A DNA stretch of 64,000 nt from an uncultured Bacteroidales bacterium (GCA_963732115.1 CAVSYN010000001.1:9341-73340), one strand, 5' to 3'. Positions 1-64,000 are shown, numbered from the stretch's first letter. The notes: generated from the letters alone by a model not told the origin. A program made the numbers and translations.

Positions 1-1448
1 GAATCATTCCCAAATACTGACCTGCTATAGAAAACCAAATCCTTAAGCTTTATTTCCTCGAAAGGGATCTTCGAACTCAGTTCACTCAGAACACTGCTTT
101 TGAATCTGCTGTAATCCTGATTTTCAACCTCGGAATCTGAATGGATCAGAACCATGTTGCTGTTGTAATATTCTCCTACTTTTCTTGCAATTGCATTCTG
201 GGCAACCTCAAGCGAAGAACTCGCCAGGAAAAGGGTTGGATTGTTTACCAGGGATGAATTGTTGTTAAGCTGAACAGGCGAAACTACCGGGATACCAAGA
301 CTTCCTGCGTAAGCAGCGACAAGTGCCAGGTTCCTGGAAAAGACAGGTCCGATTATCAGATCCATGTTGGCAAGGCTGCCTGAGCTTATGAGCCTGGCCA
401 CTTCAACGGTATCATTTTTTATATCAAAAACATGAATATCAATATTAAGGCCAAGAGATCTGAGGGTATCCGCTGCCAGTAAAATACCTTCATACAATTC
501 AACAAATCCCAGGCTGCGGGGATATATCCAGTCATCCTCCCTGTTAATCATTTTATAGATCTTTTTACCCTTCACCGACTTTGAGGAATCGACTTCGGCC
601 CGTTTCATATTATCATCGAGGTAAAAAGGCAGAAGAACTGCCACATCAATTGAACCTCCCAGATTCCTGACAGATGTATATTGCGAAGGTTTCTCAAGAT
701 AAACCATCTGTTCCTCAGGAACCAGTGGAACCGTATCCTGTGAAATCGCTTCAGCAGGTTTGCTTTCAGGAACTTTCATACCCGGGATCCTGAGATAATC
801 TCCAACCTGCGGGAACCTGGTATCCCTGTTTGCCCTCCTTAATTCACGCACAGTCAAGCCGTATTGCTGCGCTATGGATGCCATTGTTTCCCCCTTAACA
901 ACCTTATGGTAATAAGCCTGAGAGTCCCTTTGCGAAAAATTCTGTTTCTCATTCATGAACTCTTTTCTGGGGATTACGATCTCATAGCCAAGCGGGAGCT
1001 TGTTTATATCAATTCCGGGGTTGCTTTGGATAATATCATTTTCTGAAACACTAAAGGTCCTCGCCAGATAATAAATTGTCTCCCCTGGCTGAAGCCGGTG
1101 ATAGATATACTTATCCTCATCCCGCGTACCCGGCATTTGCTGGGAAATCTGTGATGAAGGTGCAGTATTGACGATAGCGACCGGGATCCTCAGATTCTGG
1201 CCCTCCTTTAGTCCGCTCAAAGCTAAGGGATTCTCCTTTGCAAGCTGTTCAACAGTAATTCCGTAAGCTCTTGAAATTGAATAAACGGTCTCCCCTTTTT
1301 TTACTTCGTGCAGGTAGTATGTGATACCTGAAATTACAACTTTGGTCTTTGATCTTTCAACAGCGACCTGCGTCCAAACCTGGGGGCTTGCAACCAGCAT
1401 TACTAATACTGCAACTAAATATCTTAATTTAAAAATCCTATAAATCAT
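1..1448 (-). CDS. LysM-repeat / periplasmic-binding-fold (PBP1) protein, runs off the left edge, probably frameshifted
   Basis: Manual translation from ATG at 1448 gives MIYRIFKLRYLVAVLVMLVASPQVWTQ...YYLHEVKKGETVYSISRAYG (signal peptide + LysM). Further LysM repeats follow (HRLQPGETIYYLA), then VAVLLPFYL and DLIIGPVFS segments typical of Bacteroidota LysM-PBP1 proteins. Confidence 0.75.
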   Translation of the reverse strand, partial: MIYRIFKLRYLVAVLVMLVASPQVWTQVAVERSKTKVVISGITYYLHEVKKGETVYSISRAYGITVEQLAKENPLALSGLKEGQNLRIPVAIVNTAPSSQISQQMPGTRDEDKYIYHRLQPGETIYYLARTFSVSENDIIQSNPGIDINKLPLGYEIVIPRKEFMNEKQNFSQRDSQAYYHKVVKGETMASIAQQYGLTVRELRRANRDTRFPQVGDYLRIPGMKVPESKPAEAISQDTVPLVPEEQMVYLEKPSQYTSVRNLGGSIDVAVLLPFYLDDNMKRAEVDSSKSVKGKKIYKMINREDDWIYPRSLGFVELYEGILLAADTLRSLGLNIDIHVFDIKNDTVEVARLISSGSLANMDLIIGPVFSRNLALVAAYAGSLGIPVVSPVQLNNNSSLVNNPTLFLASSSLEVAQNAIARKVGEYYNSNMVLIHSDSEVENQDYSRFKSSVLSELSSKIPFEEIKLKDLVFYSRSVFGND

Positions 1449-1453
1449 TTTGA

Positions 1454-2404
1454 TCAAAGTGTTATCAGGAAATTAAGGCAGTTCTTTTCAATTCGATCCC
1501 GGACATTGGTTATATCAGACCTGACAAATTTCTCTCCGGTTATTTTCTCGTAAAGTTCAATATATCTCTCTGAAACCTGAGCAACAAAGTCATCAGTCAT
1601 AAGTGGCACTTTTTGCCCTTCCTGCCCCTGGAAACCGTTTTTCATAAGCCATTCTCTCACAAATTCCTTTGATAGCTGCTTCTGAGGTAAACCTTTATCG
1701 AACCGTTCCTGGTATCCGTTTGCATAGAAGTACCGTGAAGAATCAGGAGTATTTATTTCATCAATCAGCATCACCTGTCCATCCTTATTGCCAAATTCAT
1801 ATTTTGTGTCTACAAGAATCAGACCATGCCGGGCTGCGATCTCCGAGCCTTTCAGGAAAACATCCATTGTATACTTTTCGATCAGGTCATATTCTTTTTC
1901 AGGAATAAGACCACTTTTAATAATTTCCTCACGTGAAATATCCTCATCATGCTTTCCATGCTCCGCCTTGGTGGTGGGTGTAATTATCGGAACCTCGAAT
2001 TTCTGATGTTCTTTCATGCCATCAGGCAAAGGGATTCCACAGATTTTCCTCACCCCGGCTTTGTATGTCCGCCAGGAGCTGCCTGTCAGGTATGCCCTTA
2101 CAATCATTTCAACCGGATACGGTTTGCAGATATGACCGATGGTTACTGTGGGATCAGGAGTTGCAATTTTCCAGTTCGGAACAATCTCCCTGGTGGCATC
2201 GAGGAATTTTGAAGCTATCTGGTTAAGGACCTGTCCCTTATAGGGTATTCCTCGTGGCAGAACAACATCAAAGGCTGATATCCGGTCCGATACAATCATC
2301 AGAAGGTATTTGTCATCGATATTGTATACATCCCTTACTTTACCTTTGTAGACACTTTTTTGTCCTGGGAACTTGAAATCTGAGGTCAGAATCGTCTTTG
2401 CCAT
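1454..2404 (-). CDS. purC: Phosphoribosylaminoimidazole-succinocarboxamide (SAICAR) synthase
   Basis: Motifs [47 protein letters not shown]. Confidence 0.97.
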
Positions 2405-2439
2405 AAATATTTTAAAATTTTCTCTATGTTTATTTCTAT

Positions 2440-2472
2440 CCCCCTTGCCCCTCTAAAGAGGGATCGGGGGAG
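2440..2472. repeat. GC-rich REP-like hairpin overlapping the phoH stop
   Basis: CCCCC-TTG-CCCCCTCT-AA-AGAGGG-ATC-GGGGG; same style as the repeats at 27906 and 30684. Confidence 0.4.
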
Positions 2473-3430
2473 TGTTTTCCTCCTGTTCATAAGCCCTGAC
2501 AATCCTCTTCACCAGTTTATGCCGTACTATATCACCTTCATCAAATTTGATAATTGATATGCCTTCAATATTGGCAAGTATCCTCATTGCCTGAAGCAGG
2601 CCCGATTCATTCTTCTTTGGAAGATCTATCTGGGTAGTATCTCCGGTCATAATGAATTTTGAGCAGACCCCCATCCTTGTCAAAAACATTTTTAGCTGGC
2701 TTATTGTCGCATTCTGTGCCTCATCGAGGATTACGAAGGCATTTTCAAGCGTCCTTCCTCTCATAAAGGCAAGCGGAGCAATCTGAACAGTTCCATCTTC
2801 CAGCCATGTTTCAAGCTTTTTGAAAGGGATCATGTCATGGAGTGCATCATACAGTGGCTGCAGATAAGGATCGAGCTTTTCCTTCATGTCTCCCGGAAGA
2901 AAGCCAAGCCTCTCCCCTGCTTCAACAGCCGGACGTGTCAGAACGATTTTCTTCACTTCTCTTTCTTTCAAAGCTCTGACTGCCAATGCAATGGATGTAT
3001 ATGTCTTCCCGGTTCCTGCAGGGCCGTCCGCGATGATCAGATCATTGGTCTTGTAATCATTTACCAGAAGCAGCTGATTGACAGTTCTTGCCCTGATGGG
3101 CTTTCCGCTTGTTCCAAAAACAATTACCTGCTCAAATTCACCATTTGATGCGCTTTTCAGGTGATCGGCATCAAAAAAGTACTTTTCAATATCCTGCTCA
3201 TCAAGCCTGCGGTATTTACGGTAATATTCAAGGATCTCATTAAACCTTTCTGCAAATAATGTGATCTCTGTCTCCTCCCCAATGCATTTTATTTCGTTGC
3301 CTCTGGCCACGAGCTTTATTTTGGGGAAGAAACTGCGGATTTTATCAAGAAGGGAATTATTTGTACCGTAAAATATTACAGGATCGATATCCTCAAGAAA
3401 TATTATTATCTCTGTCATTAAATCTTTCAA
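2453..3430 (-). CDS. phoH: PhoH-like ATPase
   Basis: GPAGTGKT Walker A, LTRPAVEAGERLGFLPGD, PLAFMRGRTL, LDEAQN, VRHKLV. Confidence 0.95.
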   Translation of the reverse strand: MKDLMTEIIIFLEDIDPVIFYGTNNSLLDKIRSFFPKIKLVARGNEIKCIGEETEITLFAERFNEILEYYRKYRRLDEQDIEKYFFDADHLKSASNGEFEQVIVFGTSGKPIRARTVNQLLLVNDYKTNDLIIADGPAGTGKTYTSIALAVRALKEREVKKIVLTRPAVEAGERLGFLPGDMKEKLDPYLQPLYDALHDMIPFKKLETWLEDGTVQIAPLAFMRGRTLENAFVILDEAQNATISQLKMFLTRMGVCSKFIMTGDTTQIDLPKKNESGLLQAMRILANIEGISIIKFDEGDIVRHKLVKRIVRAYEQEENTPPIPL

Positions 3431-3540
3431 AAGTTATATGATCTCCTTTCCTCTCAATTATCAGCCAGAAATTTAGCCAACAGTTTGTAAAAAAGATTTT
3501 TTGATCGATACAAAGTAAGTTTATTTTTTCTTTAGAAGAT

Positions 3541-3548
3541 TATCTTTG
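3541..3548 (+). promoter_or_regulatory. Bacteroidota -7 promoter element
   Basis: TATCTTTG matches TAnnTTTG, 17 nt upstream of the ATG at 3566. Confidence 0.5.
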
Positions 3549-3565
3549 TTCTAAGTTTTTTCCCG

Positions 3566-4360
3566 ATGCCGGTTATAACCCTTACTACTGAATGGAGGCC
3601 TGATGATATCTACAATGGAATCATAAAAGGGAAACTTTGCAGTTTATGTCCAGGGGCAACAGTTGTTGACAATGCCTGCAATATTCCGCCATTCAATATT
3701 GCACAGGCATCTTTTATTATAAGAAATACCTATCTTAATTACCCGAAAGGCTCCATTCACATCATATGCATTCATTCTGAAGCCCATAAAGATGAGAATT
3801 TTCTTATTATCAGGGCAAAGGATCATTTTTTCATCGGGACCGATAATGGCATTTTTTACCTGATACTTAATTCAGAACCCGACGAGATCGTCAGAATTGA
3901 TAATGACGGTTCAACCGATGAGCTGGAGATCTTTGCTAAAGCAGCGTCGGACCTGTTCAATGGAAAGAACCCATCCCAGCTCGGGACAAGGCTCGATAAG
4001 ATAAGCGAAAAGCTGCCTCTCAGGGCAACCATCGACAAAGAAGTGGTTATCGGGAGCATAATTTTTATTGATTCTTACGGGAATGTGATTTCGAATATTA
4101 CAAGGGAGATTTTTGACCGCATCTTTGAAAACGAAAAGTTCAGAATTTCAATCCAAAGCAATAAGAACTATACAGAAAATATTTCAAGAACCTACAGTGA
4201 TGTGCCTGTTGGAGAATTACTTGCCAGGTTCAATCAGCTCGATCTTCTTGAAATGTCAATAAATGGCGCTGATATTTCCGAACTACTCAGCCTTGAAGTT
4301 GGTTCCTCTGTCAGGATCGACATGCTGAACAAGGCAGCGCCACCCAACCGGTTGTTTTAA
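3566..4360 (+). CDS. SAM hydroxide adenosyltransferase / chlorinase-fluorinase family (DUF62) protein
   Basis: MPVITLTTE, YPKGSIH, FIGTDNG, IDSYGNVISNI, LEMSING motifs. Confidence 0.88.
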   Translation: MPVITLTTEWRPDDIYNGIIKGKLCSLCPGATVVDNACNIPPFNIAQASFIIRNTYLNYPKGSIHIICIHSEAHKDENFLIIRAKDHFFIGTDNGIFYLILNSEPDEIVRIDNDGSTDELEIFAKAASDLFNGKNPSQLGTRLDKISEKLPLRATIDKEVVIGSIIFIDSYGNVISNITREIFDRIFENEKFRISIQSNKNYTENISRTYSDVPVGELLARFNQLDLLEMSINGADISELLSLEVGSSVRIDMLNKAAPPNRLF

Positions 4361-4372
4361 AACAAATAATTA

Positions 4373-5155
4373 ATGACTGATAAAGAACGAAGCTGTGAGG
4401 AGTTTAACAGACTCCTTGATATTATTGATAATCTCAGGGTTAAATGTCCCTGGGATATGAAGCAGACCAATGAAAGCCTCAGAAAGCTTACAATTGAAGA
4501 GACGTATGAGCTTGCGGATGCTATTTTTTCAGACGATGACGAAGGTATAAAAGGTGAGCTTGGCGATCTTATGCTTCATATTGTTTTTTATGCCAAAATA
4601 GGATCTGAAAAAAATCTGTTTTCAATGACAGATGTCCTTAAAGGGATCAATGAGAAGCTTGTTTACAGGCATCCTCATGTATTTGGTGAAATAAAGGTCT
4701 CAGGTGCCTCCGAAGTTGAAAGGAACTGGGAACATCTTAAGATAAAGGAAAACTCAGGATATAAACCTGTTCTGTCAGGTGTCCCTTCCTCTCTCCCTGC
4801 AATTGTAAAAGCAAACAGGATCCAGGAAAAAGTCAGAGGTGTGGGTTTCGACTGGGAGGTCCGCGAGCAGATCTGGGATAAGGTAATGGAAGAGATATCC
4901 GAGCTAAAGGAAGAAATTGAGAATCACGATAGCGCGAGAATTGAATCGGAGCTTGGCGATGTATTCTTCTCGTTAATCAATGCTGCCCGGTTATATGGCA
5001 TCGATCCCGAAGCAGCGCTTGAAAAAACGAACAGGAAATTCATAAAGCGCTTTAATTACCTTGAAAAGGAAACACTTTCGAAGGGGATATCACTTCATGA
5101 TATGAGTCTTGACGAAATGAATGTGATCTGGGAAAAAGCGAAAGATGATGATTAG
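4373..5155 (+). CDS. mazG: Nucleoside triphosphate pyrophosphohydrolase MazG
   Basis: CPWDMKQT, IEETYELADA, ELGDLMLH, RHPHVFG, second ELGDVFF. Confidence 0.96.
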   Translation: MTDKERSCEEFNRLLDIIDNLRVKCPWDMKQTNESLRKLTIEETYELADAIFSDDDEGIKGELGDLMLHIVFYAKIGSEKNLFSMTDVLKGINEKLVYRHPHVFGEIKVSGASEVERNWEHLKIKENSGYKPVLSGVPSSLPAIVKANRIQEKVRGVGFDWEVREQIWDKVMEEISELKEEIENHDSARIESELGDVFFSLINAARLYGIDPEAALEKTNRKFIKRFNYLEKETLSKGISLHDMSLDEMNVIWEKAKDDD

Positions 5156-5997
5156 GGCTGCTTCGCAAATTTATAGCTGAGAAGCTGATAGATAATTTTT
5201 GCCGCGACAAAATCTGGTCCTTTGTTTGCAGGTGAGGGACACAGCTCAACCACATCAAACCCAATGACGTTTTTTTCCCTGATTACATCCCTGAGGAAAT
5301 GCATAATCTCAAAGTATTCAGGACCACCAGGTTCAGGTGTTCCCGTTGATGGGATAAGCGAGGGATCAAATACATCGAGGTCGATGGTTATGTATACGTT
5401 TTCTGAAAGCGTCTCAATAGCTTTGGAATATAACTTCTTTTTGTGATACAGCTCATGGGCAAAGAATATTTTACCTCTGTCCATTAGGGGTGTCTCTTCT
5501 GATGCCATGCTCCTGATGCCTACCTGGACAATGGGAGCATATTCGCGGGCTCTGGCCATAGCACAGGCATGGTTAAAAAATGATCCTTCATATTTCTGTC
5601 TCAGATCGGTATGTGCATCCATCTGGAGAACTGACAGGTTCTTGAACCGTTCGGAAAATGCTCTTATGGAACCAATACTGACAGTGTGATTACCCCCGAC
5701 TATGACAGGGAACTTATAATCATTCAGGACAGATTGAGTTACTTTGTACACCTCATTTACCAGGGCTTCGGGTGATCCTTTCTCACTGACCGGGTCAATT
5801 GTATGAATGCCATGAAGATGTGCCTCTGATTCAGTTTCAACATCATAAAACTCAAGATTGACAGATGCCTTCATAATTGCATCCGGACCTTTATCGGCGC
5901 CTTTCATCCATGTGCTGGTTTCATCGTAAGGAACAGGAATAATAATTATACCTGAAGCAGCATAATCATAAACTACCTCACTACCACCAAAATTCAT
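5152..5997 (-). CDS. speB: Agmatinase (ureohydrolase family)
   Basis: GGNH, DAHTDLR, DLDVFDPS, GTPEPGG, DVVELCP. Confidence 0.9.
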   Translation of the reverse strand: MNFGGSEVVYDYAASGIIIIPVPYDETSTWMKGADKGPDAIMKASVNLEFYDVETESEAHLHGIHTIDPVSEKGSPEALVNEVYKVTQSVLNDYKFPVIVGGNHTVSIGSIRAFSERFKNLSVLQMDAHTDLRQKYEGSFFNHACAMARAREYAPIVQVGIRSMASEETPLMDRGKIFFAHELYHKKKLYSKAIETLSENVYITIDLDVFDPSLIPSTGTPEPGGPEYFEIMHFLRDVIREKNVIGFDVVELCPSPANKGPDFVAAKIIYQLLSYKFAKQP

Positions 5998-6008
5998 GGC
6001 AAATTGAT

Positions 6009-6519
6009 TTATATCGCTGTTACTTCTGTTCTTTTGATCCGGGTGTGCTTTTCTTCTTTTTCTTTACGGGAGCTGGTGCTTTGGTCTCAGGTTCGGGCTC
6101 AGTCTTGTCGGCACTCTCCACTCTTTTCAGGCTCCTCTCTTATCAGCATATTTTTCTTCTGGAGAATATTATACCAAAGCACGACCTTTCTTAACATCGC
6201 TCACATAAACCTTTTCCCTTGAATAATCAGGGACTATTTCCTGGAAATACTTTTTCAGCTTCTCAGGATCGGATTTTGAATCAATCGCCGGTCCGCCTGC
6301 TTCCTTCTCAAATATCTTGTCGAATACTTTACCAAGCGGAAGATCTTCATTTTCAGTAAATACCGAAATGTCCTCAAGCGAGCTCACTTTGGCAGAACTG
6401 AATGCGCTGCTTCTTTTTCCAGTTTCGATATGTTCGACAATTATTGCATTTTTGCCCTGAGCTATAAATTTGAAGAGACCCTGTTCACCGGAAATGGCCA
6501 ATATGTCCTTTAATACCAT
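6009..6519 (-). CDS. DUF5606/DUF6852 family protein (frameshifted near 6180)
   Basis: LKDILAISGEQGLFK, VSSLEDISVF, VPDYSREKVYVSDVKK; continues WYNIL in another frame. Confidence 0.8.
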
Positions 6520-6597
6520 AGCTGTCTTTTTTGTATGCAAATTTAATTCTTGTAAATAAACTTATGTTTTATTGGAATATTATTTAGTGAAGAATAA

Positions 6598-7328
6598 TCA
6601 GTTTATGTTTCTTTCCTTCTTGATTTTTTCGTAGGCTTCATTTACCTTCCTGAACTTCTCATCGGCTGTTTTCCGGAATTCCTCTCCAAGGTGGCTTACC
6701 TTATCGGGATGATATTTCATTGCCATCCGCCTGTATGCTTTCTTAACCTCTTCGTCGGTTAGCAGTCCGCTCAATTTCAAGGATTTTATAGGCTGAATCA
6801 GTTTCGGGAACAAACATGTTCCTTATTGAAAGAAAGTCGGATGAGGATATGCCGAGATATCCCGACATTTTTTCTATTGCTTCGAGTTCCAGGGGATGCA
6901 TCTCACCGTCGGCAATTGAAATATTAAAAAGAAGATGAAGAAGCTGAAGACGTGATGAATAATCCATGTTCCTGCTTATCTGCTGACACACATCCCTGAT
7001 GGGAATTTCCTGCTTAAGAATATCCCTGAGCATCCGCAGCGCTTCATTTGCACTGAGACGGACCAAACTGAGTCACAAAGAACTGCTTAACGTAGTCCAG
7101 CTCAGATTTGACAACTTTACCGTCAGCCTTCATCATCGCGGCAATAAGGACAAGCAGGCTCATTCCGAAATCACCCTGAGCCGTCTGGCTTGCAGAACCT
7201 GTATACATGGATGTCTGAATGGTTGTGTTATCTACCATTGAGCCGACAAGGAAACCCAGTACAGCACCAAGAGGACCACCCATCACAAATCCAAGACCTC
7301 CTCCTATCCATTTTCCAAAGTTTCCCAT
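6598..7328 (-). CDS. djlA: DjlA-like TerB + DnaJ domain co-chaperone (split into three ORFs by frameshifts)
   Basis: [48 protein letters not shown] (J-domain HPD). Confidence 0.85.
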
Positions 7329-7331
7329 ATA

Positions 7332-7953
7332 TCAAATTGCTTTTTTATACAAGTTTAATATTTCCTCATGAACTCCCAGGATGGCAGGAATTATCATATC
7401 ATTTTCAGAATTGAAGATAATATAATCGGATTGTTTTATCCGTGATTCATCGTCGATCTGATTATTAATGCGTTCCATCACCTGTTCCCTTGTAAACTTG
7501 TTTCCCTTGACTAGCCTCTTCGATCCTTTCCTCCATCGGAGTAACTACTGTAAGAATCTTATCCATGAATCTGTAAGCCCCGCTCTCAAAAAGAATGGCA
7601 GCCTCCATGATTGTATAAGGCGAATCCTGTTCTGATACCCACTTCCTGAAATTCCTGAATACAACCGGGTGAATCAAGAGCATTTACTTTTTCAAGCAAG
7701 GGCTTTGTCATTGAAAATTAGTCGTGCCAGCTCAGGCCGGTCGAGTTTCCCTGTCAGATAAAGGTCCTTTGCCGGCAAGGATATTAATTTTATCCATTAT
7801 TTCACTGTCGGAATCCTGAATTGTCCTTGCCTCTGCATCAGCCGAAAAAACCGGAATGCCAAGAACCGTAAAAACCTTGCATACGGTAGTCTTACCGCTT
7901 CCAATACCTCCGGTAACACCAAGTTTCAATCCGTGACCAGACTTGTTGTTCAT
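7332..7953 (-). CDS. coaE: Dephospho-CoA kinase (frameshifted)
   Basis: GVTGGIGSGKTT, IHPVV, EAAILFESG across ORFs 7732-7953 and 7465-7683. Confidence 0.92.
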
Positions 7954-8939
7954 CTGAGTTTCTTTTCGATGAGAAAATCAACTTTGGAAGGTGTTACTCT
8001 CAGTGAATTTACGAAAGGAGGAACATTGGGAATTTCAACGGGAATTTTATCGGTGGAATTGAGATCTACCTTCTTAAGGTCGAGAACAACTTCAAAAGGC
8101 CTCTCTTTAAACTGGTTATAATCGCTTACAGCAACCTGGCACCTTATGGTCACTTCGTCGGGGAAGATCCTGACATCAATCGTATCACGGCTGTTGATGA
8201 TCTTAACCGGCACACGAATCTCAGCTTCAGTAAACTGTTCAACCGGTATTGTAATCATTACTTTCTTCACGGAAGACAGAATACTCCTTCGAGGTCCTCA
8301 GCACAATACTCCTGGTAATCGTTTCATCAACGCCTGTGAGTCGTTTAAAGCGGGTTCTTACATTTTCTATTGTATCAACTATGTGCTTCGGGCCGGTTAG
8401 GACTACTGAATCAGGTTTAATCTTAATATTCCCCTTAACCGAGTATTGCCTTTCAGTCAGGACCTCAATGTCAGGAATAACAGGTACAGCTTTTGCAATG
8501 ATCCTGTCAAAAGAGAAAAAAAGAGTATCAGGTTTTATTGAAATTGATTTCGCATTCGGTACGCAGCTGATTTTTAAGTTTCGGAATAAGTCCCGAGGAC
8601 AGGATATAATAGCTGAGTGTTTTGCTTCCTGTCACTCTACGGTAATTTATGGTGGAAAAATCAAGGATCAAAGGAGCGCGACTGCCTGAAAGCTTAAGCT
8701 TGAGTATTGAATAACCGGGACCTTTCAGGTACAGGTCAAGCCTGGGAGGCAGATCTGCAGAAAGAACCCTTTCCTTTGGCAGGTTAATATATCTTACCGG
8801 ATATTTTAGATCGGACTCAATATTTTTCCCCAGCGAGTTAAGGTACCAGAATATAAATGAGAGTAAAAGGAAGAAAGCAAAAACAATCACATCTCTGTCG
8901 ATACCGCCTGCTCCCTTTTCCAAAATTTTTCTCCACCAT
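7950..8939 (-). CDS. YbbR/CdaR-like domain protein (frameshifted)
   Basis: N-terminal TM FAFFLLLSFIFWYLNSL, PVRYINLP, IPVEQFTE...IFPDEV; conserved position between yajC and coaE. Confidence 0.78.
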
Positions 8940-8981
8940 ATGCCGGATAGTCCCTTTCACACGGGTAAATAAAAATACAAA

Positions 8982-9317
8982 CTATTCAACATCCGAAGTC
9001 GGATCCTTCACCAGTGCACTTTTGTCCACCTTTAGCCTGAGATCACCGCCAACTTCAAGCATTACATAGTTGTCTCTCACTTCCTGCACCCTGCCGTAAA
9101 TACCTCCTGTAGTAATAACCTTATCACCTTTTTTAAGTGAGTTCCTGTAATTGGTCATCTCTTTCTGCTTCTTCATCTGGGGCCTGATCATAAAAAAATA
9201 GAAAACTACAAAAACCAGCAGGAGCGGCAGAAAAGTTATCAGTGCATTTCCCTGTCCGCCAGTGGTGCCGGAGGGCTGTCCCATAAGTAAAATAAAAGAT
9301 AAAGTGTTCATAGTCAA
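8982..9317 (-). CDS. yajC: Preprotein translocase subunit YajC
   Basis: FYFFMIRPQMKKQK, LKKGDKVITTGGIYG. Confidence 0.96.
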   Translation of the reverse strand: MTMNTLSFILLMGQPSGTTGGQGNALITFLPLLLVFVVFYFFMIRPQMKKQKEMTNYRNSLKKGDKVITTGGIYGRVQEVRDNYVMLEVGGDLRLKVDKSALVKDPTSDVE

Positions 9318-9320
9318 TAA

Positions 9321-9348
9321 TTATTTATTATTTGTTATTTGTTATTTA
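9321..9348. repeat. Heptamer tandem repeat (TTATTTR)x4
   Basis: ttattta ttatttg ttatttg ttattta between DUF1573 and yajC. Confidence 0.6.
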
Positions 9349-9776
9349 TTACCAGCAGTTACTTCAGCTGTAATTTTAAGGATTACCACTTTCTCCGGGG
9401 AGTTTGAGTGTACAGAGATTGTCTTGGTCTGCATTCCGCTTCTGCCTTCCGTATCAAAAACAACCTCAAGGCTTCCTCCTTTACCTGCGGGGATCGGATC
9501 CCTGTCAAACTTTGTTACCGTGCAACCGCAGCTTGTGTTGGCTGAACTTATTACAAGAGTCCCGGGACCCTTATTCTCAAAAGCAAATATCCAGGCTATC
9601 TTTTCACCTTCAGTCACTTTGCCGAAATCATGCTCATATTCCCGAAAACTTATTTCTCCGGATTCGCCTTCGGCAGGAAGGTTACCATTAGATAATGACT
9701 TCTTACCTGAACCTGAACTGCATGCAGTTAGTAAAAGCACACTAAGCCACAAAAATGTGATCACTCTGTTTTTCAT
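9342..9776 (-). CDS. DUF1573 domain lipoprotein
   Basis: Lipobox LLTAC, HDFGKV, F.FENKG, TSCGCT, PIPAGKGG. Confidence 0.9.
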   Translation of the reverse strand: MKNRVITFLWLSVLLLTACSSGSGKKSLSNGNLPAEGESGEISFREYEHDFGKVTEGEKIAWIFAFENKGPGTLVISSANTSCGCTVTKFDRDPIPAGKGGSLEVVFDTEGRSGMQTKTISVHSNSPEKVVILKITAEVTAGNK

Positions 9777-9797
9777 GTCAGGAATCTATACAGATTT

Positions 9798-10765
9798 TCA
9801 GTTTACATCAAAATTTTTCTCACCAACAAGCCCCCTGCCCGACTTTTTAAAGAGACCCTTTTCACGTACTTCTTTTACGATATTGTCGAGAATTCCGTTA
9901 ACAAATGTACTGCTTTTTGAAGTACAATAGCATTTGGCTATTTCAATATACTCATTCAGAGTAACTTTGACAGGGATTTCGGGGAATTCCAGTATCTCGG
10001 TGATTGCCAGCTGCATTACCAGGATATCCATAAGGGCAATACGCTCAACCTCCCAGTTGGTCGTATTGTTGTCTATCAGTTCTGAACATTCCTTTGAATG
10101 AAGTATTGCTTTCCTGAACAATATTCTGACAAAATCCTCATCCTCCTTGTTCTTGAACAAGAGGCAGCATGCTGATTTTCTCTCCGTTATCCTGTTTGAA
10201 TTTCTTAAGGGTCTTTTCAATCATTACAGTCACATACCCGGTATCATCGTTCCAGTAAATACTCTGTTCCTCGAAATTTGCCTCGAGATCCTCTGATGCT
10301 GCAAAAAGATCTGTTATAAGACTGATAATGAATTTCTTATCAGATGCATAACTATGAACCTCGAGTGGTCATATATTCCTCATACTTATCCCATGCAAGC
10401 ATTTTGTTAAACATTAACCTTGGTATATGAGAATAATTGACCCAGGAAAGCTTTCTGGAGGCTATATAGTCGTTAAATCCCTTGTTTTTTCTTAGCTGGG
10501 CAATCAGCTGGTTATCAATAAATCTTCTTTTGGGATTTAGGTCCTCGGTGGTTGGCATCCTTTTCTGCAGAGCCTGATCTATTTTCTCAGAAGCAACATC
10601 GGCAATTTCAAGGACCAGCAGAAGCAGATAATGATAAAGATCGTAAGTCTTTTCAATGCTGAACATCAGCTCTTTCTCGGCAAGGGCAAGATTTTCGTCT
10701 TCCCTGCGGTTGAATGCATAAAGGGCCATAAGGGCTTTTATGCGTAATAATCTCCTGCTTATCAT
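9798..10765 (-). CDS. nusB: Transcription antitermination factor NusB (frameshifted)
   Basis: MISRRLLRIKALMALYA; NWEVERIALMD, PVKVTLNEYIEIAK, FVNGILD. Confidence 0.93.
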
Positions 10766-10864
10766 TAATAAAGAACCTCAGCTTTAGCCTGCAAAAATAA
10801 CTTTTTTCCTTTACCTTCAAAACATAAGTCTAAAATTTGGCACATTTAAAAGGGCTTATTTTGA

Positions 10865-10889
10865 TTTGAAAAAATAATTCTTACATTTG
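10865..10889 (+). promoter_or_regulatory. Bacteroidota -33/-7 promoter
   Basis: TTTG at 10865 and TACATTTG at 10882, upstream of ORF 10928. Confidence 0.45.
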
Positions 10890-10927
10890 ACAATCAAAAC
10901 ACTAGCCTAACCTAAACTAACAGCGAA

Positions 10928-11329
10928 ATGGAAGAAGAAGCCGGAATTAAGGAAGTTGTCAGCAGTAATGATGAAAAGATCGTTAAGGAAGAAATCTACA
11001 CTAAAGTGGTAAGAGCCGGAAAAAGGACATATTTTTTTGATGTTAAAGCTACCCGTAAGGAAGATTATTACCTGACTATCACTGAAAGCAAAAAACGTCT
11101 TGGCAAAGAAGGAAAGGTTTTCTACGAAAAGCACAAGATCTTTCTTTATAAAGAAGATTTTGAGAAGTTTGCCGACGGTTTAAGAGATGCTGTTACATTT
11201 ATCGGCAACGGCAAAAATGAATTAAAACCAGAAACAATACAATCAGAAGAACCAGTTAAACAGGAAACAGGAGAACTTTCTACAAGGGAATTTTCAAATA
11301 TTGAATTTGATGACCTTGGTAAAAAATAA
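10928..11329 (+). CDS. DUF3276 / PUR-family nucleic-acid-binding protein
   Basis: VRAGKRTYFFDVKATR, YLTITESKK, YEKHKIFLYKEDFEKF. Confidence 0.92.
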   Translation: MEEEAGIKEVVSSNDEKIVKEEIYTKVVRAGKRTYFFDVKATRKEDYYLTITESKKRLGKEGKVFYEKHKIFLYKEDFEKFADGLRDAVTFIGNGKNELKPETIQSEEPVKQETGELSTREFSNIEFDDLGKK

Positions 11330-11344
11330 AGAGTATCTTTCTGA

Positions 11345-11884
11345 ATGTTAGACTACATCCTGTTAATATTGGCAATTATTCTGATGATCCTCGGAATAAT
11401 TGGTTGTCTGGCACCGGTACTCCCCGGTCCGCCATTAAGTTACCTTGGACTGATTTTACTCCATTTTACGAAATTCGCTGATTTCTCTACATCTATCCTG
11501 ATAACACTGGCAGTAATTGTGATCGTGGTTTCGATACTCGATTATATTGTTCCAATCTGGGGAACCAAGAAATTCGGTGGATCAAAATATGGAACCCGTG
11601 GAGCAACGGTAGGGCTTATAATAGGCCTTTTCCTTGGACCGGTAGGAATCATTATCGGTCCGTTTATAGGAGCTGTGGTCGGCGAACTCATCTTTAAGGA
11701 TGATATGAAATACGCTATAAAAGCAGGATTCGGAAGTCTGCTCGGATTTCTTACCGGTATCGGACTGAAGCTGGCAGCTTCGTTCGTGATTACATTCTAC
11801 TTTGTGAAGGAGTGGATAAGCAGTAGCCACCATCACTGCCTTAATTGTATGAAGACGGTTTTCGGCCTCGTCAAAAACAATTGA
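11345..11884 (+). CDS. DUF456 membrane protein (C-terminus reads through into antisense argF)
   Basis: [30 protein letters not shown]. Confidence 0.88.
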
Positions 11885-12813
11885 GTGCTTTGATTCAAAT
11901 ACGTCTTCTGTTACTTCCAGACTGTCAAGACCGAATTTCTGATAATATTTCCTCACCGACTCCGGTTTCCCTGTTGTGAAATGCAGGCAGGCAATGCAGA
12001 AATCTTACTTCCGGATTCCCGGTTTTTTTGACAACTGACATATTGACCTGGTATGGCTTCATTAGTTTTATTCTGTCAGCCCATGCAGAATCGGGTTCTC
12101 CCATCGATACCCAGACATCGGTATAAAGAAAATCGACGCCCTTAACTGCTTCATCAACGTTATCAGTAATATTGATCTTTGCCCCTGTCTCCTTTGCGAT
12201 CTTACTGCATGTTTCAACAAGTTCTTTCCCCTGCTGAAATGCCTTTGGCGCAGCAGTTCTGAAATCCATTCCCATCTTGGCTGCGCCTACAAGCAGGGAA
12301 TTACCCATGTTATAGCGCGCATCGCCCAGATAGCAGAATGAGATCTTATTTAGTGGTTTGCTGCAATGTTCAAGCATTGTCATAAAATCGGCTAATATCT
12401 GAGTCGGATGAAATTCGTTTGTCAGTCCGTTCCAGACCGGAACACCGGCATATTGCGCCAGCTCTTCAACAATTGCCTGACCGTAACCTCTGTATTCGAT
12501 CCCGTCGAACATCCTTCCAAGTACCCTGGCAGTATCTTTCATTGACTCCTTTTGTCCTATCTGCGAACCGCTTGGTCCCAGGTATGTTACATGTGGCTCC
12601 CTGGTCGAGTGCTGCAACTTCAAATGCGCATCTGGTCCTGGTCGATGATTTTTCGAAAATCAATGCGATGTTCTTTCCTTTAAGCTTTTGCTGTTCAGTC
12701 CCGTTTTTCTTGGCCTTTTTCAGATCAGCAGCCAGATCGAGCAGGTATTTTATCTCTTCAGGCTTGAAATCGAGGAGCTTCAGGAAGTTTCTATTGCGGA
12801 GGTTGATTGACAT
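11813..12813 (-). CDS. argF: Ornithine carbamoyltransferase (frameshifted; 3' end approximate)
   Basis: [64 protein letters not shown]. Confidence 0.93.
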
Positions 12814-12889
12814 GGGTACGATAGTATTTTAAGTTGAATAAATCAGGAATAATTTGAAGGGGATAAAAGTAATAAATATTTTAATAAAG

Positions 12890-12929
12890 AGGCGACTGGC
12901 AACAGGCAACGGGCGGCAGGCGACTGGCA
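12890..12929. repeat. Heptamer tandem repeat (NGGCRRC)x~6
   Basis: aggcgac tggcaac aggcaac gggcggc aggcgac tggca between arcC and argF. Confidence 0.65.
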
Positions 12930-13890
12930 TTATTCGCCGTACTCCATTGTGATCTTTGACCCATACTTTTTATCTGCCAGCTTAAATGCTTCAGTGATCA
13001 CACTCATGCGGCCTCCTTTTTTCAGGAAGTTCAGGCAGGCTTCAATTTTCGGCGCCATGCTCCCTTTTGCGAAATGACCCTCTTTCAGGTACTTCAAGGT
13101 GTCAGCGTAATTGAGAAACTCCTTTATTTCCTGATTCGGTTTCTTATAATTAATATATATGTATGGAACATCTGTAAGAATATAGAATTCATCAGCTCCT
13201 ATCACGGAAGCAAGCAATGAAGAAGCAAGGTCCTTATCTATAACTACTTCGGCGGGCCTGACATCCTTTTTCTCATCGATATATACAGGAACACCTCCGC
13301 CTCCGGCTGCAATTACAATATTACCTTTCGATTGCAAGTTCACGGATTATCGAGTAATTCATTATATCAACCGGCGCCGGCGATGGAACAACGCGTCTGA
13401 ATCCATTTTCAGCCTTTACTTCCTCCCTGAAGATCCATCCTTTTTTTGCAGCAAGGGAATCTGCTTCATTTCTCGTATAGATCTTCCCTATTCTCTTCTG
13501 CGGATCATTGAAGGCTGGATCATTTTTATCAACAATTACCTGTGTAACAATGCAGATCACATTTTTATTGATACCATGTTTATTAAGTACATTTCTGAAC
13601 ATCCGTTCGATCATGTAACCAATTCCTCCCTGTGAATCAGCCACGCAGATATCGACCGGCATCTGGGCAATATTATACAATTGTTCACCGGCATCGTTTC
13701 TCATAAGGATATTCCCCACCTGCGGGCCATTTCCATGAGTAATAACCAGATCATATCCTTCATTTATCAGGAAGACAAGGTTTTCGAGTGTCTGTGTAGT
13801 ATTTTCCTCCTGTTCCTCAATTGTTCCTGCCTGATCACCACGAAGAAGTGCGTTTCCACCTAAAGCAACTACTGCAAGTTTCTTCCCCAT
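12930..13890 (-). CDS. arcC: Carbamate kinase (frameshift near 13330)
   Basis: VVALGGNALL, THGNGPQVG, RRVVPSPAP, AGGGGVPV, IDKDLAS, GSMAPKIEA. Confidence 0.95.
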
Positions 13891-14128
13891 ATTCAACAGA
13901 GATATATTTTAATATTTATCTGATTCACAATAATAAGTGACTTGAAAAACTCGTTTCAATCAACACAAAGCTATGAATTTCTGAATTTCGGGGAGATGGG
14001 AGCTTTTAAAATCGTCCGTTTAATAACATATGTTAAAAAACATAATTTCTTATACCTCAGAGCATAATTATCAGGGTGTCTTAAACAATTTTGAAAAAAT
14101 AATTACATTTACGTCTTCAACTTAAATC

Positions 14129-14823
14129 ATGGTTTTGAGATCGGGTAGCGTCTTTCCTCATTTCATTATTTTTTTATTCACAAACTTCTCCTGCAAGGAA
14201 AAAAGGGGAAAGACCATTAAGCAGGGTGAGATCCATTATGACGTTCAGTACGAAGGTCATATTACTCTTATGCCAAAGGAATTGATGCCCAAAAATCTTG
14301 TTGTATCCTTCAAGGACGACAAGATTGTTTATGAACTCATCTCCCCTCTTGGCAATTCCGGAATAATAAACTTATCAAATCCTTCAAAGGAAATACACGA
14401 TACATATCTCAGCATGTTTACGATAAGATACTTCTATGCCTCCAAACCCGGTGAACTTTATCCGGGATTTGAAGCAATGGATGGCATCGAGATCAGAAAG
14501 ACATTAAAGACTCGCCAGGATATGCGGCTTTCGTCTGCAAAAATGCTGAGGTAACCTTTCCCTTTGACCGCTCCAAAATCTACAATATCTGGTATACCAA
14601 AGAAATACCCATTAAAGACCCGAATGCATCAACTCCTTTTTGCCAGATTGATGGAGTACTGATGAGCTTTTTCTTTTTTATCGGCCGCTCCGAATTTCAT
14701 TTTGTGGCCCAGAATGTCTACAAAAAAGAGATCCCCGACAAGACATTTGAACGAAAGGAAAAGTTCAAAATGGTTTCAAAAAGGGATATCAATAAGTTTA
14801 TCAATAAGATGGTCAGCCTGTAA
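14129..14823 (+). CDS. Hypothetical lipoprotein, GLPGLI/DUF4412-like (frameshifted)
   Basis: FSCK lipobox, GEIHYDV; after the frameshift near 14515 it continues IWYTKEIPIKDPN...IDGVLMSF to TAA at 14823. Confidence 0.55.
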
Positions 14824-14948
14824 GGGGCTCATAGCGTCGGGCCGGGAACAGGGAGCATGGAGCTGGGCGGTGAGCAATACTTATTTATCAAAATTATTAC
14901 CTTTGGGGTGCTTTAAATGGCTTCCTCTGCAGGAATTATTGATTTGAG

Positions 14949-17388
14949 ATGAAGAAAGAAAAAGAAGAAACAGGGAAAAAGACAACAAAGTCAAAGGCTA
15001 AATCCAAATCTTTCTTTACTGACGAAAGAATTAAATTCGCTATTGGAATATTGATTACAGGATTTGCATTTTACCTTCTTCTTGCCTGTGTAGCATATCT
15101 TTTCTGGTGGAAAACCGACCTTAGCCTGTCCGATTCCCAGGTAATCTCAGGTGCAGATGTTAATGTAAAGAACTGGTCAGGAAAAAGCGGCCATTTTCTG
15201 GCAAAAATGATAATCGGTTTCGGCTTTGGATATGGTGCGTTTTTTATTCCCCTTATTGTCGGTTCAATAGGGCTTGTATCTGCTCAATTTCCCGAAAATC
15301 AATCTCTGGAAACTTGTAACAAAATTCACTTTTGCTGCCATTATCATTTCGCTTATACTCGGATTCATCTTCGGCAATGCAGATGGTTACCTTGGTAGTG
15401 GGCCGGGAGGCGCACAGGGATTTAAGATTACAGAATGGCTGAATTCATTTGCAGGGAAAATTGGTACAGGAATAATATTAACCTTTGTAACTCTCTCCTA
15501 CCTGGTTTTTGCGCTTAAATTCAAACCGGAGACATTTACAAAGAAAATACCCTCAACTATCAAAAGTGTTATACCCGGAATCAAGCCCGGAACTACAGCT
15601 GAAGTGCCTTCTGATAATCGGAAGCGAAGAGTGCTCAGAAATATGAAGATGAGGAAGGACCTGATGATGAGGCGAAGAGGAAGACGATGAGGAGGTTGAA
15701 TTTGTAGTAAAACGTCCGACACTTGAGGATGACAGTCAGGTAATCAGCGGTCGCGGTTCAATAATTCACGAAGTTGATAAGGACGGAAACAGTAATACCG
15801 GCAGTGAACAACGTTCCGATCAATATTAAGAAGACCTGAAGCCACCGATATATTGCCTGATCATGAAGTGGAAAAGTTCAGGGAGAACTTATGATCCCAG
15901 CGCTTGATTTGTCAAAATACAAGTTCCCGCCGGTCTCAATACTCACTGACCATAAATCCGATACAAGTTTTGACGATGCTGAAGTTCTTGAGAACAAGGA
16001 AAATATAGTCAAAACGCTGGGAGATCATAAAATAAGCATAAAGCACATTACGGCAACTGTCGGGCCCGACTGTGACACTGTATGAAATTGTACCGGAACG
16101 GGGAGTACGCCTTGCCCGGATAAAATCGCTTGAGAACGATATAGCCCTGAATCTTTCTGCGCTGGGAATCAGGATTATAGCCCCGATCCCGGGAAGAGGA
16201 ACCGTTGGCATTGAAGTACCTAACAAGAATCCCCAGATTGTTTCAATGAAATCGCTGATCACATCCAAGGCATTTCAGGAAACAAAATTCGACCTGGCCC
16301 TTGGACTGGGACGCACGATCACTAACGACCCTTATATTGTTGATCTTACAAAAATGCCCCATCTACTTGTGGCCGGAGCAACCGGGCAGGGTAAATCGGT
16401 TGGAATCAATGCAATAATAACTTCGATTCTTTACAAGAAACATCCTTCAGAAGTTAAATTTGTGCTTATCGATCCTAAACGGGTAGAGTTGCCTCTTTAT
16501 GCCAAGATTGAACGTCATTTTCTGGCAAAGCTTCCGGGAGAGGAAGATGCTATAATCACTGATACTCAGAAGGTTATCAATACACTTAACTCGCTGTGCA
16601 TTGAAATGGATAACCGTCTGGAGCTTCTCAAGGATGCACAGTCACGCAATATCAAGGAATACAATGAGAAGTTCATTTCCAGGAGGCTTAATCCAGAGAA
16701 GGGTCATAGGTATCTGCCTTATATTATTCTTATTATCGATGAATTTGCCGATCTGATAATGACTGCCGGGAGGGAGATCGAGCCACCAATCGGCAGACTT
16801 GCACAGCTTGCCAGGGCAACCGGTATACACCTTATTATCTCCACCCAGAGGCCATCGACAAACATCATAACCGGCTTCATTAAAGCAAACTTCCCGACCA
16901 GGATAGCATTCAGGGTGTTCTCCTCAATTGACTCAAGGACAATTCTTGATGCCACTGGTGCCGACAGGCTGGTCGGGAGAGGTGATATGCTCATATCAAC
17001 CGGCGCTGAACCTGTCAGGGTACAATGCGCATTTATTGATACTCCGGAAATAGAAGAACTGACAGAATACATAGGGTCACAGCAGGGTTACCCCGATGCA
17101 ATGCACCTGCCCGAGTATATTGACGACAGCGAACTGGGGTTGCAGGAAGTTGACCTCCGCAAAAGGGATCCTATGTTTGAAGACGCAGCTCGCCTGGTTG
17201 TGCAGCATCAGCAGGGCTCCACATCGCTGATACAAAGAAAGCTTTCAATAGGCTATAACAGGGCAGGGAGAATAATTGACCAGCTTGAAGCTGCAGGTAT
17301 AGTAGGACCCTTTGAAGGGAGCAAGGCCAGGGATGTGCTTTGCACTGATTATACACGTTTGGAACAGATTTTGAAGGATCTGGATTAA
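14949..17388 (+). CDS. ftsK: DNA translocase FtsK (several frameshifts)
   Basis: 4TM N-terminus (NWSGKSG), RIIAPIPGRGTVGIEVPN, AGATGQGKS, IDEFADL, TQRPS, gamma domain LIQRKLSIGYNRAGR. Confidence 0.96.
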
Positions 17389-17398
17389 AAGAATCTCG

Positions 17399-18034
17399 AT
17401 GAGACAATTTCTTGCGGTTTTTTTCTTGTTTATCCTGTCCCTGAGCGCTTTCCCTCAAAATGATGCAGAGGCTGTAAAAATCCTTGACAGGTTTTCTTCA
17501 AATGCGCTTTCAGCTCAGGCCATCTCGATGAAATTCACAATTGAAACTGTCGATCAGATCGAAGGGACCAATAAGAATATTTCGGGTTCGATAATCCTCA
17601 GCAAGGACAAGTACAGGCTTGATATGACTGACAACATTGTATGGTATAACGGGGAAACATCATGGAGCTACCTTCCTGCCGAAAAAGAGGTTACAATCTC
17701 AAAACCATCAAAGAAAGACGATTCCTTCCAGGCACGGCCTTCTGCAGTTTTTTCAATATACAAAAAGGGATACAAGACCAGGCTTCTTGAGGAGAAGGCC
17801 GATTCATACCTTATCGATCTGTATCCTGAAGATATAAACAGCGATCATATCCGGATCAGGCTGAAAATCGGCAAACCTGACTTTGACCTTAAAAGCCTGG
17901 AATACAAATATAAAAACGGGGTCACCGTTACACTTAATGTAAAGGAATTTGACCTTAAGCAGAAGCCGGATAACTCAGAATTTGTTTTTTCTCCTGAAAA
18001 GTACAAAGGAGTTGAGGTAGTGGATATGCGTTAA
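17399..18034 (+). CDS. lolA: Outer-membrane lipoprotein carrier LolA-like protein
   Basis: Signal peptide, KYRL, YNGETSWSY..EKEVTIS, C-terminal VVDMR; directly downstream of ftsK. Confidence 0.85.
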   Translation: MRQFLAVFFLFILSLSAFPQNDAEAVKILDRFSSNALSAQAISMKFTIETVDQIEGTNKNISGSIILSKDKYRLDMTDNIVWYNGETSWSYLPAEKEVTISKPSKKDDSFQARPSAVFSIYKKGYKTRLLEEKADSYLIDLYPEDINSDHIRIRLKIGKPDFDLKSLEYKYKNGVTVTLNVKEFDLKQKPDNSEFVFSPEKYKGVEVVDMR

Positions 18035-20162
18035 TCGCGGGCCCTTTCTCTTTCGGGATATGCAATTCTTGCATGGTAAATATTTGAAAGCCTTTTAACA
18101 AATACACTCTTAATATCTGATATATCCTTGAATGTCAGCGGTGTCTCCGAGAACTGACCATCCTGCTCCTGTATGTAGATAATTCTTTCAACCAGCTCCC
18201 TTAATATTTTCCTCTGAATAGTTTGCGAGAGTTCTTGAAGATGCTTCAACAGCATCGGCCATCATAACAATTGCAGTTTCTTTGGAGTTCGGTTTTGGTC
18301 CCGAATACGTAAAGCTCTTTTCCATATCGGTGCTTTTCGGGTTCTTATCAAGGAATTTCTTGTAAAAATAATATGCTACCGAAGTACCATGATGGGTTTG
18401 GATGAAATCAATTATAAGGGAAGGAAGCTTGTACTTCTTTGCCAGTTCCACTCCCTGCCTGACATGATCAATGATGATCGTTGAGCTTTTTAAAGGATCG
18501 AGCTGATCGTGGGGACTGAATCCTTCTGAATGATTCTCAATGAAGAATTCCGATTTGGCTATTTTACCTATATCATGGTAAAGCGCTCCTGTTCTGGCCA
18601 GAAGATTATTTGCACCGATCTCCCTGGCTGCTTCCTCAGCAAGATTTGCAACCTGAAGAGAATGCTGGAAGGAACCGGGGGCCTCCTCAGCCAGTTTTCT
18701 GAGCAGGGGCTGGTTTGTATCGGATAGTTCGAATAAGGTTGCATCAGAGAGGAACCTGAATGTTTTTTCAAAAACGAAGATCAAAGGGTAGCTTAACAGC
18801 AGGAAAACACCATTGCCTGCAAACCACAGGTAGTTCCTCCATTTCATATCAGGAAGGCTGCCTTCCTGCATCAGGCCTATTCCGAAGTAAACAACTGAAT
18901 AGGTAACAAACACCATTAAAACTGCAAAAAACAGCTTCGCCCTCCTGTAAACATTTGTCAGTGAGAATATAACTATCACACCAACAATATAGCTTACAAA
19001 AACGAATTCAAATGAATTGGGAACAATGAAACCGGCAAGCATGATCGAGACAAGATAAACAAAGAGTGCAAGCCTGGAATCGTAAAATGTCCTTACAACA
19101 ATTGGTATAATTGCAAAAGGTATCAGAAATACAATATCCCCTGGTATGTTGATAACAAGCCGGGTAATTATTATAAATAAAAGTATAACCAGTATTATAA
19201 AGAATGTTTTGTGCGTGGAACTCAACACATCAAACCGGAAATTGTAAAGGAAAAGATAAAGTCCCAGATAACAGGCAGTTACAAGGATAAGTCTTCCGAG
19301 CAGAATAAGCCATTTATCGGTCTTTCCCAGACGTTTCGCATATTCATTACTGAGAGATTCCAGGATCGTGTATTTCGAATCATTAACGATCTCTCCCCGT
19401 GATATTATCAGTTCACCTTTCTGAACCATGCCACGGTTCACGCTAATTCCGCTGATCATCTTATCTTTAACTGCCGTGGAAGTGGCTGAATCGTAGAAAA
19501 GATTCGGCTTTATGAAATCGTATAATGCCACCCGTGATACAAAATCGCTTAATGACTTTCCTGAACCAGTGGAGTGTTTCTTTTCAAGTGCTTCCTGCCT
19601 CACTTTCGCAAATTCATAGGCGCCCTTTTGTGAGAAAACTGAGGTAAAAGGGGTGTGTTCTGCCACCTTGCCTTTAACTACCGTAATTTCTGAATATGTT
19701 CTTTCGGGAGAAGCCGTTATTTCATTGGCTTCAAAAACCCCTCTTTCGTAGATCTCTGAGAGGATCGAATTCATTTCCCTCTTTACTGAAATAAAACCCA
19801 TTGGATCGAGCGCGCGATTTTCTGATTCAAAATCCTGGAGTAATTTACTGACATATTTATCAAACTCAAGTATCTCTATTGTTTCAATATCGGAATCATA
19901 TTTAAAATATGGAGAGAAGTTGCGTAAAATGCTGTCGCGTTCCCGGGCGATAACTTCCTCCGATTTAAGGACAGGAAAGTCCCACGGTGCAATAACGGAT
20001 AGAACTAAGCCAGGGTTTGCCTTTCTGAAATTCGTACCTGAATTTACCTTCGCGGGGTGAGATAGCTACAACAATCAGGATACTTGCAGCGAACAGAATA
20101 ATATGATAGAGATACTTTTTATTCGTCTTTATCTCCGGTGGTCGTCTTTTGGATCCAGCCAT
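18031..20162 (-). CDS. 7TM-HD (HDIG) phosphohydrolase, PgpH-like (frameshifted)
   Basis: FRYEFQKGKPW, seven TM segments, APGSFQHSLQVANLAE, YHDIGK, THHGT, MMADAVEA. Confidence 0.9.
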
Positions 20163-20446
20163 TATCTTAAGTATTAGATATACCTGATAATCAAAGTCAA
20201 AAATAGGGATAATTTTAACAATTGACCAATTAAAAAGGTTTTGAACAACAATTAAAATAACGCTTCTGTGCAAGTTTTTCAACCCTCCTGCCACTCTGAA
20301 GAGAATTAAAATCTACAACCGGTAGAGTCCCCTATTTTTGAGGAATGGGTGAAACCTTGTGTAAGGTAAGAACTTACACAAAGAATGCAGAGAACCTCAG
20401 AGATCCACGGAGATGATACACGCAGATTCCGCATTAATTTGTAATT

Positions 20447-21232
20447 TTGAAAAAAAATATCAAGATGGAAGTATTTATATGTGAGAATGTTTTTGTTCCC
20501 CTGCGCTCGGGGCCTTCACATAAGTCGGAAATGCTCAGTCAGGTCCTGTTTGGCGAAAAATACAGGATCATTGATCAGTCAGGCCACTGGTACAAGGTTG
20601 AAACACTCTTTGACAATTACCTGGGATGGATAGATATCAATCACCTCCAACAATCAGAAGACCGGGACGGTGTTACAGGTCAGGTACTGAACAGATCGCT
20701 GTTATGCTTTAAAAATGACAAAACCCGGCTTGTTCTTGAAGCAGGATGTGAGATCTATAATCCTGACATTGAAAACAAGGTATTTTCGGCAGGCGGGAAT
20801 GTTTATGGCACATGTTCCGATTTCGGTTATAGTTATATTACAGTCAATGAATCCATTGGTGATACTGCAATGAGATTTATCAACAGCCCGTACATATGGG
20901 GTGGCCGGATACCTTCAGGAATCGATTGCTCGGGGTTCGTGCAGCTCGTCTGCAAAATACAGGGTAAGGGAATCCCGCGCGACAGCACGCAGCAGGCAAC
21001 AATTGGAGAAAGCATAAATTTTATTGAGGAAGCAATACCAGGTGATCTTGTTTTCTTTGATGATGAAATGGGCAGGATTACCCATGTCGGGATGATACTT
21101 TCGAAGGGGCTTGTGATTCATTCCTCAGGCAGGGTGAGGATTGATACAATTGACCACCAGGGGATTTACAAGAATGAAATCAAGGGATATTCGCATAAGC
21201 TAAGGACTATCAAGAGAATCATAAGCAAGTAG
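20447..21232 (+). CDS. SH3 + NlpC/P60 (C40) peptidase
   Basis: SEMLSQVLFGE, PYIWGG, GIDCSGFV, PRDSTQQ, PGDLVFF, HVG. Confidence 0.92.
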   Translation: MKKNIKMEVFICENVFVPLRSGPSHKSEMLSQVLFGEKYRIIDQSGHWYKVETLFDNYLGWIDINHLQQSEDRDGVTGQVLNRSLLCFKNDKTRLVLEAGCEIYNPDIENKVFSAGGNVYGTCSDFGYSYITVNESIGDTAMRFINSPYIWGGRIPSGIDCSGFVQLVCKIQGKGIPRDSTQQATIGESINFIEEAIPGDLVFFDDEMGRITHVGMILSKGLVIHSSGRVRIDTIDHQGIYKNEIKGYSHKLRTIKRIISK

Positions 21233-21303
21233 TTGTGCAAGTTGTAACAATATAGCGTGAAGAACCTGCAGAACTAGCATAACTGGCAAAATCTGCATAA
21301 CAT

Positions 21304-21333
21304 AAAAAGGCTGCTCTTTCGAGACAGCCTTTT
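21304..21333. terminator. Bidirectional intrinsic terminator
   Basis: AAAAAGGCTGCTCT-TTCG-AGACAGCCTTTT between convergent NlpC/P60 and susD genes. Confidence 0.8.
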
Positions 21334-21357
21334 CAATTGGTAGTTATTTAACTTTGG

Positions 21358-22847
21358 CTAGTTTCCAGTCATAAGTTTATTAAAGGCTAGTTCAAGGGCA
21401 GAAATTGGCCAGATATATGTAGGACTGGTTGGTGGAATCTCTGCAATGCTCCCATTAGCTGAACCACCATCTTTTGCCGGTATTGTCAGACTTAACCTCA
21501 TAAGGTCCATTGTACGGATACCTTCACCAAGGAACTCCATATTTCTTTCCTGCAGGATTGCCGTATAGAAATCAGTGACAGAAGCAAAGCTCGCAACCGT
21601 ATATGCGCCTGTAGGAAACGAACGTGTTCTTACTGCATTCAGAAGGTCAATGGCTTCCTGCGTAACAGCATTACCCTGCTCTTACGAGAGCTTCTGAACG
21701 GTTAAGCAGAACTTCTGCATATCTGATTACCGGAGCAATAATTGGTAATGAGTAGTGTAATCTGGAAATTTTGTAATGAAGTAGTTAGCTCCTGACAAGA
21801 TAAGGCTTGTCTTCCTGACATCAGTTGCATCCATTGTTGCATAAGCTGTACCTGGAGCCAGATTAAGATAATATGACTCATTAGCGCCAGAAGAATAATA
21901 ATGAAGGCAGACTATTCTGGGAACCGGGATTGTCAGTCGTTGTCATGAGGCATTGAAAAAATCGATTCCTTCGATGTATAAGGAGATGCCCAGACAGCAG
22001 CAAATGATGGATTCAGGGCAAATGCAACACCTGTTGCGGCTGTAAATGGAGCTGATGCTGAGACTATTTTTGCCGATTCGGTAACAACTGTTGCCCAGTT
22101 CTGCATATGCAGATATACCCTTGTTTTAAAGGCAATAATGGTATTCTTATGGATTCTCGTCGTATTCAGAAGATCTGTAGTGTAATTCAAAATTGCAAGT
22201 GGTTCAGCATCATTCAGGTCCTTCAGTATCTGTGTATAAACTTCAGCCACTGTGCTTCTTGCAAGGTCACTGTTTTCCGAGGATTTCTCAGCTAATAATC
22301 TGAGTGGTACACCCGGGATTAGCTCCTGAACCCATGTTGTATGGTTTTGCATAGAGCTGAAGCAGGTCAAAATAACATATTGCCCTGAGGGTCAAAGCTT
22401 CACTTTTGTACTGGTCATATTCAGCCTGGGTTATCTTTCCGTCCAGAACTTACCTCCATCCCATGCAGCCATTTAAACCATCTAGGAAAACGTTAATTGA
22501 ATTAATAGCTGTTATAAATGGCTCCCCAGCAGTTCTGCACTTCATTTGTAGAACTGACTTCGGTATGGTTCCAGGAAGCAAAATTTGTAACAAGGTTGGA
22601 ACTTTTAGGAATGAAATTATCTGCCCGACATCGTGATAGACAAAGTATCTGCCACCTAGATAGGCTCCGGACTTTCATTCATGTCATACATTCCGTTTAC
22701 CTGTGCAACCACCCGGTCTTTTGTTTCAAATACCGAAAGATCGGAAAGTGATGTCTGAGGAACCGGATCGAGATACTCTTTGGAGCACCCGATTGTAAGC
22801 AATAGTGCAAATGCTATTGATATTTTATATATATTTCTCATAATCAT
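21358..22847 (-). CDS. SusD/RagB family lipoprotein (multiple frameshifts)
   Basis: Lipobox LTIGC-SKEYLD, GVPLRL, ARSTVAEVY, RVYLH, IRYAEVLL, ERNMEFLGEG, YIWPI. Confidence 0.88.
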
Positions 22848-22861
22848 TCTTTTTTATGAAG

Positions 22862-25800
22862 TTAAAAATTAACGCTTAAGCCCAACGTATATGTTCTGGC
22901 CTGCGGAGCAGTGTTCCTGTCAATACCAGGGGTAAGGTTTGCATTACCATTGGTAGAAACTTCCGGGTCTGATCCTGAATATTTGGTAAACACGTATCCA
23001 TTGAATACCTGTGCATAAAGCCTTATGTTCTCGATATTGGTAACTGCAGGCAGTTTTTTAAATGTGTAACCTAGTGATATATTTCTGACTTTTACATAAT
23101 CTCCCCTTTCAATATTCTCTGATATCGGGAAGCATGATCCATTGGAAATGTTATCATTCCATGACCGGTTTGGGTATATTGGTTACATCACCGGGCTTCT
23201 CCCATGCTGTTTCATATACTTCAGCTGAGTTATTCCACCATCTCTGGTCCCTCAGGCCGGCTTTTGATCCGTCAGTACAATTTGAAACCAAAAGCATATG
23301 TAAGGTTCAAGTGAGAAATCAAATTCTGAAAGGTCAGGGTATTGTCCAGATCCTCCTAAAATACTTTGGAAGCGGTGAACCCTGAATTTTGCATCGCCAG
23401 CTAAGGTTATTGCCGGAGCAACTCCGGAACCGTCCCTGTATTGCCATCTTGTTGCTGAAGAATTCTCAAGTAGAAAAGTACTTCTTTCCCGGCTTTGTTT
23501 ACATAGATCCTTCTGCCTGTTTCGGGATCAACGCCTCTTGTCTCAACAGCAAAGAGATTTCCAATTGGCTGACTCCACAACAGTTTTGTTTGTTGTTTCA
23601 AGTCCACCGGTGGTACCCACCAGAATTAGTCAACACCGGGAGCAAGAGCTGTTACCTCATTTTTCAGCGTACTGAAATTAAGGGTAGTCGTCCAGTGAAT
23701 TTTGGTTTGGAAATGTTTAAGCATGTAAGTGTAAGTTCCAGACCTGTATTAACATTGAACCTATATTCTGTGGATATTGTTCCACCCGGAATTCCTTTTG
23801 ACGGAGTTTGCTGTACACTCAAGAATAAGTCCGTTTATATCGTTGTAGTACTAGTTAATCTCAGCCTGGATCTTATCCTTCAGGAGGCCAAAGCTCAATC
23901 CAATATCATATTTATCGCTGGTTTCCCATTTCAAGGGCAGCGTTTCCTATCTGTGAGAAGTGCAAGGGTAGGTACATCTCCGTATAAACCGGCTCCATAA
24001 AGGTACAATGAGCTGAAATCACCAATACCTGACATATTACCTACACGTCCGAAGCTTGCTTTAAGACGGATATCTGAAAAGATGGATCCAATGGCATTCG
24101 AAATAAATTCCTCATTTGAAGCGTTCCACATTACAGAAGCGCCACCGAAGGTACCCCATTTATTACCAGCTGCCAGACCTGAAAAGGCATCGCGGCGCAC
24201 ACTGCCTTCGATGTAATATTTCTCTGTTATAGTTAAAACTTGCACGGCCAAAGTATGAAATGAAATAATTTTCACCGATACCGCCACCACCCATATCAGG
24301 TACTACCCATGAACCTTGATAAACCTTAAAGAACGGATCAGAAACATTATATTTTCCTGCATTCCAGTTGACACTTTTTGTGTACTGTTCCTCGGTTCCT
24401 GCAAGTAAACTCAGATTAAATTTCTCCAGGAAATTAAGGTCATAATTCAATGTATTTGTCCAGGTCCATCTCTTTGGTCTGTTAAAGTAGTTATAAGCAT
24501 CTCCATTATCTGAATAGCCATCACCAGCAACCGGTGTATAGAATTGAGTTGATTCAGATGACAGATTATCTATACCATAAACAGTTTTGAACGTAAGTCC
24601 TTTAACCGGTTGAACGCTTACATAAAGATTTGCCAGAAGCCTATCGGTTTCATTGGTGAATAAGCACAAATCTATTATTGGAACAGGATTATAATATGAT
24701 ATCCCCGATAACCCAGTTCGCCCATAGTACCAATTGCTGCCCCATTTAAATTATAAGAACCGCTATTGTTATATGGTCCGAGAATCGGAGGAAGAACAAA
24801 GGCAAGACGTGCAGCACCTGCAGTCGAGAAATCGGAACCGGTGTTGGGCGATTCACTGTAACCATTTGTATATGCAATATTTGCACCAAGCGAAATATAC
24901 TTGTTTAGCTTATGGTCTATATTTAATCTTGCATTTTTCCTGGTATATGAGCTTCTTCTTATCATACCATCCTGGTCTGTATAACCGACAGAAAGGAAAT
25001 AGCTGGTTGTCGGAGTTGCTCCTGAAAATGTAACTGCATGGTTCTGTTGGAATCCTTTCTGATAAACAAAGTCAGCCCAATCGGTATCGACAATATCTCC
25101 GTTCGCATCAGTTGCATTTTTAAGGACCAATGTTGAATTGGCATTTTGTAAAGCCTTATTTTTATGCGCGAGATATTGTGCTCCATTCATCATTTCAAAA
25201 AGATGATACGGTTCAGTATAACCAACATATCCATCATATGTTACGCTTGTTTTTGCCCCTGAACCACGCTTGGTAGTAATGAGGATTACCCCGTTAGCTG
25301 CACGTGATCCATAAAGTGCGGTTGCAGAAGCATCCTTAAGAATATCCATCGATGCAATATCAGAAGGATTAATATCTGAAAGAGCGTTTGCATAAGGAGC
25401 AGACTGTGACACATCCCCGGTAAATATAGGAACACCATCAACCACAACAAGCGGGTAAGAGCTTCCGGTAATTGAATTAAAACCCCTGATGCGAATAACA
25501 GGAGGGTTATTTAATACACCGTTAGGCATCGTAATTGACACTCCGGCAGCTTTCCCCTGCAATGCCTGATCAAAGCTTTGTACAGGGACAGATCTTATAT
25601 CATCAACTTTAACTGAGGATACAGAACCAGTGACATCGCGTTTTTGCTGGGTCCCATAGGCTACAACAACGACCTCTTCAACGTTGAAGATGTCCTGCTG
25701 GAGGACAGCATCAATTTTGTTCTTGCCGGCAATTGGGACTTCAATCGTTCTGTAACCGACAAAACTGAATGTCAGCGCCTGTGCGTTTGAGGGAGTAGAA

Positions 25801-25985
25801 AGGGTATACCTCCCATTTGAATCCGTAATGGCTCCAATGGTAGTTCCCTTGACTGTGACGTTCACTCCGGGTAAAGCCAGTCCGTCTTCCGCACTGGTAA
25901 CTGTACCCGAAATCTGCACTGTCTGGCTCATAACAAGCGCACCTGTTATAAGAAACAGTGTAAAAATCAATAGGATTTTTTTCAT
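22862..25985 (-). CDS. SusC/RagA TonB-dependent transporter (multiple frameshifts)
   Basis: LPGVNVTVKGT, EVVVVAYG, LKDASATALYGSRAANGVILITTKRG, LKWET, YSGSDPE, terminal F. Confidence 0.92.
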
Positions 25986-26199
25986 AAATACTCAGGTTTA
26001 GGTTAAAATGAACAGCTAATATATTTAATAAATTCAAATGATAACAATCATAATTAATAATTTTTAACATTTGATGTTGATTTTTTCTTAAAAAGTGCAA
26101 CTAATCAAATGAAAAACAGTTAATACCTTACTATTCCATGGAAAGCAGCCTTCCAGGAAATGCGTATGTTTAATAACATGTTTTGAGAAACAGGCAGAA

Positions 26200-27870
26200 T
26201 CAGTATGTGTTTAATGTAGTTATCCGGTCCTGCACCTTTTTGATGATCTCTTGTTCCTCTTTTGCAGATCTTACTTCCAGTAACTGACCTTTATCTAAAA
26301 TATCCTGAACAAATTCTTTGTCGGCAAGACCCGTTGCATTGACCTTTACGTTCAGAAATGCTCCTTTGATGCATGCCCTGAGAGCCAGGGCTCCTACTGC
26401 AGCGTCGGTAACAGAATTCGGATTTCCCTTTTCGACCATTTGCCTGATGAGTCCGAACCCCGAAAAAGCAGTTTCCATAACACTAAATGGGACCAGAATG
26501 GCCTTCCTGGTAGCTTCCTGTACTGCTGATTTTTTTGACTTATTTTCTTCCGGCGTCTTATCCGGAAGTTTGAAAGCATCCAGAATTTTGTTGAATGCAT
26601 CAGTATCCTCATCAACAAGGTGCAACAGTCGGTTTTGTATTACTTTCCCCTTTTCAGCCCAGTCCGAGAATTCCTTCCATCTTTCGTCCCAGCCGCGCTT
26701 ATGACTTGACAGGTTTGCGACCATAGTTCCAAGGGCCGCACCGAGAGCACCAATATATGCTGAAACCGACCCTCCCCCGGGAGCCGGCGATTCAGAGGCC
26801 GTTTCATTTATGAACGATTTCAGACTCATGTCTGCCAGCTTTGGACTGCTTTTCTCTTCCATGACAAATTCAATTATTTTTTCCGACGGTATGAACGGAT
26901 GTATATCATTAAGTCCCATCGACTTGATTGCAATTTTAATAAGTTCCTCGTCCGATACGCCTGTCGAACGCTGCTGTTTTTCAAGGAAATAACGACCCGC
27001 GTCAAGGATTGACTTAAGCGGGATCAGGCCAACCAGTTCCGAACCTGTAACCCTTATGCCCCTGGCATCAGATTTCCGGCATACCTCGTCAAAAGCTATG
27101 TGAACCGGTGTGACTGAGATATTTGTGAGGTTCATCGAGATCTGGGCGACCCCATATTCCTTAATATACCATCCGATTGCTTTTACACTCTTAAGCACAC
27201 CAGGTAAATCGAGAGTCTCACCCTTTTCATTTTTTATAGTTCTTCCCTTTTCCCTGACATCGAAAGCAATAGCATTTGCACGTCTGAGTGAAGTAGTATT
27301 AAGGTTTACATTGAAAGCTACAAGGAAATCCCTTGCACCTACTGCTGTAGCACCCGACCGGGCGTTGAACACTGAAGGGCCAAAGTCAGGTTTCCATTCA
27401 GGATCAGCCAGCTTCTTTTTTAATCCTTCATATTCACCAGCCCTGCAATCGGCCAGATTCTTTCTTTTCTCATTGAAAGCAGCATTTTCATAACAATATA
27501 CCGGTATTTCCAGTTCTTCCCCAATCCGTTTTGCGAGCATTCTGGCATATTCAGCTGTTTCCTCCATAGATATAGCGGATACAGGTATAAAAGGGCAGAC
27601 ATCAGTTGCTCCCATCCTTGGATGTGCCCCATGATGTTTTGACATATCAATAAGCTCAGCTGCTTTTTTAACAGCAAGGAAAGCTGCTTCGGATACTTCT
27701 TCAGGACTGCCGACAAATGTGACAACAGTCCGGTTTGTATCCTTCCCGGGATCAACATTAAGCAATTTGATTCCTTCAACCGATTCGATGCAATCGGTGA
27801 TCTGCTTTATTATTCCCATATCTCTGCCTTCGCTGAAGTTTGGAACGCATTCGATTATTCTTTTTTCCAT
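26200..27870 (-). CDS. ftcd: Bifunctional glutamate formiminotransferase / formiminotetrahydrofolate cyclodeaminase
   Basis: ECVPNFSEGR, HPRMGATDVCPF, GARDFLVAFN; C-terminal SPAPGGGSVSA, NVKVN. Confidence 0.95.
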   Translation of the reverse strand: MEKRIIECVPNFSEGRDMGIIKQITDCIESVEGIKLLNVDPGKDTNRTVVTFVGSPEEVSEAAFLAVKKAAELIDMSKHHGAHPRMGATDVCPFIPVSAISMEETAEYARMLAKRIGEELEIPVYCYENAAFNEKRKNLADCRAGEYEGLKKKLADPEWKPDFGPSVFNARSGATAVGARDFLVAFNVNLNTTSLRRANAIAFDVREKGRTIKNEKGETLDLPGVLKSVKAIGWYIKEYGVAQISMNLTNISVTPVHIAFDEVCRKSDARGIRVTGSELVGLIPLKSILDAGRYFLEKQQRSTGVSDEELIKIAIKSMGLNDIHPFIPSEKIIEFVMEEKSSPKLADMSLKSFINETASESPAPGGGSVSAYIGALGAALGTMVANLSSHKRGWDERWKEFSDWAEKGKVIQNRLLHLVDEDTDAFNKILDAFKLPDKTPEENKSKKSAVQEATRKAILVPFSVMETAFSGFGLIRQMVEKGNPNSVTDAAVGALALRACIKGAFLNVKVNATGLADKEFVQDILDKGQLLEVRSAKEEQEIIKKVQDRITTLNTY

Positions 27871-27905
27871 AAAAAATCTCCTATGAAAATCTATGCCTGT
27901 TTTTT

Positions 27906-27976
27906 CACCCCCTGCCCCCTAAAGGGGGTTCAATTCGGAGTAGCAATATAGCCCCCCTTCAGGGGGGTATGGGGGG
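27906..27976. repeat. REP-like inverted pair between hutI and ftcd
   Basis: CACCCCCTGCCCCCTAAAGGGGG ... CCCCCCTTCAGGGGGGTATGGGGGG. Confidence 0.65.
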
Positions 27977-27977
27977 C

Positions 27978-29237
27978 TTATAAAACGTTTCCTTTTAGTA
28001 TTACTTTATCAATCAAATTACTACCAAAAGCATACGGAAAATAACTATATGACGGAATCTCCTTCGTAATGATCAAATTGGCAACCTTGCCCCTTGCAAT
28101 TGATCCGTGCGTCGCAGAAATACCCATTGCATAAGCTGAATTAATTGTAACAGCATTGAAAACCTCCTCAGGAAGCATTCTCAGCCTTATGCAACCCAGT
28201 GACATAATCAGCCTCATATTTCCTGAAGGCGATGATCCGGGATTATAGTCAGAGGCAAGGGCAACCGGAAGTCCGGCATCGATCATCCTGCGTGCCTGTG
28301 GTTCCGGCAAGCCGAGAAAGAATGCTGAACCCGGTAGCAAGGTCGGCATCGTATCAGAATCCAAAAGATCCCTGATCTCTTCTTCTCCGGCTTGTTCAAG
28401 ATGATCGACTGAGAGTGCGTTATATTTAATACCAACCTGTACTCCTCCCGAAATGCCAAATTCATTTGCGTGCAGTTTTGGTGTAAGACCATATTTCATA
28501 CCTGCCATCAAAATCCGATCCGTTTCATCAATGCTAAAAAATCCATCATCGCAAAACACATCTATATAATCAGCAAGATCCTCAGCAGTTATAACAGGGA
28601 TCATTTCATAAATGATCATTTCAATATACTTATTCCGGTTATTTTTGAATTCTTCAGGAACAGCATGAGCTCCAAGAAATGTTGATTTTACTGCGAGCAG
28701 TGTATTTTCTTTTATTCTTCTTATCACCCGAAGCATTTTGAGCTCATCTTCGGTATTAAGCCCATAACCGCTCTTTATCTCCACTGCACCTGTACCCAGT
28801 TGAATGATTTCATTTATCCGGTTCATCGACTGGATAAATAATTCATCCTCAGATGTTTCGTGAAGTTTCCTGGCTGAATTTAATATGCCTCCGCCCCTTC
28901 TCGCTATCTCTTCATAAGATAATCCTCTGATCCTGTCAACAAATTCCTGTTCCCTGCTCCCCGCGAATACCAGGTGAGTATGAGAATCACAGAAAGAAGG
29001 AAATACGCATTTCCCTGAAGCATCCAATACTTCCCCGGAGTCTTTAGGGAGCATCTGCAGGTATGGAGGAATCGAAGACATCTTTCCAAAATCTTTTATA
29101 GTCCCATCCTCGACAGACACATAAGCATCTGAAATTGTGTTGAGTATTGCCATATCTTTACCGCAGACCCTTAGCTCCGGGGCGTTTTCGACCTGTATAA
29201 TTTCTTTTATATTTTTGATTAGCAACCTCATAAGCAT
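27978..29237 (-). CDS. hutI: Imidazolonepropionase
   Basis: DSHTHLVF, GGGILNS, EIKSGYGL, FLGAH, KLHANE, SVDHLE, SDYNPGSS. Confidence 0.96.
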   Translation of the reverse strand: MLMRLLIKNIKEIIQVENAPELRVCGKDMAILNTISDAYVSVEDGTIKDFGKMSSIPPYLQMLPKDSGEVLDASGKCVFPSFCDSHTHLVFAGSREQEFVDRIRGLSYEEIARRGGGILNSARKLHETSEDELFIQSMNRINEIIQLGTGAVEIKSGYGLNTEDELKMLRVIRRIKENTLLAVKSTFLGAHAVPEEFKNNRNKYIEMIIYEMIPVITAEDLADYIDVFCDDGFFSIDETDRILMAGMKYGLTPKLHANEFGISGGVQVGIKYNALSVDHLEQAGEEEIRDLLDSDTMPTLLPGSAFFLGLPEPQARRMIDAGLPVALASDYNPGSSPSGNMRLIMSLGCIRLRMLPEEVFNAVTINSAYAMGISATHGSIARGKVANLIITKEIPSYSYFPYAFGSNLIDKVILKGNVL

Positions 29238-29338
29238 TTAGTCGTAAAAACGAAAGTCTAAGGTAGCAATTATTGCAAATACTCTAAATGATATCCATTT
29301 TTCTTTATCTTTAGCTCTGTTAACCAAACCTATAACCT

Positions 29339-30679
29339 ATGAAAAAGACCTTTACAGTAATTCTTACTATACTATTTGTATTATCCGCGTCGGGGCAGGA
29401 AAAGAAGGTTAAAACGGGATGGAAATTCGGAGGAGCCTTACCTGCCATATCATTTGATACAGATTTGGGATTTCAATACGGAGCCCTTGTAGAATTCTTT
29501 AATTACGGTGATGGAAGCAGATATCCTGATTTCTTTGACCATACCTATACCGAAGTATCGCATTATACAAAAGGCAGTGGCATTTACAGGTTCATGTTCG
29601 AGTCAAACCATATTATCCCGGGGGTTCATTGGACAAGTGATCTGAGTTATCTTCCCGACCAGGCAAATCATTTTTACGGTTTCAACGGTTATGAGGCCAT
29701 CTATAATACAGACTGGGAGGATGAGGAATCGTCCGATTACAGGACCAGGATGTTCTACCGCTTTCAGAGAAACCAGTTCAGGTTTAAAAACGATTTCCAG
29801 GGAAAGCTTTCAGGCGAACATATCTTATGGAGTGCAGGATTTGCATTCCAGGATTTCAAGAACAGCTCAGTCAATATCGACAAGCTTAACAAGGGAAAAA
29901 GCACCAAACTTCCCTCAGTTGAGGAGGAACCAGGAATATTTGAAAGATACCAGGCGCTCGACCTGATCTCCACTAATGAAGCTAACGGCGGGTGGGTCAA
30001 TACTGTTAAGGCCGGAATCGCCTGGGACAGCAGGGATAACAGGCCTAATCCCATGAAAGGAATCTGGACAGAGCTTGGCATCGAGGTTGCTCCAAAATTC
30101 ATGGGAAATGACTGGGGATTCTCAAGGTTTTATATCACACATCGTCAATACTTTACCATCATAGAAGAAAATCTGTCTTTTGTTTACAGGCTGGGATTTC
30201 AGTCCACTCTTTCAGGAACTGTTCCGTTTTTCTACCAGTCGCAGGTGATTACCTCAATGCTTACAGGAGCAACTAATGAAGGTCTTGGGGGAGCTGCAAC
30301 ATTAAGAGGTGTTAAAAGGACCAGAGTTCTTGGTGATGGTTTTGTTTTCGGGAACCTTGAACTCCGGGGTAAACCGGTCCACTTTACATTATTCAATCAG
30401 GAGTGTTATCTGGGACTCAGCCTGTTTTATGATTTTGGAAAAATCACAAATAGAATCGCACTACCCGATAATATTCAATCCCGGTTCGCAAGTGTATACC
30501 CCGAAGAGAATTTTTCCGACTATTTTAAAGAGGGCAAGGATAAATTGCATCAGAGCGCAGGTATTAGCATCATGCCGGTTATGAACCGTAACTTTGTTAT
30601 ATCTGTTGATATCGGAAAGGCATTTAACAAGCAGGATGGCAATATAGGGGTTGCAATCGGATTGAATTATTTGTTTTAG
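29339..30679 (+). CDS. Omp85/BamA-TamA family outer-membrane beta-barrel protein
   Basis: Signal peptide, WDSRDNRPNP.KG, LGGAATLRG, C-terminal GLNYLF. Confidence 0.82.
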   Translation: MKKTFTVILTILFVLSASGQEKKVKTGWKFGGALPAISFDTDLGFQYGALVEFFNYGDGSRYPDFFDHTYTEVSHYTKGSGIYRFMFESNHIIPGVHWTSDLSYLPDQANHFYGFNGYEAIYNTDWEDEESSDYRTRMFYRFQRNQFRFKNDFQGKLSGEHILWSAGFAFQDFKNSSVNIDKLNKGKSTKLPSVEEEPGIFERYQALDLISTNEANGGWVNTVKAGIAWDSRDNRPNPMKGIWTELGIEVAPKFMGNDWGFSRFYITHRQYFTIIEENLSFVYRLGFQSTLSGTVPFFYQSQVITSMLTGATNEGLGGAATLRGVKRTRVLGDGFVFGNLELRGKPVHFTLFNQECYLGLSLFYDFGKITNRIALPDNIQSRFASVYPEENFSDYFKEGKDKLHQSAGISIMPVMNRNFVISVDIGKAFNKQDGNIGVAIGLNYLF

Positions 30680-30683
30680 GATA

Positions 30684-31150
30684 ACATGTACTCACCCCCT
30701 AAGTCCCCCTCTACCTTGTACTACCTTTTATACACATCTTTATAAAATTCCGACAAACCAATGCAACTGTCAATAATTGAATGAGATTCCTCACTTCGTT
30801 CGGAATGACACTTTATATTTATGGCACTATTGGGGAAGAAGCGGCGATCCGCAGCAGAAGTCTTGCTTGAGGGATTAAATACAACCTGCGGATCGCCGCT
30901 TCTTCCCATAAATACCTGAAAAACAGATTGTCATCCCGAAGCGAAGCGAGGGATCCCTTTATAAATATCCCATTCATATGAATATCTTTATAGTCATATT
31001 GTATTACAACAAATATATAACCTGACACAATAAATAAATGACCCATATCAATAAATGACTTAACCATAAAGGGTACAGGAGTTTTAAAATGGGAGATGTG
31101 TATAAAGGTTAGTTGCGGAGCAGACAGGGGATTTAGGAGTGAGTACGTGT
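30684..31150. repeat. Four-layer nested inverted-repeat array
   Basis: IR pairs 30684-30710/31126-31150, 30721-30739/31094-31112, 30783-30810/30929-30957, and a perfect 22-bp pair 30833-30854/30886-30907. Confidence 0.85.
30721..31112. mobile_element. Non-autonomous MITE-like element with IS50/Tn5-type 19-bp terminal inverted repeats
   Basis: Left end CTACCTTTTATACACATCT; right end (revcomp) CTAACCTTTATACACATCT; no transposase ORF; no target duplication visible. Confidence 0.55.
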
Positions 31151-31196
31151 ATTTATTTCAGAGAGGCAACTAATAGGGAGAGTAAATCATTCAATA

Positions 31197-32468
31197 TCAA
31201 AACCCCTTCAGGAAATACCCTAAACCAACACCAAGATAGTTACCGATTACGTAACCGATTATCCCAACGGTAATCCCTGTGATTATCACATCCTTATTTT
31301 TAAGCGCTCCTGCCACGACCGGAACAAAAGGAGGAGAAAAGACAAAGGCTGTAGTTGTTATCAGAAAATCATCGGCATTGACTTTGAATATTTTCGACAG
31401 TATTATATGAAGGAACAAGGTCCCGAAATATGCATACGAAATATAGGCAAACAGACCCAGAAAGCCGATACTGAATATAACCTTGAGGTTTGCCATTGAA
31501 GCAACTGCAAATGAAAACACAAGAATGAAATACATTCCCAGCTGGAATGTTTTTTCTATTCTGTTAAGCCAGCCTATCAGCGAGCCTATTATAGCCAGGG
31601 TTGTAATCGAGAGTATTACCACAACCATCTGGGAAAGATTGGGCAGTAGCAAACTTATTCCAAAAGAGACAATGAAAATAAGAATTGCTATACTAAGCGC
31701 TTCCAACAGCGGCAACAATCTTCCCTTTTTAAACATCCCTGAAAAGTCTTCAAAGCTTTCTGCCTCGGCAATTGCCTGATCAGTATCCATTGACACTCCA
31801 TCATGCCTGAATGGTAGCAAAATCGCGCGGAATATCCTTGGCCCGATTGTAATAAAAAATATTATTGTTATCGCCCCTACTATCATATCATATGTGCTGG
31901 TCATAACAAACAAGTTAGGATCTACACCCAATGCTACTTTAAGTGAAACCAGGTTTGGAGTTCCACCTGTGTAAACACCAACCAGCATCCCGGCAACTTT
32001 CCAGCTATCCGGAACAACAGTCTTAAAAATAAAATATCCGGAAGTAACAATGGCGACAACAGAGATAAGTGCGAGGATCATTGAAATAAATCCTTCCTTA
32101 GCAAACCTCAGCCATCTTCTTACATTAAGAGAGAACAGTAAAAGCGGAAAAGAAAGAGGTACAACTATTGAGGTAAGCATATCCTGAGCCTTTGCAATAG
32201 AGTTTACGAAAACATCATTCTCATTTATTGTACCTGAAGAAAGCAGTGCCTGCACCTCCTGTTCAGGTACGGCCGGCCTTCCCTGTAAGGAAAAACGGTA
32301 GCTGCTGCTTCCCTGTGGCAGAATCCCGGAACTACCCAGGAGCAGTCCAAAGGCATAAGCCAGCACAATCGATCCCAGCTTCTTCAGGAAGGACCACCTT
32401 TTGCACATATAAATAATTACCAGAGGGAAAGTAAAATAAAGAAGGATGAGTAGTATAATTTTAATCAT
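31197..32468 (-). CDS. DUF819 family membrane protein
   Basis: Multi-TM protein, GVYTGGTPN, SPPFVPVVA, GYVIGNYLG; start placed at the internal ATG 32468. Confidence 0.85.
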   Translation of the reverse strand: MIKIILLILLYFTFPLVIIYMCKRWSFLKKLGSIVLAYAFGLLLGSSGILPQGSSSYRFSLQGRPAVPEQEVQALLSSGTINENDVFVNSIAKAQDMLTSIVVPLSFPLLLFSLNVRRWLRFAKEGFISMILALISVVAIVTSGYFIFKTVVPDSWKVAGMLVGVYTGGTPNLVSLKVALGVDPNLFVMTSTYDMIVGAITIIFFITIGPRIFRAILLPFRHDGVSMDTDQAIAEAESFEDFSGMFKKGRLLPLLEALSIAILIFIVSFGISLLLPNLSQMVVVILSITTLAIIGSLIGWLNRIEKTFQLGMYFILVFSFAVASMANLKVIFSIGFLGLFAYISYAYFGTLFLHIILSKIFKVNADDFLITTTAFVFSPPFVPVVAGALKNKDVIITGITVGIIGYVIGNYLGVGLGYFLKGF

Positions 32469-32501
32469 AGGTAAGTTTTTTCGGGTGATCCAAATATAAA
32501 T

Positions 32502-32532
32502 AAAAGGCGACTTGCCAAATAGCAAATCGCCT
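32502..32532 (-). terminator. Probable intrinsic terminator after fabI
   Basis: AAAAGGCGACTTGC-CAAATA-GCAAATCGCCT hairpin with T-run on the minus strand. Confidence 0.6.
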
Positions 32533-32567
32533 GTAAAATAGGTATTTATACTTATCTTTCATTATCC

Positions 32568-33395
32568 TTAATCACATTCTTCAAAACTCTTTTTATATTG
32601 TTCAATTGCCTTAAGGCTCATCCCCATGCTGGAGAAGCCACCATCGTGAAAAAGATTCTGCATGGTGATCTTGCGTGTAAGGTCTGAAAAGAGTACGACA
32701 CAAAAATCAGCACACTCCTCAGCTGTTGCATTTCCAAGGGGAGACATTCTTTCAGAGAAATCGACAAGTGAATCGAATCCATGAATTCCGCTGCCGGCTG
32801 TAGTTAGCGTTGGTGATTGTGAAATTGTATTTATCCTCACCTTCCTGTCACGTCCATAAATATATCCAAATGACCGTGCAATGGATTCAAGAAGCGCCTT
32901 GGCGTCTCCCATATCATTATATCCTGTAAGTGTTCGCTGGGCAGCAACGTATGACATAGCTACAACTGATCCCCACTCATTTATTGCATCATATTTAAAT
33001 GCTGTCTGCAGAATCCTGTGAAAACTCAAAGCTGATATATCGAAGGTCTTAAGCATGTTTTCGTAGCTGGTATTCTCGTAGGGAATATCTTTTCTGACGT
33101 TCGGAGACATGCCTATAGAATGGAGGATGAAGTCAAACCGCCCCCCGAAGACTTCCATGCTTTCCGAAATAAGCTTATCAATATCTACCATGCTGGTTGC
33201 ATCAGCCGGGATTATTTTGCTGCCGGTAATCCTGGCAAGTTCGGTTATTGTGCCCATCCTTATTGCAACCGGAGAGTTGGTAAGAACGAGTTCTGCCCCG
33301 TGCTGCCAGGCTTTCAGAGCTACCTGCCACGCTATTGATTTGTCATTCAATGCGCCAAAGATTATTCCTTTCTTTTGCTTTAGTAATCCATCCAT
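32568..33395 (-). CDS. fabI: Enoyl-ACP reductase
   Basis: GALNDKSIAW, LHSIGMS, YNDMGDAKALLES, SPLGNA, QNLFHDGGFS. Confidence 0.93.
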   Translation of the reverse strand: MDGLLKQKKGIIFGALNDKSIAWQVALKAWQHGAELVLTNSPVAIRMGTITELARITGSKIIPADATSMVDIDKLISESMEVFGGRFDFILHSIGMSPNVRKDIPYENTSYENMLKTFDISALSFHRILQTAFKYDAINEWGSVVAMSYVAAQRTLTGYNDMGDAKALLESIARSFGYIYGRDRKVRINTISQSPTLTTAGSGIHGFDSLVDFSERMSPLGNATAEECADFCVVLFSDLTRKITMQNLFHDGGFSSMGMSLKAIEQYKKSFEECD

Positions 33396-33438
33396 TTTGC
33401 TAAACGATCGTTGAATTGATTTCTTTACGTAATGATTT

Positions 33439-35103
33439 TTATTTCAGGCCCGCATTTATCAGCTCACTTGCGTTTTTGATTGCTGTTTCAGTTATCTCAC
33501 TGCCACTCAGTAATCTTGCAACCTCAATTACTCTTTCGTCATCTGATAACAACCTGATGCGTGTAATTGTTGAATCCTCAGTTTCTTCTTTGTAAACATG
33601 ATAGTGTTGTGTTCCTCTGGAAGCCACCTGGGGCAAGTGGGTTATATTTACCACTTGCATATATCTCCCCATATCTGAAAGGATCTGCCCTACCTTGTCG
33701 GCAACTTCTCCAGAAACTCCTGAATCAATCTCATCGAATATTATGGTCGGTAAATTATTATTTTTCGTCAGCATCGACTTCAGGCTGAGCATGACACGCG
33801 ATAATTCTCCACCGGAAGCAACCTTTGTAATATTTTCAGGTTCAATCTGTTTATTTGCTGAGAACAGAAAATCTGCATTATCTATTCCGGAGTAAGCAAA
33901 GTCCTTTGTCCGGGTAAGGGAGATCCTGAACTTTGCATTCGGCATCCCAAGCTGCTTAAGCGACTCCGTGATCTTTTTCTCGGTTTCAGGTAATATTGTC
34001 TTTCTCTTTTTTGAGATCGCTTCAGACAGATTTGTAAGGATTTCAGTCTGCGTCTTTAAGAGATATTCCAGCTCCGCCAGCCTGTCATCGCTGGTGACTA
34101 TCGACCTGATAATTCCATTAATTTCCTCCTTTTTCACTAAAAGCTCATCAAGATTCTTCACACGGTGTTTCTGAATCAGCAGATAAATATGGTCCAGACG
34201 GTTATTGACCTTTTCCAGGCGGCCAGGGTCAGCTTCAATTTGCTGGGCGAGCTTATCGATCTCATTCGTAAGATCATCGAGTTCAATATATGCAGAGTTT
34301 AACCTGTTCACTATATTTTTTTCCTCAGGAAGGAATGCGCTTATCTTTCCTAGCGTGGTTCTTACCTCATTTAGCAACGGGATAACCGATTTGTCGTCCA
34401 GGCTGAGCAACTGCGACGAATATGCAAGCGCCTGCCTGATCTCTCCGGCATGGGATAGAAGTTCCTGCTCCTTTTCAAGATCATCCTGTTCGCCTTTCTC
34501 CAGTTTAGCCTCTTCAATCTGGTCCAGCTGAAACTGATAATACTCCAGGTCAGCTTTATTTTTTTCAGACTTTTCTTTTAATTCATTATACTCCTTCCGG
34601 AGTTTTTTGAAAATAGCAAAAGCAGTCTTGTAGTCATTCCTGGGTAAGGATGTCCCTGCAAATGAATCTATTATATTGAGCTGGAAGTTATTGTCGTTGA
34701 GCAAGAGCATCTGATGCTGGGAGTGTATGTCGATAAGCCTGTCTCCCAGCTCTTTCATCAGATTTACGGTTACCGGCGTATCATTTATAAAACCGCGCGA
34801 TTTTCCTGCAGGAGTAATTTCTCTTCTGAGTATAGCAACTGTTTCAAAATCAAGATCATTAGTAACAAAGAAGTCCTTGAGGTCATATTCGTCGATTTTA
34901 AAAGCACCTTCAACCACACATTTTACTTTCTTATCAAGAAGCACCGAAGTATCTGCTCTCGTTCCAAGTATAAGTGACAGTGCCCCAAGAAGAATTGATT
35001 TGCCGGCTCCGGTTTCACCAGTGATTATGGTAAGGCCATTTTCAAGATTCAGGTCCAGTTCCTTTATCAGCGCATAATTATGGACGGTAAGTTTTGCAAG
35101 CAT
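33439..35103 (-). CDS. recN: DNA repair protein RecN
   Basis: TGETGAGKSI, IHSQHQ, VASGGELSR, IFDEIDSGVSG, ITHLPQVA. Confidence 0.97.
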   Translation of the reverse strand: MLAKLTVHNYALIKELDLNLENGLTIITGETGAGKSILLGALSLILGTRADTSVLLDKKVKCVVEGAFKIDEYDLKDFFVTNDLDFETVAILRREITPAGKSRGFINDTPVTVNLMKELGDRLIDIHSQHQMLLLNDNNFQLNIIDSFAGTSLPRNDYKTAFAIFKKLRKEYNELKEKSEKNKADLEYYQFQLDQIEEAKLEKGEQDDLEKEQELLSHAGEIRQALAYSSQLLSLDDKSVIPLLNEVRTTLGKISAFLPEEKNIVNRLNSAYIELDDLTNEIDKLAQQIEADPGRLEKVNNRLDHIYLLIQKHRVKNLDELLVKKEEINGIIRSIVTSDDRLAELEYLLKTQTEILTNLSEAISKKRKTILPETEKKITESLKQLGMPNAKFRISLTRTKDFAYSGIDNADFLFSANKQIEPENITKVASGGELSRVMLSLKSMLTKNNNLPTIIFDEIDSGVSGEVADKVGQILSDMGRYMQVVNITHLPQVASRGTQHYHVYKEETEDSTITRIRLLSDDERVIEVARLLSGSEITETAIKNASELINAGLK

Positions 35104-35112
35104 TGCCTGAAA

Positions 35113-36045
35113 TTAAACTGAGTTTGCTGAGGTGATCTTTTCATATTTTGCCTTGTTTGCCGGATCGATTTCAATCAGGATCTGGACAGCACGGCTTTTT
35201 TCTTCAGGGAACGCATCGGAAAAAATATTTACGAGTTCATCAGCTTTCGATTCCATAACAACCTGTATCAGGTACATGAATGGGTCGGGTTTAGCCCTGT
35301 AAACCTCCAGAAGCAATTTCAGGCTCTCAACGATATTTGCCCTGGCTTCCGGCGTTTTTGATTCCATCCTGTCAAGACCATTAATGTCATATTCATATAT
35401 AAACCTTCTGACTCCTTCATATTCTTTGTCAAGTATGTTCTTAACAAGCCAGTACCTGTTTCTGTTTCTCGATCCGTCATAGGGTTTCCACCCCGGTTCC
35501 GACGCATTCTGGGCGTTGGTAACAATTTTCTCGGCTACCTGGAAAAACTCGGTACCACCTAAAGGTGAAAAGGAATCATAATCAAAACCCAGTATGACAT
35601 AAGTGTAGTAAGCAAGAACCGACACCAGGCTGGATCGGTATGAGTTGGGGTCAAATTCCAAAGGTTGAAATTCAACATATCTGAACTGGAAATTATTATC
35701 GATAAAATTCAGCATTGTTGAATTATATGTAGTGTTAAAAACCGGACGACGCAACTGAATCTGAATTGTTCCCTTGAATTCATCTGCAGAAAGCTGGTCG
35801 GTAAGGTTAATGAGTATGTTACAGTCAATTCGTTCAGCATAACTGAAAACATGGTTGGTCCAGATTGTGTTGTTCATGAACTCGTAAAGATCACGCTGCA
35901 TCGATTCAAAAACCTGACGGTTCGATCCCTGGATCTTCTGAGCCGATATCTGCACATTACAGTTAAGTTCCTGTGATCTTACTTGTGTAAGGTTCAACAA
36001 TGGAATTGTGAGAAACGAATATTTTAAAAATCGTAATAATTTCAT
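35113..36045 (-). CDS. DUF4835 family protein (PorD-like)
   Basis: QELNCNVQI, FMNNTIWT, GFDYDSFS..GG, NRYWL; conserved position between coaBC and recN. Confidence 0.88.
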   Translation of the reverse strand: MKLLRFLKYSFLTIPLLNLTQVRSQELNCNVQISAQKIQGSNRQVFESMQRDLYEFMNNTIWTNHVFSYAERIDCNILINLTDQLSADEFKGTIQIQLRRPVFNTTYNSTMLNFIDNNFQFRYVEFQPLEFDPNSYRSSLVSVLAYYTYVILGFDYDSFSPLGGTEFFQVAEKIVTNAQNASEPGWKPYDGSRNRNRYWLVKNILDKEYEGVRRFIYEYDINGLDRMESKTPEARANIVESLKLLLEVYRAKPDPFMYLIQVVMESKADELVNIFSDAFPEEKSRAVQILIEIDPANKAKYEKITSANSV

Positions 36046-36050
36046 TCACA

Positions 36051-37261
36051 TCAACTTTTGAGCATTGAAACGATTTTATCGAGTATGTCTCCTGCCGCGT
36101 CCTCCTTTGATTTCAACTCAAATTTATCAATATTATTGTTACGGTCAATTATGGTGATCCGGTTTGTATCAAAGCCAAATCCGGCCCCTTTATCCTTCAG
36201 GGAATTCAATACTATAAGATCGAGATTTTTGCTTTTAAGCTTTGAAGTTGCATTGGCAATCTCATTATCAGTTTCAAGTGCAAAACCTGCAATAATCTGG
36301 GTTTTCTTTTTCAGTTTTCCGAGAGCAGCTGCAATATCCCTGGTAGGTTTTAATCTCATTATGATTTCACTACCCGTCCTTTTCAGTTTCGTGACTGCCA
36401 CTTCCTCAGCAGTGTAATCTGCTACTGCTGCAGCCAGAATAGCAATATCGCATTTGTTAAATCGGTTGATACATTCATCAGCCATGTTTTCGGCAGTAAT
36501 GACCTTAATTATTTTAATCGATTTGTTCTCAGTGAGTCTTGATACCGGTCCGATTACAAGCTCCACTTCAGCGCCGTACTCTGCAGCTGCTTCAGCCAGA
36601 GCAATACCCATTTTGCCTGAGGAATAATTGCTTATAAACCGTACGGGATCGATCGGTTCCTGGGTGGGACCGGCATTGATCAGCAGATGTTTGCCTCTCA
36701 GAGGCTTATATTTTTTTTTTTGAGAAGAAGTTTTTGATCTCATTTACGATCTCATCCGGTTCTGACATACGGCCTTTGCCTGTAAGTCCGCTGGCCAGTT
36801 CCCCACGGGGAGCATCCAGAATATGATTACCGTACGACTTCAATATTTCAATATTTTTCCTTGTGGCTTTGTGGCGGAGCATATCCTCGTCCATTGAAGG
36901 AGCCACGAAGACCGGACAACGTGAAGACAGGTATGTGGTGATCAGCAGGTTATCTGCAACACCATTTGCCATTTTTGAGATCGTATTGGCTGTTGCGGGG
37001 GCAATCAGGAAAAGATCAGCCCAGATACCAAGATCCACGTGGCTGTTCCAGCTACCGTTTTCAGGACTGAAAAATTCGGAAAGAACCGGGTTTTTTGAAA
37101 GTGTTGCAAGTGTCAGCGGTGTAATAAAGGCTTTTGAATGGTCAGTCATTATTACTTTAACTTCTGATACCTTCCTTAACCAGTAATCGGATGATTGTAG
37201 CAGTTTTATAAGCTGCAATACCTCCCGTTACCCCGATAAGTATTTTCTTTCCTTTCAGCAT
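36051..37261 (-). CDS. coaBC: Bifunctional phosphopantothenoylcysteine decarboxylase/ligase (frameshifts, one in the poly-T run near 36715)
   Basis: GVTGGIAAYK, APATANT, APSMDEDM, GKGRMSEP, AGPTQEPIDPVRFISNYSSGKMG, GFALET. Confidence 0.95.
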
Positions 37262-37267
37262 CGGGTG

Positions 37268-37606
37268 CTAAACTTTACTTTTACCTGTGCCTGAATCCGG
37301 GTTTCTGTAAAAAATTTTACCCTCCTCAAGCTCCTGGAGTGCAATAAGAGTTGGCTTGGGAAGACGTTCGTAGAATTTTGAAATCTCTATCTGTTCGCGG
37401 TTCTCAAAAACCTCTTCAAGATTATCTGTATAAGATGCGAATTCTTCAAGTTTTTTGTTGAGTTCCTGTTTCATCTCAACTGAAATCTGGTTTGACCTGC
37501 GTGAAACAATTATAACTGTTTCATAAATGTTTCCGGTATCCTGAGTCAGCGAATCCAGATTCCGGGTAACCGTAGTTACCGGTGCGTTTGATTTTCTATA
37601 ATCCAT
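37268..37606 (-). CDS. rpoZ: RNA polymerase omega subunit (Bacteroidota type)
   Basis: TGNIYE, LEEVFENREQIEISKFYERLPKP. Confidence 0.9.
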   Translation of the reverse strand: MDYRKSNAPVTTVTRNLDSLTQDTGNIYETVIIVSRRSNQISVEMKQELNKKLEEFASYTDNLEEVFENREQIEISKFYERLPKPTLIALQELEEGKIFYRNPDSGTGKSKV

Positions 37607-37612
37607 ATATAT

Positions 37613-38431
37613 TTATTGAATGTTGCTTAAGTTTGCCGTATCTCCCAGTTTAAGATATTTTGCTGTATCCTGGTAGATTCTTTTCACTTCTTTTGAATAT
37701 TTGCTTTCAGGGTACTCTTCCATAAATGAAAAGTATTCATCGAGCGCGGCCTGATACCTCTCTTTCTGCCTGGTTACCAAACTTTTCTCAGCAAAAAGAT
37801 AAAGCGAGCTAAGCTTAAGGTACATCATTTCCTCCCTGTACCTGGAATCTGAAAACTCCTTCAGGCTGTTTGTCAGGGCTGTTATAGCCGCTTTGTATTC
37901 CTTCATGTTGTAGTAAAGAGTCGCATTCAGATAAGACTTTTCCACAAGTCTGTCCTGCAACTCCTTTATAAAATCCTTAGCTTCCTGAACCTTTGGGCTT
38001 AAAGGGAACCTGTTGATAAATACATTAAATCCTTCTATGGCATCTCTGCTGTTTTGCTGGTCAAGTTCCGCCCGCGGTGAAAGACTGTAATCGCACTTTG
38101 CACCAAGAAATGTTGCATCCTCGGCATATTTACCGAACGGATACTGTTCCACCAGCGATTTATAATAGCTTCCGGCCATATCGAACTGTCTCATCCCATA
38201 GTAGCTCTGTGCATTAAGCCAGTTCAGTTCTTCGGCTTCTTCGGTTGCTCGAAATCGAGGAATGACCTGGCTCAGCAGTTCCGAGGCTTTTGCATACTGC
38301 TTTGTATCATAGTATTCCCTGGCTTTGGTTTTCTTAAGATCATAGTCAGAGCTCTTGAGCAGTTTCTCATATTCACCGCAGGAACTCACCAATATGGAAA
38401 TTATAAGAACTATAAATATCCTGACTTTCAT
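37613..38431 (-). CDS. bamD: Outer-membrane assembly lipoprotein BamD
   Basis: Lipobox VSSC-GEYEKLLKS, SPRAELDQ, TPR-like helices; bamD-rpoZ-coaBC synteny. Confidence 0.9.
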   Translation of the reverse strand: MKVRIFIVLIISILVSSCGEYEKLLKSSDYDLKKTKAREYYDTKQYAKASELLSQVIPRFRATEEAEELNWLNAQSYYGMRQFDMAGSYYKSLVEQYPFGKYAEDATFLGAKCDYSLSPRAELDQQNSRDAIEGFNVFINRFPLSPKVQEAKDFIKELQDRLVEKSYLNATLYYNMKEYKAAITALTNSLKEFSDSRYREEMMYLKLSSLYLFAEKSLVTRQKERYQAALDEYFSFMEEYPESKYSKEVKRIYQDTAKYLKLGDTANLSNIQ

Positions 38432-38655
38432 ACTGAAAAATGTTGCGCAAAATTAGTATATTTTTTTGAATTGAGATACATAAAAACAATATTTAACTGT
38501 ATCCTATCCCGATCTAATCCTGTCTTTCTCATCAGTTGACTAAACCAACCATCATGACTTTAAAGGCAGTTTAGTTTTGGAATTCAAGTGAAAGCATCCT
38601 GAGCTTAGTGAATAAATTAGGTATAAATAGGTAGCAGGTAGTCTACCTTTATACT

Positions 38656-38663
38656 TACATTTG
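38656..38663 (+). promoter_or_regulatory. Bacteroidota -7 promoter element
   Basis: TACATTTG upstream of the ATG at 38690. Confidence 0.5.
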
Positions 38664-38689
38664 TGCAAATTTCTTAAAAGCACTTCAAA

Positions 38690-39934
38690 ATGGATATTTT
38701 CGATAAAATCAAATCTAACAAAGGCTCATTGGGCCAGTATTCTGACATGGCTCACGGCTATTTTACATTCCCCAAGCTGGAGGGAGAAATAGCACCCCGG
38801 ATGAAGTTCAGGGGCAAAGAGGTCCTCACCTGGAGCCTTAACAATTATCTCGGTCTCGCAAACAACCCCGAGGTCAGAAAAGCCGATGCAGAATATACAG
38901 AAAAATATGGTCTGGCTTACCCGATGGGCGCCAGGATGATGTCGGGTCAGACTTCCAATCATGAAAGATTTGAAAAGATGGCAGCCGAGTTTGAAATGAA
39001 GGAAGATGCTTATCTTCTTAATTACGGTTACCAGGGCATGGTATCAATTATTGACTCGCTTGTTGACAGGCACGATGTTATTGTTTATGATTCCGATTCA
39101 CATGCCTGCATCATGGACGGTCTGAGGCTGCATTTCGGTAAAAGGTTTGTCTATCCGCATAATGATATTGAAAGCTGCGAGAAACAGCTTCAGCGCGCTT
39201 CAAAGCTCACTGAGGAATCAGGCGGAGGAATTCTTGTAATCACTGAAGGGGTATTCGGGATGGCCGGAGATCTCGGAAAGCTTGATAAAATTACAGCGCT
39301 AAAGAAGAAATATAATTTCCGTTTCCTTGTAGATGATGCCCACGGGTTTGGTACAATGGGGGCAAACGGAAGGGGAACCGGCGAACATTTTGGCGTTCAG
39401 GATAAGATTGATGTCTATTTTGCAACCTTTGCCAAGTCGATGGCCGGGATCGGCGGCTTTGTAGCCAGCAGCAAAGATGTTATAAATTATCTGCGCTATA
39501 ATCTTCGTTCCCAGATCTATGCTAAAGCGTTGCCAATGGCAATGACCCTTGGTGCTATCAAAAGACTCGAAATTATTCAGGCTCACCCTGAATACCGCGA
39601 GAGACTGTGGAAAATAGTCAGGGCTCTTCAAAAAGGTTTAAGGGAAGAGGGGCTTGACCTCGGAAGGACCGAATCACCGGTCACTCCCGTATTTATTAAG
39701 GGAGGTGTGACACAGGTCACGCAGCTGCTCTATGATCTCCGCGAGAACTATAGTATTTTCTGTTCAGTGGTTATTTATCCTGTTGTTCCAAAGGATGTTA
39801 TAATGTTAAGACTCATCCCGACAGCTGTTCACTCGCTGGAGGATGTCGAATATACTGTAAAAACCTTTAAGGAGATAAAAAGAAAGATTGACTTTGATGA
39901 GTATCCTCATGAGATGGCGGATTTCACAAAGTAA
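38690..39934 (+). CDS. Alpha-oxoamine synthase family PLP enzyme (serine palmitoyltransferase / BioF-like)
   Basis: WSLNNYLGL, SHACIMDG, EGVFGMAGD, VDDAHGFG, TFAKS (PLP lysine). Confidence 0.85.
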   Translation: MDIFDKIKSNKGSLGQYSDMAHGYFTFPKLEGEIAPRMKFRGKEVLTWSLNNYLGLANNPEVRKADAEYTEKYGLAYPMGARMMSGQTSNHERFEKMAAEFEMKEDAYLLNYGYQGMVSIIDSLVDRHDVIVYDSDSHACIMDGLRLHFGKRFVYPHNDIESCEKQLQRASKLTEESGGGILVITEGVFGMAGDLGKLDKITALKKKYNFRFLVDDAHGFGTMGANGRGTGEHFGVQDKIDVYFATFAKSMAGIGGFVASSKDVINYLRYNLRSQIYAKALPMAMTLGAIKRLEIIQAHPEYRERLWKIVRALQKGLREEGLDLGRTESPVTPVFIKGGVTQVTQLLYDLRENYSIFCSVVIYPVVPKDVIMLRLIPTAVHSLEDVEYTVKTFKEIKRKIDFDEYPHEMADFTK

Positions 39935-40146
39935 ATAGCGAAGTTTTTATTTAGAATTGAATAAGGACCTTTTTTACTTCTTCTCCAAGCGGGGATTAAG
40001 GGGTTAATTAATAATTCTAAATTTTTAGTTATTATCTTTTACATACGATTGAACAAAAGGTGCCTTTATCTGGTTTAAAGCTTATCATATACCCTGATTT
40101 AATTTCGTAGTATTCATTTTTAAATAAGAACCTTGCACCCCGGTTT

Positions 40147-40839
40147 ATGGAAGCAAAAAAAGATAAAGACCAGAATAATATATTGAAGGCATACAATCTT
40201 CTGCTCTATTTTGCCGGCAGCATGGTTATGTATGAACCCGTAGAGGAATGCGTTGTTGATTTCTGGTCTAATGGAATTCTAAGCAAGCTCCCTGTCTCAA
40301 GCCGCAATCCCAGGTTCATGGAGGCAGCATCCAAACTCAGATGTTCTTGTGAGGATAAGGTTACATGCAAAGAAATCTTGATGAAAGATTACAACAAATT
40401 GTTTGCAGGTGCCGGACAATCAGTTGCCTCTCCGGTAAAATCAAATTACCTGGTTGATACAGCGGTTAATGGTTCGGGTCATAAGACAGAAGAGGTAGGT
40501 GATTTTTACGATTCATACGGCTGGCGGTTCAGATCGCGGTACAGTATTCCTGACGATAATCTTGGAATAGAACTTCTTTTCCTCACCAAACTAAATGATC
40601 AGTATATTATCCTGGATGATGAAGCCTGCAGGAGGGAAATGAGAAATGAAATAAGGCGGTTTATTGAAAAACATCTTTTGTCATGGCTTCCGAAATGGAA
40701 CCAGCGGGTTCAGGAGAATGCCGGCACAATGTGCTACAAGGGAATAGCTACTCTCATTTATGCCAGTTGTGAAGACATATTTAACCTGCTTGACAATTCA
40801 ATTCCTTTAACGGATTTCACCGTTGCTGTTAAAAATTAG
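40147..40839 (+). CDS. TorD/DmsD family molybdoenzyme chaperone
   Basis: DYNKLFAG, SPVKSNY, PDDNLGIELLF (PDH-like), FIEKHLLSWLP. Confidence 0.75.
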   Translation: MEAKKDKDQNNILKAYNLLLYFAGSMVMYEPVEECVVDFWSNGILSKLPVSSRNPRFMEAASKLRCSCEDKVTCKEILMKDYNKLFAGAGQSVASPVKSNYLVDTAVNGSGHKTEEVGDFYDSYGWRFRSRYSIPDDNLGIELLFLTKLNDQYIILDDEACRREMRNEIRRFIEKHLLSWLPKWNQRVQENAGTMCYKGIATLIYASCEDIFNLLDNSIPLTDFTVAVKN

Positions 40840-41221
40840 GATTGAAGAAATTTTTTATAGCTTCCATATAGTATTCCCTCCATCCTTCAGAAATATCAGT
40901 GAAATCCTCATCAGGGATATTGGAATGTTCTATAGTAACCTGTGAGTTCTCTCCATCGGGAGTGATACTGATCGTCACAATCGATTTTTCAGGCTGATCG
41001 CCGAAATACCACTCCTGAACCACTTTCCTGTCGGGGATGAATTCCAGATTTTTGCCTGTGATGTCACCTTCCCAGAGGGAAAATTCCGAGCCGGACTCAG
41101 TTGACATTTTAGCAGGATAGCCGGACCAAAGCTCAATTGTGTTAGGATTCGTCAATGCTGAATAAATGTCGGATGGTTCAGCGTTTATTTTGAATGTCTT
41201 TTTGAAAGTCTTCATCTTTAC
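40829..41221 (-). CDS. SRPBCC / AHSA1 domain protein
   Basis: IYSALTNP, FSLWEGDITG, VVQEWYF, HSNIP, GWREYY. Confidence 0.85.
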   Translation of the reverse strand, partial: VKMKTFKKTFKINAEPSDIYSALTNPNTIELWSGYPAKMSTESGSEFSLWEGDITGKNLEFIPDRKVVQEWYFGDQPEKSIVTISITPDGENSQVTIEHSNIPDEDFTDISEGWREYYMEAIKNFFNPNF

Positions 41222-41238
41222 AAACTTCATTGCATATC

Positions 41239-42234
41239 TCATTGAATCTCTGATAAATATCGCTCTGCATCAATTGCTGCCATGCATCCAGAGCCGGCAG
41301 CCGTAACAGCCTGGCGGTAAACCGGATCCTGAACATCCCCAGCCGCAAATACTCCAGGAACATTAGTTTTAGATGTGCCCGGGACAGTTTTGATATAACC
41401 TATCTGGTCAGTTTCCAAATATTTACTGAAGACCTCCGAATTCGGATTATGGCCGATAGCAAGGAACAGCCCATCAATCTTCATTCGGATTATCTCTTCT
41501 TCCGGCGTTCCTTTTTTCTTTGCAAGAACGATCCCTTCAACAGTATTTTCACCAAACAGATCCACTGCCTGGTGTTCCCATAAAATCTTAATATTCGATG
41601 TACTCATCACCTTTTGCTGCATCACCTGCGATGCCCTCAAAACATTTCTTCTCACAACAAGGTAAACAGTCTTGCACAATCCTGCAAGATATGTGGATTC
41701 CTCCGCGGCGGTATCCCCTCCACCAACAACGGCAACAACCTTCCCTTTGTAAAAGAATCCATCGCAGGTAGCACATGCAGATACACCCATCCCTGCATAA
41801 TGCTTTTCAGCTTCAAGTCCCAGATATTTTGCAGTTGCACCAGTAGCAATGATCACTGAATCAGCTTCAATAAGCTTACTTCCGTCTATAATCACCTTAT
41901 GAACTTTTCCTGAAAAATCAACATCAGTAGCTTCTCCAAAGCGGACTTCTGTTCCAAAACGTTCAGCCTGTTTCCTAAAATCTTCCATCATAATTGGTCC
42001 TGTCACTCCATCAGGATAACCAGGATAATTCTCAACTTCCGTTGTAATTGTCAGTTGCCCACCCATCTGAATACCAGTGTACAAAACAGGATGAAGGTTA
42101 GCTCTTGCAGCATAGATTGCGGCCGTATAACCTGCAGGACCGGAACCAATTATCAGACACTTCACTCTGCCGATATTTTCAATTTCTGAAGGTGTTTCCG
42201 GTTTAAAAAGATCCATTGGTTTAAATAATTCCAT
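41239..42234 (-). CDS. trxB: Thioredoxin-disulfide reductase
   Basis: IIGSGPAGYTAA, GVSACATCDG, GGGDTAAEE, AAGDVQD..YRQAVTAAGSG. Confidence 0.97.
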   Translation of the reverse strand: MELFKPMDLFKPETPSEIENIGRVKCLIIGSGPAGYTAAIYAARANLHPVLYTGIQMGGQLTITTEVENYPGYPDGVTGPIMMEDFRKQAERFGTEVRFGEATDVDFSGKVHKVIIDGSKLIEADSVIIATGATAKYLGLEAEKHYAGMGVSACATCDGFFYKGKVVAVVGGGDTAAEESTYLAGLCKTVYLVVRRNVLRASQVMQQKVMSTSNIKILWEHQAVDLFGENTVEGIVLAKKKGTPEEEIIRMKIDGLFLAIGHNPNSEVFSKYLETDQIGYIKTVPGTSKTNVPGVFAAGDVQDPVYRQAVTAAGSGCMAAIDAERYLSEIQ

Positions 42235-42341
42235 AAACAGATTGTTACTTTACTGAATAAACACAAATAAAATTCTACAATGACATGGTAATGTAACTTT
42301 TACGGTCTCTTTGGTTACTGATCCCAGAAACCTCAAATATA

Positions 42342-43154
42342 TCATTTTTGCAGAGTAATCAGCAAATGGTCAGACGAAATAAGCCTTAAAGTTTCACCGG
42401 TTGAAAGCTTCTGGTCTGATTCAGATAACGTTACATTCTCCCAATGATGGAGTTTCAGAAATTCAGAAATGGATTCATCATTTTTAAATTTAACTGATAA
42501 TCTGATCTTCCCATCTTCATTTAAAACAACTGCAGTATAACCGTAGATCCCTGAAAAAAAGTCTTCCAGATCGGGTGATCCGTTAACAATTCCCAGGCGA
42601 CCTTTTGCCAGGAAACAACCTATTCTGAAAGCTTCAGCAGGTACTCCAGGCAAATAACCCGAAAGATCCGGATCAGGCCCGGTGATTCTCCCTGTAAGAA
42701 TTTTCCCCAGCTTCAACATTGCAGTACTGTCTGACTCAGTACCTGTTCCGTTTATAATGCTTATATAGTATGGTCCCTTACAAACTTGCAGCTGATACCT
42801 TGTCAAACAAGTAAAACTTGCAACAGGGGACGTACTTAGACACCTGTATTTTGACACTGAAAAGATCCCGAAGGCTTCTTCAGGTCCGGTCATTTTATAA
42901 ACTTCCGTTTTATATTTCCCTCCCAGAAATGAAATCTCACCTACAACAGCACTTGAGAATCCGTATTCAAGATAAAGCTCTGCGCCTCCATCGATATATC
43001 CAAAGAGAGAGGTTCCTCTAAATACTCTCGGGACAGAGAATCCGGCCCCTGGCAGATCTGCTTTTGTAATAAAAGGGAATCCTTCCGGAATCTGCGAGGA
43101 ACAGGCCAGGACATCTAAAAAAAGTAAAACGAAAGTTAAGAGATATTTAGACAT
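42342..43154 (-). CDS. DUF6599-like exported protein
   Basis: LFGYIDGGAELYLEYGF, AFGIFS motifs; signal-like N-terminus from MSKYLL. Confidence 0.7.
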   Translation of the reverse strand: MSKYLLTFVLLFLDVLACSSQIPEGFPFITKADLPGAGFSVPRVFRGTSLFGYIDGGAELYLEYGFSSAVVGEISFLGGKYKTEVYKMTGPEEAFGIFSVSKYRCLSTSPVASFTCLTRYQLQVCKGPYYISIINGTGTESDSTAMLKLGKILTGRITGPDPDLSGYLPGVPAEAFRIGCFLAKGRLGIVNGSPDLEDFFSGIYGYTAVVLNEDGKIRLSVKFKNDESISEFLKLHHWENVTLSESDQKLSTGETLRLISSDHLLITLQK

Positions 43155-43247
43155 AGCTATTTTGGTGTGCGGGGTGCAAGGTAAATTCAGGCTTGGAGCA
43201 GGGGGCATTCAGAAGTGGAATAAGGTGATGTTTTTCCTTTTTTAGCA

Positions 43248-44414
43248 TCAACTCAAATCAAACGATCTTAAGTCTATTTTACTTCTATCTGAGACACCTA
43301 ATCCTAAGGCGGTTGCCATTACCAGAAATGTCAGGGATTCCGGAGTCGCTTTTTTCTGGATACCCTCTGCAATTCTTTTTTCAGCAATGATATCATAACC
43401 TATCCTGTCCATTGCAACCGGATCGGACGAAACAAGCAGTGAATTATAATTGCAGATAAACTGTGCATTAGCTCCCGGTCCGCCATTAAAGCAGCCACGA
43501 AGACCATCGCTGATATTCAGTACTACCTTGTCACGTAAAGGAGCAAAGGCACAAACCTCTGCGCATGTATCATTCCAGAGGCTGGTATGAAGCCTTCCTG
43601 TATTAGATACGGACCCGAAAGCAAGATTTTTCATTGCGTTGGTAATAGATCCTCCCGCATTTTTAAGTATAGGAATATTTATGATCTTATCAACTTCCCG
43701 GGTTATAATCTTTGTAAAGTAGGAGAATTTTCCGGTATTGATCATGTAAGGCATAGTTTCGGCATCATATTCACCTTCAACATCTGCCCAGTAGTACCAT
43801 TCCCTGTCAATGTTTCTTTCCCCGTAAAGTTTTCCCTCCTTATCTACAAATGAACCATTTTCATCCTGCTGTTCGGTTCCTGCGATCCTGATCCCGGGAT
43901 AGTTTTGATAAGTAAAGCCCACATCTTTAAGTTCCATCTCTCTCCTGTCCCAAATAACAATATTATTTTTGTCTATTCCGCTATCTGTTAATTGTTTAAC
44001 AACAGATTTTACGACAGCGTGACTTGTTGACAAAAGCTTGCCGGCAACCGGATTTACCTTAAGACCTATTCTTTCGCCCGGATTAACGAACGTTCTCCAG
44101 GCTTTCTTAAGGTTATTCTGGCCAGTCAGTTCAAGCATTGCTTTCTCAAGCATAATATATGCGATAGATTCAACAGGTTCATCATTTGCAACTGCATCCT
44201 TATGCTTTATAAGTACGACTCTGCCAGGGTATTTTCCAGGCATGGAATCCGGTTTTCTCGGTACCTTAAGTGCATCACTTATACTTGTTGCAGGTTTGGA
44301 TGACGACTGCTGAGCAAAGGATGCCTTAGAAACCAGCGGACTTACAGCCATTGCGGCTCCTCCGGCTCCGATTATAGTGAAAAATTTTCTGCGATTTAAA
44401 GATTTGCTTTTCAT
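43248..44414 (-). CDS. Tat-exported DUF362 domain protein
   Basis: Tat motif NRRKFF, IGLKVNP, INIPILKN, MKNLAFG, SDPVAMD. Confidence 0.85.
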   Translation of the reverse strand: MKSKSLNRRKFFTIIGAGGAAMAVSPLVSKASFAQQSSSKPATSISDALKVPRKPDSMPGKYPGRVVLIKHKDAVANDEPVESIAYIMLEKAMLELTGQNNLKKAWRTFVNPGERIGLKVNPVAGKLLSTSHAVVKSVVKQLTDSGIDKNNIVIWDRREMELKDVGFTYQNYPGIRIAGTEQQDENGSFVDKEGKLYGERNIDREWYYWADVEGEYDAETMPYMINTGKFSYFTKIITREVDKIINIPILKNAGGSITNAMKNLAFGSVSNTGRLHTSLWNDTCAEVCAFAPLRDKVVLNISDGLRGCFNGGPGANAQFICNYNSLLVSSDPVAMDRIGYDIIAEKRIAEGIQKKATPESLTFLVMATALGLGVSDRSKIDLRSFDLS

Positions 44415-44504
44415 AAAATAAAGCGCTTATTTTAAAAATTACAGTTTCAAATATAGCCAATAAACATAAAGTAATTGATCCATTGTTACATGTAACATGA
44501 CATT

Positions 44505-44535
44505 TTTGCATAATCGGAATAGTTGATTATTTTTG
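44505..44535 (+). promoter_or_regulatory. Putative Bacteroidota promoter for the tRNA-Pro/GIY-YIG locus
   Basis: TTTG at 44505-44508 and TATTTTTG at 44528-44535, about 45 nt before the first tRNA-like copy. Confidence 0.55.
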
Positions 44536-44578
44536 CAGAGGCTTAATACCGCCTTCACTAAGGCTTAGGCAGTCAGAG

Positions 44579-44676
44579 CGGGGTGTGGCGCAGTTGGTCC
44601 CGTCACGCATGGCGTGACGAGGATCCTCGAAAAATCTGAAAATTAAAGATTTTCGATTTTTCGGGACTAGCGCTTG
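44579..44676 (+). pseudogene. Degenerate tRNA-Pro 5' copy 1, D-loop interrupted by a 69-bp palindromic insertion
   Basis: CGGGGTGTGGCGCAGTTGG (tRNA nt 1-19), then the insertion 44598-44666, then CTAGCGC (nt 20-26). Confidence 0.88.
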
Positions 44677-44688
44677 TGACGACAGATT

Positions 44689-45027
44689 ATGTTCTTTGTT
44701 TATATATTAGAGACTCAGGAGAGTAAAAGATTTTATATTGGACAGACTAATAACCTTGTACAGAGAATAAAAAGACATAATCAAGGTAGAAATCTATCCA
44801 CAAGAGCCTTTATTCCATGGAGTCTTAAATGGTGGAAAGAATATCAAACTAGAACTGAGGCTGTTAGGGTTGAAAAGACTCTTAAAGGGATAAAAAAAAG
44901 AACTGGATTGGAAAAGTTTGTCCGTGAAATTGGTTTTTCGGGGTGTGGTCACGCAAAGCGTGATAAACTCCGTTGGCTAGCGCATCACGCAGGGCGTGAG
45001 AGCCGTCTGTTCGAGATGAAAAAATAG
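44689..45027 (+). CDS. Small GIY-YIG endonuclease (YhbQ/UPF0213, SLX1-like)
   Basis: FVYIL...FYIGQT, conserved R in QRIKRHN, ST..FIPW, catalytic E in EAVRVEKTLK. Confidence 0.92.
   Translation: MFFVYILETQESKRFYIGQTNNLVQRIKRHNQGRNLSTRAFIPWSLKWWKEYQTRTEAVRVEKTLKGIKKRTGLEKFVREIGFSGCGHAKRDKLRWLAHHAGRESRLFEMKK
44939..45015 (+). pseudogene. Degenerate tRNA-Pro copy 2 with two palindrome substitutions
   Basis: CGGGGTGTGG-[TCACGCAAAGCGTGA]-TAAACTCC-GTTGGCTAGCGCA-[TCACGCAGGGCGTGA]-GAGCC-GTCTGTTCGAG, compared with the intact tRNA at 45040. Confidence 0.88.
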
Positions 45028-45039
45028 CCAGGAATTATT

Positions 45040-45113
45040 CGGGGTGTGGCGCAGTTGGCTAGCGCACTTGCATGGGGTGCAAGGGGTCGTCTGTTCGAGT
45101 CAGATCACCCCGA
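45040..45113 (+). tRNA. tRNA-Pro (GGG)
   Basis: Full cloverleaf: acceptor CGGGGTG/CACCCCG, D stem GCGC/GCGC, anticodon arm CTTGC-ATGGGGT-GCAAG, T arm GTCTG-TTCGAGT-CAGAT. Confidence 0.97.
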
Positions 45114-45127
45114 CAGTTTTAAAAATT

Positions 45128-45162
45128 AGACCTTGTAACTCAAATATTTACAAGGTCTTTTT
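45128..45162 (+). terminator. Terminator hairpin after tRNA-Pro
   Basis: AGACCTTGTAA-CTCAAATAT-TTACAAGGTCT-TTTTT. Confidence 0.75.
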
Positions 45163-45490
45163 TATTGGTGGTATAAAATTCAGTAGAAAAATAACTGCGT
45201 ATATTCCAGATAAAAATATAATATATGGGTTCCAGACCCACCTTTTTTGGCTAAAATCATATTTAACCCATCCTGTTTTTGTGATCCTTTTAAGTCCTTT
45301 TCAGGGAAATAAATTAACAGACCAAAATGTTTGTCTTTTACTTTGTCCTGATATATTGACTGATATTTATTAAAATTTTTTATCATGAAATTATAAAGCA
45401 ACATGAATTTCGTAAACATATTTTTCCAAGAATTTAACACTTTATTCAGGGCTGTAAGAAGGACAGGGATGTACAAAACTAAAAAAGAAA

Positions 45491-48400
45491 TTAAGGGTTT
45501 GAGCTAAATTCAATTAATTTCAGTGAATCATTATTGATCGCGAACAGAAATGCATCTTTTCCTGAAGCCAATTTAATCTTCCTGATAGCTTTCACCTCAC
45601 CTTTAATAAGAAGTGTGCTTTCTGCCGGTGGAACAACCTTTATTTCACCTTTGGCATCTGAAACCAATACCAGCCCTATACTTGCATCGTTCCTGGGTGT
45701 CTCTACTTCCGAACCATATAAATTGCCGGCAACAATAAAAGCAGTACTATTATCTTTATATTTTATCTCAACCATATCATTGATGGAAGAAAATTGCGCC
45801 CAATTTGGGAGTTTATGCATTGTGAATTCCCCCTTCCCTTTATTTTCAATCCAATAATTAGCAAAAGTATTTGCCTTGTAATGCAAAGAAGCCTTCAACA
45901 TTTGTTCACCATATATCTCTTGCAGTGTTGCACTTGCAAATTCTTCATAACCTTTGTATCTGAGTTTCATGACCGGAATCTGCCTTACAGTAGCATCAAA
46001 ACCATTGACCGGATAGTTTTTCCCATTCTCCCCATAACTAAGCACGATATCTAATTTGCCATCTACATCAAAATCATTGGAGTATATTTCAAATGGTTCT
46101 TTTTCGCTGGTTTTGTACTTATAATTTAATCCAAGATTACCTGCCAGGTAATCGTTATCGCCATCCTTATCAATATCGATGCTGTTAATACTATACCACC
46201 AGCCGACAGTTTCTTTAAATCCTAATTTATCAGAAACATCAATAAATCTATTTGAAGAATTTTCAAAAAAGTGAATTTTCATCCATTCACCCACAATTAT
46301 CAGATCAACATCGCCATCACTGTCAAAGTCATCCCAGATAGCATCTGTGACAAGTCCCAGATTTAATAGTTCCGGGGCTATTTCTTCTGTAACATTTTCA
46401 AATTTCAGATCAGCTCCTTTTTCCCCATTATTTTTCAAAATATAACTGTTTGCAGGGAGCGGGTATTTTCCGGGAACAATACGTCCTCCTACAAATAAAT
46501 CGAGATGGCCATCTTTGTCATAATCAGCTGCTTTTACACATTTCCCGCTTTTATTTAAGTCAGCAGGCAGACAATTTTTACATTTAACAAAACCCTTTTC
46601 AGTATTTAAATACAACCTGTCCTGGTAATACTCCCCTTTTTCCTTGTTATCGTTCCCTCCGCTAACCACATATAAATCCAATCTTCCGTCATTGTCGGCA
46701 TCAAACAGTAAGGCTCCTGTATCTTCATAAAGCGAATCGCTTATCCAGGGTCCTGGTATTTCCTTAAATGTACCTTTTTCTGTTTGCAAATACATAGCTC
46801 CCTTAAAACCTTTGCCATTGCCAACAAAAAAATCTTCAAGTCCATCTCCATTAATGTCCCCGACAGCTAAACCAGGGCCCATCTGTGAATTCTTATACGG
46901 AAGTAACTCTTCATATTCAAAATCATCGTATTTATCTTCGTGATGAACAAATGTTATTCCTGCCTGTTTCGTGATGTCTTTAAAATTTAATTTTTGAATA
47001 GATTTTTCTTCAGCAGCAACTGCATCGGTGTATTTTAATTTTAGTGTCTGGTCAGCTCTGATGTTTTTTAGTACTTGTTGTTTCTTATCGGGCCATATAA
47101 CAGTTAATTCATCAATAGTGTCTTTTTGAGCTAAACCAAAATGAATAGTGGTTGGAACACTCGACTGATAACCCCTTGTAAGTGTCAGTTCCTGTTTTTG
47201 TGTAATATCTCCGGTTTTAACGGTAACGATGCTGCCTATACCAAATGGATTGGTAACCGATCCGGCAAGATCAACTTTCAAATAGTGATAGTTGTCAGGA
47301 ACAACTTTGTTTTCGTAAATACCAGCTACAGCATTTATATTGTTAATTATAACATCTAAATCACCGTCATTATCCAGATCGCTGTAAGCCACTCCATTTG
47401 AAAATCCAGGTTCACCAAAACCCCAGCTATCTGCTTTGTTGGTAAATGTGAAATCGCCGTTGTTTTTGAATACATAATTTTTTACGGGAGTGCTGGGAAA
47501 TAGTTCCGGACGGTATTCCTTTCTAACCTTGAAATAAATATTACTCCTTGAATCCTCCAAAACGTCTCTGTCATTGATATCTTTTAGTACACCGTTGGTT
47601 ACAAAGAGATCCTTATTCCCGTCATTATCCAAATCCATAAAAAGGCCTCCCCAGCTCCAGTCGGTATAAGCAACACCTGCAAACAGTGAAATATTGCTGT
47701 AAACAGGGATATTATTAAAAATGCCGTTGTTTAGCTGCAAAGAGTTTTGCATGTACTGATAATGAAAACCATAATCAAGGCTGAGGTTAAATGTCTCACG
47801 ACTCATAGGACTGACATTCACCATTCTGCGATAATGATCTTCAGGAGTCATATCTATTTGATATAAATCAATGAGTCCGTCATTGTTAATATCGGCAGCA
47901 TCAAGTCCCATTCCGAAAATGGATGTTTGAAATGTAGCCTCTCTCACAATATTTTTAAAAGTTCCGTCTCCATTGTTTAAATAAAAGTAATCGGGAACAT
48001 TGAAATCATTTGATATGTATAAATCTTTCCAGCCATCATTATTAAAATCCATTGCAACCACTCCTATTGACATACCAAAATTTCGTACACCGGCTTCATC
48101 TGTTACATCAGTAAAAGTACCATTACCGTTATTTCTATATAAGTGGCCCGATTCTTCGAATTTATTTTCAATCATTTTATCATGATAAAATTTGGCACCC
48201 ATACTTACCGGTACAATCGGATAATTGGCAACATATAAATCCAAAAGTCCATCATTGTTATAATCAAAAAAAGTAGCCTGAACAGAAGAACTCTTGTCAT
48301 TGATGCCATACTTTGCAGCACATTCTGTAAAAGTATTATCATGGTTATTAATAAAAAGTAAATTGCCTGATAGGTTGATATTTAGCAGAAACACAAACAT

Positions 48401-48780
48401 AAATATCCAGCCAGCCGTCATTATTCACATCGGCCATAGTTGAACCTGTAAACCATTGATGATTACCTGTTATACCTGCTTTTTCAGATATATCTTCAAA
48501 TTTCATATTACCCTTGTTGAGGTAGAGTTTATTTGAAACAAGGTTCCCGGTAAAAAAAATATCATCCAGTCCATCATTATTGATATCACCCACAGAAACG
48601 CCGCCACCCATATACATATATGGAAAAATCGTATAATTCAAGGTGTCGTTTTCTGTCACTTTATTAATGAAATTAATACCTGACCTGGAAGGTGATATTT
48701 TTTTAAAGGTTTCCTTATTAAAGTTTGCTGCATGAAAAAAGCAATACGCATATTAAACACATGCAAAAGCTGATTCTCAT
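45491..48780 (-). CDS. FG-GAP/VCBS repeat, ASPIC/UnbV domain protein (frameshifted)
   Basis: [17 protein letters not shown], repeated DxDNDGxLD motifs, DWSWGG, RGYQSS. Confidence 0.88.
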
Positions 48781-48812
48781 TTTAAGAAATCCTTGTATAA
48801 AGATTAATTTAT

Positions 48813-51800
48813 TCATTCAAACTTAAATATTTGTAGCTTCTCGTTATTATTTCCAACTAAAACAGCTTTGTCTTTATCAGCATTATTCAGGTGAATTAAT
48901 GATAGTGCTTTAACTTCTTTGGGAACAAAAAATCCTGATAGTCTCGAGGGTATAACTTCAAAACTGCCCTTACCATCACCTTTCAGAAACACACCAACTC
49001 CCCCGTCATTTCTTGGTGTAACAATTTCCACATCAAAAAGATTGCCGGCTGCCAAAATATCCAAATTACCATCCTTATCAAAATCATCAATAATCATATC
49101 ATTTATAGAAGATAATTGGGCTTCATTGGGTAATTTATGAATTTTAAACTTACCATTCCCGATATTTTCAAGATAACAGCTGGCAAAGGTCTCAGCCTGA
49201 AGATGCAGAGATTCATTTAATACTTTTTTTGTATAAATATCTGAAACTGTAGCTTCAGCAAAGCTCTTATAAGTAGGGAATTTCAGTGCCAGTCCCGGGA
49301 TTCTGGTCGACAAAACATTTTCTGCTTCTTAACGGAAATTGTTTACTCATCCTGAAAATAGCTCAATACAATATCTGAATTTCCGTTATTGTTAAAATCT
49401 CCAGCATATACATCAAAGGTTTTATCGCTACTTGCTTTATATCTGAAATTTAAACCAAGATTACCTGCTACCAGATCAATATCGCCATCTTTATCAAAAT
49501 CAGCACCTTCAATACTAAACCACCATCCTCTTGTTCCTTCAATAATGGTTTTCTCGAATTTTCCATTATTATTTTTATATATAGCAAACAGGCATCCATT
49601 CACCTGCTACAACCAGATCGGTCCATTGGTCATTATCAATATCAGCACAAAATGCTGAAGTAACCATGCCGGCTTCTAAAAGATCAGGCGCAACACTGTC
49701 TGTAACATCCTCAAATTTTACAATTCCATTTTCAGATTTGTTTTCCAGAATATAGCTTCTGGCAGGAAATGGATATTTGTCGCGGCACCTGTCTTCCTCC
49801 AACAAATAAATCAAGATCCCCATCTTTATCGAAATCTATTGCTTTAACACATGATCCGTTCGACATTATTGCAGGCAATGAATTTGGGCTTTTGGAAAAA
49901 TTACCTTTACCATCATTTATATAAAGACGGTCCGTATATCTTTTTGAGTCTTTAGGGAATTCATATCCTCCGCTTGCAACATATAAATCAAGATCTCCAT
50001 CATTATCAGCATCAAAAAACAAAGTTCCGGTATCTTCAAACAGACTATCGTTCTCCCATGGCCCTTCCTTAATTTTGAAAGTTCCATTTTTATTTTGGAT
50101 AAACAATCTACCCGGACTTTTAGATGCATTTCCTATATAAAAATCTTCAAGTTGATCGTTGTTTACATCACCTACAGTAATATCAGGTCCTGGATTTGAC
50201 ATTTTATGAGGTAATAAAACCTGATCTTTGAAATCATTATATATGTTTTCTTTATGAATAAATTCAAGTCCGATCGTATCATGTTATTTCTTTAAATAAC
50301 TTTTCAGCTATCACTTTTTGCTGAACAACAGATGTTGCATCAGAATGCTTTAAAGTCAGTTTTTGATTTGCTTTGATATTCTTTATGTTTTGAACTTTTC
50401 CATCATTCCATTTTACACAAAGTGAATCTACAATTTCATGGTTAGCCAGGCCAAAGTACAATATGGGTTCAACAGATGATTCATAACCCCTTGATAAGGT
50501 CAGTTCTGCCATTTGCATTTTTCCTTCAGTCCAGATGGTTACAACAGAACCAATTCCCATTTTATTAGCAGGAGTTCCTTCAAATGCAACTTTAAGATAA
50601 TTCCCCAACTTGTTTTCACTTGCATTATTTCTATATATAAATGCCTCCCCGTCAATATTATTAACAATAAGTTCCAGATCGCCGTCATTATCCAGATCAG
50701 CGTAAGCCACACCGTTTGAATAGCTTTTCTCCTTTATTCCCCATTCTTTATTGTACTTGGAAAACGTAAGATCACCATTATTTTTATATATATAATTTAC
50801 AAGTGGTTCGAAGGGCATATTTTTCACCTGTTTTAACATTTCGACATTACTCAAGCCTTTATTAAAATTTGAAGATTCTGATATTTTATTGAAATAATCA
50901 ATATTATTTATATCCCTGCGGATACCAGTTGTTATATATAAATCTTTCCATCCGTCAAGGTCATAATCTGCAAACAAAGCAGCCCAACTCCAGTCTGTTG
51001 AAGTAACACCGGCGATCCAGGCGGCATTGCTAAAAAATGGAAGGCCATTGTCCATAATACCCCTGTTCAGTTGTAAAGTACTATATCTGTACTGATGATG
51101 TAAACCTTCATTCACCATCTCCTCAAAATCCTCCGAATTCATAGTTGACATATTCTCTTTTGCTCTTTTATTATCTTCAGGAGCCATGTCAATTTGCATG
51201 ATGTCGAGTAATCCATCGTTATTATAATCTGCAATATCGGCACCCATACCATAAAAAGAAGTTTGTCCGAGAACTTCGCCAGCTTTGTCAGAAAATGTTC
51301 CGTCACCATTGTTAAAGTAAAAGTAATCGGGGCATGTAAAATCGTTCGAAATATAAATATCCTTATATCCGTCCTGGTTAAAATCGCTCACAGTTGCACT
51401 TAGTGTTAATCCAAATGATAATAAACCGCTCTCTTTGGTAACATTGCGTAAAAGTACCATCACCGTTGTTTCGATATAAATGACCAGAATCAGTCCACTT
51501 TACATTTCTCATCATTTGTTTATAAACATAAGGAGTAGCTTTAAAGTTTGTAATAGGATAATTTGCAACATACAAATCCAGGTCGCCATCGTTATCATAA
51601 TCGAAAAAAGTACTCTGCGTACTCATCCCCGCATCGTTAATACCATATTTCTCAGCCTCCTCCATGAATACAGGAATACCATCTTTATTGATCCCATGGT
51701 TTACAAATAATAAATTTTCGCGATTAGTAGATAATCCGGAAACACTCACATAAATATCAAGCAGTCCATCATTGTTGATGTCACATATGGTTGAACCCAG

Positions 51801-52178
51801 CATCCAGCGATGGTCGCCACCTGTCCCTGAAATTTCAGTAATGTCTTTAAATTCCAGGTTTCCCATATTAAGATACAAGCGGTTGCTGACCATATTGCCG
51901 GTAAAATAGATATCTGTCAGACCATCATTATTAAAGTCTCCAACGGATACCCCACCGCCCATATACATGTAGGAATACAGGAAATAGTTAAAAGTATCGG
52001 TCTCTGTAAGCGTGTTCTGAAAGGTAATGTTTGTTTTTCCTGAAGAGAGTTTCTGGAAAACAGGACCTTCATGGTTTGTTTTCTCATGCTTGCAGGAATA
52101 AAAGATACAAAGTATAATTATAAACAAAACTACAGGGTAAAGCCTTTTACGGTATTCAGGTTTTAAAAGGTTAATCAT
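48813..52178 (-). CDS. FG-GAP/VCBS repeat, ASPIC/UnbV domain lipoprotein (multiple frameshifts)
   Basis: FYSC lipobox, [30 protein letters not shown]; paralog of the gene at 45491. Confidence 0.88.
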
Positions 52179-52226
52179 AAGGGCTAAATTGGTAAGAATG
52201 AAGGATAAATGTACTTCAAATAACTC

Positions 52227-52263
52227 AAAAAAGAAATGGTCCTGTTTTGCAGGACCATTTCTT
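52227..52263 (-). terminator. Intrinsic terminator after susD
   Basis: AAGAAATGGTCCTG-TTTTG-CAGGACCATTTCTT with an A-run at 52227. Confidence 0.8.
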
Positions 52264-52285
52264 AAATCATAATAGTTTCAATCAA

Positions 52286-53915
52286 TTAATAACCTGGATT
52301 CTGATCTGTCTGTTCAATGTTTGGGTTAACATCAATTTCCTTCTGAGGAATAGGCCAGAGAAGATTTTTGGGTGCACTGAAAACCAAAGCAGCCTGGTCG
52401 GCTTTAGGACAACTGGGTTTAACTTCGGCAATAAAAGCAGCAAGTCTGTCCCATCTTACAAGGTCGGGGAAACGGACATTGTTCACCGCATAATTCAACC
52501 TTGCGTTCATGTTCCAAAGCTTTCATAAATCCAGCCAATGTACCCACAGGATAAATAGCATTCATAGCAGCTGTACCATATAATGGCATATTCACATCGG
52601 CCCTTGCCCTTACCTCGTTCATATAGCCTACAGCTGTAGTGAGGCTTCCACCTGATTTGTTGGCTTCTGCTTCTGCCTTCATTAATATTACGTCGGCATA
52701 CCTGATCACCTTCATGTTGATTCCTGATTCATTTCCTGCAACAGCTCCTTCAGTGGCAGCTTTATAGTAGTTCTGGTATTTTCTCCAACCTCTTCTTTGA
52801 TAATGATCAATCATGACACCAGCTTGAATTTTTTATGATCGCAGAATCAATTTTCATGGTCAGGGTATTGTTGTTATACAAATCGCCATTCTGGTAGATG
52901 CAGTAACCGCGTCTTGGATCGGTTTTTACACCATTGTCAGCAGCAGTTTCGAATTCATCCCAAAGATCCTGTGAAGGGAATACGTTGAACCAGTTTAAGA
53001 CAACCATATTCCTGGCCTCTGAAACAAGCTTCATTCAAACCTTCGTCTGTTCTGTCGGAATTCCATTGACTGGAATAACCAGCTGCGATGTTCCACTGGA
53101 CTTCGAAGAGGGATTCCGGACCATTTTCGGTTTCTTCCATAAAGTTGTTAAAATAAACAGGTTCCAGAGAGTAACCGGTAATATGATTAAAAGCATCAAG
53201 AGCCCCCTGATAATTTTTCTGGAATAAACGTGCTTTGCCTAACAGAGCCCAGGCAGCGCCTGAAGTAGCCCTTCCAGCTTGTTCATCAGCTTTGGAAAAA
53301 CATTTGGCTGCTGCATCATATACAGTCGGCTTCTATTTGTGCCCAAATCTGTGCTTTAGGAGTTCTGGGAAGACCTTCATTCTCTGCAGGATCAACTCCG
53401 AGATACAGGGGAACATCACCAAATTTATCAACCAGGAAGAAGTAATATAAAGCCCGCAGGAATTTTGCCTCACCAATATACTTGTTTCTCATGACATCGG
53501 ACAATAAACCAGTGGGGATATTTTTCTTAATTACTTCCTCATTGTTGATAACAAAATTGGCTTTATTAATGCCTCTGTAGCAACTATTCCAGTAAGCTTC
53601 AATCAAACCATGTGTTGCATCGAATGTGAAATTCAGCCACTGGCGTTTATCAGCTTCCTGCTGTGGCATACATGTATTTTCATGACTCATATTGTCATTA
53701 CCATACCACATATGACGGTTGTAAATACTGGTTGTTTGCAAACTTCCGTAAACAGCATTTACAGCTGACTGCACCTGAGCCGCAGTTGTAAAATAAGTGT
53801 CAGGTGAAAGTTGGTTAGGATTCGTAAGTTCTAACTTATCCGCATTACACGAAAAGAGTAGAACCATTGCACTGAAAACTAGTGCCCGCATGAAATATGT
53901 TTTAAGTCTTTTCAT
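52286..53915 (-). CDS. SusD/RagB family lipoprotein (multiple frameshifts)
   Basis: LFSC lipobox, GEAKFLRALYYF..V..FGDVP, IRYADVILMKAEA, HERKVELCGE, LWPIPQKEIDVNPN. Confidence 0.9.
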
Positions 53916-53936
53916 AATATAATTCTGTTTTAAAGT

Positions 53937-56900
53937 TTAGAAGGTAACTTGAATACCAGCAATAACTGATTTTGGTATAGGATAATTACCTACATCAATT
54001 CCATTGGCATAGTTTTGAGATGTTGTTTGAGGAGCACCAATTTGTCCCAATGAGGTTCCACTGGAAGTGTATCTGCCAACCTCAGGATCTAAACCAGAGT
54101 ATTTAGTTATGCAAATCATGTTTTGTGCACTTACATAAATTCTAAGTTTAGTGAGTTTGTCCTTCAAAAGATTTTCAGGTATTGTGTACCCCAGCGTTAT
54201 GTTTTTCAATTTGGTATAGGCACCGTCTTCGACGAAACGACTGGATGCCTGGACATTGGAAGCAACTGTACCGGCTCTTGGGATGGTGTTTGAAGGATTG
54301 GTTGGAGTCCATCTGTCTAACACCTTAACATCGGAATTAAATAACCTGTCCATACCTACCAGATCAAAAAGGTTGGTATTGTAAAGTTTATTACCGTATA
54401 CTCCGCTTATAAACAAGTTCAGATCAAAGCCTTTGTATGAAGCATTGAGGTCCAAACCAAGAGTCATCTTGGGGAACGGGTTTCCTATATTGGTTCTGTC
54501 GGTTGCAGTCAATTTTGCCATCACCATTGGTATCTTTAATACGGAAATCTCCTGCAGTTGCAGAATTGAGTGCGTGTTCCGTACCGCCCATATAGGTTGC
54601 AGCTTCTTCAGCTGACTGGAAGATACCGTCGAACTCCCATCCGTAGAAGAAGAAAGCAGGTTGTCCAACCTGACATCTGTTAAGGTCTTCACCTTCAAAA
54701 GTAAATCCGGAAATATAAGTAGCACCACCCAGGGATTTAACTTCATTTTTGAAAGTACCAAGATTTAAATTGGCTGACCATTGAAAATCGCCTTCAAAAT
54801 CGTTGTATCCTAACTGCAATTCAAAACCTTTTGTATCCATAGAGCCTGCATTCTTGCTGATTGTACCCCTGAAGTCACCTGTAGACAGTGGCAGAGGTAC
54901 TTGCATCAGAAGATCACTACTCGAGTTCATATAATATTCAGCAGACAACGTAAATTTGTTTTTAAACAAGCCCAAATCCAATCCAATGTTGGTCATGGTT
55001 GTTTCCTCCCATTTTAAATCGGGATTTGAGGCACCTCCCGGGGTTGTTCCAACAACAGCTACATTATTAATAACATAATACATGTTTGAGGTTAGGGATG
55101 AAGAATAGGCATAATCTGAAATCTTGTCATTACCGGCTTTACCCCAGCTTCCTCTGAGTTTTAAGTTGCTGATAGAAGCAACATCGCTTAAGAAAGCTTC
55201 TTTGGCAATATTCCAACCCAAAGATAATGAAGGGAAAGTACCCCATCTCTTGTTTTTACCAAACCTTGACGAAGCATCTTTTCTTATTGAAGCCGAGAAT
55301 AAGTACTTCCCATCATAGTTATAGTTTAATCTTCCAAGGTAACTGATTCTGTAATAATCAATTGATCCTGAGCTTAATGAAGCGTCGGTGTTACTCAATT
55401 CTTCAACCTGGTTAGTAATATTATTGTGTGAACTGGCATTCTCAACAGTTGAGTGAACAGCGCTGTATTCAGTCAATGCCAACAACTCAAAATTATGTTT
55501 TTCAGCAAGTGTTAAGTCATAAGTTAAGTTGTTGGTAAACAGGAATGAATTATAGGTTGCCTGGTTTTTAATAATATTTGCAAAAGTTGATTGGTGAGTA
55601 TTGCCACCCAGGTTATCATCATTGAATGAAGGGTAGAATTGGTTGTCAAGTACTCTCTCATCCTGGAGACCAAGATTAGTTCTGAATTTCAGGCCTTTAA
55701 TAAGTTCCAGTTCACCATAGATATTACCAAGAATGTCCAGTGTGTTCTGTTTGCGACTGTTCAGCTCCATGATTCTGACGGGGTTTTCAGCATCCTGTCC
55801 GTCAATGGCGCTGGTCGGACCCTGGAATCCGCCTAGATTGTCTGGATTGTACACCGGCAGGTAAGGGGCCATTTTAATGGCATGCTCCAACAGAGAACGT
55901 CCGCCATTATCAGCCAAAGGATCCTGCAAGGAGTATGATAAGCTGAGGTTCTCACCAATTTTCAGCCTGCCCTTTTTAAAATCACTATTGGCTCTGAAGT
56001 TGTATCTTTCAAGACCAGTTTTGATAACAATACCTCGTTGATTCAAATAACCGGCTGACAATCTGAAAGTGCTGTTATCATTACCACCGGAAAGGGAAAG
56101 GTCATAGTTTTGCATAGGACCATTCTGGTATATCTCATCCTGCCAATCGGTTTCAGCGGCAGTAGTACGGGCAGCATATATAGGATTTGAATAAACTGCA
56201 GGTGTTGTAAATGCTCCACCTGTAGCATATTCTTTATATTGGGCACTGTTCATCAAATCATATCTTGCAGTGGAATATTGAACTCCGTAATAGCCTTCCA
56301 AATTAACCACAACATTACCGGCTTTACCTTTCTTGGTAGTAACCATAATAACACCATTTGATCCCAGTGAACCATATATAGCAGCTGTGGAAGCGTCTTT
56401 TAATACTTCAATGGATTCAATGTCTGAAGGACTGATGTTACTAATAGTGGTTGAAACAACACCGTCAACAACAAACAAAGGATTGGCATCGTTAACAGTA
56501 CTTATACCTCTAACCCTGATTGTAGATGCAAAACCCGGAGCACCATTGCTGATAACCGTCAAACCTGCTGCACGTCCCTGCAAAGCCTGGTCAAGACCTG
56601 CAGAAGGCAGAGCAGTAAGTTTATCAGATGTAACTGATGAAATAGCACCGGTTACTTCGAGCCCTTTTCTGGGTACCATAACCAACAACCACAACTTCAT
56701 TAAGAGGTGTAGATTCAATCTGAAGAGTTACATTGATAACAGAACTGGTCCCAATTGGAATTTCCTGGTCAGTGTACCCAATGAAGCTGATAACAAGGGT
56801 ATTTCCAGTCGAGGGAACAGTAATAGTATACTTACCAAGGCCGTCTGTTATTGCCCCTATTTGTGTTCCTTTCACAACAACATTTGCACCAGGAACCGGT

Positions 56901-57010
56901 TGTTGATCTTTATCAACCACAGTTCCGGTTACTGTTCTCTGGGCATAGACACCAGCAGTACCTGCCACAAAGAATAAAAGCAACATAAATACTTTAAGTA
57001 ATTTTTTCAT
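53937..57010 (-). CDS. SusC/RagA TonB-dependent transporter (frameshifted)
   Basis: PGANVVVKGT, LKDASTAAIYGS.GSNGVIMVTTKKG, NPDLKWEET, YSGLDPEV, GIQVTF. Confidence 0.93.
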
Positions 57011-57384
57011 AGATTGATTATAATTAGGTTATATAATTCGAATTATAAAGAAAAACCAATTATTGAATCTAAAAAATTTTGAGAGTTCAGGTTAAATTCA
57101 GTTTGTTAATTCCAATTTGGATTAAACAATTTTTTATTTAATAAAGCGAATATATAATAATTTTCAAAATAATTGTGCAGATGCGTAACTATTTTCGCAA
57201 AAATCATAAATTAGTTTAAAATTTATAAAGAATAGCAAGATTGTTTAAAGTGCAGATTATTATAAATAGAATTGAAAGATAAATTAATCTTTTGGTCATT
57301 CGATTCATTGCAGACCTTTATCGTAAGTTTATAATTAAAAAAATATGGAATGGTTTATAAATACCCGATAATATCAAGGCAGGC

Positions 57385-57437
57385 AGCGCATCACGCAGGG
57401 CGTGAAGGTCGTCACGCTTTGCGTGATCACCCCGACA
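57385..57437 (+). pseudogene. Degenerate tRNA-Pro 3' copy 3 (att-like), anticodon and T arms replaced by palindromes
   Basis: AGCGCA-[TCACGCAGGGCGTGA]-AGGTC-G-[TCACGCTTTGCGTGA]-T-CACCCCGACA. Confidence 0.85.
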
Positions 57438-57440
57438 CGA

Positions 57441-57481
57441 TAAGATAAGGGTTTGTGATAATGCAAACCCTTTCTTATTTT
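57441..57481 (+). terminator. Hairpin/terminator after the att-like tRNA copy
   Basis: TAAGATAAGGGTTTG-TGATAATG-CAAACCCTTTCTTA-TTTT. Confidence 0.65.
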
Positions 57482-57748
57482 GTTAATTGAAGTGCAATTG
57501 GAGTGCGAAAAATCCATTTCCCAGAGTGTTGAGGCAAAAATATAATTGTGGTAAACAGATGTAGAAAGCCCCCAGAGCTGATTTCCGAAGGCTATTGATC
57601 AGTATCTGCTTCTCGATAATCTATCCGGCAGGGAAATCCTAGAGTGGTCAGGATTTCCGGGTTTTGCAATAAAATCTGTTACTCCCCAGAGATCACCTAA
57701 TATTTATTTATCTTTATCTTATCCGATAAATTACTTTATTTGAAGGGT

Positions 57749-58144
57749 ATGAAAAAGTTACTTCATTTTAACACAATGCTCTGGCAGACGGTTGTAATAG
57801 CCGTTCTGGCGAATATCCATATTGCATCAGGCCAGACCGGGAAAAAACATCAATTTCCAATACCTGAAGACATCAATAAGATTTTTCAGACCTCATGTAT
57901 GCCATGCCATGGAAGTAATGGTGGAAGATTACCCAAATCAAGATTAAACTTCTCAAGATGGGCAGGATATGGTCCTGCAAAAGAAGTGGAGAAAGCATCT
58001 TTGATCTGCTCGGCTCTCAGAAAAGGTGCAATGCCGCCAAGGTCAGCCAGGAAATCAAAACCTGAACTTGTCCCAACAAAAGAGCAGATCGATTTAATTT
58101 GCAAATGGGCTGAATCAATTAAATCAGAGAAGGGGGAAAAATAA
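57749..58144 (+). CDS. Haem-binding domain c-type cytochrome
   Basis: Signal peptide, CMPCH (CxxCH), LNFSRW, GAMPP. Confidence 0.8.
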   Translation: MKKLLHFNTMLWQTVVIAVLANIHIASGQTGKKHQFPIPEDINKIFQTSCMPCHGSNGGRLPKSRLNFSRWAGYGPAKEVEKASLICSALRKGAMPPRSARKSKPELVPTKEQIDLICKWAESIKSEKGEK

Positions 58145-58184
58145 ACATTAGTGGCACGCATTTCGAATATCGAAATCACATAGT

Positions 58185-59054
58185 TCAATACAGCCTGAGT
58201 GAAACCTCTTTTTCATCAGGATCAATAATTCCGGCATCCCGTTCCAGGGAATCAGGGACGGCAATTTTAAAATGCGATTTTGCCAGACGTTCCATTTCTT
58301 CTCTTTGATTCTGAATCATACGGACAGCGTCCTCATAAGCGTCGCCGTAGGTTTTACCTTCAGTCATCAATTGACGTTCCTTCATTTCAAGAGCTATGGA
58401 ATACTCAGTCTCTTCACACGATACCTGGCCATCAATCCATATTTCCTTTGGCGGGATAAAATGATAAGCCATGTCATTGCCGCTGAATCCAAAATCGGGA
58501 TAAAAATTTTTACGCACAATGTAACCGTCTACGATCCAGATTGAGATTCCTTCCCTGATTCCTTCAGGGATACGGTAAATATTCTGAAGCTTTACACTGT
58601 CGGGAAGATTCCTGATCTCTTTTTTATTGTAAGAGTCAAGTACTGAAACTTTTTTAAGTGAAGCTTCATGTGCAGTGCAGATTTCCTGATTTTTATGCCT
58701 GATAACCTGCTCGAGGGATAAGGATGAATCGTGTGCTGCTTCGTAGGTCCATCCAAATTTCGCCATCAGGTGCCTCTCATTCAGCTCGTGAGCGACAGTA
58801 AGGTCAAACTCTTCACACGAAATGGCATTGTCAATCCATATTTCGCCTTTTGGATTAAATATATATCGCTGTTCATTGCCTCCATAAAGGAATTCCTTGT
58901 AAATCTTCTGCCTGACTCTGTTCCCATCTATTATCCATATTCTATAATCTCCCTTTTTCCCATAGAAATAACGGTAAATACCTCCTATCTTTTTAGGACA
59001 TGTCCAGCTTATTGATATCAGACTGATGATAATGAAGATTGTAGTTTTTTTCAC
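58185..59054 (-). CDS. Hypothetical exported protein with an internally duplicated, possibly metal-binding domain
   Basis: Two copies of IWI.DG..VR...F...GN...Y.F.P..EIWID...SCEE; the first carries HELNE...AH. Confidence 0.7.
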   Translation of the reverse strand: MKKTTIFIIISLISISWTCPKKIGGIYRYFYGKKGDYRIWIIDGNRVRQKIYKEFLYGGNEQRYIFNPKGEIWIDNAISCEEFDLTVAHELNERHLMAKFGWTYEAAHDSSLSLEQVIRHKNQEICTAHEASLKKVSVLDSYNKKEIRNLPDSVKLQNIYRIPEGIREGISIWIVDGYIVRKNFYPDFGFSGNDMAYHFIPPKEIWIDGQVSCEETEYSIALEMKERQLMTEGKTYGDAYEDAVRMIQNQREEMERLAKSHFKIAVPDSLERDAGIIDPDEKEVSLRLY

Positions 59055-59448
59055 TTTCTGCAGATTAGGATTTAATTCAGTTCCTATATAAAATTAAAAC
59101 AATAATGCCAAATGAATGTCCTTGTAGAGAGTAAAATATCATAATGGCAGATTCTAATCAGTGTTTAATTTTTGTTTTACGATTTATCCAGCTCTGTACA
59201 CCTGGTAACATTACTGTCAATAAATGAGTTCATATTTTTGATTGGCTATTCAATTTTTCTTTGTATTTTTCATCATAAAAATGATCTTTTTTGTTGATAT
59301 TCTTTTATTTAACAATTTAAAGACAAGAAATAAACTTCACTTCTACGATTTATATATTTACTCTTTTACGTCTTAGTTTTAAATTACGTACTTAATGATC
59401 ATATTCTTCTATATTTTAGACATTAGTAAATATCCTAATTGATTAAAT

Positions 59449-60346
59449 ATGACTATCAAACAAATATTATCGAATTACAGGTATTCAATAGGTCTGTTAC
59501 TGCTGTTTGTTCTTATAGAAAATGTAGCCTGGATCATTGAACCGACTTTTTTTGGCAAGCTTCTGGATGCGCTGATCGGCCATTTTTATGACCATGAAAA
59601 AATAGACTATTATCTTCCCTCTTTTTATTTGGATAATGGTTTATTTTATCAATGTCGTGGGAGGATCGCTACACAGACTTTTCAATGGTGGTATTTTTGC
59701 CAGGATGTATGCTGATGTAGCCACAAAAGTCATTGATGAGTCAAAATCGCGGGGAGATAAGTATTCCAAAATGCTGGTAAGAGCTGAACTTGTGAAAGAG
59801 TATATAATTTTTTTTAAAGAACGCCTGCCTGAAATGTTGTGGCAGTTATCGGCATCCGCAGGAGCAATAATTGCTCTGTTTTTCTATGATTACCGCATTG
59901 GATTGGTATGTCTCGCAGTGATTGTCCCTGTTGCATATATGAATAATTTGAACCGTAAAAAAGTAACACACCTTCAGAAAGATATTCATGACAACCAGGA
60001 AGAACTTTACAGACTGATTGAAAACCGTGATACATCAAAAATACATCAGTTTTTTTATAATATGGTTTCTCCCAAAACCCGAATAGCAAGGTGGAATTCA
60101 TTTAGCTTTACTACTGTGAAGACTTTGCTTGTAATAATATTCATAGTTGTTTTATTTATTTGTATCGATCTTGATGATTTCTCTACAGGAAAAATATATT
60201 CAATTGTAGCTTATTTGTGGACTTTCATTGGGCAGACTGATTACCTGCCTGATCTCATGGAAAGTCTTGGTTCAATTAAAGATCTGAATACGAGATTTGA
60301 ACAGGATAACCTGGTAAATTCAAATTATCAGCCCGCTCTCAACTGA
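59449..60346 (+). CDS. ABC transporter six-TM-domain-like membrane protein (frameshift near 59625)
   Basis: TM helices, FFGKLLDAL, RMYADVA, FFKERLP, GKIYSIVAYLWTF. Confidence 0.7.
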
Positions 60347-60430
60347 CAAAATTAAGTGAAGGCTTAAGAATCAAATATTGAGATATAAATTCGAAAATTT
60401 CTGACTTAAATTTTGGGTTGATTATTAGTT

Positions 60431-63325
60431 ATGGCAAAAAAAGAATCCAGTGGCTGGAAGAAAATGCTTGAGGGTTATCCATGGTTCAATTGTAAGGGCT
60501 GCTATCCTATTACTGCCTATTCTGAATTCATGCCGTCTCCATTGGTAGGAAGGAAACCACTGGGGGAGATCGATCGCATCTTATTCTCCGATGATGACCT
60601 TTTCGGTTGGCACATTACTGAAACTGAGGAGGAATATGAGCTGCTGCCCGGAATTGAACACATCGGACATCAGATAATGAAAAACGTTATAAAACTTGGC
60701 AAGGGATTAACTGAACATTATATTCATGGTCATGGTGGAGAGAATCTGAAAGATAATCCATACTGGCCTCCCGAACTTTCTGAAAAAGCCGGAACTCTTG
60801 ATCATGAAAGGTATGTAACGCTTCTTCCCTTCATGTTATCTCGAACCCAGGATGATAAAGGCAGAGTAATCTGGTCTTTTTTTGGTAACAGCATTCATGA
60901 TCCTGAAACTGCCTTCTGGAAGAATTTCTACACATCTCCTGGTGTTGAAATTGTTTCAGATGAATCGATTTCTTTCTTTACCAATCTCCTGTCAATTGCA
61001 TACAATGAGAAATGTTCTGACAGTAAATCACTTTTTGACGCAGGATTCAGGATTATGCCATCAGAAACTGATCTGCCTGCATGGACAAAACTATTTGTCA
61101 TAAACAAAGATTCATCTTTTGATCAGGTCAGGTATCTGCTTACCTTCAGGCCTTTTAATTCATTACCTTCCCGGGTCAGGGAACTCTATTTGTCAGGCAG
61201 ATTGTCACTGCTTCCCTTTCCCGGCACTCTTGTATTCTGGGGTATGCCGGGTTATGAAAAGCTAAGGAAAGAATTTCCGCTTGCCGGTCAGATACCTCTC
61301 CTGAACCTGGTAGCACGGAACAGGGGGATCGGCGGATTGAAAGTCGCCCAATCCGGATGGATTCATGAGCCACGTGCTGGCACTGATCATCAAGTCAGCG
61401 AAGAACTTTTGCACGACTCTTTTCATCGGACTCACCGCTGGCAGCGTCTCCACAGGTATCAGGATGAGCTCAATGAAGTTACCGAAAAGATTAAGCTGAT
61501 AAAGGTTCTGTTCAGCACTGAACCGGATGCCATGGGCTTATATGATAAACCGTTAGCCCGTAATAGCCATCTCTGGAACCATAGGTTTGAGTTGTTGCTT
61601 GACGGACCCAATGCAACAAGGAAAAATATAATTGATGCTGAAAAAATCCTTCTTGAAGGTGGACTTTTCGGATATCGTTTCTTTTATCCGCCGATGCGCG
61701 TCGGAGAGTATGATGTATATCTTCACCGTCCTCTGGTAGCTTATCTGCCTGAAGGTTCGGATAATGTTGAGATTAAAACTGATATGCTCAATGGGTATAT
61801 AACCGGTTACCATAAGAATGATAAAGAGATGATTCACCCGGTTGAAATGTGGCCTCGTCTTTTAAGGCGGGAACTTTACCTCTCAGCTCTGAATGATTTC
61901 AAAAACGGGAATGATCATTATGCTCACCAGACATCAATGAACATTCTTTCGCTGCTTGATGCCTGGAATATGCATAATAATAAGCCCTTATCAGGATCAT
62001 ACGCCCGCAACCTTATTAACATCTCAAAACAAAAAAGTCTTGGACAATGGTTCGAAGAGCTGCCTGTTCATTCCACTGACCAGGAAGCGGTATTAAAAAT
62101 GCGGAAAGCTCTTTCGGAGATTATTGAGTCACTGAAGGCACCTGTTCTGCCTGAAGCAATAACCTATTCTGAAACAGCAACACGCCGTTTTGAAGAGAAC
62201 TGGTGGAACGATATCAGGTACCTTGCCCATGGTCAGTTTATAAATAAAGATAATGGCGATATGGCGCTTGATAACACAACGCTCGCCTTTGTTCAGAAGC
62301 AACATCGTGATCTTGAGAGTCTTGGTAACTATTTTATCGCACGTCACAGGAAGGCAATTGCAGATGCCGGTTTGGAAAGGATTGCCATTTGCGGCGAACT
62401 GCCTTTCAAATGGCAGACTGATTTTGAGTTTCCAATGTTTGGAGGTTGGAAAGGCAACCAGAAAAATGATACTTATGAAAGAAACATTCTTGTAGTTATA
62501 CCAGGTAAGAATCGCAGGCAGGCAGTGGTTTTTGGCGACCATTACGATACTGCCTATATGGAAGATATATACGAAAAAGAAAGAGGCGGATCAGGAGCAC
62601 GGCTTTCAGCTCATGGTGCTGATGATAACTATTCTGCCAGTTCAACTCTTTTACAGGCAGCACCTTTATTTCTCAGCCTGTCAAAACAGGGTAAGCTCGA
62701 ACGTGATATCTGGCTGATACATCTAACAGGTGAAGAATTCCCTTCTGACTGTATGGGAGCAAGAAATTTCTGCCAGTCTTTCATAGAAAAAAGGATTATT
62801 TTGAAATGCGGTGAGGATCAATTATTCGAGCTATCAGATACTGAGATAACGGGTGTTTTTATTATGGATATGATAGGTCATAACCGGGAGGATGATAGTG
62901 ATGTCTTTCAAATATCACCGGGTAATAGTGCAGCGTCCATGCAGCTAGCCTTCCAGGCTCACCTGGCAAATATGATCTGGAATAATTCTGCACAGAAGTG
63001 GAATCAGAATCCTGAGAGACAACATCTTGGAAGGGGGAAACGCGTCACAGGGATACAGGAGATACCGGAAATTGCAAAACATCTTCCTGTTGAAGGAGAA
63101 ATTCGTACCCGTTATAATCCTCATAGCACAATCTTCAATACTGATGGCCAGATATTTTCAGATATTGGAATTCCGGTGGTGCTTTTTATGGAGAATTATG
63201 ATATTAACAGGAGCGGTTACCATGATTCAAAAGACACTCTTGAAAATATTGATCTTGATTATGGATCCGCTTTGGCTGCTATAGCAATTGAAACTGTAGC
63301 ACGAGTCGGATGCCTTTTGCTTTGA
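60431..63325 (+). CDS. Large M28 family metallopeptidase-domain protein
   Basis: C-terminal GDHYDT, GADDNYS, TGEEFP, MDMIGH, YHDSKDT; about 680 aa of unrecognised N-terminus. Confidence 0.8.
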   Translation: MAKKESSGWKKMLEGYPWFNCKGCYPITAYSEFMPSPLVGRKPLGEIDRILFSDDDLFGWHITETEEEYELLPGIEHIGHQIMKNVIKLGKGLTEHYIHGHGGENLKDNPYWPPELSEKAGTLDHERYVTLLPFMLSRTQDDKGRVIWSFFGNSIHDPETAFWKNFYTSPGVEIVSDESISFFTNLLSIAYNEKCSDSKSLFDAGFRIMPSETDLPAWTKLFVINKDSSFDQVRYLLTFRPFNSLPSRVRELYLSGRLSLLPFPGTLVFWGMPGYEKLRKEFPLAGQIPLLNLVARNRGIGGLKVAQSGWIHEPRAGTDHQVSEELLHDSFHRTHRWQRLHRYQDELNEVTEKIKLIKVLFSTEPDAMGLYDKPLARNSHLWNHRFELLLDGPNATRKNIIDAEKILLEGGLFGYRFFYPPMRVGEYDVYLHRPLVAYLPEGSDNVEIKTDMLNGYITGYHKNDKEMIHPVEMWPRLLRRELYLSALNDFKNGNDHYAHQTSMNILSLLDAWNMHNNKPLSGSYARNLINISKQKSLGQWFEELPVHSTDQEAVLKMRKALSEIIESLKAPVLPEAITYSETATRRFEENWWNDIRYLAHGQFINKDNGDMALDNTTLAFVQKQHRDLESLGNYFIARHRKAIADAGLERIAICGELPFKWQTDFEFPMFGGWKGNQKNDTYERNILVVIPGKNRRQAVVFGDHYDTAYMEDIYEKERGGSGARLSAHGADDNYSASSTLLQAAPLFLSLSKQGKLERDIWLIHLTGEEFPSDCMGARNFCQSFIEKRIILKCGEDQLFELSDTEITGVFIMDMIGHNREDDSDVFQISPGNSAASMQLAFQAHLANMIWNNSAQKWNQNPERQHLGRGKRVTGIQEIPEIAKHLPVEGEIRTRYNPHSTIFNTDGQIFSDIGIPVVLFMENYDINRSGYHDSKDTLENIDLDYGSALAAIAIETVARVGCLLL

Positions 63326-63387
63326 GATAGTTAAGTGCAAATCTATTCCCACAAATACGGGTTTGACGAAAGTTCCGGTAAAAGACA

Positions 63388-64000
63388 ATGATATTGAATC
63401 AATTTCCATCAGCTTTTTGGAGCATATCAGAGACCGAGATGCTACAAAAACTTGACGCAAAAAAAGAAGGATTGACAAGTGATGAAGCCCAAAAGCGGCT
63501 AGCACACTATGGCTCGAATCTTTTAAAACCAAAAAAACGCTCGGATTGGTTTACGCTCCTTATATCCCAATTCAAAAGTCCTATCATTTTAATCCTTTTC
63601 TTCGCGACGGTGTTGTCATTTTTTCTGCATGATCGGGTAGATGCATTTATAATTTTTTCAATTGTCCTCGTAAGTGGCTTGCTGGGATTTTGGCAGGAAC
63701 ACAGCGCCTCAAATGCAGTAGAGAAACTTCTTTCCATAGTCCAGATCAAAGCATCTGTGATGCGCGACGGAATTGCCAAAGAAATTCCGATAGAACAGAT
63801 TGTACCGGGAGATATTGTCATACTCAATGCCGGCGATATTATACCCGGCGATGGACTGGTTCAGGAATCTAAAGATCTTTTCGTTGATGAAGCAATGCTG
63901 ACAGGAGAGACTTTCCCGGTTGAAAAAATGGCGGTGGTGTTACCTGCAGAAACTCTTCTTAGCCAGCGGACTAATGCTCTCTGGATGGGAACACATGTTG
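63388..64000 (+). CDS. mgtA: Mg2+-transporting P-type ATPase (5' part; runs off the right edge)
   Basis: Manual translation: GLTSDEAQKRL..YGSN, QFKSPIILIL, FWQE, VPGDIV.L.AGDIIPGD, DEAMLTGETFPVEK. Confidence 0.8.
   Translation, partial: MILNQFPSAFWSISETEMLQKLDAKKEGLTSDEAQKRLAHYGSNLLKPKKRSDWFTLLISQFKSPIILILFFATVLSFFLHDRVDAFIIFSIVLVSGLLGFWQEHSASNAVEKLLSIVQIKASVMRDGIAKEIPIEQIVPGDIVILNAGDIIPGDGLVQESKDLFVDEAMLTGETFPVEKMAVVLPAETLLSQRTNALWMGTHV

Follow-up and report, generated by a model that had tools for sequence, protein, structure and literature searches.

How does a piece of a tRNA gene, lying 12.3 kb downstream of the intact gene and in direct orientation to it, come to carry a palindrome at the place of each of two arms? 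The case is found at 57385-57437 in a stretch of 64,000 nucleotides from the genome of an uncultured Bacteroidales bacterium; this whole stretch is called the window below, and its genome G000. Read directly, the segment is AGCGCA / TCACGCAGGGCGTGA / AGGTCG / TCACGCTTTGCGTGA / TCACCCCGACA. We refer to it as fragment C, and its parts and immediate surroundings are as follows.

57340..57384, + strand: possible remnant (weak) of a D-type nuclease gene's 3' end, without an open frame (alignment of GATAATATCA.. with ..GATAATAATATCA.. of the relatives)
57385..57437, + strand: fragment C, a partial tRNA-Pro(GGG) copy, tRNA positions about 21-76 (direct read; orthologues in relatives)
57385-57390, + strand: fragment C, 3' strand of the D stem and A26
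57391-57405, + strand: fragment C, palindrome TCACGCAGGGCGTGA replacing the anticodon arm
57406-57411, + strand: fragment C, variable loop and G49
57412-57426, + strand: fragment C, palindrome TCACGCTTTGCGTGA replacing the inner T arm
57427-57437, + strand: fragment C, 3' strand of the acceptor and ACA
57447..57481, + strand: terminator-like hairpin (AAGGGTTTG..CAAACCCTT and a T run) 3' of fragment C, also present 3' of the post-nuclease fragments in G117 and G048

The three linkers of fragment C differ from the intact tRNA-Pro(GGG) at 1 of 23 bases, whereas 10 of the 15 bases of the inner T arm are changed, with TC..GA retained (Fisher p = 5.9e-5). The first-pass annotation had described an arm-for-arm palindrome substitution and had excluded drift as its cause, and these numbers bear out both statements. 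The anticodon arm, 17 nt long in its native form, is represented by a 15-nt palindrome identical to the copy at 44985-44999. Reverse-complemented, the T-arm palindrome matches the palindrome at 44949-44963 exactly, a relation that the first-pass annotation had missed. The region 57385-57485 folds with -27.4 kcal/mol (z -7.4), and the two hairpins of fragment C can alternatively fold into one 16-bp hairpin. ARAGORN and Rfam called no tRNA at fragment C, the substitute loops being 3 nt long and not 7-nt anticodon or T loops. Independent support came from another sample (run X3), in which a 787-nt contig covers 56855-57640 and spans the site with 16 differences and one gap over its whole length.

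The intact gene lies in a neighbourhood that contains two further tRNA fragments and a nuclease gene.

44579..44673, + strand: fragment A, made up of tRNA 1-19, a structured D-loop insert of 69 nt, and CTAGCGC (fold -29.5 kcal/mol, z -7.5)
44689..45027, + strand: U-type GIY-YIG nuclease gene, 112 aa in its present form (Pfam PF01541, E 9.9e-17, residues 1-71)
44939..45039, + strand: fragment B, a 101-nt leader unit (direct read; tandem in relatives and in three metagenome runs)
45040..45114, + strand: intact tRNA-Pro(GGG), the window's only copy with a native anticodon arm (ARAGORN; Rfam tRNA 56 bits)

A search with Rfam at E up to 1 over 44000-58000 gave the tRNA at 45040-45114 as its sole match. 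Fragment A, and the U-type gene that sits between fragments A and B, are additions to the first-pass annotation. The insert of fragment A (44598-44666) consists of TCCCG, a palindrome with an ATG loop (44603-44617), CGAGGATCCTCG, an AT hairpin and CGGGA. Fragment B is composed, in this order, of tRNA 1-10, the palindrome 44949-44963 followed by TAAACTCC, tRNA 14-26, the palindrome 44985-44999, GAGCC, half a T arm and an AT-rich spacer. Contigs of the peat metagenome runs X1, X2 and X3 join 45037 to 44937, that is back by 101, so tandem repetition of fragment B does occur in nature, and an array of it may have been collapsed in the assembly. In relatives without fragment B the U-type frame comprises 90 aa and is closed by the D-loop TAG of the real tRNA; in the window, fragment B shifts the frame, which continues to 45027.

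Where the U-type stop does lie in the D loop of the real tRNA (compare window 44930-45062; L049, L039 and L035), processing of the tRNA 5' end would remove the last codons of the message together with its stop, and we infer that this would be a built-in brake on nuclease expression. The approximately 70 bases behind the tRNA (45115-45190), which include a terminator-like hairpin, are present at four places in G085, and this stretch is therefore a small repeat in its own right. Contigs of the RNA run X13 cover the tRNA (an 82-nt contig) and scattered parts of the interval between the tRNA and fragment C, and none of them reaches the fragments.

One stem is common to all five palindromes of the locus. 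Sites matching TCACGC-N3-GCGTGA with at most one mismatch number five in the window against 0.07 expected, a count of five being reached in 0 of 100 shuffles. The same five are the only ones in the 4.27-Mb genome, and every one lies inside a tRNA-Pro fragment.

The arrangement recurs in the related genomes, which are titled uncultured Bacteroidales or Rikenellaceae. Of 121 genomes from the same genus, 113 yielded the tRNA-Pro region, and many of these genomes carry a U-type nuclease gene, a D-type gene or both. Many of the tRNA-Pro matches in this search lie at contig ends. The U-type gene (90 aa) is placed upstream of the tRNA, and its frame enters the real tRNA to end at the TAG of the D loop. 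The D-type gene (82 aa) follows 3' of the tRNA and its terminator and stops at the same D-loop TAG, here within a partial tRNA copy. The D-type gene is followed by the same series of parts as in fragment C: tRNA 14-26, a hairpin where the anticodon arm would be, GGGTCG, then either a T arm or another hairpin, and finally the 3' strand of the acceptor and a terminator. In G117, G048, G003, G023, G064 and G099, orthologues of fragment C immediately follow a D-type GIY-YIG gene and are no more than about 350 bp from the tRNA, and fragment C with its terminator matches the post-nuclease fragments of G117 and G048 at 78-79% (blastn). A remnant of the nuclease gene beside fragment C was sought by tblastn with no match at E < 0.39, and the remnant call at 57340..57384 is therefore weak. 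The AGG-loop palindrome occupies the same position in the leader units of the relatives and behind their nuclease, which supports shared ancestry, one of the two alternatives raised earlier, for the identical anticodon substitutes at 44985 and 57391.

Both kinds of unit form tandem arrays. The array behind the tRNA in G003 comprises 6.1 units of 343 bp that are 98% identical, and those of G060, G107 and G076 contain at least four complete gene copies each, the loci ending within another copy. Leader units without a gene, 79-105 nt long and similar to fragment B, are arrayed upstream of the tRNA in G064, G117, G060, G099, G107, G076 and G115.

The regularity of the replacement was assessed in a census of 72 tRNA-Pro loci from 72 genomes (30 best matches to a fragment B query, 3 obtained after a palindrome search and 40 from the match list, with one duplicate dropped). 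The anticodon position was scored between a D-arm anchor (..GCGCA) and a variable-loop anchor (GGGTC..), copies without anchors being uncounted. It was occupied by 69 native arms (at most one per locus), 97 perfect hairpins and 22 other sequences, of which 16 are TCCCGAC../TCACGACC.. hairpins of L038, L037 and one more locus, clipped by the anchor, and the remaining 6 are imperfect or unrelated fillers. Among the detectable partial copies of the 72 loci none had a native anticodon arm. At least five stems that differ between lineages occur at this position (TCACGC, TGGCGC, TGGAGC, TTCCGC and TCCCGAC), all of them fully paired.

The T arm is less uniform, with 13 hairpins in 7 genomes against 39 native-like arms in 52 partial copies. 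All 13 hairpins lie at G/TC..GA/T, between G49 and T65. This is the count of arm-exact replacements among the tRNA-Pro fragments of relatives which the first-pass annotation had proposed; at the anticodon position every partial copy found in the 72 loci has its hairpin between ..GCGCA and GGGTC... As the T arm is native in many partial copies (39/52), a hairpin there is not needed for persistence, and the T-arm hairpin is a variable and probably old feature. Between the T arms of G000 and G117 there is one compensatory pair (TCACGC/GCGTGA versus TCCCGC/GCGGGA). In G099, two near-identical units have as their sole difference a native T arm in one and a hairpin in the other, which is compatible with a recent swap or with recombination with the real tRNA. 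Loops at the anticodon position start with A (tRNA strand) in 9 of 11 distinct loops on TCACGC stems, and those at the T position start with a pyrimidine in 7 of 7 distinct loops; the two hairpins may accordingly be an inverted pair. A GIY-YIG gene was present in 13 of 21 loci with hairpin-bearing partial copies versus 4 of 51 without, a purely descriptive comparison, since the genomes are related to one another and likeness to fragment B had guided the choice of the first 30 loci.

To look outside the genus, one genome per species was scanned with an alignment of seven D-type sequences; this gave 51 loci, and ARAGORN was run on 50 of these. A tRNA on the same strand lies beside the nuclease in 29 of 39 loci from several phyla (L103-L142, L120 unscanned): 17 Pro-GGG, 2 Pro-CGG, 2 Ala, 1 Val, 3 Ser, 1 Glu, 2 Ile and 1 Asp. 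For the last 11 loci, mostly of Sphingomonadales, ARAGORN gave no same-strand tRNA beside the nuclease. The partial tRNA copies at distant nuclease loci bear GC-rich hairpins too. In L126 (T loop), L127 (anticodon loop) and L129 the hairpin is situated within the loop and the native stem is partly kept, which makes arm-exact replacement a property of the Pro-GGG lineage and not of the whole family. The claim that replacement respects arm boundaries therefore stands for that lineage (72 loci, and the T-arm hairpins of 7 genomes at G/TC..GA/T) and does not extend to these distant loci; the refuting outcome named in the first-pass annotation, replacements that ignore stem boundaries in a larger sample, is thereby partly realised. 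The stem TC[AC]CGC..GCG[GT]GA was found in 15 of 17 tRNA-Pro(GGG) loci versus 1 of 12 loci with other tRNAs, and the exact 15-mer TCACGCTTTGCGTGA recurs in the Flavobacteriales isolate Gangjinia marincola, there within the D loop of a partial tRNA-Pro copy. This distribution indicates that the hairpin sequence travels with the nuclease lineage. The stem TCCCGC/GCGGGA also occurs in a cassette of Patescibacteria.

The comparison of loci shows the hairpins, judged as sequences, to be conserved as paired structures with lineage-specific sequence, inherited with the cassette and not made in place. The earlier proposal of a hairpin-directed replacement acting at this site was not borne out; the hairpins are inherited parts of a nuclease cassette.

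The long interval between the tRNA and fragment C contains frames for FG-GAP/ASPIC, SusD-like and TonB-receptor (SusC/SusD-like) pieces, and no recombinase domain was found in its nine longest frames. Between 45491 and 57010, many short frames take the place of intact FG-GAP/ASPIC and SusC/SusD-like genes. Contigs from other samples are without single bases at 49580, 49781, 50281, 52476, 52822, 53000/53002, 53320 and 54508, and the frame breaks of the interval may be single-base insertion errors of the assembly or strain-level decay. Synteny searches for the origin of the 12.3-kb gap placed the far flank and the FG-GAP gene on other contigs in the relatives. No fragment C was seen in the fragmented assembly of G085, which is the nearest relative, with 98% identity in its FG-GAP gene. 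In G064, the stretch between the tRNA and fragment C is located elsewhere.

A partial 3' tRNA copy in direct orientation downstream of an intact gene is also a mark of integrative islands in tRNA genes, and fragment C could be viewed as the far attachment-site repeat of a 12.4-kb integrase island in the tRNA-Pro gene, a view to which the distance of 12.3 kb and the separate location of the intervening stretch in G064 would lend themselves. We regard it as very improbable. The nine longest frames of the interval are free of recombinases (the shorter ones are unscanned), the repeat is split by two palindromes into 6, 6 and 11 bases, partial 5' copies lie upstream of the tRNA as well, in which the locus differs from such islands, and the orthologues are about 350 bp from the tRNA, behind a nuclease gene. 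Hardly credible at all is that the arms are native to a foreign tRNA or that the pattern is an assembly artefact. A stem of 6 bp closed by a loop of 3 nt is unfit as the anticodon arm of a foreign tRNA-Pro, which the first-pass annotation had considered, and equally as a T arm; ARAGORN and Rfam call nothing at the fragment, the structures recur in many independent assemblies and the contig from another sample spans the site. Island, foreign arm and artefact were all rejected.

Copies of tRNA ends are found at other places of the window's genome. A search for tRNA genes lying close to a copy of their own 5' or 3' end flagged twelve of its 46, among them Leu-GAG and Leu-CAG, two neighbours that match each other. 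Nine flagged loci were read, and a 5' copy lies ahead of the gene in six (Arg-CCG, Ala-GGC, Ser-TGA, Leu-CAA, Ser-GCT and Leu-TAA). The stem TCCCGC/GCGGGA is contained in the 5' copies of Arg-CCG, Ser-TGA and Leu-TAA; that of Ser-GCT has a longer TCCGCC..GGCGGA hairpin, and none was read for Leu-CAA. Ser-TGA has two tandem units with the same module of a hairpin and TAAACTCC as fragment B. The copy ahead of tRNA-Ala(GGC), on contig C23, possesses a 69-nt insert of the fragment A type (TCCCG, hairpin, CGAGGATCCTCG, hairpin, CGGGA) at the same position in the D loop. The partial copies in G000 were located at C15:3482, C24:26198-26306, C34:151970, C34:344907 and C23:25917-26030. A half-site TCACG or CGTGA occurs in 2 of the 46 tRNAs of the genome, Val-CAC and Lys-CTT, as a sequence match with the arm position unassigned.

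The wider pattern TC[AC]CGC-N3-6-GCG[GT]GA has about 45 separate scattered sites in the genome, counted from the matches listed, some of them nested in repeats with a swapped central hairpin; the sister stem TCCCGC..GCGGGA has about 40-45, counted likewise. Seven Y1 transposase genes are present, all flanked by other palindromes, the nearest being ACCCCGC TGT GCGGGGT, and a link of the palindromes to Y1 transposases found no support in these flanks.

Several further elements were observed. A structured element (..ggctccttcgctaaaa, hairpin, ttttaacgctcggccc..) that ends in a copy of the tRNA 3' end is shared by C13:179957-180100 and C24:26399-26730, 3' of tRNA-Met and tRNA-Ser(TGA); copies of the ggctccttcgctaaaa/ttttaacgctcggccc element elsewhere have another central hairpin, TCCCGCC..GGCGGGA. 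At C12:19500-20100, tRNA-Gln is followed by a frame of about 115 aa, and a copy of the last 16 bases of this tRNA stands 548 nt downstream, so that tRNA and copy enclose the frame. In L011, L013, L017 and L020 (G007, G008), TCACGC-N3-GCGTGA is nested in a dispersed repeat (gtcattccgaatgcag, palindrome, cgaaatgaggaatc), the outer part of which resembles published NTS flanks and copies of which often lie at contig ends. In L012 and L018 (G015, G005), TCACGC-N3-GCGTGA serves as one hairpin in an element that resembles a cobalamin riboswitch, and this occurrence is probably chance or unrelated.

The nucleases and their hairpins can be compared with the Ssn system as described in the main text of Chenal et al. 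2025 (PMC11893778). Ssn nucleases are single-domain GIY-YIG proteins of about 94 aa (range about 80-100 aa). Their binding to a hairpin repeat (NTS/SRM) is confined to its single-stranded DNA form, they cleave a few bases upstream of the hairpin, and their genes are flanked by the repeat, 20-50 nt long, in the manner of insertion sequences. They are defined by the CDD class cd10448 (GIY-YIG_unchar_3); in SsnA of N. meningitidis, Y6, Y17 and E64 were mutated (PMC11893778). Their role outside Neisseria is left open there, and the word 'tRNA' is absent from that main text.

Like Ssn, the proteins found here consist of a single GIY-YIG domain (82-90 aa) with the catalytic Tyr, Tyr and Glu conserved; Y5, Y16, R26, H30, N31 and E62 are invariant in 12 U- and D-type sequences. 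Hairpins flank the U-type gene on both sides (44603, 44949, 44985) and follow directly 3' of the D-type gene, the frame enters the repeat, and nuclease and hairpin appear to co-vary. The inner stem TCCCGC/GCGGGA of the NTS, as published in that main text, is the stem of the G117 T arm, of the tRNA-Ser, -Arg and -Leu copies in this genome and of the Patescibacteria cassette. By hhalign, the nucleases match GIY-YIG genes that lie between inverted hairpin repeats in Sphingomonadales with 99.2% probability and 42% identity. An NCBIfam scan of the nuclease returned only a sub-threshold match to a group I intron endonuclease; the nearest solved structures are UPF0213 proteins and SLX1, and the U- and D-type proteins may belong to the neighbouring UPF0213/SLX1 clade. 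The published degenerate SRM pattern matched nowhere in the window and in none of 51 related loci; its 10 matches in the genome are at about the background level, which is 2 per shuffled Mb. It is a narrow test that misses the Sphingomonadales repeats too. Unlike those of Ssn, the hairpins here are built into partial tRNA copies at arm positions, adjoin an intact tRNA and stand in tandem arrays, and TCACGC-N3-GCGTGA has 5 genomic copies, not hundreds, with about 40-45 sites for the sister stem.

SegB of phages T4/T6 carries a DNA-binding domain in its C-terminal tail. It is described as a free-standing GIY-YIG homing endonuclease in a tRNA gene cluster (PMC13096335, PMC2330249). It cleaves within tRNA genes, where it recognises a T-loop-like motif, and the segment with the tRNA and the nuclease gene is amplified in tandem as a result; it acts on double-stranded DNA, and truncation of the C-terminus abolishes its toxicity (PMC13096335). 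In both systems a nuclease adjoins tRNA genes and the segment forms tandem arrays, of which the nuclease found here may be the cause. In contrast to SegB, our proteins are the nuclease domain alone (82-90 aa), without a C-terminal DNA-binding domain, and whereas SegB is a phage gene without hairpin-substituted tRNA copies, the arrays here are chromosomal, extend across species and have partly diverged.

Short GC-rich intergenic palindromes, often nested and handled as single-stranded hairpins, are also known from REP/BIME elements with their Y1 (RAYT, IS200/IS605-type) transposases and from the Rickettsia palindromic elements. The palindromes described here differ in accompanying a GIY-YIG gene and tRNA fragments, and the Y1 genes of the genome are flanked by other ones. 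REP-like repeats are discussed in the main text of PMC11893778 as well. Our literature search returned no paper on GIY-YIG/Ssn cassettes with hairpin-substituted partial tRNA copies; the supplements of PMC11893778, which lay outside its scope, may list Bacteroidota homologues or adjoining tRNA genes. Single-domain GIY-YIG nucleases of the Ssn type with hairpin repeats are already known; of the tRNA-linked, hairpin-substituted form of the cassette we found no published description.

The reading that we favour, and hold to be reasonably probable, is that fragment C represents the decayed right end of a selfish tRNA-Pro(GGG) cassette, that its hairpins were inherited and that the nuclease is Ssn-like and docks on the palindromes. 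Counting against this reading are the distance of 12.3 kb from the tRNA, the failure of tblastn to detect a nuclease remnant beside fragment C, the native T arms of 39 of 52 copies, the low copy number of TCACGC-N3-GCGTGA, the absence of SRM-pattern matches in the window and the UPF0213 and SLX1 structures as nearest neighbours. In relatives the intact cassette comprises the tRNA, a terminator, the 82-aa GIY-YIG gene, a partial tRNA copy with hairpins for arms and a second terminator. By analogy with Ssn, the palindromes would be the single-stranded-DNA docking sites of the nuclease, which would dock on the hairpin repeat and cut a few bases upstream. The cuts would strike DNA of the tRNA gene that is single-stranded in replication or transcription, and repair by copying or by unequal recombination would generate duplicated tRNA pieces and tandem arrays. 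In the copy studied here, the nuclease gene would have been lost, leaving a relic 12.3 kb from the tRNA. One possible route to the replacement of an arm, suggested by the distant cases, would be the insertion of a hairpin into the loop, followed by loss of the old stem. A bolder version of this scheme, which we consider rather unlikely, would make the hairpin-substituted tRNAs the working ends of a new mobile element: an Ssn-like nuclease would dock, cut the single-stranded tRNA gene, be copied in and rebuild the tRNA, and the arms would be swapped because hairpins enter where the single-stranded tRNA gene itself folds.

The hairpins could instead have been selected as RNA structures, in the 3' UTR of the nuclease mRNA or in a tRNA leader, where they would stabilise or terminate the transcript and block partial tRNA function. 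Their position right behind the stop codon and ahead of the terminator, the D-loop TAG in which the U- and D-type frames both end, and the compensatory changes that keep the pairing would all agree with such a role, as would two imperfect copies with a G-T pair, G-U in RNA (TCACGC AAA GTGTGA in G003 and TCACGT AAA GCGTGA in G117). Other imperfect copies (G060, G056), however, have C-T or A-G mismatches, the gene-less leader units bear hairpins too, and a stabiliser could have any sequence, whereas the 12 stem bases are unchanged between Bacteroidales and the Flavobacteriales isolate; we judge this explanation to be of low probability. The same low standing is given to the idea that palindromes present throughout the genome repeatedly invade dead tRNA arms by template switching or by a hairpin-specific transposase, with no part for the GIY-YIG protein. 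It would be in keeping with the approximately 45 scattered TC[AC]CGC-type sites, some nested with a swapped central hairpin, and with the seven Y1 transposase genes, were these not flanked by other palindromes. Copying within the locus is suggested by the stem that its five palindromes have in common, and the T-arm palindrome as the reverse complement of the D-arm palindrome and the two units of G099 that differ only in the T arm point in the same direction. The anticodon-arm hairpin is orthologous across the genus, however, so that one origin is needed and not many, and the hairpins follow the nuclease family across phyla.

On the favoured reading, that of a decayed nuclease cassette, fragment C in the window is a relic, for which a present function is unlikely. 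If the nucleases are Ssn-like, tRNA genes would be a major natural home of such proteins in Bacteroidota, Patescibacteria and other phyla, and their role there would be that of a selfish element. If true, this would also explain the odd combinations of a tRNA fragment and a palindrome that are met near tRNA genes, the breaks of metagenome assemblies at tRNA loci and the origin of the leader-unit arrays, and the conserved pairs of nuclease and hairpin could provide new sequence specificities for single-strand DNA tools.
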